The translations under genes were made by a program, and so were the position numbers. The notes below the pieces were generated by a model. The model did not search any database. It had not been told where the DNA came from and saw only the letters and a list, made by a program, of their open reading frames with translations. DNA of 64,000 nucleotides from the human T2T-CHM13v2.0 reference genome, Homo sapiens, in the NCBI RefSeq assembly GCF_009914755.1, contig NC_060926.1. One strand, written 5' to 3'. This document shows, piece after piece, positions 1-64,000 of this stretch; within the stretch, counting starts at the first letter, position 1; every line of letters starts with the position of its first letter.

Positions 1-49
1 AGCAGAGGAAAAAACGATGGGAGCTCACACAGGACCAAAAATTATTACT

Positions 50-2380
50 GTACTGTTCTTTAAGCCAGAAGCAAAATAATACCAGATGGAAATCCATCTG
101 GTACAGAGGACTGAGGAGCACAGGAAATGGTTTCTTTTTAACTGGTAAATATAAACAATTACTTTTTGTTATACAAATACTTTTGAAGGGCAATTGACTA
201 TTTAAATCAATAGTAATAACAAAGTGTTGGAATTTGTAGCATGTAAAAGTAAAATGTGGATGATAATATAGCTCAAAAGGGCAGGAGAGAAAAATGAAAG
301 TGTATTGTTGAGAAATTGAACTGAAAAACAAAGCAAAAAAGAAAACAAATAGTAAGATGGTAAATTTCAATTCAACTGTATCAATATTCACAGTAAATGT
401 GAAATATTTCAATTAAAAGGCAGACAATATCAGATGGCTAAATAAGTAAGGCCTAACTCCATATGTCATATAAGATACACGCTTAAAATGTAAAGACACA
501 AGTAAAGTAAAAGGATAGAAAAAGATATGCCTGATAACACTAATCTAAAAAAGCTATAGTCTGTTTAATATCATATAAAGCAGATTTCAGAGCAAAAATG
601 TATGTATTTTCATGGAAAAGTGGTAATTGCATATAAAAAAGAGTTATATGCAACTCTTTTTTAAAGAGTTATAAAAGAGGACATACAAATTCCCAACATT
701 TATGCACCTAAAACAGAGCTTCAAAACACATAAAGCAAAAACTAATAGAACTGTAAGAAGAGACAAATCCACAACTATATTTGGTCTATACATTTACCAA
801 CATAGACTATATTGTGAGTTGTAAAGCTGTCTAAGTAAATGTAAAAGAAAAACAAAGTATGTTCTCCTTTGGTGGAATTAAACTGAAAAACAATTTCAGA
901 ATAATATTTAAAAATCTTTAAGATTTGAAAACTAAATGATACACTTCTAAGTTATCCATGAAAAGTATCATAAGAAAAATTAGAAAATATTTTATATAAA
1001 AGATAATTAAAATCATAATATGTAAAATATTATTGAACACGGCAAAGTAGTTCTCAAAGAGAAATTTATAGCACAAACATCTATATCCGTGAAGAAGAAA
1101 TGTTTGAAATTAAAGACCTCACATTCTGTCTAAAGAAACTAGCAAAAGAACAAACAAAATCAAAGTTAAAAGAATAAAAGTAGTAATAAAAATCAAAGTG
1201 AGAGTGAAATCAATGAATTAGAAAACAGAAAAAAATAAATAAAATCAATCAAACCTAAAACTAGTTCTTTGGGATGATGAATAAAATTGACAAACCTATT
1301 TCCAGATATATCAGGACAAACAGAAAGAAGCCAATAATAATCAGTAGCAGGAAAGAGACAGGTGATATGATTTCACATTCTACAGATACTAAATAGCTAA
1401 GAAGGGAATGTTATGAAAAATATTTTTCCAGCATTTCTGACAGTTTACATGAAATAGACAAATTCTTGGGAAAAGAACAAATAAAAAACAATGCCCACAC
1501 AAAAAGGAATAGATAGTCAGCATACCCCTATGTGTATTACAGAAATTGAATGTTTAGTTGAAAACCTTCCTACAACAAAACTCTAGCTCCAGACGGCTTC
1601 CCTGGTACATTACATAAAATTGTTAAAGAAAAAAAATACTACTTCTATATAAGGTTTTATCAAAAATTGTGGAGGAAGAAATAACATTCCAACTCATTGT
1701 ATGAGACCAGCAGCACTCTGATACCAAATTCAGATTAAGACATTTCAAGAAAACACAATTACATATCAATATATCTTAGGAACATAGATGCAAAAAATTT
1801 TAACAAACATTTAAAAAAATCAAGACTTACCATACATAAAAAGATGTCACACTGTTACCAATTTCATGGTTTATTTCAGGAATGCAACATTTGTTTACCA
1901 TTCACAAATTTAAAAATATAATTCTTTGTATTAACAGACTAAAAAGGAAATCCATGATCATTTCAATAGATGCAGAAAAATATTTGACAACATTTGTGTT
2001 CTATTCCTGATAAAATATATCAGCAAATTGGGTATGGAATGGAACTACCTTTCTCTGATGAAAAGTGTCTATGAAAAAACCCAGAAACAATATCATACTT
2101 GATTCTGAAAAATATAATGCTCTTTCTCTAAGACCTGGATCGAAGCAAGAATATTCACTCTCAGCACTTTCATTCATGCCTATTCAATATTGTTCTAGCC
2201 ATTGCCACAGGAAAGAAAAGAAGATAAAGATAAGTTATTGGAAAGCAGGTAATTTGTCTTAAATTATCTTAATTTTTAGATTGTTAAAATCTATGAAATC
2301 TACACGAAAGCTTCTAGAACAAATAAATATATTGAACAGATTGCAAAATGCAAAATCAATTTACCATTTTTGTGTGTTTT
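50..2380 (+). mobile_element. Old L1M (L1MC/MD-like) fragment: ORF1 end, inter-ORF region, degenerate ORF2 EN/RT
   Basis: A-rich degenerate ORF2 homology, e.g. aattaaaaggcagac (411), gatcatttcaatagatgcagaaaaatatttgacaa (~1957); many stops; ends approximate. Confidence 0.8.
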
Positions 2381-5300
2381 TTATACTTTTAATCAACAAT
2401 GATTGGAGGGAAACTATCAGCGGAAAAACTGGGAAAAGAGCTGTGCATGATGACCCCCCACAGGAGTTATTGGACGGGGCATATTGGTCTATACTGCCCA
2501 GGGTTCTGGAAATAAACAGAAAAGTCAAACATCAGGTGAAGTAGGAGAGTTCGTGGCATGAGGGAAGTTTGTGGCGTATTTTGTATACTTCCTACCACTA
2601 TTTTTCTGTCTTTTCAAATTTGTTGAACTTCATTGATAGTTTCCCATGTGTTAAGCTTTGTTATGTAATATATTTGAATGTCTTTTCATTTTTATTATAA
2701 TTCTTAAAATGTGTAAAAACATGTATCTTTAAAAGGAATTAATATTTCCAAATTTACAATTTACTTGACCATGGAAATTTTTATTTTCCTCAGCTCCATA
2801 TCGCCTACATGAAAGTTCGTTCATGAAGCTTGACACTTCTCTCCATGCCCAGGACAATGTAGATCAGTATGCCCATTCCACCTCACTCTTCTAGGTGACA
2901 ATCATACAGCTTGTCTATTTCTTCTAGTTCCATCCCAATTATTTTGTTGAATGGTTTCCTTTAAACCATCAAGAAATGAAAAGTCACATGAAATACCACT
3001 ATCAGAAATAATTACAGTTAACATGGTGGAACATCCTGCTGGTAATGACATAATACACACATGTACATGTACATGTATGCAAGCAATTCCACATAAAGTG
3101 GTTCATACAATAAATATGCCATCAAACTTGACAATGTAAAAATATATGTACAAATAACAGAAGTGCAAATCTAAGTAGTTAAGGAGATAGTAAAACTATG
3201 GCAGCTATTACTTTCTTCTTAAGGAAATTGAAGTGTGCTATGCTATTGAATGAACACACACACACTCACAAAAGTATAAATACACTAAAAGTGTAGTTGA
3301 AAGCTGTTACCAAAAATACCAAAACCCAAACTGGCTACTAGTGACATAGCTGAACTAGTAGAGTGTAGGAAAAAAAGGGTGTATATGTGTGTTTTGGGAG
3401 AGGGAGTTTGATATGTAGTAATCCCTACCTATTATATCACTTAGTCATTAATAATATCTAAAGTAGATCAATCAAGAAAAAGATCAATGTACCATATTAT
3501 TTGAAGACATATAGTAAGCAGCAGAAAAATGGAAGAGAGCAAGAGGCGTAACAGATTCCCTATGATGTGTGGATATAGATAGTGTAAATTAAATATCTAA
3601 ATTAAACAAAAGACAGCAGAATAATGCCTAAAATCAATTATTCTGATGATACGTTAAAAAGTAAACAAAGTAAACAATATTTAAAATTTTTTTTCAACTT
3701 TTAAAATAAAACTGTACACAATGCACTGAATATTTAATTATTTAATTACTGTAATGTTTCTATGTATTACTTAGAGCTAATAATGTTGTCATTCCATTTT
3801 CACACTTGTACCTAGAATTTCATTCTTTGGTTAACTGCTTTGGGCAGTGAGGTTATCTAGTATTGTTGTTCCTGAGTTGAAGAAAAAACTTCTACTCTCT
3901 CACTTGTGCATAAACGTAACATTGTGGGTTTCTATGTGTGTCTGTGTGGTGGAGGGGAGAAGTTAATGAAGAAACCACCTATTTTTAAAAGGGTTTTTTA
4001 TCAGCAATAAAGTAGAATTTAATCATTTATTTGATTCACAAAAATAATATAGTTGCTAAGAAAAATGAATCTATGTTTTAAAAAAAAATCAGCCGTAAAA
4101 TTATAGATGACTGTCTATTCTTCAAATTTTGTAGTCTATTAGTTTTTCTGAAGGGGCCGGTTAGAAAGCCCTGTTTCTGAGAATAGGGACTCAATGTATA
4201 TAATAAAGATTAACACCAAGAAGGCTTATAATTGAGTTTCAGTTCTTCAAGCTAAGTATTGGCATATTGGACAAGTGACCAAGGAGTACAAATCTCTAAA
4301 TGGCTACAAGTAAGTTCAAATCTAAATTCCCATTAAAATGAATGGGCATTTTAAAATTGACATCTGTTAATGCTATTGTATTGTAGTGCTGCAGACTCAA
4401 ACAAGAATGTTTGTAATAGCTCCCTTAAAGGAGGTGGCTTATCAATACAAAGAAGATTAATTAACTTCTAAATAAACATTAAGTTTACTTTGTTAATACT
4501 GCAGAAATATTGCAAAATCATTTATTAAAAATCATCTCTACCATTATTTGTTCATTTAAAGGAGAATAATATACCTGTCTTAGGAATTAATTTTGTATTT
4601 ATATCAACTTTCAAAAAATGATTTGAGAAAAAGTATTAAAATTATATATTGTCATATGTTTAATAAAAATCAAACAAGGAATTGAGAAGAAAGGAAGAAA
4701 GAGGAAATAAACACAACAATGTTGGAGTACATTAACAATGCAATTTGCATAAGTTGTAATTCTGAACTCTCTGGAACCAAGGGCAAAAAGGGAAATGTAT
4801 TGATTTCATATATCAGAGAAGCAAGTTAAATTTTTAAGACAGAAATATTTTTAAAATAAATTCTAAAAAAATTGTCTTGTATGAGACCTTATAAGTTGAT
4901 ATTGACAATTAACATTGTCATTTTAAATCCCTACTATTTGAATATCCTATGTAATGACATTCAAATTAAAGATTTATGACAAACATAGAAATAACTTGTA
5001 TTTGATTGTTTCTTATTAAGAACCTCAAAGTCAAGATAAAATATTAAAATGCAACTGAGTGAAAATGATGTTGTAGAGAAAGTTAATGTACAACCAATAT
5101 TTAGTTTTTCAGTAAATTAACTATGCAGAAATAGAAGTTAGAATAGCTGATGTTCAATAGCAAATAAAAGTATCTACTGTGTCATTTTGGGTTTTGAGGA
5201 ACCCTAGCTCTCTATCAAATTATTTAAATTGTATAATTATTTTCTTCTACAACAATTTTTAAACATAAATAGTATTCAAGTCATCATCACTGGTGCTGGG

Positions 5301-7749
5301 GGACACAAAAGTGGAAGACATCGTTGATTATGGTATTCAATCAACACAGTATACACTAAGGTCTTACCAGCTAAGAGAAGACAAAATTGTGGTGATGCTA
5401 GCTCAAGTCAAAATTACAGAAGGAGATTCACTGTCTCTGTTAATACTACTCTCTAGACTAAGGGCCACTCCCCCTACTCCATCATGGCTGATCCACCTCC
5501 TTCCAATCTTGCCTAATCTGGGGTGGGTTCAAGAGGGGACATGTGGCACGGCTCTCAAGGCAGCTGGGTTTGGAGTTTCATCTACTCTTCTCAGGTTTCT
5601 AGTATTTTATTCCTGATCTGCTTGAGCACCAGGGTGTTTCTAATGGAACCTCTTAAAAAGTTTTAGCTTTATCTATTCAGTGATCAGACTTTTCTCCTAA
5701 TGATATCTTAAAATGAACCTTACATGCTGACTCATCACTTACAAATCTTCATGGATATGTGCCATCTTTGCGAAGTAGCTAAATTATCCCATAGAATTCC
5801 AGACTTTTTTTTCGCTGACCAGAGAGATTAGACTAAATGTGTTTTGGGAATTTCGAGATGAGGGACTAGAGATTCTGGAGAAAGTTGCAGTGGAGAAAGT
5901 TAAAGTAGAAATCAATTAGCAGAGCATGAGGCATAAGGAAACAATTGAAGAGTAAGATATCAAGGGAGGCCAAACAAATAATGGTTCATGTTGTAATTAG
6001 CATGTATATTGGGTTGACAGCTATTTGTAAAGCTGTAGACTTTTACCAAATGTATATAGGACATAAAATGGGATGCTCCTATTCTTCCTGCAATTGGGAA
6101 AATTCAATGGAATCACACTGGAGTGTATAAATACTTGAAGAAAAGGGATAATACATGATGAAAGATAATGCAGTAAACAAAAACAAGTGGCTATAAATTT
6201 TATCAGCATTATAAAGAGTGTCGTTATCTAAGAATAAATTCATGTCATGATGTGGACATCACCATAACCAGTATGGGTAGAATAAGAAGATATTATTGCC
6301 TATATTATCCAAGAGACAAATACTTTAATGTCATTCTCAAGTGGCCTCCTTTTTCTCCTTTTGTTTCAGTTAATGTCAAAAATTGCAGGAAGCTTCCAAA
6401 AGAATTTATGAGGTGTTTTTAGTTTTTTAAATTTTCTCTCCCATGTTAAAAGTGATTCAATACATACCTGAGGAATTGATGGTTAACATATAAATTATCA
6501 TCAGTATTAATAGTCTTTCATTTGAATACCATTGGGTATTAAAATAATAGAAATTTTAAATGTCTAGGGCCTTGATTCCAGATGTTTCTGAATCTTTGAT
6601 AAGGGAACATAAATTGGTAGATGCAAACTCCTTTCTCTCTCTTTCTGAGTCTTTTGGTTTAATCAAAAGATAGAATGAACACCTAAGAGATTAAATAGCC
6701 TGAGACCAAATACCACAGTTATTTTAGCATATAGGGGAAAAAAAAGAAGAGCATTTGAGGCTAGAAAGAAAGTAGGGTTTAGGCGGTGAAAAGATGAATT
6801 GTACTGAGCATGAGTTGTCAGACGTAAAAAAAAAAAATGGAGAAAGTTGCTTATCAGATCTAACTTCTATTCCTTTCCTACATCTGCTACTTCCTTGGGC
6901 TTCAGTGTTACATCTATAAAATCAACAGGATCACAATTTATCTGAAAATAGTGGCATCAACTAGCTGATAATTTGAAGACTTTTCTAAACCAAGACTTTT
7001 ATGAGTCAGAAAACAGAGTTAATAGACCTCCACAGGAAATGTAAAAATACACAGTTTTTATTTGAAGTTTTGCAAATAAAAATAAATTCTAAATTTTGAA
7101 ATGAAAAAATCATACTATGATAAATTGATAGTTCTAGTCTGTGACAATAATAAAAGAATAAAAGTATACTGGACCCCAAATATATTAAAATTATCATAAT
7201 TAAATAGCCTTCTTGTTACTATATAGCCATTAAAAATCATGCAGAGCATGTAACTTTTTTTATTGGCTTGTAATTTAGCCATTGCTCTTATTTTTAAATT
7301 TTAATGACTGTGTTTTAACCCTTCCTATAAGGTCCAGAGAACTCTCATTTTCTTTTCTATAACAACAGGAACATTCTACATGTAAAATTAGGACAGGTGT
7401 ACTTGGCAAACTCTGTGGTTGATAAAAGGTTGCTTTCAGGTGATTTCATCATGAATTGACTTTACAGTTACCGACGAGTTTTAAAAAGAATGTAGCTTTT
7501 GGGTAAATATTCTTAGATTAAGGATTACTCTTAAAGGATATTATCACTCACTTCTATGTATTATAGAATACATCTTAAAATGTATTATATATAGAATTAG
7601 AAATGTACATACTCCAAGAACCAGAAAAATGAAGATGTGGTCATGAGCATTATGCAGCTATTATCTCAAATGCAGAAACCATTCCTAATAAATGGTTTAT
7701 TCAGAAATAAAAACACAGGATTGGAAAACATTTAAGGAAATTGGGCACT

Positions 7750-7900
7750 AATTATAAACATTTATTAAGTCCTGATAATATGCCAAAAATTGTGCCAAGT
7801 GCTAAAATACAGAGATGAATAAGATTCAGCCCTTGTCTTCTTGGAACATATGTCCTAGCTGAAGAGACAGGCACACAAGAATGGTGATATAATATGCTAA
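7750..7900 (-). mobile_element. L2 3'-end fragment
   Basis: aaacatttattaagtcc...tgtgccaagtgctaaaatacagagatgaataag resembles the L2 3' terminus in reverse. Confidence 0.55.
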
Positions 7901-9567
7901 ATGCCATGCTGGTTTTTTTACAAAATCATAAGGATGCAAGTGTCTCTCCTGCTCCCGTCAAGCACGAGTGCACCCAGACCTTTGAAGAACAATAGCAGCT
8001 ATCTTGTTTCTAAGAGATTCCAGAAAAGGGTGGCTAGTGGGGAGCTGGTCCATCATATCACTCAGAGAGGATTCCCTACTAAATATGCTCACTGACAGGT
8101 TAGTTTTCTTTGTATCCCCTGTGGATCGTTTTCTTTCTCAATGGGGAAGTTGATTCAATGATCTAATTATAGTACATTTTCATGTTGGAGACGATAAGTA
8201 AATGGTTGCCAACTAAGAGATGTAATTTGGCAGCAATGCACGAGAGAGCATGATCTTCAAATTATGTTACTTCTTTGAATTAGCGAGAAGACAATGGTAA
8301 TAAATGAAGGTCTTAGTATAAGGCTTTAATGCCACCTTTAAGATTGCAGAATTAAATGTATAATCTAGGTTGCTATTTTGTCCCACATATATCAGAATTG
8401 GGTTAACTGAACAAATTATTTTTAAGGTTTTTCTATTGTAAATAGGATCCCAAATTAGTGTAATAGTGCAAAACCTACTAACTAGTTTGTAGTAAAATCA
8501 CCTTTAACAGAGAATTTATTTTAAAATTTCGGAAAACAAATATTTGAGACTACACATTCTCGGGGTCTGCTAAATATCTGCACTGGTTATATACAGTACT
8601 AAATTCCCCTGTTGATAATCTATCTTGATGTCAAGTTCCCAACCCACAAGAGGGCCACCATTGGTGATGCACATCACACAGAGAACAGGGAATCATTTCC
8701 TTCTGCTCTCCGTTTCTTTCCAGCATCCCGCTGCCAAATATAAAAACCCCACTGGTTGATGTATCACCCATTTTACAGTAAATATCCTTGCCTTGAAGAG
8801 CCATTCTGGTTAGTGGCCTTTTAAATATATTGAATAGTTTCAGAGAAATAAAACAATCTAATTATATTCTCCTCTTTTAATAAGTACACATATTGTATTC
8901 TCAGTCAATAATAACCTCAACTTGTAATTCTGTAAATTAAGATATTTCCTTCCTCAGCCAAAGCAGATGTTGTGTTTGTTCCATCTTAACAACTCACATT
9001 TCATTTATGACTACAATTATCTCAATGTTGTCAATTGTTATTTAATATACAATGAAATGCCCTTGCTCCTTAAATCTATTATAAGCTCTTTGAAGACAAG
9101 AATTATGTATTAGGAACCACCACTACCTAATCCAGATGTTTACAGATAGTAAGTACAGAAACAACTACTTAATTATGATGACCAAAAATAAATTGAGACT
9201 ATTATGAATAAGATTTCTTATTTTAAGAATTGTGGAAGACACTGAAACATGTCCAGATGTGTTTATTATGAGCAAAATTGGGTCATTAATCTGCAAATCT
9301 CTAACCAATAATATTAATTAAGTTTCTAAACATCTTGCTAAAGTATAATTACCCACACTTTACAGAGTAGGGAAAGAGGCAGATGGCAATAATGTACTAG
9401 GCCCTACTTAGATACTTTTATTACACAGTAATAAAATGGAAATCAAGCATGCTCTCTGGAAGAAAATGTCTACATCAGCTATTTTGACCTGTCTCTAGTG
9501 TCAGCTGTATGAATAGCCCTGATAAAATGACATTTTTTTTCAAGATGATCTTTTTTCCTTTATAATA

Positions 9568-9790
9568 GTGTAGAACAGTGGTTAAAAGGATCATCTGAGT
9601 CAATCAGATTTAGACTCAAATTCCTGTTCTACTTACCAGTTGTAAGACCTCAGCAAGTCACTAAACCTTTCTGTTCTTCAGTTCCTTCATCTGTAAAATG
9701 GAGAATAACCATGCCTACTTTCAAGAGTCATTGTGAGGATTACAAGAGATCATGTGCAAAAAGCATCCAGAACATGCAATATTATCAGAA
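9568..9790 (+). mobile_element. MIR SINE
   Basis: MIR core: caagtcactaaacctttctgttcttcagttccttcatctgtaaaatgg...tgtgaggatta. Confidence 0.8.
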
Positions 9791-10149
9791 ATGACAATTA
9801 ATAGTACTAAGGGCACATCAAATCTGCTCTCTTTTACAATTCATAAAATTGTATTTCTTTGACTGAAAGAACTCTGTAGGTTGTGGTCAGAGAATGTTTT
9901 AGAAAACCTTCATTTTTCTCCAGATGCTGTTTCACCACTGCCATTTAATGAATTGTAATGCCTAATAAAAGGCAACAAAGTTTTCCATTTCTCTGGATTC
10001 CATTTTCCTCAACTATAAAATGGTATAGGACAATCTCTAAGAAACCTTTGAATATATTCTTGTACTCAGAGTACTCATGAGTACCTTCGTCCAACATCTC
10101 CTCAGACTCCTGTTTGGTGTTATTTTTGTGCAAAGTGTCATTAACATGA

Positions 10150-10352
10150 TTATTAGCCGAAATTTAACTAGTACTTACTCTGAGTCAGTCACCAGGCAGG
10201 TATTTTACATAGATTCTCTCATTTAATCCTAATAATTACTTTACTGCATAGATCAGAAAATAGAGCCTCAAGAATGTTATGTAACTTGTCCAAGCTCATA
10301 CGTACAACAAGCACATGTCAAAATAAAGTATAAGTCTTCATGACTCCAAAGC
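10150..10352 (-). mobile_element. MIR SINE
   Basis: ctcatttaatcct...atagatcagaaaatagagcctcaag...gtaacttgtccaag...tgactccaaagcc. Confidence 0.7.
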
Positions 10353-12079
10353 CATTGTACATTCTTTCTCTAATAAATTATTGCTCTCACTCTTATGCTT
10401 TCTGCTTTAACTTCTGTTCATCAAATCTGCCTCATCTCAGAATTCAGGAACATTTTTACCAACTATAGTACCAACTATCAAAATTAAAAAAAAATTAATG
10501 TCCCAAATATTTTGTAACCAAAAAAGTCCAGTTCAGAGCAATTGTGATATAGCATAGTACTAGGATTTAATCAACAAACACCAATATGTACTAAAAGATC
10601 AAAATAAAAATATATTATTAATAACAACTTGGTATAATGAAAGAACTCCAGCCTGCCCTCATTGAGTTAACCCATCGCTATTTTTACTACAGAGAAACTG
10701 TGAGTATGTTATACTACTTTCTTCAAAGTTTAAAAATACCCACTCCCCATACTTGCATTTCTTATGGCAACCCGATTTGGGCTTCACATTTAAGTATTAA
10801 TCTAAACCTATTTTTGAATTTATTTGAATTTTCTGCACTAGGATGATAAATACCTTAAATATCTTCCCAACCCATGTGTTTATAATTTCTTTTAAAATTT
10901 TTCTACATTTATGTCTCTTAAGCTTCAAGTGGTACACTCCTCTCTTTTTCCCTCCTCTAAATGGTGCTCTGGATTTTAATCACCGTTGGCCTTCATCTTT
11001 GTGATGATTAACACACACTAAGCTGCTTTTGATGGTTTCGTAAGCAATGTAATCAGTGGTTCACTTCCTTTGATGATGTCTGCTACTCTTCCCTGTGCCC
11101 CCGAGGATTCTTGTCTGTCTTTCTTGAGGTATAGTAACAACAATAGAAAATAGTACCCCAGGTGATACATTAGGGGGGATTTTGTACAATTGGATTTTCT
11201 TTTTTTGTTTTTTCCAATGCCCTTTTTTATTATTATTATAGTCAGCATTCTATTGGATGTTTTCTTCACAGAAATGTATTAAATTTTATTTTTATCAGAA
11301 TCTTAATATCTCTTGAGTATTATAATGAGCCCAGAATCCTATGTCCAGTTTGGATTATTTTACTCTCCAAATTGTACCTTGCATTTCTTTATATTGAAAT
11401 ACTTTTACCATCTTAACTATTTACTTGAAAATTCTTAAAAGATCTCCCTGAAATTTGTATCTATTGAATTGCCTGATTGCTACCCACTGGATTAAATCTT
11501 GCCATCAGATCACATTAAATTATTATAGAAGACTATTTGTAGGTCTTAAATATCAGCAAAACTTCTTCATTAACTCCCCAAGACCTTTAAATTCCCAAAT
11601 ATAAGATGCTCGGGGACAAGCTGTGACACCCGCCAAATTTGCAGCCTACCTGTTTCATTTTTGTTTACATACAAATGAAATTTGGAAATGAACAGCTTTA
11701 GTAACTATCAAGCAATTCCCAAACCCGAGCTTGATCCAAGAGCTTCAGAGCATAATATTATTAAAGGTTTATGAATCAGCTTGGACTTTTCTCCACACTG
11801 ACCCCTACTTACCCTCTGCCCTTTACTTCTGGGCAAAGATAAATTCTGCTTTTCACATAACATTTTATTATTTGTAATAACAACAATATTGTCAGAAAAT
11901 ATTAAATCATAGTAGCTAGGGTTATTTTCATGCGTGGCCTTACAGCTTATTAGCAGGAAGAAAAGTGGGAACCAAACACTGATACTAAAATATTAATTTG
12001 TAATAATTATACATTTCATTTTCAAAGCTCTTTACATTTTATAAGATACTTTCAAAAAATAATCTCAGAATAATTCAGA

Positions 12080-12257
12080 AGACAGATGACCTCGGTTTGA
12101 AAACTTGCACCATGTCTTAAACACTGTGTGGCTCTGGGAAAATTATTTAATATGTTTTGGTTTCCTCATCTGTAAATAGACTTAGATGATAACTGTACAC
12201 AACTCAAAGAATTGTTAAGAAGATTAAATGAGTAAAGGTTTAGAAAATGCTGAGGAC
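12080..12257 (+). mobile_element. MIR SINE, split by the L1 insertion; remainder at ~14149-14180
   Basis: gtttcctcatctgtaaa...gattaaatgag core; MIR-like 3' sequence resumes after the right TSD. Confidence 0.7.
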
Positions 12258-13653
12258 TTTGCCTACTTTTTAATGGGGTTGTTTGCTTTTTTTTCTTGTA
12301 AACTTGTTTAAGTTCCTTGTAGATTCTGGATATTAGACCTTTGTCAGATGGATATATTGCAAAAATTTTCTCCCACTCTAAGTTGCCTGTTCATTCTGAT
12401 GATAGTTTCTTTTGCTGTACAGAAGCTATTTAGTTAAATTAGATCCCATTTGTCAATTTTTGCATTTGTCGCAATTACTTTTGGTGATTTCATCATGAAA
12501 TCTTTGCCCATGCCTATGTCCTGAATGGTATTGCCTAGATTTTCTTAAAGAAGACATTCATACGGCCAACAAACATATGAATAAAAGCCCAACATCACTG
12601 ATCATTAGAGAAATACAAATCAAAACCACAATGAGATACAATCTCACACCAGTCAGAATGGTGATTATTAAAAAGTCAAGAAACAAAAGATGCTGATGAG
12701 GTTACAGAGAAATAGGAGCGCTTTTACACTATTTATGGGAATGTAAATTAGTCCAACCATTGTAGAAGATAATGTGGTAATTTCTCAAAGACCTAGAACC
12801 AGAAACACCATTTTACCCAACAATGCCATTACTGGGTATATACCCAAAGGAATATAAATCATTCTATTGCAAAGATACATGCATGTGTATGTTCATTGCA
12901 GCACTATTCACGATAGCAAAGACATGGAATCAACCCAAATGCCCTTCAGTGATAGACTGGATAAAGAAAATGTGGTACCGAGGTCAGGAGTTCGAGTCCA
13001 GCCTGGCCAACATGGTGAAATCCCATCTCTACTAAAAATATATTTTAAAAAATTATCCGGGCGTGTTGGCATGCACTTGTAATCCCAGCTAATTAGGAGG
13101 CTGAGGCAGAATTGCTTGAACTCAGGAGACAGAGGTTGCAGTGACCCAAGATCATGCCACTGCACTCCAGCCTGAGCAACAGAGTGAGACTCCGTCTCAA
13201 AAGAAAAAAAAGAAAAAAGAAGAAAAGAAAAGAAAAGAAAAGAAAATGTGGTACATATTCACCATCGAATACTATGCAGCCATAAAAAGAAGCGAGATCA
13301 TGTCATTTGCAGGGACATGGATGGAGTTGGAAGCCACTATCCTTAGCAAACTAACACAGGAACAGAAAATCAAACACCACATATTCTTACTTATAAGTGG
13401 CAGCTGAATAATGAGAACACAAGGACACAGAGAGGGGAACAACACATACTGGGGCCAGTCAGGGAATGGGGTGGGGGAAGAGAGAGCATTAGGAAAAAAG
13501 GCTAATGTATGCAGGGCTTAATACCTAGGTGATGTGTTGATAGGTGCAGCAAACCACCATGGCACATGTTTACCTACATAAAAAGCTGCATGTCCTGCAC
13601 AAGTACCCCACCCAGAACTTACAATTAAAATTAAAATTTAAAATTAAAAAAAA
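12258..13653 (+). mobile_element. 5'-truncated, 5'-inverted L1PA (approx. L1PA10-13); 12258-12546 inverted, 12547-13653 sense, with an Alu inside
   Basis: Antisense ORF2 segment then sense ORF2 end/3'UTR/A-rich tail; the two breakpoints are nearly contiguous on the L1 consensus; TSD agaaaatgctgaggac at 12242-12257 and 14133-14148. Confidence 0.9.
12979..13238 (+). mobile_element. 5'-truncated AluS inserted in the L1
   Basis: Starts at cgaggtcaggagttcgag; A/GAAAA tail; TSD aaagaaaatgtggtac at 12963-12978 and 13239-13254. Confidence 0.93.
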
Positions 13654-13664
13654 GAAGAACAGAA

Positions 13665-14020
13665 TTTTATCCAGCTAGTAGAAAAAGAAGTCAGAGAGAT
13701 TGGAGCATAAGAGCGATTCAAAAGGAGTTGCTTCATTGCTTAGATGGAGGGGGCCACATGGAAGCACCTCAAAGTAGAAGTGAAAACGAATCCAGCCAAC
13801 AACAACAGGGACCTCAGAAAAACCTACAGCAGTACGGACTGACTTCTGCCAGCAACCTGAGTGCACTTGGAAGGGGACCCTGAGCTCCAGATGAGAAGGC
13901 AGCTCCAGCTGACACCTTAATTTCAGCATTGTGAAAGCCAAGCAGAGAGCTAGCTAACCTGTACTTAGCCTCCTGACCCACAGGTACTAAGAGATAATAA
14001 ATAGATGGTGTTTTAAACTG
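13665..14020 (+). mobile_element. MLT1 (MaLR) LTR fragment lacking its 3' end, probably transduced
   Basis: ttctgccagcaacctgagtgcacttggaag...gctgacaccttaatttcagc...gagataataaatagatggtgttttaa are MLT1 motifs. Confidence 0.8.
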
Positions 14021-14132
14021 GAAAGATGGAAGGAAGGAAGGAAGCAAGGAAGGAAGGAAGGAAGGAAGGAAGGAAGGAGGGAGGGAGGGAGGGAGGGAGG
14101 AAGGAAGGAAGGAAGGAGGGAAGGAAGGAAGG
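14021..14132 (+). repeat. (GGAA)n/(GGGA)n polypurine microsatellite
   Basis: Directly visible. Confidence 0.97.
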
Positions 14133-15023
14133 AGAAAATGCTGAGGACAGCAACTAGCATGTAGAACATGTTAAAAATAGTCCTAAAGGAATAATACTTT
14201 TTATTAAAAGTTTACGGCAGGTATTATCATCTTTCCAAAGACAAGAGTCTGCGGCTCCTGGTGACAAAGGATCTGCTGAAATTCAGAAGCCTACTAAGGA
14301 TTAAAACTGATTCTAATCCAGCGATTCTGCTCCAAATTGAGCTTCCTTTTTTTTTTTTTTATTTTTCAGAGACGTTAAATTCTGTGAATTGAGTCTTCAG
14401 ATAATTTATATCTTATCGCTTATTTCATTTATATATTATGCAGCCAGTAATTGTGATACACAGAGTTTCTGTGTAATGAGGTACCTTCATCCAGCAACCC
14501 TCCATAAACATTTTAGCAAGTGTAAGATCACATACATGCAATGCATTATAGACTTCACATCCGGGTTCTGAACCCACTTTATCAGCGACACTTAAAAACT
14601 GTTCTCGGACAAGATCCCCTCTAATGAGAGCCTAAAAGACAGTTAAAAGCCGGTATTATTATAGCTGTATCTTTTATGGTCTGGAAGAAAATGAAGACTG
14701 GCTACTGAAGGTCACTCTACAATAGTTCCAGAATAACCTCCACACATCAACAGTCTGACTCTTTTTGCTGCGGCTGCAGGCTTAACAAGCATGGATGCTC
14801 TGGTCTCATTATCAAGCATTTATTTTGACTTTCCTGTGCCGAGCACCGTGTTAGGGGCTGCAAAAACAGCCTATCCTTAAGATGCTCACAGACTAGTGAT
14901 AGATATATATAAATATTTATAGAATTATAATGTAAGACCATTTCTAGGTTATTTGAGATATGGTCCAAATACCAAATTGTTTGATAGTCATTAACATTAC
15001 ATGTGGACGTACGTAGGAGTTAA

Positions 15024-15383
<360 letters not shown>

Positions 15384-15623
15384 TTCTTTGTACTTTTTTA
15401 AGACCATGTGTTACTTTTGTAGTGTGAACATTCTTAAAGTGCAAAGTGAAAATTACAGCAAAACCACATATAAGAAAGAAGCAATATCTATGCAGAGGAG
15501 AGTAAGGGACTCCCTGAGATCTGACTAGGAACTGTGGGGGAAAAGTATATATAAAGAATGGATGTAAAACTGAAGAGGAAGTAAGTTTGACTCTGTCTAT
15601 GCACATTGAAAAGAAGAGGAAGA

Positions 15624-15929
15624 GGCTGGGCATAATGGCTTATGCCTGTAATTCCATAACTTTGGAAGGCCAAGGCAGGCAGATCACTTGCGCCCAGGAG
15701 TTCTAGACCAGCCTGGGCAACATAGTGAGCCCACATCTCTACAAAAATTACAAAAATGAGCCAGGTGTGGTGGTGCATGCCTGTAGTCCCAGCTACTCCG
15801 GAGGCTGTGGTGGGAGGATCACTTGAGCCCAGGAGGCTGAGGCTGAAGTGAGCCATAATTATGCCACTGCACTCCAGCCTGCCAGCCTGGGTAACAGGAT
15901 GAGACCTCCATTAAAAAAAAAAAAAAAAA
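15624..15929 (+). mobile_element. AluJ
   Basis: Full dimer with J-type gcccaggagtt, ctgggcaacatag, ggaggatcacttgagcccagg; poly-A tail. Confidence 0.93.
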
Positions 15930-15959
15930 TCCAAGAACCAAAAGAAGAGTTTTCAAGAG

Positions 15960-16960
15960 TATTCTGAGAGAGCTTTCCGAGAATGTGATTCTCATATATG
16001 TGATATTTGCAAGAATTTGAGTTGTTTACCAGGCAGATGATATGGGAAGATGTTTCAGGCTCATGGGAGAAGCATCTACAAAATTGCAAAGGAATGAAGC
16101 CTGGTGAAATGGACAGGGAATGGCCACGGTTTTCTCTTTAGCAATATTACAAAATACAATGCCAGACATTGTGGTAAAAAATTAGGCTTAGAAGTAGGCA
16201 GCATACTAATCTTGGTAGGCTCTATACAACTTGCTTAGGGTCCTACATCTTATATTTTAAAGGATTTTAAGCCCAGAACTATCATGGTGAGGTTTCTGTT
16301 TTAGACTGATCACAGATCACCTCCTAGGTTCTATTCAATTATTCAATAAATATTTATTAAATACTCATTAAATGGTAGGCACTGTTCTATTACTAACGAT
16401 AGATCCAAGAGCAAAACAGCTTCAAATCTATTAGTACATTGAAGCCAGCTTTCTAGCTTTGAGAGCTTATTTTTCCATTTTCAGGAATTTTTCAATCTGT
16501 TAAAATCTGGTAGCTTGAAATGGGCATGATAGGACCATTTATATCACAGAAACTGGCCTATGCTACCAATCAGGGTTTTCTTCCCCTAGAGAGCTGATTG
16601 TTAAACGTTTATCAGCACACCTCTGGAGAGATCCCAGATATTATAGAGCTATATGTGATACAAATACATAAATTACATGTATTACACTGTATGTAAAATA
16701 TATTACATATAGCTACACTTTATATAAAAGGAACTATGGAGAAAAAAATAGAACAGGATGGGGTTGATCAAAGCAAGGACTTGTGGAAGGTTAAGGAGTA
16801 ACCCTGTCTGTGCTTGACCCTGAGGTAGAAGCAAGCCTGGTGTGATGTAGAGACAGTAAGGCAGTCAAGTGTAGTTGGCAGAGTGAGAGGAGGTGCTGGT
16901 GGAGAGACGAAGGGCAAGGATGAAACCTGGAATCAGTCCTTCTTATAGGGACTTTGCCTT
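15960..16960 (-). mobile_element. L2 fragments (contain the MER63 insertion)
   Basis: attcaataaatatttattaaatactc...ggcactgttcta L2 terminus and downstream L2-like purine-rich segments. Confidence 0.6.
16428..16625. mobile_element. MER63 (hAT-Blackjack) non-autonomous DNA transposon
   Basis: tggtagcttgaaat...caatcaggg...gagagctgattgttaaacgtttatcagcacacctctg. Confidence 0.75.
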
Positions 16961-19900
16961 TTGGGAATAATTGCAGTTTCAAACAAAGCAAATGACATGT
17001 TCCATCTCCTACTGCCATTTGATGTTTCCACTCAGTATTCAAATTCTAGTTGCACAGCTTTATAAATGATTTTTACCTGAAATTTACAAAAAAATTTACA
17101 AAACCACATTATACCCTTTGCCTGGATGTAGCTTTGGTTTTGTGAAATTAACAAGTCTGTCCCTAAACATGCTTGACTTTCTTGATTTGTTTACACACAA
17201 CTGATTTTCATTACCCTGGAATGCTGCAAGTGAAACACAGTCAGTGAAGAAGGCCGTCAACACAGCTTACGGGGCAAATACCACTCGCATCCTCCAATAT
17301 TACCAGGGGGATCTGCAGCTTCAGGCTGAACAGAGCCACTGCTTTATACACAATTGTCTACAACCATGCTGAATGAAACCTTCCCTGACTAAATGGAAGA
17401 GGAAGCCACTTACATCCCCTTTTAATATTTCACAATATAAAACCTATTAATACTAAACCATGAAGACAGCATAAAGTCTATTATAGGCCTTCCTCTTATA
17501 CCTACTCTTAGCAAATTGCAATGGTATAAGCCTTTTATACCATTTATGCACCTTGGCCTTTTAAGTGGTAAATTTTGATAAATCCAAGGCTGTATTTAAC
17601 TTTTGAGAACTACATTAAGATTGTCATTAGCAAAACACTATTTAATAAATATTGCAATGCTAATTGTGCTAACAATTATTTTAAGCCTGTTAAGTAGATG
17701 ACTTTTTTTATCATGCTTGCAAAAGAATGATCTGAAATGATGTTAGAAATTATAGTGAAAACAACAGTCTAAAGTGGGGAGGTTTACTGTAAGCTGGTAC
17801 ACAGTCAACACACAGAAATAAAGAAGATAAAGAACATGTAACAGTACAAACAGCCAGAGTCTGCATGACGTTTTGAAGTGTGAGTGAGCACCTTGGTTCT
17901 ATCTCTCCCTTTCCAGCCACCATCCCATAATAGTGACAAGAATAAATGAACTATACAAGAATAAATGAAACAAAATTTTCCAATGTTTTGCATAGGCCAC
18001 AGTGATAAAATGATGATATATCACAAAGACTTCACTATGTAGCCACCACATTCAGTAGTAAAATTATGAAAATATCTTAAACCATCATTCAGTTATGTAA
18101 ATAATTTTGATAACTCTAAGAGTTTATATTTTTTCTATCTTATTTCTAAGAATCTGTGAGTGAGCTGAATAAACTAGAGTCATTTTGTTTCAGTCAATAG
18201 TGTATTATTAACAACGTGAATTTTCATTATTTATCATCTAGTTCATGGTCCCTCTAGTCTGAATACAAGCTCAGTGACTAAAATGTAGGTGTAGTATATT
18301 TTCAAGATACAAATAATATGTTGGTGTTCCTTGTGTATTCTGAACAATTTAATAAATAGATCAAACAGCTAACAAATGTGATTTGGGGACTTCTTGAGGT
18401 GCAGATTATTGATAGCACACAACATCAATAGAATGAATATATGCCACTTTCTCCTCACTCCTTTTCAATTCTTTAATAGGTGTAGCAGCGATCAATACAA
18501 CAAGACTCAGCACTCCTCCATCAAATTTGTATTTGGTAAAAACATTGAAAAAAATACCTCTTACTTCTCTAATACAGAAAAACGTATAATACCGAAAGAT
18601 ACCCATTGCAGTCATTCTGCACATGCAGTATGCTTTACATTCGTAAGTCTATTTGAAGACCATTATTTAAAAATATAATAGCATTAATTCTACTTCTCTG
18701 CATTGATATAATAGGATTATGTCTATTTAAGACACTTCTAAATTTCTGTGCAAATAATAAAGCAGAGTTTAAAAATGAATTGTTTAATGTATCTGTGTAA
18801 AGTACCTCTTTAAAATAATTTCATGGATTCAAGCAGTGACTCAACTGGTTAATTAATATGGTGAAAAAAATTTGAAAACTGTGACAAAACATCTTATCAT
18901 ATGAGAGAGATTTTATTTTTCTAAAGAACTTCCAAATTGTTAAATCTCACTGAAAACTGGAAGCAATTTTGATAACATTTCCTATTTTAAAAAAAACCTC
19001 GCCACTTTTAACCTATGCGTCTCAAATAGAATTCTTTATACATCAGTGTTTCTTTCCTTTCCAGTAGATTTTTCAGGTGGCAAAAGATAGAGTATTTCCA
19101 AAATGAACCCAGACTTTAAATTTAATTTTAAAACTCTGCCATTATTTAGTCATACTTTCTGTATTTAAACAGTTATGGCTTTGTAATAGTTAAAATTTAT
19201 CCTTTTAATATCACTAATTATTTTCCCTCTGCAGTTTTGATGTGTTAGTTATAGCCTGGAATAAAAAAACACTGTGGTAAGGACAACTGTACAGCAAGGT
19301 TAAGTGCCTTCTTGTCTTCAGTACCAATAATTACCTTTAAACAAAAAAAGGCTGTTTTCAGATTTGACAGTTAATTTACTAATGAGTATGTGGACCCAAT
19401 TTATAATAAAGTAATATTGACCAGAAATAATCCTGCATTGGTACTCATCTGAATTATTTTATTGTTCATGTCCTCTATTAAATAAATTGGAAAGGATTAA
19501 TTTTGCAAGATGGGATTGTCAGAGACGGCTGCATAAACTAGATGCATGTCAGCACTAAATTTAATTATTGATCACAATACAATAGTGCTGAGTGTTCCAA
19601 TCCCCAAACAGCTTCCAGTAACTATCAGCAGATTCCAAATATAGAGACTGAAGTAAAAATTTGATTGCAGATGACTACATTTTTAATAAATAAATATTTC
19701 ATCAGCACTAAATAAAAATTTAATTTTACAGTATTATTTAGATCATTCATTGAACTATGGAGCAAATGAACAATGAATGAGTCTAACTCCCTTTAAGATA
19801 CAAATTTTATTTTAACGGTTTAATGGTCTCAGAATTCAGGGAATTATTTTTATTTCTTTATTCTGGTAAGGGAATAAAATTTGTAAATAGAAGAACATTT

Positions 19901-21039
19901 AAAGCATGCACTTATGTTGTTGAAAACATAAAGTAGCATCTGACTGGCTTGTATTCATATGTAGAATTCTGGGCCACAGTCTCCTGCTGTACACTGTATA
20001 TTAGTATAGTACAGAAATCAGTTTGGGGTATAACTTGAACTCTAACAATTTGGAACTAGTTAAAAATTGAGAAACATAATATGTTAATTAGCTATATAAC
20101 ATGAAATAAGTAAGGTTTTTAATTGAAATTAAGTCTCTGTAGGTGAACTGGGTGGAATGTTGAGCAGACTTTACTTATCATGATACACATTACCTTAACT
20201 GATAAATCATTTTAATATAATAAAAATCTTCCTTAAGTTTAGCCATCAAAGAGATTCACGGTTACTCTTTGTAGGATTATGGTTAAAGAATCAATGAGTG
20301 TGTATCTAGATATAAGACATCTGTAAGAACTAAATTAGATGATGAGTTCTGCTACCAAAAAAACAGATGTAATCTTAATTTCAGTGTTGCTAGCTATTAA
20401 AAACAGATAGTGAATACAAAGTTCTGTTATAAAACTATGAAATGTTATTTCAAATTAGAAAATAGAGAAAGATATTAGCATTATATTACAGCTTGTACGA
20501 CGTTGAGTATTCATTCTATGGCTAGTGTTCGATTGAAGACAAAAATATTTAGTACTATGCGAAATACATCATGAGAGTATAAGTCACTTTATTTTCAACC
20601 AGCAAAAAAAGCAACAATATTGCCGAACTAAATAAATCTCAAAAAAAGATGCTCATAGTTTTTATCAAGAATTTATAGAGTGAAATTTATACAAATGTTG
20701 ATTAGATCATTTTGACTCATTCAACCCACTTAAAATTTGATAGAAAACTTTGGAAATTAATATACTGCTTTAATTTTGATAAGCATTGGTAAGAGAGAAA
20801 GTTATCAGTATTCTAATAAATTTTTAACATGTATCTCGACAATTTTTCTATTTCCTCTGACCTTTTGAACAATAGTTCTGCACATAATTCTTTATTCTAA
20901 ATTTATCAGTTTGGTTTGAAATAGAATTTATTCTTTTCTGTCTTGAATTTGAATCCAGTAATTCATTTTTGTATTACTGTAGTAAATTACTAAATTAAAA
21001 ATAAAAGGCTTAGATCCATCTCAGAACTTATACATTTAT

Positions 21040-21180
21040 GTGGCAGCATAGTATATTAAAATGAGTCCAAGCTTCAGGGCCAAGCAAATGGGGTTCAAAA
21101 CCCAAATCAGCCATTTAGAGCACTATAATCTCAGCAATTTACTTAACTCCTGAGTCTCAATTTATTTCTCTGTGAATTTT
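21040..21180 (+). mobile_element. MIR fragment
   Basis: ggcagcatagtat...ggggttcaaaaccc...ttacttaactcctgagtctcaattt. Confidence 0.6.
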
Positions 21181-21514
21181 TTAAATCATTTTTAATTATA
21201 GTTTAAATTTAGATACAAAATTAATTAAAACTTAAAAGTTAATTTTAAGAAGATTCAGTCAATGGCTAACCTCATCCATATTTCACTTGTCTTCACTCTC
21301 AGAACAGTAAACGATATGTCAAACATTATATATGATAGTATACATCATACATATGTATATGCTACCATATCACTGAGTGGTTTGAAGGTACCATAGCACT
21401 TTTAGATTAGTAAGTACATTAAGTAATATTAAATTCATTAAGTACGATAAGAAGTCCTGTTTTAGAACTTCACAAAGAAGAGAAGACATTGTTATATATG
21501 TATAAGATAGGAAA

Positions 21515-22030
<516 letters not shown>

Positions 22031-22063
22031 CATCGCTTCCTTGTTCATATCGAAGGCAATGGG

Positions 22064-22312
22064 CAGAGGTCTGCAAATCAGACCTGCAAGCCAAAGAGGA
22101 TTCACAGCCTGTTTTCTTACAGTCCATGAGCTAAGAATGATTTTTACATTTTTAAATGGTTGAGAAAAAAATCACAAGGAGAGTAATATTTTGTGGCATC
22201 TGATAATTGTATAAAATTCAAATTTCTAACATTCATAAACTTAGTTCTATTGGAACATAGCCATCCCCATTTATGTATGTATCATCTGTGACTGCTTCCA
22301 TGCTAGAGTGGC
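22064..22312. mobile_element. MER58B (hAT-Charlie)
   Basis: gagctaagaatgatttttacatttttaaatggttg...ttggaacatagcca matches MER58B as recalled. Confidence 0.8.
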
Positions 22313-24349
22313 GCTTAAATACTTCTGAGGGTAAGATAAACTGTTACCTCCTTTCCAGAGATACTTGGTAATTAGAATCAAAGTATTTAGAGACATTCCT
22401 ACCTTTTAACATAACATTCCAAACTGGCTAATCGCTTAAGAAACGACTTAGTGATATCTAAATATGTTCATTTAGATTTAGACTTACTAATGACACTATC
22501 AATCACAGTTTTATTTATAATAGTAAACATGAGGGCAAATGCCAAATAATATGGATATGGCTAAATTAATCATGTATCATCTATAAAGTAGAATTAGTAC
22601 ATAGCCAATTATAAAATAATCTAACAGATACTTAGTATTATGCAAAATGCTTACAGCAATATTGAGTTTAAAAGAAGGCAAGATATTAATTTCATCATAA
22701 GATTACACCTATTTTATTGGCATATGTATATATATATAGAGAGAGACATAAAACATATCAACCCAAACTTTCTACACACCCACACATTATGCTGACTAGA
22801 TGCCAAAGGCTGATAATCTAGTTCTTTAATAGATTTAATTTATTCCTAATCAATATGGTTTATAAAATAACAATTAATTTTAACTGCTCAAATCTTTTAA
22901 GTCTGTGTCTAGCACTGCCAGACCTAGCAATAAGAAAGGCAGGACATGTAAATTTTAAATTGACATGTATGTCTCCTGAATAAAATCAGGATTCCATTAA
23001 TAGGGACTAATTGGAGAAGGTATATGTTTAGGGGCAAGCAAGCTCAGCTGATTGACCCACTTGGACACTTACGTGTGCTGAGAAGTTATTTTATTATTAA
23101 AACAAAAATTAACCAAAACAAAACAGAAAAACCCAGTAGAGTTCTTTCCTTGTTTTCCTGTTTCATTGGAAAGTTTTGGTTTGGTTTGACTAAAGTAAAA
23201 AGGAAAGAGTAAGTATAAGTAAAGCTATCATTTGATGAGATTGCCTAACATTTCAGCATTTGATGAATGCCCAGTTATTTAATATGTTTAATCAGTTCCC
23301 AACCAATTCACTTTTCAATATAGTGATTGATTTTGATTTAAATTACTTGACTTTTCTATATTTGTTTCACCTATTTTATGACCTTATTTTCCTTAGAATA
23401 TGTTGAAGATTCTTTCAGACATAAAATAATACTCATGAGCTGCAATAAAATTCTTCTACAAATTTATTTTACATTTGTTATTACTGAAAAAAATGATATT
23501 CAAGTTTATGTTACCTTTAATGTGCATGTAAGTCAGACTCTGAAAATCTTCATAGTGAAGAGATTTTAATATATTGAGTCACCCCTATAATAAATATGAT
23601 GTATTAGAACTGGTATTACAATACTATGTATTATTGCATTGATTTTATTTAGTTCCATTTATATAACGTTCACCATTTGTCAACATAAAAATGAATGTCG
23701 GTTTCAACTTTCCTTTTAATTTCTTCTGCTTCCAAAATGTCTGCACTCTCCACTATCCCTCATCTTTCCAGTGTGATCAACATATCTGTACCCATTATGC
23801 TATTTATATTCACTTACATTATCTCTATTTAATATATTTCAATGCCACTTCACTAAGTTTTATGTAAACATACTATTAACATAAAAGAAAGAAGAGTTAA
23901 GTTTCTTTTATTTGGCTCAATCATGCCAAGGAGCTGGATAAAATTCCAATATGCATCAAGCGTAATTTCCTGAATATGTCTTTATGCTAAAACTTCTAGT
24001 ATTTTAAATAATAAAATCCATAAAGTAATTCCAGTCTTAACTGGCAATCAGACTTCAGATAACCACAATCAGCTTCAACAGAACCACAAGTCCCAAATAA
24101 GACAATAAAAGGCTCCTGAGCATCAGAGAACATAGTTGTCACAAAGATCTTGTACTATAGTTTAGACATGGAATTATCCTCAGGACAGAACAAATTGATT
24201 TAGTGTAGGTGTTTGACTAAAGTAAACAGTAAAGGGTAAATAGTGCAAATCCAAAAGAGTCTGTGGGTAGATTATAGAAAAAGATTTTTCAGCAAGAAGC
24301 CCCTAGAATAGAGGGAGATCAAAGGCCATTATTTGCCACCCATTTGTCT

Positions 24350-27300
24350 CACAGGTTTGTATTGTACATTATGCTAGTACTATTCCAGGTGCTGAGAATG
24401 CAACAGTAAAGAAAACAAATGAAGCTCTTTGTCTCAAGGGTCTTACATTGTACTTGGAAGAGGGATGTATATGGATGGATGAATCCAAAATAAACAAAGT
24501 TACATGTATATCAGAAGCTGACAGTGATAAATAAAAAATAATCTGGTGCTCTTTAAAAAGGATGATCAGGGAGGCATAATCTTATAAGGTGAGATTTGAG
24601 CTTAAGGTAGTGAGGAAGCAAGATATGAGTCTATAAGGAAACAGATGATGGGGTAGAAGAGAGAGCAGCAAACACAAAAGCTGTACTTGGTATCTCTGAG
24701 GAAAAGCAAGAGGCCAGTGTGGTTGCATCCAGTTGGGAGATAGACACTTGGTAGTTAATGAGATTACAGATGAATCAAATGTCCAGATTACACAGCACTT
24801 TATGGGACATGACAAGGGTTTTTTATTTTTTTTCCACCTTAGCAGAAAACCAATGAAGAGTGAAAAAAGAAGTGCATATAAATTATCTGAAGTTTTTTTT
24901 TTTTAAGATCACTCTGGCATCTGGGAGCAAATTGGACTTTTGAAGGTAATGGTAGAAACTTAGATATGTTCTATGAGGCTATTGCTGTGGTCTAAGTAAG
25001 AGGTACAGCAGTTTGGACCAGGATGGCAAGGGCGGGAGCAGCAGGTATCTGGTAAGATGCTGTGTTAGTCTGTTTTCATGCTGCTGATAAAGACATATCC
25101 AAGACTGGGCAATTTACAAAAGAAAGAGGTTTAATGGACTCACAGTTCCACATGGCTGGGGAAGCCTCACAATCATGACAGAAGGCAAGGGGGGAACAAG
25201 TCACGTCTTACGTGGATGGTGGCAGGCAAAAATAGAGCTTCCCCTTTTTAAAACCATCAGATCTCATGAGACTTCTTCACTGTCACCAGAACAGCACCCA
25301 AAAGACCTTCCCCATGATTCAATTACTTCTTACTGGGTCCCTCCCACAAACAGTGGGAATTCAAGATGAGATTTGCGTGAGGACACAGCCAAATCATATC
25401 ATTTCACCCAAGCCCCTCCCAAATCTCATGTCCTCACATTTCAAAACTAATCATGCATTCGCAACAGTCCCCCAAAGTCTTAACTCATTTCAACATTAAC
25501 TCAGAAGTCCACAATCCAAAGTCTTATTTGAGACAAGGTAAGTCCCTTCCACCTATAAATCTGTAAAATCAAAGGCAAGTTAGTTACTTCCTAGATACAA
25601 TGTGGTATAGGCCTTGGGTAAATACAGTTGTTCCAAATGGGAGAAATTGGCCAAAACAAAGGGGATACAGGCTCCATGCAAGTCCAAAATCCAGCAGGGC
25701 AGTCAAATATTAAAGTTCCAAAATGATCTCCTTTGACTCCATGTCTTGCATCTGGGTCACACTGATGCAGGAGGTGGGTTTCCATGGTCTTGGGCAGCTC
25801 TGCCTCTCTGGCTCTGCAGGTTACAGCCTCCCTCCTGGCTGCTTTCACAGGCTGGTGTTGAGTGTCTGTGGATTTTCCAGGCTCATGGTGCAAGCTGTCA
25901 GTAGATCTACCATTCTGGGTCTGGAGGATGGTGGCCCTCTTCTCACAGCTCCACTAGGTGGTGCCCAAGTAGGGACTCTGTGTGGGGGCTCTGACCCCAC
26001 ATTCCCCTTCTGCACTGCCCTAGCAGTTTCTCCATAAGGGCCCCACCACTGTAGCAAACTTCTGCCTGAACGTCTGGGCATTTCCATACACCCTCTGAAA
26101 TCTAGGCGGAGTTTCCCAAACCTCAATTTTTGACTTCTGTGCACCCACAGGCCCAACACCACATGGAAGCTGCCAAGGTTTGGGGCTTACATCCTCTGAA
26201 GCCATGGGCCGAGCTTTACCTTGGCCCCTTTTATTAATAGTTGGAATGGCTGATATGCAGGGCACCAAGTCCAGTAGAATGCACACAGCATGAGGACCCT
26301 GGGCCTGGCCCACTAAACCATTTTTTCTTCCTCGGCTTCCAGGTCTGTGATGGGAGGGGCTGCCATGAAGACCTCTGACGTGCCCTGGAGACATTTTCCC
26401 CATTGTCTGGGGTATTAACATTCTGCTCCTTGTTATTTATGCAAATTTCTGGAGCTGGCTTGAATTTCTCCTCGGAAAATGGGTTTTTCTTTTCTACTGC
26501 ATCATCAGGCTGCAAATTTTTCTAAGTTTTGTGCTCTGTTTCCTTTTTAAAACAGAATGCTATTAACAGCACCCAAGTAACCTCTTGAATGCTTTGTTGG
26601 TTAGAAATTTCTTCTGCCAGATACTCTAAATCATCTCTCTTAAGTTCAAAGTTTCACTATTCTCTAGGGCAGGGGCAAAATGCCACCAGTCTCTTTGCTA
26701 AAACTTAGCAAGAGTTACTTTTGCTCCAGTTCCCAACAGGTTCCTCATTTCATCTGAGAACACCTCAGCCTGGACCTTACTGTTCATGTCACTATCAGCA
26801 TTTTTGTCAAAGCCATTCACAAGTCTTTAGGAGGTTTCAAACTTTCCCACATTTTCCTGTCTTCTTCTGAGCCATCCAAACTGTTCCATCATCTGCCTGT
26901 GACTCAGTTCCAAAGTCACTTCCACATTTTGGGGTATCTTTTCAACAGTGCCTTATTCTACTGGTACCAATTTACTGTATTAGTCTGTTTTCATGCTGCT
27001 GATAAAGACCCACTCAAGGCTGGGTAATTTACAAAAGAAAGAGGTTTAATGGACTGACAGTTCCATGTGACTGCAGAAGCCTCATAATCATGGTGGAAGG
27101 CAAAGAGGAGCAAGTCACATTTGACATGGATGGCAGCAGGCAAAGGGAGAGCTTGTCCTTTTTAAAACCTTCAGATCTCATGCGACTTATTCACTATCAT
27201 GAGAAGAGCATAGGAAAGACTTGCCCCCACGATTCAATTACCTCCTACCAGGTCCCTTCCACAACATGTGGGAATTCAAGATGAGGTTTGGGTGGGGACA

Positions 27301-27950
27301 CAGCCAAACCATATCAGATGCTGCATATATTTCTAAGGTAACACTCGTAAGATTTGCTGAAGAATTGGTTGTGAAATTTAAGAGAAAGAGAGTGATAAGC
27401 ACTTTTCCCAACATTTTAGCCCACAGCAATAGAAGAATGGAGTTGCTATATCCTGAGATGAGAAAAACAGAGGACCTTTTACGAGAGAAAATCAGGCATT
27501 TGTTTCAAAACCTATTAAATTTAGAGGTCCATTTTTGACATCCAAGCAAAGACAATAAATATGCCATTGATGTTCAATATTAGAAGCACAGTTTGAGATA
27601 CAAATTTGGTAGTTAATTATCAGCATAGAAATAATATTTAAATTTATGGGTGCATAAAGTCATCCAAGGAATCAATATAAACAGAAAGGAGGTCCAATGT
27701 AAGAATGTTGAGATATTACAACATTTCCAAATTTTGCAGAGGTTGTAGAACCAACAAAGGGGAGTTAGTGGGAGCAGTCCATCTGGTAGGAAGAAAATCG
27801 AAACAGGATGAGGTCCTGAAAACCAAGAGAAGAAGCTTGCTTGCAAGAGAAAAGAGTGGTCAACTTTGCCACATCCTGTAGATGAGTCAAGTAAGACAAA
27901 GACTGAGACTGGAAAGTTGGATCTAGCAGCATCTAGATTATTGGCAGCCC
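24350..27950 (-). mobile_element. L2 element split by THE1B (L2 at ~24350-25060 and ~27322-27950)
   Basis: tattccaggtgctgagaatgcaacagt...; ttttaagatcactctggc; homology continues after the THE1B TSD. Confidence 0.75.
25061..27316 (-). mobile_element. Full-length THE1B provirus: LTRs 25061-25401 and 26976-27316 with THE1-int
   Basis: Two direct LTRs with TG...CA ends; perfect 5-bp TSD GATGC at 25056-25060 and 27317-27321. Confidence 0.96.
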
Positions 27951-28250
27951 CAAAACTAGCAGTTGAAGAGATAGAAAATTGCTTATAGATCATGCGGCTT
28001 GCAGATTTCAGGCATGCCAAAGTAAGTGGAAGGAAGGTTACGCTAGGGCAGATGGGGAAAATGGTCATTTAGTTAAAGAGAACTGAAAGATCATTGTTGA
28101 GTACGCTGTCTTGTATCTCAAAAATTGACCTTGGAAAATTATTTAGGAGTTTATCCTAAGGAAAATATCTCAGATATAAATTTGAGAGGAATAGAAAGTA
28201 CTGTGGAGTTAGGATAAATATTCTGAATTCCAAAGCAGGGACAGTTTTAC

Positions 28251-28312
28251 ATATACACACAAGCACACACGCACACACACACACACTCACACATACACAC
28301 ACACACACACAG
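28251..28312 (+). repeat. Imperfect (CA)n
   Basis: Directly visible. Confidence 0.9.
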
Positions 28313-30337
28313 AGTGTTCTACATCAGTCTAGTAAAGGAATACATTGTCAACATTTATAGAGAAGGGAGAATTATACAAAAATTCTCAGTGTCTATTCCA
28401 AACCACAACAGTATTTTATATGTGAGTTATGAATTTATATTAATTAGATATATTAATATTTCCAAAAAGACTATTTCTCATTTTAGATATTTCCAAGAGT
28501 GCTAGGAAAGAGGAATATGTCAACTGGCAATGTTCCATGAAATGAATTACTTGGGAGAATCCATGTAACAAATGCACTGATTCAGGTGTTACATGTCTAA
28601 AATTAAGTTTACTGTTTTAACAAATGTGGTTGTCTGGTTTCCCTAGCAACTAAAAGTGACAGGTGACAGAAGAAAAGCAGTAGAGAACAGAAGACCAACC
28701 AGAAAAATACAGCAATTTAGGTCCATTAGATATTAAGCATAACCTGTTCTGCCCAACTCAATGGTCCCTAAGGTCTGCATTGTTTTGCTGTAAATTACAA
28801 TGATTAATGCTTATTATAATGGACTTGAGTCATCATGAAATGGTTAAATTAATTCAAGCTTATGCTCTTATCTATAGTATGTAATACAATTTTGAAAAGA
28901 TGCTTATCAAAAGTAGGTAAAATACAGTGGTTTGAGAGATTAGCTTCAGTTATTTGAGACATTTGTTTACCCAGAAAGAGTGGTCAGATGCAAGATATAG
29001 AAAGCATTAAATAAAGCAGTCAAATGTCTATAAGTGATTAGAAATGTTTTTGTTTAATACTGTACTATTAAGGAGTCATTAATTTATAAATTAATACATT
29101 TACTCAAAAAGCACTTATTGGCTTCAAATTCACTGTCCTTGGCCATGGCGGGAGAGAGAAGTAATAGCCATCCTCTACCTTTTAGAAGCTCATATTTTAG
29201 TAGTAAGAAAAGAGTCTCTGGCATCCAAGTATCTTCACAATTTTCCAAGACTACTGGAAAGTAGTTGCTTGCATGGTCACAATCAAGGTATTATTGAGAG
29301 AGGAGAGTGAAAGCTGGCTTTCTAATAATGAAATGATGGAAATTACTGCATGGGAGAGAAGCCTAAAATTTTCACAGAAAACAAGTAGACAACATTTCTG
29401 ATTTCTGTAGTTGGTTTCCAAAGCAAGTCTATTCGGCAAAATTGTAATAGAATGCTCAGTATATTGACACAATTGCTACCTTGAAATGGTCTTTTCTACC
29501 ACACCTGAAGGAAAACTAAACTCCAAATATTCTTTTCCATGTGTACTTCAGAAATTTGTATGATTTTTCTGGGATATGATCTTAAGACCTATGACTAATT
29601 ATCAGTCTGCCAAATGCTCTAGCTGAATTTCCAACTGTGTATTCAACATTTTCACTGATTGTCCTGTCACTTTAAACTTGAGGTGAGTCCATATATCAGA
29701 TCAATATTTTATATACAAATAATAATGATAATATAAATATTTACAAGCACCATACACTCAGTGTCTCTGAGTCAAAACTTGAATTTCTCATTATGTTATA
29801 AAATTTAAAAAGCTCTTTGACTTCCTTTTCCTTATTCATGGTGCCATAAATCCCTCAGACATAAAAACTATGGTCCTGTTGAATTTCCAAGACTTAGAGC
29901 CACCAATCTGGTAAATTCTCCCTCCTTTTTCTCATCTATAATGCCGGAGCCTTCAGATTTTTCTATGTGCTTGTAGCTCTGCTGTCTTTAAATTATTATC
30001 CACTCTATAGTCAGAATGATCTAGTATGTGACCATCACCCTGAAACCCCTAATATCTCTCCATTGTCTATGGCTTACTGAGGATAAGTAGGATAGGCCTA
30101 TTTCTTAAATAGTCATGCAAGGACTCAAAGACCTATCTCTTTCTAGAATCTCTAAGCTGATTTCACCCCTTATTGCCCCAGTAGTACCAGATTGCTGGTG
30201 CTTCTCTGTCTCCTTGTTATTTTATATTTTTCATTCTGGCCTTTCTGCTTAAGAGGCTATTTCCAACTTTCTAAGCTAGGTGGCTTACGTGCAGTTTCTA
30301 GAGCTTGTCCCAGGCATCATTTCCTCCAGGAACTTTT

Positions 30338-30513
30338 CCTTCCTTCCCTCTTTCCTTCCTTCCTCCTGTTTCCCTTCCTTCCTCCCTCCCTCCCTCCTTC
30401 CCTCCCTTCCTTCCTTTCTTCCTTCTTTACATCCTTCCTCTCTCCCTCCCTCCCTTCCTTCTTTCCTTCCTTCCTTCCTCTCTCCCTCCCTCCCTTCCTT
30501 TCTCTCTCTCTCT
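30338..30513 (+). repeat. (TTCC/TCCC)n polypyrimidine tract inside the AluJ TSD
   Basis: Directly visible. Confidence 0.95.
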
Positions 30514-30818
30514 CTTTTTTTTGACACAAGGTCTCGTTCTGTCCCCTAGGCTGGAGTGCACTGGCACAATCATGGGTCAATGGCTCAATGCAGCCTCAAC
30601 CTTCCTGGGCTGGTGCAGTGATCCTACCACCTCAGCCTCCTGAGTAGCTGGGACTACAGGTATGTGCCACCACACCCAGCTAATTTTTGTTTGTTTTTGC
30701 AGATATGGGGGTTTTGCCATGTTGCCCAAGCTATTCTTGAACTTTTGAGCTCAAGCAGTCCACCTGCCTTGGTCTCCCAAAGTGTTGGGATTACAGACAT
30801 GAGCCACTGCACCTGGCC
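30514..30818 (-). mobile_element. AluJ
   Basis: Antisense Alu with J diagnostics; TSD aggaactttt at 30328-30337 and 30819-30828. Confidence 0.92.
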
Positions 30819-32754
30819 AGGAACTTTTCTTTGAAGTATCTACTCTCTGTATTATCATACCTAGGCTGAGCACACTTCTGTCTTAATTCCTACCATTTTG
30901 AATTGAAATTTTGTTTATCTGCCTGTCTCTGCCACCAGGCCGTGTCTTATGCATCATTGCTCCAAGAGCATTTTCAACAGGGCACAATAAATGTTTGCTA
31001 AATTATATTAAATAAGCATCTGAGTTCTTTTATAGTCTGATTTCTACTTTTCTTTCCAAAATTGTTTTTCATCATCAAGCCCTTTCCTACTCTTGAATGT
31101 TCTACTCATCAGTTCTTCAAAACTCTTTTACTTTCCTTCCTCCACAGTTTGTTCATTCCTTTGGCTTAGCTCACTCTCCTTACTCTTATTGATTCTTTTT
31201 TCAAGATCCGGGTGTGTACACCGCATGCTTGGTCTGCCTTTGTAAGGAGGCTCCATGAACTTTCAAATCCGGTGTGTGACTTCCTTGAGTAAGTTATTTA
31301 GAGTAAAATATGCTATTCTTCAAGTATCTGTGCTAAATGTTATTCCATTCTCATTTAAAATTTACTTTCTTTACTATAGAGTTTAGAAAAACATCTAATG
31401 AGGCCTTTCTTGTACTTTTTCACATCTTTACACATTTTGTGTGTAGTAATATTTTATCACATCTCTCTGCAGATGAAAGCATTCAAACACAATGACAAGT
31501 CAGAAGAGGAGAAGGAGAGGATGGAAATGGGAGGAATTGAAAAGACAATGACGAAAGAAAACATTCGTTACAAAGTAATAGCTCATTACAGGCTAGATCA
31601 AGGGATACCATAACTTCAGGCAATAACAGGGTGGCAGTAGGAGAATGTCTCCCCATTTGAAATGTCTGTCATGATTTTGGACTTAAGTTTGCTAGTAATT
31701 TTTTTTAAGATCTGCTAAGTTCTGGCATTAGGGCAACCCTTGGTGCCCTAATCCTATTCTTGAACCTGTGTCAACTATATTGTCATTTCTGTTTTTCTCC
31801 CCAGCATATTAAAAACTATTCATCAAAGAATCACCAAGACATTCTAAAGTAGAATCCTTTTAACAGGAGGTGTATGATTCAGAAGGTGTATGGCCATGAC
31901 AATAAGGTCCTTGTGCTTGTAGTAACTTAGCTGAGCCTATGATTGGCAAAGTTCCTATTCCTGCTGCAAAACACCCCAAATATCTGATATTCAGCTCTAG
32001 TCTGTGGTCTTTTGTTATTGCTTCACATGATTTTTCTTTCCAAAGGAAATTTCCTTGCTACACTCATTTGTCTATAGGATCCCACATGCAGTGATACTCC
32101 CCCACATGACTGCTGATTTAAAGGGAACTAAGGTATTTTCTGTGAGTGTCCATCACACTTCCAGTTCTCAAGAAGCCATAAAAATGGGGTCCTTTGAGCT
32201 CTGAAGTAACTGGAAATTCTTCACATTATGTTATTGTTTCAGCAGCTCAAGCAAAGACTTTTATCCTTTGTCTGTTCCTTATTTCTCAAAGAACAGAAAT
32301 AGAACTGCCAAAATGCCACAAGGGAAGCTATTCTCATTGTCAGGTCAAATGGTAGTCCCATTAATAATGCTAGTGGAAGTAAAAAATATCATACAGTTAT
32401 ACCAATGATTGTTCTTGTTAGAATTTCACTCTCTTGATTTGAAATAACCATTTTCCCCTATTACAAGCGAGTTTTAATTTACTGTTGCTTTCTTATTATT
32501 AAGGAAACTTGGAAACTGTGTGCTTTCTTCCTATTGTTATCTTTAGATAATTGATCTCAATGACAGGTAAATGTGTCCTATAACTAGAAATGTGTTTTGA
32601 GCAATTTGTAGGCTCAGTTTATGGTCTAGTTCATGTTATCTTATCTGGTTTATTCTTTGAGTTCTGATTTAATAAGATTCCTATACCCTCGTAATACAAA
32701 AAACACATGGTAAAATAAGACAAACCTCTTGGTCATCTCTCTTATGTCCTAGGG

Positions 32755-32970
32755 AGGGTGTCAGCAAGCATTTTTTACAGAGAGTCAGATACTTAATATG
32801 TTAGGCTTTGTGGGCTATACAGTCTCTATTGCAGCTACACAATTTTGCCATTGTAATGTTAAAGCAGCTATAGATAATACATGCATGAATGAATGTGATT
32901 ATACTCCAATACAATTTTATTAACAAAAACAAGATGTACGCTGGATTGCCCTAGAGGAATTACTTTGTCA
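32755..32970. mobile_element. MER58A (hAT-Charlie)
   Basis: ttaggctttgtgggctatacagtctctattgcagctac...aaagcagctatagataatac. Confidence 0.8.
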
Positions 32971-33158
32971 GTTGGCCAGAGAACACAGTGATCATAGACT
33001 GAAAAAAAATATCAGTACCTCACAAGAGTTCTGTAACTAACATCGAATTCATCTTAATTTTGGTTGTAAAGTATATCTGTTTGGGTATAGGCTAAGTTCG
33101 TGAAACAGAGACCACAGAATAGAATTACTTCAGATATAGAAATGATATTTTTCTCAAG

Positions 33159-33625
33159 TGCATGGGGTTGAGTTGTGTGCCCCCAGTAAATATATACGGA
33201 AGTCTAAACCTGCATACCAGTGAATGTGATCTGACTTGGAAATAACGTCATTGCAGTTGTAATTAGTTAAGATGTGGTCATACTGGAGTAGGGTGGGCCC
33301 TCAATCCCGTATGGCTGTTGTCCTTATAAAAAGAGAAAAGACCATGTGAAGACACAGGCATACACAGAAAATTCCACGTGAGTATGTGAGAGGAAGGTAT
33401 GTTTTGGAGTAATACATCTACAAGACGAGAAATGCCTAGGAGTTCCTAGAAGCTATAAAAGGCAAACAACGATACTTCCTCAGAAATTTTGGAGGGAGCG
33501 TGGCCCTCTCGGCACCTTGATTTTGGACTTCTAACCTACAGAAATGTGAGATAATACGTTTCTGTCTTTTAAAACCACCTAATTTGTGTGGTACTTTGTT
33601 ACTGTGGAATTAGAAAACAAATACA
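33159..33625 (+). mobile_element. MLT1C-like solo LTR
   Basis: gtaattagttaagatgtggtcatactggagtagggtgggccct...caccttgattttggacttct...aaacaaataca. Confidence 0.85.
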
Positions 33626-33749
33626 CCCAGTAATGGTTTAGTAGTGAGGCTGGCAGAAGACCAGTCAGGAACCTAGGTCTCTTGTGGTCTGCCTCTCAGT
33701 CATCTTGGACCATAGGCCCTTGTGGTTACACTCCAAGGTTTATGAATAA

Positions 33750-34190
33750 CTCATTTGATAATATTTTATTTTTAAAAATATGACTACAAAGAAAAACAAC
33801 TTATATTAAAACATAGTTAACCAAAATATTAGAAGAATGAATTCATATGATACCCTTATATATGCTTTATTATTAATACATTAAATATCAAGATTAAGTG
33901 GTTGGTCTAATAACTACTAAATATCTCAATAAGGATAAGCATGAACAATATTTTGATGCATCCTCAACTATAATGTGATATGAAAATGTCTGTTATTTCT
34001 ATATATAAAAAAGGCCCAGGTACAGCTAAGATTACAATGGATTTTACCTACATTCATAATTGAAAGAAATGCTAATTTTCAATTAGGGGCTAGTAAAAAT
34101 TAAGATGTAATTATTCCCACCATGTTTGTGACCCCTTGGATTCTATGCATAGGTCCCTTAGTTCCTGAACCTCAGGTTAAGAACCACTTC
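33750..34190. mobile_element. hAT-Charlie-type DNA transposon relic
   Basis: cattcataattgaaagaaatgctaa...; terminal ggttaagaaccact typical of Charlie ends; subfamily not assigned. Confidence 0.55.
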
Positions 34191-35584
34191 CAGGGTGTTT
34201 GCATCTACAGGAGGGAACAATGCATTTCTTTCCTTTTACCTCTCTTCTTAATTTTGAGTGTAATTGACAAGGATCCTGCATAATTCCACTCTCTGTAAGG
34301 GTATTGGCTAACATTAACATAAACATATTTACATAATTGTAAAATACCTTTCTATAAATTATAATTTTCTAAGATGTCATCAACATCTACTAAGGAATAT
34401 CATAAGAAGTAGCCACATGAAACTGGTTACTCTATTCCCTGTAGACAATATTCCCTAAGTTAGACAGTGCCTACTCAGTGGAGACCCACTTTACCTTTGT
34501 TATCAGTATCTCTGTGTTGCCAAGGCAACTAGATTATTTTTATATGATGGATATTATGAATTATGTAACTTGTAATTATATATATATTTAAAAATATATA
34601 TGCCACTTGGAAGCTTAAAGCCAACGTGTGACTCATCTCTACTAGGGTAGCAAATTTATCCTACATTTTGTGTACCAAATTTCGCTACAGATTTAATGTT
34701 TTTTTTCTATATCTTATTTTTTTTCTTTGCCTCAATTCATTCAACTTTTAAAAGCTCTTTTATATTTTGTTGTATGGCTCTTCACATATGGCTTTAAATT
34801 CTTATTTTGAAACAGGGTGAAAGGTGAATAAATATTTTATTTTACTATTGCATTAATATGCAATACATTATTGTAATTATTTATATACATTATGATTATA
34901 TAAATAACATAATTACGAGTTACTCATGATCAGATATCACCAATGCCTCTATTACTACATATGCTTTCTTTATTAATTTATAACTTGTACTTGTCTTATT
35001 CCAGGCAAACTGCTAATGTCTCATGAGTTTACCATAGCAACAGTAAAAGGAAGTAATAGAATTTTGAATACTAAATTCTTATCAAGGATTCTATGTAGGT
35101 TTGAAGGCTTAGTTATATTGGCTGGACACAGTACTTTAAACAGTACAATCAATTTTCACTTACCGGAAGATGAAAAATTTGAAGACAAGGGCATTAGATA
35201 TGAAAACTATATGCAGTTGGAAAAGAAAAGCACAGATCCCTGTCAAACAGTAGAATGATGTGGAATATTATAGTAATTTTTCTGAAATTGGTACCAAAAT
35301 CATTAAGCATGCAAATTTTTCACTGATGTTTTTATTCATTTATTTAAGTAAGATATATCTTACTTAGTTATAAAATTAAAAAGGACACTTTTGCATAGAA
35401 TGTATATATTCCCTGTTATATATATATGTAATTTCACAGTAGGCTTGCTATTTTCCCCTTGTCTAGAATGCTTAATTCTATGCCCTATTCCATCTACATT
35501 GACAGCAATACTGAGAGCAACCTAATATTTACAAGATGCCAATGTGAGTAGCCACTCATTCCCTAACTAAAGTTCAGTTAAGTA

Positions 35585-35912
35585 TAGACATATGTCACTG
35601 GGATATGTTCTGAGAAAGGCGTCATTAGGCAATTTACTTGTGCAAACATCATAGAGTGTACTTACAGAAACCTGGATGGTATAGCCCACTACACACCTCG
35701 GTTACGTGGTATATAGACTGTTGCTCCTAGGCTGCAAACCTGTACAGCATGTTACAGTACTGAATACTGCAGGCAATTGTGACACAATGGCAAGTATTTG
35801 TGTATCTAAACACAGATAAGGTACCGTAAAAATATAATATTATAATCTCATGGGACCACCGTTGTACATGCAGCTCATGACTGACAGAAATGTCATTATG
35901 TGGCACATGATA
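35585..35912. mobile_element. Tigger3a/MER7-type (TcMar-Tigger) element
   Basis: aacatcatagagtgtacttac...gctcctaggctgcaaacctgtacagcatgttac...atgggaccaccg. Confidence 0.88.
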
Positions 35913-38900
35913 TAATATTTATTTGGATAGCATCACCATCAGTTTGTGTATACAACATTAAAACAAACACTTGTTAAAAATCAGCTAAAATATATTGGAC
36001 ATAAAAACTTGAATATAATATCATTGACTGAATTACTCACTTTTTCTCTCATTGCTGTTATGCAAATGTGTGTCTTCAATAATGGTTTCATGGGAAGTAC
36101 AACCAACTTCGTCTTTTATAGAAGTGTCCTTCCTTGAGTAGAGAAAAGATATGTAACATAAAGAAGAGAATCCTTGTAATATTTCTCCATCCCAATTCAC
36201 TGCTCTTAATGCAAAAGCTATTTTTGGCAAACACCTTGAAAACAGTAATACTATTTTGCACGCAATAGTAGCACATGCCATAACAGCTTTTACAGCCTAG
36301 GTATTAAGATACCTGAGAATTTCTAGGTTTCTCAGATATAAGCATCCTCTATCAGTTCCATCTTTTATTGAATCAATAGCTATTAATTAAGCACTTTCTA
36401 TGTGTCAGATATAGGAGATGCCATTAAGATATGACAGGTGACCTGCCATTATAGCATTTAGATTCTTTGTGAAAAAGCAACACTAAAAGTAATGTTAAGG
36501 TATGGGCTACCAGAAACAAAAAGGTGTCTGCCTTATTTTCTCAGGAAATCTTAGCTATAGTAAGTGACTGGGGGAAAAAAACTAAATAAAATAAAGATTA
36601 AACTCAAACTCCCAAGGATAATTTACAATGAGAAAAAGAGGCAATATCAAATATTGAGAGAACTAGCTTGAAAATATAGAAAGTATAAGTATATTGTGAC
36701 TAATTTGCTTCAGATTATTTGATTAAGCTTAGATATTTTGCATTATCAAAAATACTACAAAATTACATATTTTCCAGGAAATGATTATACACTTTATGAG
36801 AAACCAGTCAACAGTAATGGTAAGAACGTTATGAATAGTCAACCAATATTAATGATAAGAACAATAAAATGATGAACTAATAATATTCGATCACCCAGTT
36901 TTTATTTTAGGGCCAAACTTCATATATGATTCAAATTGAAATACTTTCCAGATACTTAGAAAAATGGAATAAATGTATTTTCCCCTTCAAGTAGTATTGT
37001 TATTTCCTTACAAATCCATATGCAGATCCAAAAATTTTTAAATATCTTCAATATTGACATACTCAAATTTCTAGTAACATGTAAACTAATAAGCAATAGA
37101 AAAATGCCAATCTTGTTCTCACCAAACCATACTCCCAGTTCCAGTAAGCAGTAACAATTTAATCATTGGGCTATTTCAATGACATTGAAAAGAAGTAATG
37201 AAATCATTCTGCTTCTTTATAATTCAATAATATGATGCATCTCAGAAGAATTTACAATAGATTTTGCACCTTTCAAGATACTAAAAATGTATTTTTATTT
37301 TTATTAAAGGTATGTTATATATTACCAGAGGGAGAAACTAAACAGCTCTGATAGCATTATAACTGACTGAAAGCCTGAACTGAACAGGAAAAAAAAAAAA
37401 AAGCAAATTTCAGACCCTATTTTGTATTTTAATAGGATCAGTTAGCAAGTTCAAATTCACTTTTCTCATTGTGCTTTCAAGTTACAAATGATCGAAAATC
37501 ATAAAGCAAAAGGAGGACAAAAATTATTTTCAGATTCTCTGATGCCAGAGGAAATGTATACAATGGGGTGTATGAAGAAATAACCTTTATCTGCCAAAGT
37601 AATCTGAATGTATTTCACAGATATTTTTGAATAGTCTACAATAAAGCAAATTATGTGAGATAAAGTTGTTCAAATAAAAGTTAAATGAGACAAAATGTCA
37701 CTTCATTTAAAATGTATTGCTACAGAAATAAATTAATGCAATATAACCTGATATAAATATGCAGAAAAAAATCCTGTTTTACATTTGTCTATTTTTCTGA
37801 CTATTATTAAGAAACATATTGTATTGCTTGCTGTACCACAAGGTACCCCAGTATCATCGTCTATAAGACCTTCAGATTTAACCTGACCTCCTCAGAATGG
37901 ATATCCACACTACAGTATGTTAGGAGACCTTTTTGATACCACTTTGATAATTCTTTGCAAACCTCCATTAGAAACAGAGAAAAGCCACTTCAAGAGTGTG
38001 CACTTAGAGCTTACTGTTTACCTATACACTCATAAGATCAAAACCCCTGGTCTTACTGTTTTTGTTAACAAGGAGCAGTAAAAGTCTTCCCACATACTGA
38101 GTTTTGGTTTCCATTTTACAATCTGAGATGACAGACAGCACAAAAATGATGAGAAAACTGTGGGGAGGCTTCCAGAAGATTGATTCTCTCATCAGCTGAT
38201 TCTTTTCTAGTTAGTCTTTTATTGACTACAAAGGTATAGCCAATGCAGAAAAGGAAAACCAGACTGCCCTGTTTAATCCTGAGGGCATTGGCAAAAGGTG
38301 ATCACTTTTTGAGAAAACAGAGGCCTACAAGGAAATCAGCACACTGTATGAGCCGTTAAGCTGATTTAAACACACAAGGGATGCCTGGGGTTGAGCACAA
38401 GATCTCTGAGGTGTGAGATGAGAATGAAACCATTGCAGAGACTAATATTACTGAGCTTTAGTAGCAGGTGGTACAGTTGATCAGTCAGGAACCTGTCATT
38501 TGGAGAATAGGCCAATATATCTGAGAGACATGAAAAATCCTTCATTTTTCCCTCCTTCTCACCAAGAGTAAAAATATTGCAATTTCAAACTTTTTGACAA
38601 TTATCAACTGTAAGTTATCACAATTTAGACACCTATAAGACGTGAACAACTCCAAAGCACAGCTAAATTCTCTGATGTTTGCCTAATGTTACAAACTATA
38701 ACTCACACTGGCCGAACCTGATATTTTGTTCTGATTTAAGTCAATCTGGAAGGAAACTTTTAAATTCTGTCAGCACAACAACCTGCAATCCAGACAACCC
38801 AGAAAAATCCACATGGGATATTCATATCTACGGAGAGAAGTAAAGATTCACATTTCCCTTTTTGTTTTGCTGATTTTGTGGTTTAGATGGTCAGTTTTCT

Positions 38901-41900
38901 TATTACTTAAAAAATTTCAGAGAAAAATCTTCAACTTGACTATATCCACTTGCTGTTTGAAGTCTTAGAGTGAGAGTAAATGTTAAAGTGTGATTACTTT
39001 AAATTTGTAATGACCATAATCCTATCATCTCCATTTGCTAATTTCTACAGACAATTCAACATAACTCTAAGACTGAAGTGACAAGTAAAATATAAAATAT
39101 TACATTTTACAGGGTGTTTTCACTACCACTAACTGGGCATCCTAAAAATTTAGAATTACAGTGTAAGTAAATAAAGATGTTATTAAAATGAAAGTACCAT
39201 CAATTTCAAGATGCACCTAATTTCAAACATTATGTCCTTAACTGAGAAAATACTCAATTTGATTTGACTTTTATTTACAATGAGCAAATCATAGAAATCC
39301 TAAACATAATCTCCTCTTCAGGTACTTAACATGTTTTTATTTTTTAAAATGATTTTCCTTGAGCCTTTTATGACAATTTATATCACTAATGATTATGCCA
39401 ACAATAGTTTTATTAATATTCTGTCTACTATATCAACATTTAATACTTATTTAATAACAAGTGTCATAGAATATATTTGTGGTATGATTTATTTTGCCTC
39501 AACTTTACCAGCAAAATTAAAACCAATACCACTAAAGAACTTAATTCAAGATAATTTTCTACTAATAGTGCTATTGTATCTAATGTCTATGCCCCAAACA
39601 TAAGTTATGAAGCCTTGATGAACTTCCCTGAACATCTTTTCCAGGTAATTCAATAAAGAAATTAAACTTAACAATGTAATAACCAATATTTTTTTAATGT
39701 CCAGTAGATGAGCTGTAATTTCCTCAATTCTAGAAGACTATGTGGTAGGTTTGCTTCATCAACTCATCCATTTTCCCATTTACTAGAATCCTATCAAAAA
39801 TAGAATCTGGAAATAATAAACAAAAAAATACTAAGAAGAAATATCTGCCAGAAATATATACCATAAATAACTTTGTGGACAATAAACTCTTCTTAGAATT
39901 TTAACATAGTAAGTTTTACACTACTTTTAAAACAGATTTGCAATATGCTGCCTTCTCATTACTTCTCCTGGCTCTTCAGTTTAAACCTGGATATAATACA
40001 CTAATGTTTACATGTGTGAGTTCAAATCATGAAATTATCCTGACTACAGGCTCCTGTCCTTATGCTTCTCCCACCACTTTATACCTACTGATTTCCTGTT
40101 TTCCCTAGTACGTTGACACCCGCTTATTGTAAAAACTAATCAATTCCCCGCCCGTCCTGATTTATCTCCCTCTCTCTGGTTAGCCAATCACCAAGATCCA
40201 TTCATCATGCTAGAGATGATGTCTTTAGACTTTTTAGATTATTGGAAAATGGCTAAGCAACACACACATATGCCAGAATGATAGAACAGCATTCACTGGG
40301 CAAACTCAAGGAGGTAGGATCCATTGCAGGTGCTCAGGCCTCTTTGCCCCATCATACGCTGTGGAAGAACACAGAAATCTTTCAGGACGAGACCTCAGGC
40401 TTCTGGGGAGGATCACAGAAGCCCTGGGCTTTTGTGGAACCTTTAAACTGCAAGATCAGGGAAGAACCACCCTCCGTAGGCATGAAAAATAGTCAGATTA
40501 CAATAATATGTCGGGCCAGATATTGACTCCAACCTTATCCTTGCAGAACCAGCCTCTTTCCTGACACAGTCATCAGGTGGAAGAACAGCCATGCACTTGA
40601 AGTTGTGTGATATTGTAACCATAGTTTATCAGTCCTCACAGATAAGGATACAGCAATCCCTTCAATGGTGGGGTGATGAAGTTGGAATCCAAGCTTTGTA
40701 ATGGAAACTTCATTATATAGAAAGCACACTATCAACCTTCACAGCTGATAAAGCACCAGCTCCTTCCCTGGCACAATGTGGGGCTGGGGTCTCAGCCTTG
40801 TCACTGACCAGAATCAGTTGCCTAAAGCACTGGATGATAGCTGGTTTCCATGGAACTTGGTAGGATGCCAATGCCTTCTCTGAGTGGCCAGGTTGCAGGG
40901 GTTAAGTCTTGTAAATTTTTACTCTTGCCTGTCAGAGATTAAAAATCAAAATGAAATAGAAATTCTAATAGTTTGTTTTAACATAACAATTTTTACATTC
41001 TCTGGGTTTCACATTTTCTTCAACCCTAAGTAAGTGATACCACACACCATCTAAGCTCCTGCTCCCTCTTTGCCAGGAATTGCTGTGAAATTCACTAAAC
41101 AGAGTCCACTTACTTCAGCGTCAGTTGAGTACTTAACTGCACTTTTCAGCAACCCTTATTTAATTTCTATACTGTTTCCTACAACATCAATTACAAACTT
41201 CTCTAGCAGGTTCTAAATGTCTTTCAATCTTCTCTTTCTCGGGAGAAACACTGCTACTGACTGTAATTACAGAATCTCACAAAATTGACATCCTCGGTGT
41301 TTTTATTCCAAACTAAAAATGTTTCTCCATATTCATTTATTCTTTTTCCCATTTTACCCTCTCTCTATTAGAGAACACGATCCTTTTCTCCTCTAGCTCG
41401 ATATTTATGCTTCAATTTCTCATTTATGCATTTCTCCTCTACCCATAAATATATTCTAGTGAATCAAAATATAGTGTAACAAAGTGCCTTTTTTGGTTTT
41501 CCAGTCATCTTTGCTTTATATTGTTCCTTAATAGCAAACGTCTCAGAAGAAGAGTCTTTTCCCTGCCTTGATTTTTTACCCATTCACTCATCTCTTAATT
41601 CCTATTAGCCAGGGTTCCACCACTGAAAATACTCTCTCTGAGATCTACAATATCAGCGGTTACTGAAGAGGGTGAAATCTGTTAAGAGCTTTACAAACAT
41701 GAGAGGACATTCTTATTAAATGTACTGAAATCTTCAATCCTCTCCCTGCCTCTGATTTATCTTATTTTATTAGCTGAACCTCAGATCAGAGCAATTCTTC
41801 CATTTAAAAAAAAATCTTTTTATCCCCTATCTTACCATATTTAGACTGACCTATACTGAGTAAAGGTATTGAACGAATTAGCAAGGGTGTAAGAAAATTA

Positions 41901-43877
41901 AAGTGATGAAGCCAATACATTCAACTGCAGTAGCATAAAAATTACATGTATACATGTATGTATTTAGTCTCCTTTTCGTCTCATGCAGTGTGTGCTTATT
42001 ATGAGACATATGGATCTACTGAGAGAAAATAATATATATACACACACATATATATGTATATATATATACTTAAACCCTGCCTTCCAAAAATAAGCTGTGC
42101 CAACTGCATATTTGTGTTGCTTTGCATTAGGATTAGTTAATTCTTTATAGTGTTTTAGATGTTTTATGGAATAAATTCTTTAAATGATTCCTCTCTGACA
42201 CTGTGGCAGTTTTTGCTTTCAGCTATGCATATATTATATATGACATGCATATTTAATGTAAATATCTCACACATAGATGAAAAAGTATGATTGTACAATT
42301 TACCACTTACCTTCAGGGGTGGGGGTTAAGAGGCATTTTATTTTTAGAAGAAATTACTTGGATTAAAAATAAACACATCTCACTGCCAAACTAAATGTAA
42401 TTGTAAAGAAGGAGGCTGCTGGAAAATGTCACATTCCTTTGGAAATTGATGAATAAAATAATAAAATAATAGCCTTGTTTATCTACAGTATTAAAAGATA
42501 TATTTCAATATTCCCTTTGCCAAATAGGAAAAAAATGAGTAGCAGGGGAGAGATTTTATTTATCAGTCTTCAAAGATAGAAGGGAAAATTCTGTGTAAGA
42601 ATACATAAATTGTAAATGACATTTAACAGATATCACATGTGAAAGTGCCTTCAATGCACTATTTCCAATTTGCTTAGACAACTTGAAAGTAAAACATCAA
42701 AATAAGTGCCTGTAACTTGCCCCAGAATGGCCAAGCTTTAAAGAGAAACAGTGTTTTCTGATTTAACTTATTACTATTGATTCACAAGGGAGAAGTTGCA
42801 TTCAAAGATATATTTTCAAAATAACACATGGTACTCTAAAAACTTCAAAATACATCTAAACAGCGTTTAAACAAAGAAGGACAAATGGAAATATAACTAT
42901 CATAATTCACATGCAAACATATCTATTCTAGCTTACACTGGCAGCCTGAAATATGAATAATTTGCTTCTTTTAATATACACTTGTTAAAAATCCAATTAA
43001 AGCCAATCATGAGAAGAAAAAAGAATCTACCAAATATTTGTTTTTATACTCTATTCCGGGTTCTTTTCTGTCTCCTTCCAAATTGTAACCTTCTCATTTA
43101 AAGAGCTCAGTCACCTAGCATTGCACATGAACCTAATTACCGGCTTCTAGGATTCAATCTTGCTTTTCATGCCCTGCCTCAATGCAGCTGGCACTGAACC
43201 ATAGTTATATGCCAGGAAAACTACCAGCTGGTAGTACTCCGTGGTATAGCTCACTGAGGAATTTTTAATAGAGCCCATATTTTCAACAGTTGCACTACCA
43301 TGACTAAGCAGGTGGCTCAAAGAGCTCCAAGTTCTTACTCACATCTGCACATCTTTTCACAAACCTGGGAAATACACCAGATTCAAGTTCAGCCTCCACG
43401 GTATGAAACCAAGTGAAATTTGAGACATTCTTTAAATAATTTACTGTATAAACCTGCAAACCTAGACAATTAACTAGCTCTGCAATATTATGGTCTTTTC
43501 ATTTCTAAATGGACTATTTTCACTTACATCTGAGCTGAGTGGATGTATTTTTTATCAGAATAATGTTTATATAACCTTTATAAGAGATATGAGCTCCCTT
43601 AAAAGGTTTCAGCAATATAAAAAGCCTGAATAAAGTTTTTAAACACTCTAAATCCATACTCATACTTAACCAAAAAGTTTAAATATAATAAAGATGGAAA
43701 AAATGTACTGGACAAATAACAACCAACAAATATTGGTAGTTATCTTAATATCTGATAAAATAAAACTTAGAGCAAAACAATATAAGAAAAGGAAAATGAT
43801 GCTATATCTGGAAAAAAGAACAACAAAAATAAAACATAAGCATTACAAACATTCTAACATATATAAAGTTAACTGTA

Positions 43878-44213
<336 letters not shown>

Positions 44214-44811
44214 CTAAAAGAACTGCAAAATAAACTGTACTTTGAGATTTTAACATACTCCACACAGAAACAATAAAAGCAACTAGACAAAACTATATGC
44301 AAAAAATCAAAGATCAGAAAATAACAATATGCTTGAGTTAATAGATTATATATATAACTCTACATGTACAAAGAATACCTATTGATTTTGAGCATTACAG
44401 AACATTAGCAAAAAATAGATCATATATCTAGTCATGAAGGCAGCAGCAGCAAATCTCAAGGGTCAATATGATGCATTTGTTCACTGTCCACAGTGCAATA
44501 AACTTTTAAATTAATACAGAAAGATAATTCTAATTTCTTACATATTTAGAAATTAATTATATACTATTAATCCTTGGGCTCAAAAGAAATGATCGGAGTA
44601 ATAAAGAAATATTTTATAACATAATGACAATAGAAGCAGTGCATATCAAAATATGTGGGACAGAACTGAAGTAGTACATAGGGAATTTATAGTTTAAATC
44701 CATATATCAGGAAATAAGGATAATTAAATATAAACAAACTAAATATTTGATGAAAGAGATTATAAATAGCAATGCCTAAAGAAACAAATGAAATAAATAA
44801 TAAAGATAAGG

Positions 44812-45099
44812 GACCAGACATGGTGGCACATGAGCTCATGGTGGCTCATGGCTCATGGTGGTCTCAGCAGTTTGAGACCAGTCTGGCCAAAATGGTGAAA
44901 CCCTATCTCTATGGAAAATACAAAAATTAGCCAGGTGTGGTGGTGGGTGTCTGTAATTCCAGCTACTTGGGAGGCTGGCCCAGGAGAGTTGCTTAAACCT
45001 GGATGTGGAGGTTGTAGTGAGCCAAGATCGCACCACACCAGCCAGGGCAACAGAGCAAGACTCCTTTAAAAAAAAAAAAAAAAAGAGAGAGAGAGAGAG
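44812..45099 (+). mobile_element. AluS with rearranged 5' end and A/(GA)n tail
   Basis: Alu body from gtttgagaccag onward; TSD agataaggga on both sides. Confidence 0.88.
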
Positions 45100-45840
45100 A
45101 GATAAGGGAAAAATATTTATAACTGACAATAAAAATAGAAAAAATGAACAAAAACAGAACTATTTTTGAAAATATTAGTAAGAAAGAACTTGGAAGCCTT
45201 CATCAAGAAAAAAAGAGAAAAGATATAAATAAACACAATGCAGAACAGAAGGGGTAAATAATTAAGACACAAAAAAAGATTTTAATAAAGTATTAGAACA
45301 ACTACATTACAAAATTTGAAAGCCCATATGAAATGCACATATTCCTAGGAAAACATAAAATGCCAAAGTTGGCAAAAGATAAAATAAATCACTACGAAAT
45401 ATTACAAAAATTTTAATTTTAGTCAAAACCTCCCTTTCTTCAAAAATCTAGGTCTACATGGCTTTACATGTCAATTCAACCAAACTTTCAATGAACACTT
45501 CATTTGTCTCATAAACTTTTTTCTTTTTTAAGAAAATGGAAAGGGACCAAAAGTTAACCCACGTATTTATGGGATACTGTAATGCTAAAACAATGCAAGT
45601 GAGCAAAATCATGAGTGCTTTCACTTATAAACATGCAAGTAAAAGTTCTAAAGAAAATATTAACTAACTAGAATATGTCATGATCATGCAGAGAAATGCA
45701 AGGATGTCTTAACATCCAAATATTTCAGTAAATTTTACCACATTATTTTTTAAAATGTGATTTTTCTGAAGTGGCGATTTTAGAAACCTTTAGCAAGCTA
45801 GGAAGAGCAGGATTTTTTTAAAAAAGAGTAGGTAAATGTA

Positions 45841-46410
45841 TGTGTCAGTTATTATTATTGCATAACATATTACCCCAAAACTTGGCAGTTTAAAACAACT
45901 AACATTTACTATCTCATAGTTTCCATGAATCAGAAATGTGAATGCAGATTAAGTGGGTGGTTCTGCAGCAGTCTTTCACAAGCCTGTGATTAAGATGTTG
46001 GCCACAGTTGTAGGCATCTCAAACTTCCACCATAGGAGGTTCCATTTCCAAATGCACTCACACTGATGTTGAAACACCTAAGACAAATTGCTTCCAAGTT
46101 TATTCACCTAACTCTTGACTGACCACAGGTCTACTTCGAAGCTCACTCATGACGACCTGTCCACAGGGCTGCCTCATGACATGATAGCTGACTTCCCCCA
46201 GAGCAAATGAAAGAGTGTACTCATTTGCCAAAAAAGACTAAAGCAACAGCCTTTTTAAAACCTAAACTCCGAAGTGGATATCCCATCATTTCTGCCATAT
46301 TCTATGTATAAGTGAATAAATCGGCTTGCTCCCCACTCAAGAAGAATACACAATGGCCTAAATACCAGAAGGTAGGCATTATTGGGGATAAACTTAGAGG
46401 ATGTCTAGCA
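45841..46410 (-). mobile_element. MLT1F-like solo LTR
   Basis: gcataacatattaccccaaaacttggcagtttaaaacaac...catcatttctgccatattctat. Confidence 0.8.
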
Positions 46411-46561
46411 AAATGGGATATACCAAAACCTACACCAGTAGAGAAACTAGAAAATGGATTCAATGGGTCAGGAGTAAGACAGAGATGCCTATTGTCTTTA
46501 TGCACACTATTTCTAATGACTAATATATTCTAGTGGTCTGGACTAACATGAAAATGAAAGA

Positions 46562-47332
46562 GGGAGGAGCCAAGATGGCCGAATAGGAACAGCTCTGGTC
46601 TACAGCTCTCAGCGTGAGCAATGCAGAAGACGGGTGATTTCTGCATTTCCATCTGAGGTACTGGGTTCATCTCACTAGGGAGTGCCAGACAGTGGGTGCA
46701 GGTCAGTGGGTGCGTGCACCGTGCACGAGCCGAAGCAGGGCGAGGCATTGCCTCACTTGGGAAGTGCAAGGGGTCAGGGAGTTCCCTTTCCGAGTCAAAG
46801 AAAGGGGTGACGGACGCACCTGGAAAATCGGGTCACTCCCACCCGAATATTGCGCTTTTTGGACCGGCTTAAAAAACGGCGCACCACAAGATTATATCCC
46901 GCACCTGGCTCGGAGGGTCCTATGCCCACGGAGTCTCACTGATTGCTAGCACAGCAGTCTGAGATCAAACTGCAAGGCGGCAGCGAGGCTGGGGACAAAC
47001 AAAAAGACAGCAGTAACCTCTGCAGACTTAAATGTCCCTGTCTGACAGCTTTGAAGAGAGCAGTGGTTCTCCCAGCACACAGCTGGAGATCTGAGAACGG
47101 GCAGACTGCCTCCTCAAGTGGGTCCCTGACCCCTGACCCCGGAGCAGCCTAACTGGGAGGCACCCCCCAGCAGGGGCACACTGACACCTCACACGGCAGG
47201 GTATTCCAACAGACCTGCAGCTGAGGGTCCTTTCTGTTAGAAGGAAAACTAACAAACAGAAAGGACATCCACACCAAAAACCCATCTGTACATCACCATC
47301 ATCAAAGACCAAAAGTAGATAAAACCACAAAG
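46562..47332 (+). promoter_or_regulatory. L1 5'UTR internal promoter (YY1 site 46571-46580) with ~130-bp internal deletion
   Basis: caagatggcc intact; UTR is 771 nt versus ~900 nt for young L1. Confidence 0.85.
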
Positions 47333-48348
47333 ATGGGGAAAAAACAGAACAGAAAAACTGGAAATGCTAAAACGCAGAGCGCCTCTCCTCCTCCAAAGGA
47401 ACACAGTTCCTCACCAGCAACAGAAAAAGCTGGATGGAGAATGACTTTGACGAGCTGAGAGAAGAAGGCTTCAGACGATCAAATTACTCTGAGCTATGGG
47501 AGGACATTCAAACCAAAGGCAAAGAAGTTGAAAACTTTGAAAAAAATTTAGAAGAATGTATAACTAGAATAACCAATACAGAGAAGTGCTTAAAGGAGCT
47601 GATGGAGCTGAAAACCAAGGCTCGAGAACTACGTGAAGAATGCAGAAGCCTCAGGAGCCGATGCGATCAACTGGAAGAAAGGGTATCAGCAATGGAAGAT
47701 GAAATGAATGAAATGAAACGAGAAGGGAAGTTTAGAGAAAAAAGAATAAAAAGAAATGAGCAAAGCCTCCAAGAAATATGGGACTATGTGAAAAGACCAA
47801 ATCTACATCTGATTGGTGTACCTGAAAGTGATGGGGACAATGGAACCAAGTTGGAAAACACTCTGCAGGATATTATCCAGGAGAACTTCCCCAATCTAGC
47901 AAGGCAGGCCAACGTTCAGATTCAGGAAATACAGAGAATGCCACAAAGATACTCCTCGAGAAGAGCAACTCCAAGACACATAATTGTCAGATTCACCAAA
48001 GTTGAAATGAAGGAAAAAATGTTAAGGGCAGCCAGAGAGAAAGGTCGGGTTACCCTCAAAGGGAAGCCCATCAGGCTAACAGCGGATCTCTCGGCAGAAA
48101 CCCTACAAGCCAGAAGAGAGTGGGGGCCAATATTCAACATTCTTAAAGAAAAGATTTTTCAACCCAGAATTTCATATCCAGCCAAACTAATCTTCATAAG
48201 TGAAGGAGAAATAAAATACTTTACAGACAAGCAAATGCTGAGAGATTTTGTCACCACCAGGCCTGCCCTAAAAGAGCTCCTGAAGGAAGCGCTAAACATG
48301 GAAAGGAACAACCGGTACCAGCCGCTGCAAAATCATGCCAAAATGTAA
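47333..48348 (+). pseudogene. L1 ORF1 with a 1-bp frameshift near codon 31; open from internal Met 47434 (304 aa)
   Basis: ATG GGG AAA AAA CAG at 47333; cagaaaaagc lacks the C of cagaacaaagc; MENDFDELREEG...QNHAKM is ORF1p. Confidence 0.95.
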
Positions 48349-48384
48349 AGACCATCGAGACTAGGAAAAAACTGCATCAACTAA

Positions 48385-52236
<3,852 letters not shown>

Positions 52237-52450
52237 ACAATGAGAACACATGGACCCAGTAAGTGGAACATCACACACCGGGGACTGTTGTGGGGTAGGG
52301 GGAGGGGGGAGGGATAGCATTAAGATATATACCTAATGCTAAATGACGAGTTAATGGGTGCAGCACACCAACATAGCACATGTATACATATGTAACAAAC
52401 CTGCACGTTGTGCACATGTATCCTAAAACTTAAAGTATAATAATAATTTT

Positions 52451-54608
52451 AAAAAAGGAAGTTTCCCTGCACAAGCTCTCTCTTTCTGCCTGCTGCCATC
52501 CATGTAAGACATAACTAGCTCCTCCTTGCCTTCCACCATGATGGTGAGGCCGCCCCAGACACTTGGCACTATAAGTCCATTAAACCTCCTTTTCTGTATA
52601 AATTACCCAGTCTCAGGTATGTCTCTATCAGCAGCATCAGAACAGACTAATATGGTAAATTGGTACCAGTAGCGTGGGGAGTGGCTGAAAAGATACCCAA
52701 AAATGTGGAAGTGACTTTGGATCTTGGTAACAGGAAGAGGTTGGAACAGTTTGGAGGGCTCAGAAGTAGACAGAAAAATGTGGGAAAGTTTGGAACTTCC
52801 TAGAGACTTGTTGAATGGCTTTGACAAAAATGCTGATAGTGATATGAACATTAAGGCCCAGCTGAGGTGGTCTCAGATGGAAATGAGGAACCTCTTGAGA
52901 ACTGGAACAAAGGTGACTCTTGCTAAGTTTTAGCAAAGAGACTGGTGGCATTTTTACTCTGCCCTAGATATTTGTGGAACTTTGAACTTGAGAGGGATGA
53001 TTTAGGGTATCTGGCAGAAGAAATTTCTAAGCAGCAAAGTATTCGAGAGGTGACTTGGGTGCTGTTAAAAGCATTCCATTTTAAAAGGGGAACAGAGCAT
53101 AGGAGTTAGGAAAATTTGCAGCCTGACAATGCAGTAGAAAAGAAAAACCCATTTTCTGAGGAAAAATTCAAGCCAGCTGCAGAAATTTACATAAGTAACA
53201 AGGAGCCGAATGTTAATCACAAAGATAATGGGGAAAATGTCTCAAGGGCCTGCCAGACCTTTGTGGCAGCCCCTCCCATCACAGACCCAGAGGTGGAGCA
53301 ATAGCAGGAAAACATGATTTCGTGGGCTGGACCCGTGGCCCCACTGCTTTGTGCAGCCTAGGGACTTGGTGCCCTGCATCCCAGCTGTTCCAGCCATTGC
53401 TAAAATGGCCAAGCTACAGTTCAGCCCATGGCCTCAGAGGGTGCAAGCCCCAAACCTTGGCAGCTTCCAAGTGGTGTTGAGCCTGCAGGTGCAGAGAGGT
53501 CAAGAATTGAGGTTTGGGAACCTCCACCTAGATTTCCAAGGGTGTATGGAAATGTCTGGATACCCAGGAAGAAGTTTGCTTCAGTGGCAGGACTCTCATG
53601 GAGAACTGCTAGGGTGGTGTGGAAGGGAAAAGTGGGGTTGGAGGTCCCACACAGAATCCCTACTGGGGCACCACCTAGTGGATCTGTGAGAAGAAGGCCA
53701 CTGTTCTCCTGTTCTCCAGACCCCAGAATGATAGATTCACCTACAGCTTGCACTGTGCAGTTGGAAAATCTGCAGACACTCAATGCCAACTCATGAAAGC
53801 AGCTGAGAGAGAGTCTGTAACCTGCAAAGCCACAGGGATGAGGCTGCCCAAGACTATGGGAACCCACCTCTTGCATCAGCATGGCCTGGAAGTGAGACAT
53901 AGAATAAAGGATATCATTTTGGAGCTTTAAGATTTGACTGCCCTGATGGATTTTGGACTTGCTTGGGGCCTGTAGACCCTTTGTTATGGCCAATTTCTCC
54001 CATTTGGAATGGCCGTATTTACCCAATGCCTGTACCCCCGTTGTATCTAGGAAGTAGTTAACTTGGTTTTGATTTTACAGGCTCATAAGCCAAAGGGACT
54101 TACCTTCTCTTAGATGAGACTTTGGACTGTGGACTTTTGAGTTAATGCTGAAATGAGTTAAGACTTTGGGAGACGGTTGGGAAGGCATGATTGGTTTTGA
54201 AATGTGAGGACATGAGATTTATAAGGGACCAGGGATGGAATAATATGGTTTGGCTGTGTTCCCACCCAAATCTCATCTTGATGTAACTCCCATAATTCCC
54301 AAGTGTCATGGGAGGAACCTGGTGGGAGGTAATTGAATCATGGGGGCAGGCCTTTCCCATGCTTTTCTCGTGATAGTGAATAAGTCTCATGAGATCTGCT
54401 GGTTTTAAAAACGGGAGTCTCCCTGCACAAGCTCTCTTTTTTGCCTGCTGCCATCCATGTAAGACATAACTTGCTCTTCCTTGCCTTCCACGATGGTGAG
54501 GCCTCCTCAGCCATGTGGAACTGTAAATCCATTAAACCTCTTTTTCTGTATAAATTACCCAGTCTCACGTATGTGTCTTCATCAGCAGCATGAGAACAGA
54601 CTAATGCA
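52451..54608 (+). mobile_element. THE1B provirus: truncated 5' LTR 52451-52654, internal 52655-54240, 3' LTR 54241-54608
   Basis: 3' LTR complete; the 5' LTR starts at the position equivalent to ~54407; both LTRs share atggtgaggc and tttctgtataaatt. Confidence 0.94.
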
Positions 54609-57490
54609 ATAATTAAATATGATAAAGAAAGCAAAGGAAAAAATATTTGTGACTTTGGCAAAGCTACAGTTCTCTTAAATAGAATATAGACAGGTATATA
54701 TGTATCACATTTGGGTTAAAAAGAGAAAATTAGTAACTGCCTCATCAATACAACTAGTTTTGCCCTTTGAAATATATCATTTTTTTCTTTATCAACTTTT
54801 ATTTTAAATTCATGGGGTACATGTGCAGGTTCATTACCTGGATATATCTGTGATATTGAGGTTTGGAGTATGAATGATCTCATCAGCCAGGTACTGAGTA
54901 TAGTACCCAATGGTTAGTTTTTCAATCCTTGTCCCCCTCCCTTCTTTCCCCCTCTCATAGTCTTCAGTGTCTGTTTTTGCCATCTTTATGTTCATGAGTA
55001 CCTGATGTTTATCTCCCACTTACAAGTCAGAACATGTGGTATTTTGTTTTCTGTTCTTGCCTTAATTTGCTTAGGACAATGGCTTCCAGTTGCATCCATG
55101 TTGCTACATAGGATGTGATTTCATTCTTTTTTATGGCTGGGTAGTATTTCATGGTGTATATGAACGACATTTTGTTTATTCAGCCTGCCATTAATGGGTG
55201 TCTAGGTTGATTCCATGTCTTTGCTATTGTGGATAGTGCTACGATGAACATGGGGTTGCATGTGTCTTTTTGGTAGAACTATTTGTGTTCTTTTGGATAT
55301 GTACCCAAAATGGGATTGCCGGGTTGAATAATAGTTCTGTTTTAAGTTATTTGAGAAATCTCAAAACTGTTTTCCACAGTGGCGTAACTTATTTAAATTT
55401 CCACCAACAGTGTATAAGCATTCCCTTTTCTCTGCAGCCTTGCCAACATCTGTTTTTTGGTTTTTTTTTTTTTTTTTTTGACTTTTTTATACTAGCCATC
55501 CTGACTGGTGTGAGACGGTATATCACTGTGGTTTTGATTTGCATTTATCTGATTATTGGAGATGATGAGCATTTTTTTCATATGTTTGTTGGCTGCTTGC
55601 ATGTCTTCTTTTGAGAAGTGTCTGCTCATGTATCTTCCTCATTTTTTCACGGGAGTATTTGTTTTTTCTTGTTCAGTTGTTTAAGTTCCTTATAGATTCT
55701 AGACATTAGACCTTTTGTCAGATGCATATTTTGAAAATATTTTTCTCATTCTGTAAGTTGTATGTTTACTATGTTGATAGTTTCTTTTGCTGTGCAGAAG
55801 GTTTTTTATTTAATTAGGTCCCACTTGTCAATTTTTGTTTTTATTGCAATTGCTTATGAGGGCTTAGTCATAAATTCTTTCCCAAGGCCAATATCCAGCA
55901 TGGTGTTTCCTAGGTTTTCTGCTAGGATTCTTATAGCTTGAGGTCTGACATTTAAATCCTTAACTCATCTTGTGTTAATTATTGTGTATGGTGAAAGATA
56001 GGGGTCCAGTTTCATTCTTCTGCATATAGCTAGGCAACTATTCCAGCACCATTTATTTAACAGGGAGTTCTTTCTCTATTGCTTATTTTGGCCAACTTTG
56101 TTGAGGATTAGATAGCTATAGGTATGTGGCTTTATTTCTGGGTTTTCTATTCTGTTCCCTTGGTCTATGTGTCCGTTTTTATACCAGTACCATGTCGTTT
56201 TGGTTCCTGTAGCCTTACAGTATAGTTTCATTTGGCGAATGGAATGCCTTTGGCTTTTCTTATTTGTTGTTTTGCTTAGGATTTATTTGACTATTTGGGT
56301 TCTTTTTTGGTTGCATACGATATTTAGAATAATTTTTTCCAGTTCTGTGAAAAATTATGTTGGTAGTTTGATAGGAATAATGTTGAATCTATAGATTGCT
56401 TTGGCCATTTTAGAGATACTGATTCTTGCAGTCCATGAACGTGGAATGTTTTTCCATTTCTTTGTTTAATCATCTATGATTTCTTTTAGCAGTGTTCTGT
56501 AGTTCTTTTTGCAGAGATCTTTCACCTCCTCAACTAGATATATTTCTAGATATCATTGTAAAAATGAAAGGGCAAACCACAAATTGTGAGAAAACATTCA
56601 AAACACATATATTAGACAAAAGCCTTGTATCTAGAATATATGAAGAATTCTTATAATCCAATAATAAGAAAATAAAAAATCCAATAAAAATTAAGCAAAA
56701 GAATATATATGAATGCCTGATAAGTATATGAAAATACATTCAATGTTGTTATTCATCAAATAAATGAAAATTAAATTTTATTACATAACCATAAGAATGG
56801 ATCAAAATAAAAATCTTACCATACCAAGTGTTGGTGAACATTTGGAGCAACTAGAATTTGCATGCTGTGCTGATGGGAATGTAAAATGGAATAATCACTT
56901 TGGGAAATAGCTTGGCAGTTTCTTAACAAAGTTAATGTTTTACCTACCATATCACCGTCATATAGCTTCTCACTCAGCACTGACCATACTTCACTGAAAA
57001 CATATGTCTATACAAAGACTTTTACATAAATGCTTATTAGAACTTTATTTGCAATAGTCCCATACTTGAAACAACTTATATGCTTATCAATAGATGAATG
57101 AACAAACAAATTGGAGTATATTTGTTAAATAAAACACTTCCTAGGTGATAACATAAAGTAACTAACATTATATGCAGCAATGTAGATGATTCTCAAAATT
57201 ATTAATGTAAAGGAAAATATTGGGCCAAAAATACTATGTGCATTAATACAATGAAGTTCTAGAAAATGTAAACTCAATTGTAACAGATGACAGGTTAACT
57301 GTTGCTTTGGGTGGGGGTGGTGAGGGATGAATCAGAAAAGGGCAGAAGGAGACTTTGGGGATAATAGAAATGTTTACTATCTTGATATTGATAATAATCT
57401 CAGGGTTGCATGAATATATCAAAGCTAATCAAATTTAGCATTTCATATACTTTTTGTTTTATTTCAATTATAATTCAAAGTTAAATATAT
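54609..57490 (+). mobile_element. Old L1M(E) ORF2 end/3'UTR (54609-54780 and 56550-57490), split by an antisense L1PA
   Basis: aatatttgtgactttggcaaag; aaaatgaaagggcaaaccacaaattgtgagaaaac; ataccaagtgttggtga. Confidence 0.75.
54782..56549 (-). mobile_element. 5'-truncated L1PA15/16-like element
   Basis: Antisense 3'UTR (ggggtacatgtgcagg...gtatagtacccaat) and ORF2 end; possible TSD atatcatt at 54774-54781 and 56550-56557. Confidence 0.88.
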
Positions 57491-58972
57491 AGCTGCTGAT
57501 TTAACTTCTCTTAAGTTGTCAAATACAACTGAAAGTTTGTACATCCCAGACAGAAAATGAACAGATACAATCCGTAAGGGTTTTTCAATTTAGAAAGAAA
57601 TACCTTTCACATAAATATTGCAGCATATAGAGGAAAACTTAACATTTTAGTAAGCAAGGCAAATTATAAGCCAAAGATGTCATAAAAGCAATAATTAGAG
57701 CACTGCTGCCACCAAATAATCTCATTTGGATATTTCTACCATTCTGATGTTACAAAAAAAAATCCTAGAACCTATAATGCCCAGGAAAGAAAGTAGCAGA
57801 GATTATGAGGCAAGGGAATAAGAGAAAAATCTTTCAAGTTAAGGGAAAAATTTTTTGTGTAATACATACTTATATGTGAGTACAAGTCTCCCAAAGGTGT
57901 TTCTACCTCTGAAATATATAGGATCCATCCACTCTTCCTCTCCTCTGTCAGGGTCTGTTCCAACATCCAACATGTTTCAACTGGCTATAGTCTCTCTTTC
58001 TGTCTATCCCTCCTCTTCTTTTTTTTCCATATGAAGTCTGTAACATGCTCCTTGTTTCATTGTCCTATCTTCAAAATTGGCATAATGCACTAACCTTGTA
58101 TTTCTAAACATCAGAGAGATATCTACCTATATTTATAGTTATATCAATAGATTAAGAGATCAACCTATAGATACAGGTATTCATGAAACTATAGCAACTA
58201 CTCAACTAAAGCATACAAGCAGTGTTTTCATCACACAGAATTTTAACTACTGCTTTTCTCACAGGCCATCAGCACACCGTTATACACATAACATCAAGCT
58301 TGGATTTTTTTTTTTTCCTTTCTACTTAACTTCCTATAGTTGTTATCCAAATCTCTCTTCTATTTGAATTCTCATTTGAAGTCTTTCATAGGATAGAGTG
58401 AGATTTGGAACTGAGTGTTATATCACAAAGGCAAGTCTAAAAAAAAAAAAGAGCATAAGACCCTTTCTACTAAAATTACAGCTGCTATCCTGTTGACACT
58501 AAACCTTGACATCCCTTAAGCCAGTTTTGCAAGTCCTTTGGGATGCAAGTCTGCCTTAGAACTGATTTATGGCAATTAATATGGGCAATGGAAAAAAATA
58601 AAGAATGGCTTAAAAACAAGCTTAGTTCTGGGACAATTTTGTTTCACTTGTGCAAGGGTTGATACTCATGAGCCCAACCTTTTATTTTTTGCTTTCAATT
58701 GTGTTCCACAACCAGGTCATGCCTGGGTGCTTCTAACTCCATGGGTGATTCCTATTTTAAGCCACTAACACATTGTCTTCCTTCCCCCTGGATTTATTTG
58801 TGAAGAATGTAATTGATTTTTGCCACCCACCACCAATCCCTACAGGACATTGATAGTACCCACAATGCTCTTTTTGCTATTTCCCACAGGTGATGTTGTC
58901 AAACTTTCCTGCTGGCGTTTTCTTAGATAGGTATAGGTATAGAAAGAAATTAGCTTTGTCCTCTCTCTCTGT

Positions 58973-58975
<3 letters not shown>

Positions 58976-59008
<33 letters not shown>

Positions 59009-59021
59009 CACCACACACCAC
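58976..59021 (+). repeat. (CA)n microsatellite
   Basis: About 15 pure CA units plus a degenerate tail. Confidence 0.95.
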
Positions 59022-60009
59022 ATTGCTAAATGCCAGCAAACAATAAGAATAAAATGCAAATGTAATCAAATTAAGACAATTGCAGTTCAATAAAGAGATT
59101 AAATTCTTGACATGGAACTTTAAAAAGTCTTTTAAAAAATTATATTATTAAGGTTCCCTTAAGTGTGAACAGAAATGTAAAGCTACAGTTGCTATTGATT
59201 ACAACTGTTCCTATTGTTCTTTCCTTTATGGCCAAAGTGCTGTCGTTCTAAACAGTTATGTCTGTTTCATGATAGATCTGATGCTTCAAATTGTCACTTG
59301 CTGGAGGAGACCATCTGTGCTTCAGTGTTGGCATTCCTCATTGTAGAATAATATATTTGTCATATTAGTAACTATTGCAGCCAATAAATCCATGGATAGA
59401 AAATCTGATTATGTGATATGTCATTGACAAACTGTTACTTGAGATTGAAACAAAAGCACCTGCTATCCAATTCTTAAGATCTGTAAGTTTCCCTAAAATT
59501 ATTCATGATTCTGTCTTGTACTGGAGTCTGCATACACACAGTATTTATTTGCCAAAGACTCTGTCTGGCTAAAGATTCTGTGGCTATCTGACGATGCCAT
59601 TATCTTATGCTAATGATGTATCACCACAGTAAGCAGTAATTAATTATTCAAAAACATATGACTGCTTGGTAAGACACCCAGTATAATAGGGTCAATACAA
59701 CTTAGCAGCTAATATAAGGCATAGAAATTCTGTGGAACGGTTTATTTTAGAATTACATTCCACTAAGAATTTTTGTTTTTGTCTTTTTGTTTTTGCTTCT
59801 GTTTTTGCATGTGCCATGTGTTGTTTGGATGAAAAAACATTTTGCCACAATTTTCCTTGTATAAAATTTAGAATTTTGGTAATCAAATATTTATTCATAT
59901 AGATTTTTTAAAAATTAGCTATTGATTTGAGTGAAGAGATTCTTTTACATAGATTAAGGAAATAAGTAATTCTATAAAGTTTCATGAAATTATGGGCCCT
60001 TTAACCCCT

Positions 60010-61300
60010 TTTGCAGTTTCTATTTCCCAGAGGCAACAACTTTTAACCCTTGACCTCATTAAGTTCAGTATGTCTAATTCCTAATTTATAAGAATTTTTC
60101 TAGGAATTATTAATCAATTTCCCAGTGGGAAAAATAAGAATTTAGCTATCTGTCAAACACCACTCATCTCTACCACCAACGATAAAAAAATTGTATTTCT
60201 CGAAAATCATTTTCACTTCTGAAATATATCTAGATCCACCTGGCCTCTCAATATTTGTTTATCATACTTTTAGTTAGGTCAAAATTCTGTCCTTAGATTA
60301 TTATGATAATGTAAACAGTATTCCTAAATAAGCTATATACTAGATCATGGTTACTTTATGGGTGATACAACTTTTCTTTATCTTATTGAAAGTAATATTT
60401 ATCTGGTTTTTACATTTTGGTGTTCTGTTTCCTACTAATTCAGCCCCAAGCTCACTCAGCATTATCTACATATTCTCTCAGTATATTCAAATATTAATAC
60501 CTTAGGGTCCTAGTGTTGCCTTGTCTTAGAGATGGAGTTTTGTGACCTGCCCTCTACACCTGGGGCACAGCTCTTTCACTGTGATCTTGGGCTTCATTTT
60601 TTTTTTAAGTTGGAGCCATTGCTTTCTAGATCCCATTACATTTTTCTTTCTTGATTTACTTACTCTTTTGGTTTCTAAGGAAGGATACATGGATGGTACA
60701 TTTTTTGAGAACTCACATATCTGAAAATGTCTTTGGTCTACCTTATACATAATTAATAGTAGGTATATAAAACTCAATGTTTAAAAATTTTGAAATAAAA
60801 GAACTTCTTTAAAAAAAAAAAAAGTTAATGTCTTGCTCCATTACCTTTTAGCTTTTGGTGTCACAAAAGAGATATCCATAAACCTCTGAACTACTACTGA
60901 TTTTTTTTTGTATGTAGCCTTTTAGTTTTGGTTTGGTTTTTTCCCCAATAAGCTGTGGAGATTGTTTCATTTACTATAGTGTTTTGACATTTCTTGGTGT
61001 TATGATTCAGTATGAGTCAATTTTTTTCCATTGAATATATTTTTCTTGAATACAGAAATGCATACACTTCAATTCTGTGAAATTTTGAAGTACTGTTTTT
61101 ATTTTGTTCCCTCCATTTTCTCTGATACTTCTGATATACTTACCATTTGGTTTTCTGACTTTCTGGTCTTTCACTAGATGTGTGGTTTCCTGTATATCTG
61201 TTTTGGTCTCTGTCTTGGGTCTAATGAATCCTGACTATTCATATGTAAAGGCATAATATCTAAAAGCTGATTAGTAGCTCTGCACTAATGAATGGTCACT
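60010..61300 (-). mobile_element. HAL1/L1ME-like ancient LINE fragment
   Basis: ttttgagaactcacatatctgaaaatgtcttt...; cccagaggcaacaactttt. Confidence 0.5.
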
Positions 61301-61930
61301 GTCAACTAAGAACCTCATTGCTGGTCAGCTGGCAAGGCTATTTTATTAGGGAAACTTGGATGATGGTAACTTTAGCTTTTTTGTTCTTTGTCTCCTCAAA
61401 CTCCCTAGGCTGCAGTCTACCCACCTCCTGCACAGAGGGTATAAACCTAACTGCCAGCATTCTGGGATCCAAGTTGTGAAGGATAACTGGGCATTTCTAA
61501 GATAAGAGAAATAATTGGGGGAAAAAAAACCTGGAAATGATTGCAGTGTCATAAAGAAACCTGCTTCAAAATAAGTACCATACATCAATAGCGTTTTTGT
61601 AACAGCAATTAACACATTGATCTTTTAAAATTTGTTCATACATTTAGTAAATTTACTTTTAAAAATATAATTGAAGGAAATAGTCAAAAACTTGGAAAAG
61701 ATTTGTGTATAATTAAATTTACTTATTATTTATGATACAAAAAATAGAAAACATTTTAATACTGAGAAATAAGATTAAGTATATTACATATTATTTATGA
61801 TATATATTGTTAGAATATATTATGTAATCTGTCTTATATTTTATATGCACATAGATGGCATCTGTTGTTATTTTAAACAACAGGCACTAACTTCATTTCT
61901 CATGGCTCTTACGCGATTCTTTGTACCTTA

Positions 61931-62116
61931 AAATGAAAACAGAAAGAAAGAAGGAAAGAAACAAACAGAAAAAGAGAACAAGAGAAAAAAAGAGAAAGAA
62001 AAATAAAGGATGAAAGGGAGGGATGAAGGGAGGAAGGAAGAAAGAAAGAAAAGGAAAAAAGAGGGGAGGGAAGGAGAAAGGGAGGCAGATGAAGAGGGGG
62101 AGAGAGGCAAGAAGGG
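61931..62116 (+). repeat. GA-rich low-complexity polypurine tract
   Basis: Directly visible. Confidence 0.9.
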
Positions 62117-63012
62117 AATCATCTTTCAAGTTGTTATAATCTTGGCCAGTAAGACAGAATGTATGGTATTTAACTCCATCCTTTTTTCTCCAAGCATTTC
62201 ACATTTTTATTGGCTTAGTGGAAATCTGTTCATGCTGTAAATGACCGAAAATATGAAAGACAGTGTTGATTAACTAATCTATTTGTACAGGATAGAAAAT
62301 ATTCTACAACTCCTTTCCCATACAGCTAATGCTGTTCTTTGTCAAAAATATTTTCAATGATGAATTTTTGAAAACCAGATTCCCAAAACCATAAAAATAA
62401 TGGAAATTTAGCTGTGAGGCCATCTCAATACCCTTTTCAAGGTTCTAGTCTTTGAATAAGCAGTCAGAGTCACAGTGCTGAACATTTTTCTTTTTTGAAA
62501 AAGGCAATAGTAACCTGGCACAAACCAGAACAGTGCAGTCAGAAAGCCTAAGAAGTTTCCTTTGTTATATTGAACAAAGAAATGAGCTACACAGTTTAAA
62601 ACCATCAGGGTTTCTAAAATCAGTGAAACTTTCTGTTTATTTGTTTCAGAAATGTTTTTAAAAATCATATACGTTAAAGGTTTCACAATCAGAATAGGTT
62701 AAATCTCATTCAAAAGAAATAACTTATTTGAAGAAAAGTACCTTAAAAATAAAAATATAATAATCTTACTTATGACGCTTACTAAGTCAATATGGCAAAG
62801 TATACGTTATTTATACAGTTATAATCAAGATATGCATATTGAGCCTTTCCAATTTTAAAGACTAGGTTTAATGAATGGTCACATGACAAGGAGAAATAGA
62901 CATTTAAAACAGCACTCAGACTTCTCCAAGCTCTGCTAAATAATTCCAAGGGGAAAAAATGTAAAAGAGTAAAGAGTACATTATGAAATCACTAAACAAC
63001 TTCATTTGTAAT

Positions 63013-64000
63013 TATTTTTTTATTGATACACTGTAATTGTACATATTTATGGGGTAAAATTTGATTTTTTGATACATATGTATGTTGTATGATGATCAAA
63101 TCAGGTATTTAGCATTTTGATCACCTCATGCACTTGTAATTTCTTTGTGGTGAGGATATTCAGTAGCCTCTCTTCTTCCACCTATTTTGTAATATACAGT
63201 GCCTTACTGGTAACCGTCTTCACCTGACTGTGCAATAAAACACCAGATTTTATTCCTCCAATCTAATTGTTACTTTGTACCCTTTGATCATTCTCATCCC
63301 ATCCTCCCCTCTCTCCATCCATCCTCTGTCTCTGGTAAACACTATTCTACTCTCTACTTCTATATCAATTTTTTTTTTCCTTTCAGATTCCACATATGCA
63401 TTAGCTCATGCAGTATTTGTTTTTTGTGCCTGGCTTAATTCCCTTAGCATAATGTCCTCCAGATTCATCCATGTTATTACAAATGACAGGACTTAATGTT
63501 TTATGGCTAAATAGTACTTTGTTGTGTGTGTGTATATATGTGTGTGTGTGTGTGAGTGTGTGTGTGTATGCCATATATTCTGTATCCATTCATCCATCGT
63601 TGAACATGGGCTGCGTTCCTACCTTGGGTATTGTAAATAGTGCTACAATAAACATGGGAGTGCTCATATTTATTTGACATACAGATTACATTTCCTTTAG
63701 ATATATGCCCAGCAATGAGATTGCTGGATCCTATGGTAGTGATATTTTTATTTTTTTGAAGAACCTCCACACTTCTTTCCATAATGGCTGTGCCAATTTA
63801 CAATCCCACCAACAGTGTGTAAGCGTTGCCTTTTCACCACATCCTCACTGACACTTGTTTCCTTTTTTTTTATTATTATTATAACCATTCTAACTGAAGT
63901 GAGGTGGTATTTAATTGTGGTTTTGATATGCATTTCCCTGATAATTAATGTGTCAAGCTTTTTTTTTCATATTGGCCATTTGAATGTCTTATTTTGAGAA
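63013..64000 (-). mobile_element. L1MA-type 3' end running off the window; contains (TG)n at ~63524-63568
   Basis: ttgtacatatttatggggta...tgatcaaatcagg...tccagattcatccatgtt...gattgctggatc. Confidence 0.88.

What the first reader, a model, noticed from the sequence alone, without database searches (positions are those of the whole stretch)
12242..14148. Fossil L1 3' transduction ending at a captured MLT1 LTR poly(A) signal
Seen: the 16-bp TSD agaaaatgctgaggac (12242-12257, 14133-14148) lies about 480 bp beyond the L1's own A tail (13653). It encloses ~370 bp of MLT1 LTR that stops ~20 nt after AATAAA (13996-14001), then a purine tract; the host MIR resumes after the TSD. Established: MLT1 predates L1PA, so it cannot have inserted later, and L1 read-through mobilises 3' flanks. 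Inference: the source L1 sat in or next to an MLT1 elsewhere and used the LTR's poly(A) site, so this segment tags the donor locus.
Basis: partly seen in the sequence, partly recalled or inferred. Interest (0 to 1): 0.8.

Follow-up and report, generated by a model that had tools for sequence, protein, structure and literature searches.

The report
L1 insertion carrying a copied LTR
An old L1 jumping gene on chromosome 2 dragged along about 370 bases copied from a retroviral LTR on chromosome X; this is an ordinary, well-known kind of event (3' transduction), with the small twist that the source site carries no L1 today.

Summary
An exact 16-bp direct repeat (12242-12257 / 14133-14148; 0 of 100 shuffles give two copies) brackets one composite insert. 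Its parts are a 5'-inverted L1 piece, the sense L1 with a complete 3' end and a later Alu, a 366-bp LTR piece ending about 18-30 nt after AATAAA, and a 113-bp (GGAA)n tract.

The LTR piece has one full-length paralog, G000:C23 (chrX) 15448106-15448473, at 81% identity and as reciprocal best hit. The two group together at 99/95 and 94/94 support. The chr2 copy's private divergence (about 8%) matches that of its L1 (0.087), and is about half that of ordinary copies of this LTR family.

The chrX LTR runs on into U5. Homology begins exactly at its only TTAAAA site.

No L1 sits at the chrX site, no locus joins L1 to this LTR, and no sibling insertions were found.

Best reading: L1 3' transduction from a source L1 that was never fixed or was lost. 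A template-switch chimera is not excluded. This is a new member of a known kind and of low interest.

The parts
12120..12241 (+).
   Evidence: Two other genomic copies match at 78% and 71%. Alignment scores of 76-80 compare with a shuffle maximum of 27-30.
12242..12257 (+). Left copy of the 16-bp target-site duplication. It is preceded by TTT, so the target reads TTT/AGAAAA, an L1 endonuclease-like site.
12258..12546 (-). Inverted L1 ORF2 segment. It encodes ORF2p residues about 979-1070 on the minus strand (twin-priming inversion).
   Evidence: Minus-strand translations match L1 ORF2p (8uw3_A) at residues 979-1014 (window 12544-12437, E 3.9e-12) and 1035-1070 (window 12381-12259, E 1.3e-10).
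12547..12978 (+). Sense L1 ORF2 segment, starting at ORF2p residue 1082. About 8 codons are missing at the inversion junction.
   Evidence: Window 12547-12693 matches 8uw3_A residues 1082-1130, E 2.3e-16. Translation.
12979..13238 (+). Later insertion of a 5'-truncated Alu with an A-rich (AAAAG)n tail, flanked by its own 16-bp duplication (12963-12978 and 13239-13254)
   Evidence: (family D3). The name Alu is from recall of the sequence.
13239..13653 (+). Rest of the sense L1: ORF2 C-terminus, 3' UTR, (TTAAAA)-type end and a short A run. This is the L1's own complete 3' end.
   Evidence: 85-90% identity to the best 39 non-self hits of 8070 candidates, with an end branch of 0.087; the end resembles 19 related L1 rows.
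13654..14019 (+). Transduced piece: positions 180-547 of an LTR of about 594 bp, whose closest copy is G000:C23:15447927-15448520. The LTR's first 179 nt and its last ~47 nt are absent.
13996..14001 (+). AATAAA, the LTR's poly(A) signal. It is kept in 19 of 39 aligned family rows. The chrX copy now reads AAGAAG.
14020..14132 (+). (GGAA)n/(GGGA)n purine microsatellite in the place of the second poly(A) tail. It is not templated by the chrX LTR, which continues as LTR sequence here.
14133..14148 (+). Right copy of the 16-bp target-site duplication

Best explanation
One L1-mediated retrotransposition event (target-primed reverse transcription at TTT/AGAAAA) inserted a chimeric RNA made of L1 plus 3' flank. 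This is a 3' transduction.

Inferred steps:
1. The source L1 lay in sense orientation inside an old LTR, at that LTR's TTAAAA site. The LTR was the copy now at chrX 15.448 Mb in T2T-CHM13, or a lost duplicate of it.
2. Transcription ran through the L1's own weak terminator.
3. It used the LTR's AATAAA about 350 nt further on and was polyadenylated.
4. At the chr2 target, reverse transcription began on that second tail and copied the LTR piece, the source's genomic A run and about 1.1 kb of L1.
5. Twin priming inverted the 5'-most ~290 nt.
6. Later an Alu landed in the L1 and the terminal A tail decayed into a (GGAA)n microsatellite.
7. The source L1 allele was never fixed, or was lost, so chrX shows the empty site.

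Shown: the anatomy, the single target-site duplication, the inversion, the chrX kinship and the matching divergence. Inferred: the read-through itself and the loss of the source.
For: - One exact 16-bp duplication brackets everything. Chance expectation is 0.03, with 0 of 100 shuffles.
- The inverted and sense L1 parts are neighbours in ORF2p (979-1070 and 1082 onward). The insert's 5' edge is therefore a twin-priming product of the same event.
- The L1 3' end is complete and typical of its family.
- The LTR piece lies in the same orientation. It begins immediately after the A run and ends 18-30 nt after AATAAA.
- The window holds no other part of that LTR near the insert, so this is not a resident LTR split by an L1.
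- The chrX LTR is the reciprocal best hit at 81% over 366 nt.
- The chr2 and chrX copies form a clade with 99/95 and 94/94 support and stems of 0.063 and 0.090.
- Their identity exceeds every other pair: 82.6% against a maximum of 80.5% among 630 pairs, and 79.3% against a maximum of 71.0% among 36 pairs in the middle region.
- Private changes on the chr2 copy number 26 in 315 columns, about 8%. The L1's end branch is 0.087. Ordinary LTR copies have medians of 0.18-0.22.
- Homology starts at the only TTAAAA in the 594-bp chrX LTR. That is where a sense-oriented L1 would be expected to have integrated.
- L1 read-through into downstream poly(A) signals and the resulting 3' transduction are established (passage in PMC4859970). 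LTRs supply poly(A) signals (passages in PMC1794541).
Against: - The chrX LTR has no L1 at or near the junction point and is continuous there. Other family copies align straight across it.
- No locus in the genome joins an L1 3' end to this LTR, among 40 scored of 951 candidates.
- No sibling insertions were found.
- Private changes are uneven: 26 on chr2 against 13 on chrX, binomial p 0.053. This fits a slower X chromosome or a faster chr2 locus. It could also mean the true donor was a separate copy.
- In the 3' 190 nt the margin over the best unrelated pair is small (82.6 against 80.5%).
- The terminal tract is (GGAA)n, not A.
- The search tool scores only the best candidates, so a diverged donor could have been missed.
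Confidence: 0.65

Rival explanations
1. Template-switch chimera. Reverse transcription at the chr2 target began on a polyadenylated cellular transcript that ended at the chrX LTR's poly(A) site. At the A-rich stretch of the LTR it jumped to the poly(A) tail of an L1 RNA. On this reading no L1 ever sat in the chrX LTR.
For: - It explains directly why the chrX LTR is uninterrupted and why no L1-LTR junction exists anywhere.
- The switch point is an A run (L002:1499) that could pair with a poly(A) tail.
- L1 chimeras formed with other RNAs are documented (abstracts of PMC4476161 and PMC11838501).
Against: - The chimeras in those papers carry the foreign RNA 5' of the L1 (section titles and abstract of PMC11838501). 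None with L1 as the 5' partner was seen in what I read.
- Of five A runs of 4 or more in the chrX LTR, the boundary falls on the one preceded by TT, the LTR's only TTAAAA. An integration site predicts this; a jump does not.
- It needs two unusual steps, a jump and twin priming. Read-through is common.
Confidence: 0.15
2. A 3' transduction from a different, independent copy of the same LTR subfamily, now deleted or missed by the search. On this reading the chrX LTR is only the nearest surviving relative and does not mark the donor locus.
For: - Branches are uneven: chr2 0.139 and 0.089 against chrX 0.085 and 0.029.
- The chr2 copy keeps about 16 nt of family sequence that chrX lacks.
- The margin in the 3' part is small.
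- The search scores only the top candidates.
Against: - Both end branches are shorter than those of ordinary copies, whose medians are 0.177 and 0.218.
- Identity of 89.5% over 124 nt is far above any other pair in the middle region, whose maximum is 71.0%.
- The chr2 private divergence equals that of the L1. This is expected if the split from chrX dates to the L1 event.
- The 16-nt gap is simply a later deletion on chrX.
Confidence: 0.12
3. Unrelated neighbours: an LTR fragment and a microsatellite already lay at the chr2 site, an L1 landed beside them, and the 16-bp repeat is a coincidence.
For: No call supports this. The outgroup-ortholog test that would exclude it directly could not be run.
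Against: - The 16/16 repeat sits exactly at both outer edges, with 0 of 100 shuffles.
- No duplication flanks the L1 alone.
- The LTR piece starts at the L1's A run and stops at the poly(A) site.
- The rest of the LTR is absent.
- The piece is about half as diverged as resident copies of its family.
Confidence: 0.02

Closest known systems
L1 3' transduction (read-through of the weak L1 poly(A) signal; described in the review PMC4859970, passages read)
   Same: - A complete L1 3' end with an internal A run.
- Non-L1 flank in the same orientation, ending at a downstream AATAAA.
- A second tail.
- One target-site duplication around the whole insert.
- An endonuclease-type target site.
   Different: - The presumed donor site carries no L1 in T2T-CHM13.
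- The second tail is now a (GGAA)n microsatellite.
- The event is old: the L1 end branch is 0.087.
Transductions traced to a source L1 that is absent from the reference genome (Solyom et al. [quoted passage not shown] I saw only the title, in the reference list of PMC4859970. The paper itself is not held.
   Same: The transduced sequence maps to a locus that shows no L1 in the reference assembly.
   Different: There the source still segregates in living people and the offspring lacks L1 sequence. Here the offspring keeps 1.1 kb of L1. The source, if it existed, was lost tens of millions of years ago and cannot be recovered from human data.
Chimeric retrocopies made by template switching or RNA ligation (U6/L1 and others; PMC4476161 listing, PMC11838501 abstract and outline, PMC6789731 listing)
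   Same: Two RNAs from different loci sit in one insert with one target-site duplication and a 3' tail. No genomic locus holds the two parts side by side.
   Different: In the described classes the foreign RNA is 5' of the L1. Here the L1 is 5' and the foreign part 3', with an A run between them, which is the layout of a transduction.
Twin-priming 5' inversion of L1 (Ostertag and Kazazian 2001, title seen in the reference list of PMC4859970; the '5'-inverted' class is named in the abstract of PMC2912911)
   Same: The inverted 5' segment and the sense 3' segment are adjacent in L1 coordinates (ORF2p 979-1070 and 1082 onward). A small loss of about 8 codons marks the junction.
   Different: Nothing unusual.

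Membership tests
L1 3' transduction | One target-site duplication encloses the L1 plus the non-L1 3' segment | tested here: met
   An exact 16-mer at 12242-12257 and 14133-14148, with 0 of 100 shuffles.
L1 3' transduction | The L1 has its own complete 3' end and A run, lying internal to the insert | tested here: met
   The end at 13653 matches the ends of 19 related L1 rows.
L1 3' transduction | The flank is in sense orientation and ends 10-30 nt after a poly(A) signal | tested here: met
   AATAAA at 13996-14001. Family homology ends at about 14019-14031, while 37 other copies and chrX continue.
L1 3' transduction | A second poly(A) tail lies before the 3' duplication | tested here: inconclusive
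   113 bp of (GGAA)n stand in the tail's place. Derivation from an A tail is inferred, not shown.
L1 3' transduction | A donor locus has an L1 directly upstream of the homologous sequence | tested here: not met
   The only full-length paralog (chrX) has an uninterrupted LTR and no L1. No junction-spanning locus was found among 40 scored of 951 candidates.
L1 3' transduction | An empty site with one copy of the duplication in species that predate the insertion | not testable with these tools
   No other primate genome is held. The substitute test on two paralogous flank-repeat copies was weak.
L1 endonuclease-dependent TPRT insertion | A TT/AAAA-like target and a 7-20 bp duplication | tested here: met
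   TTT/AGAAAA at 12239-12247, with a 16-bp duplication.
Twin-priming inversion | The 5' segment is inverted and contiguous in L1 coordinates with the sense segment | tested here: met
   ORF2p 979-1070 on the minus strand and 1082-1130 and onward on the plus strand.
MLT1 (MaLR LTR) fragment | Homology to the named LTR family | tested here: inconclusive
The piece belongs to an old dispersed family with an AATAAA near its 3' end (258 and 1894 candidates).
Template-switch chimeric retrocopy | The two parts come from separate loci and are nowhere contiguous in the genome | tested here: inconclusive
   No contiguous locus was found. A lost source L1 gives the same picture.

The most novel reading that the evidence does not exclude
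The insert is not a read-through product. It is a chimeric retrocopy of a layout I did not find described: L1 RNA as the 5' partner, joined by a reverse-transcriptase jump to an LTR-terminated cellular transcript from chrX that served as the first template. That would explain why the donor LTR never shows an L1. It would also mean that some catalogued 'transductions without a source' are template switches.
Probability: 0.15. Interest if true: 0.4.

Novelty: new member of a known kind. Interest (0 to 1): 0.2.

Why it matters
The finding adds little general knowledge. L1 3' transduction, twin priming, LTR poly(A) sites and tail-derived microsatellites are all textbook. The case is a clean worked example with three modest uses.

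- The transduced tag links a chr2 insertion to one particular LTR on chrX. It shows that a donor site can still be recognised at about 81% identity.
- The donor site is empty. If read-through is right, the chr2 insert is the only surviving trace of a source L1 that was active but never fixed. Such cases could be counted to ask how much ancient L1 activity came from unfixed elements.
- It shows that an annotation listing 'L1, LTR fragment, simple repeat' as three neighbours can hide a single event.

Tried and rejected
A second call failed for a missing field and was not repeated.
- Flank continuity test, standing in for the outgroup test:
  - Only two other copies of the flank repeat were found.
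  - The right flank did not align to them better than shuffles: scores 25 and 19 against shuffle maxima of 27 and 30.
  - Only a short by-eye resemblance remains.
  - I count this as weak, not as proof.
- First trees, on untrimmed alignments:
  - They gave very uneven end branches: chr2 0.18 and 0.22, chrX 0.081 and 0.063.
  - Inspection showed that non-homologous tail columns and a misaligned stretch, where chrX has a private deletion, inflated the chr2 branch.
  - Trimmed trees are, and some unevenness remains.
- Two LTRs of one provirus, one holding the source L1: no second similar LTR was found near chrX 15.45 Mb or anywhere else. The stretch 15438000-15446426 was not read directly.
- Editing as the cause of the extra chr2 changes: 8 of the 26 private changes are G>A. 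That is too few to call.
- Four papers I wanted were not held under the ids I tried, two of which I gave from recall.
- I found no paper on this locus. Searches were about mechanisms, not coordinates, so they cannot show that it is unpublished.
Full report
**What is there**

Window 12242-14148 is bounded by an exact 16-bp direct repeat, AGAAAATGCTGAGGAC, at 12242-12257 and 14133-14148.
- These are its only two occurrences in the 64-kb window, even allowing 2 mismatches.
- Chance expectation is 0.03, and 0 of 100 dinucleotide shuffles reached two matches.
- The left copy is preceded by TTT, so the target reads TTT/AGAAAA, an L1 endonuclease-type site.

Between the repeats lie five parts.

1. 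**Inverted L1 segment, 12258-~12546.** It is L1 ORF2 on the minus strand. Its translations match L1 ORF2p (8uw3_A) at residues 979-1014 and 1035-1070.
2. **Sense L1 from 12547.** It starts at ORF2p residue 1082 and runs to the stop codon, the 3' UTR and a short A run ending at 13653.
3. **Alu at 12979-13238.** It is 5'-truncated, has an (AAAAG)n tail and carries its own 16-bp duplication at 12963-12978 and 13239-13254. It is a later, separate event.
4. **LTR piece, 13654-~14019.**
5. **(GGAA)n, 14020-14132.** Tandem Repeats Finder gives 28.8 copies at 90% matches.

The inverted and sense L1 parts are neighbours in L1 coordinates, with about 8 codons lost. This is the signature of twin priming, so the 5' edge of the insert belongs to the same reverse-transcription event as the rest. 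The L1's 3' end is complete: 19 rows of related L1 copies end in the same TTAAAA/A-rich way.

**The non-L1 piece**

- The query 13654-14020 gave 258 candidates, of which 40 were scored.
- Only two places cover its full length: the window itself, and G000:C23 (chrX) 15448106-15448473 on the + strand, at 81% over query 2-367.
- The next best hit covers only query 185-367, at 77%.

The hit on chrX lies inside an uninterrupted LTR of about 594 bp (L002:1322-1915).
- Searching back with that whole LTR gave 1894 candidates, 40 scored. The best non-self hit is the window piece, at 81% over LTR positions 180-547.
- Within the whole window the LTR matches nothing else near the insert. The only other hit is a 62-nt weak match at 45862-45923.
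- The chr2 site therefore holds neither the LTR's first 179 nt nor its last ~47 nt. This is not a resident LTR split by an L1.

The pairwise alignment shows where homology starts and ends.
- It starts directly after the L1's A run.
- It ends at about 14019, arguably 14031, which is 18-30 nt after the AATAAA at 13996-14001.
- At that point chrX and 37 other family copies continue with LTR sequence.
- AATAAA is kept in 19 of 39 aligned rows, and most others differ by one base. It was therefore the family's original state. The chrX copy now reads AAGAAG.

**Is chrX the donor lineage or just a relative?**

In the conserved 3' 190 nt:
- chr2 and chrX share 157/190 bases (82.6%).
- The 630 pairs among 36 other copies reach at most 80.5%, with a median of 69.9%. 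One very divergent row, L017, was left out of the pair count.

In the middle region:
- Other family copies do exist, but they are 67-73% identical to chrX by BLAST (168 candidates, 40 scored).
- In a joint alignment with nine of them, chr2 against the others is 53.8-60.5% and chrX against the others is 60.5-66.5%.
- The 36 other pairs reach at most 71.0%, and chr2-chrX is 79.3%.
- Over the well-aligned first 125 nt, chr2-chrX is 111/124 (89.5%).

Trimmed maximum-likelihood trees put chr2 and chrX together in both regions.

| Region | Clade support | Stem | chr2 end branch | chrX end branch | Other copies, median end branch |
|---|---|---|---|---|---|
| 3' part | 99/95 | 0.063 | 0.139 | 0.085 | 0.177 |
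| Middle part | 94/94 | 0.090 | 0.089 | 0.029 | 0.218 |

The two copies therefore share a history after the family's spread and split later.

The timing of the split fits the L1.
- The L1's own end branch in a tree with 17 relatives is 0.087.
- The chr2 LTR piece has 26 private changes in 315 well-aligned columns, about 8%.
- This equality is what co-insertion predicts. It also shows the LTR family is older than the L1.

**Where the junction falls**

The chrX LTR contains a single TTAAAA, at L002:1497. Homology to chr2 begins at its AAAA. A sense-oriented L1 integrating there would be followed, after its A tail, by exactly the sequence that follows the A run in the chr2 insert.

**What does not fit**

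- The chrX LTR has no L1. Other family copies align straight across the junction point, so the site is empty.
- A query spanning the L1 end and the start of the LTR piece (13520-13780) found either L1-only hits ending by query position 149 or the chrX LTR alone. No place held both (40 of 951 candidates scored).
- No sibling insertion carries the tag.
- Private changes are uneven: 26 on chr2 against 13 on chrX, with 7 unpolarised and binomial p 0.053. Candidate reasons are a slower X chromosome (recalled), a faster chr2 locus, or a donor that was a separate duplicate.
- chrX also has a private deletion of about 16 nt where chr2 keeps family sequence. That only means the deletion is younger than the copy.
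- The flank-continuity test was weak.

**Mechanism**

The best reading, at about 0.65, is a classical L1 3' transduction. The steps are:
1. Read-through of the weak L1 terminator (established; passage in PMC4859970).
2. Termination at the LTR's poly(A) signal (LTRs supply such signals; PMC1794541).
3. Target-primed reverse transcription at TTT/AGAAAA.
4. Twin priming.
5. Later Alu insertion and decay of the tail to (GGAA)n.

The source L1 sat at the TTAAAA of the chrX LTR, or of a lost duplicate, and was not fixed. A source missing from the reference has a modern precedent (Solyom et al. 2012; title only, from the reference list seen).

The rivals are:
- A template-switch chimera in which an LTR-terminated chrX transcript was the first template and L1 RNA the second, at about 0.15. 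It explains the empty site directly. It needs an undescribed layout, and it does not predict the TT before the A run.
- A transduction from an independent lost copy of the same subfamily, at about 0.12.
- Coincidental neighbours, at about 0.02.

**Comparison, novelty and limits**

Every component is a known kind. The specific chr2-chrX link and the empty donor site are new details, but not a new kind of thing.

I found no paper on this locus, but my searches were about mechanisms and cannot show that none exists.

No repeat library was available.

Any age in years would rest on a recalled neutral rate. At 1-2 x 10^-9 per site per year, 0.087 gives very roughly 40-90 million years. This should be replaced by the species distribution of the insert.

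**Verdict**

This is an ordinary event with a tidy twist, and interest is low.

Noticed in passing
window 12963-13254: A 5'-truncated Alu (12979-13238) with an (AAAAG)n tail sits inside the L1 ORF2. It is flanked by its own perfect 16-bp duplication, AAAGAAAATGTGGTAC. This is a second, later retrotransposition nested in the first.
   Followed up: partly
L002:1840-1850 and L002:1660-1700 (G000:C23, about 15448270-15448460): The chrX LTR has lost its AATAAA (now AAGAAG). It also has a private deletion of about 16 nt where the chr2 copy and other family members keep sequence. The retrocopy on chr2 therefore preserves older states of the chrX LTR.
   Followed up: partly
window 13654-14019 versus L002:1499-1868: Private substitutions are uneven: 26 on the chr2 copy against 13 on the chrX copy (p 0.053), with G>A the commonest chr2 change (8 of 26). 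The cause is not settled. It could be X-linked slowness, a local rate difference, an intermediate donor, or editing.
   Followed up: partly
L059 and L007 (G000:C6 about 41997826 and G000:C1 about 241973466): Two other copies of the LTR family are each interrupted by what looks like the start of an Alu, within about 20 nt after their AATAAA. This is the same T/A-rich stretch where the chr2 piece ends, and may be a favoured L1-endonuclease target in this LTR.
   Followed up: no
window 14020-14132: A long (GGAA)n/(GGGA)n microsatellite (28.8 units) stands where a retrotransposon tail should be. Tracts like this are variable in populations, and I recall them as binding sites for EWS-FLI fusion proteins. 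Nothing was tested.
   Followed up: no
window 45862-45923 (-): A weak 62-nt match (77%) to the 3' end of the same LTR family, probably another old fragment.
   Followed up: no
G000:C23:15853267-15853613 (-): One of the closest relatives of the chr2 L1 (87% over 346 nt) lies about 405 kb from the chrX LTR, on the opposite strand. It is probably a coincidence among thousands of copies and was not examined.
   Followed up: no
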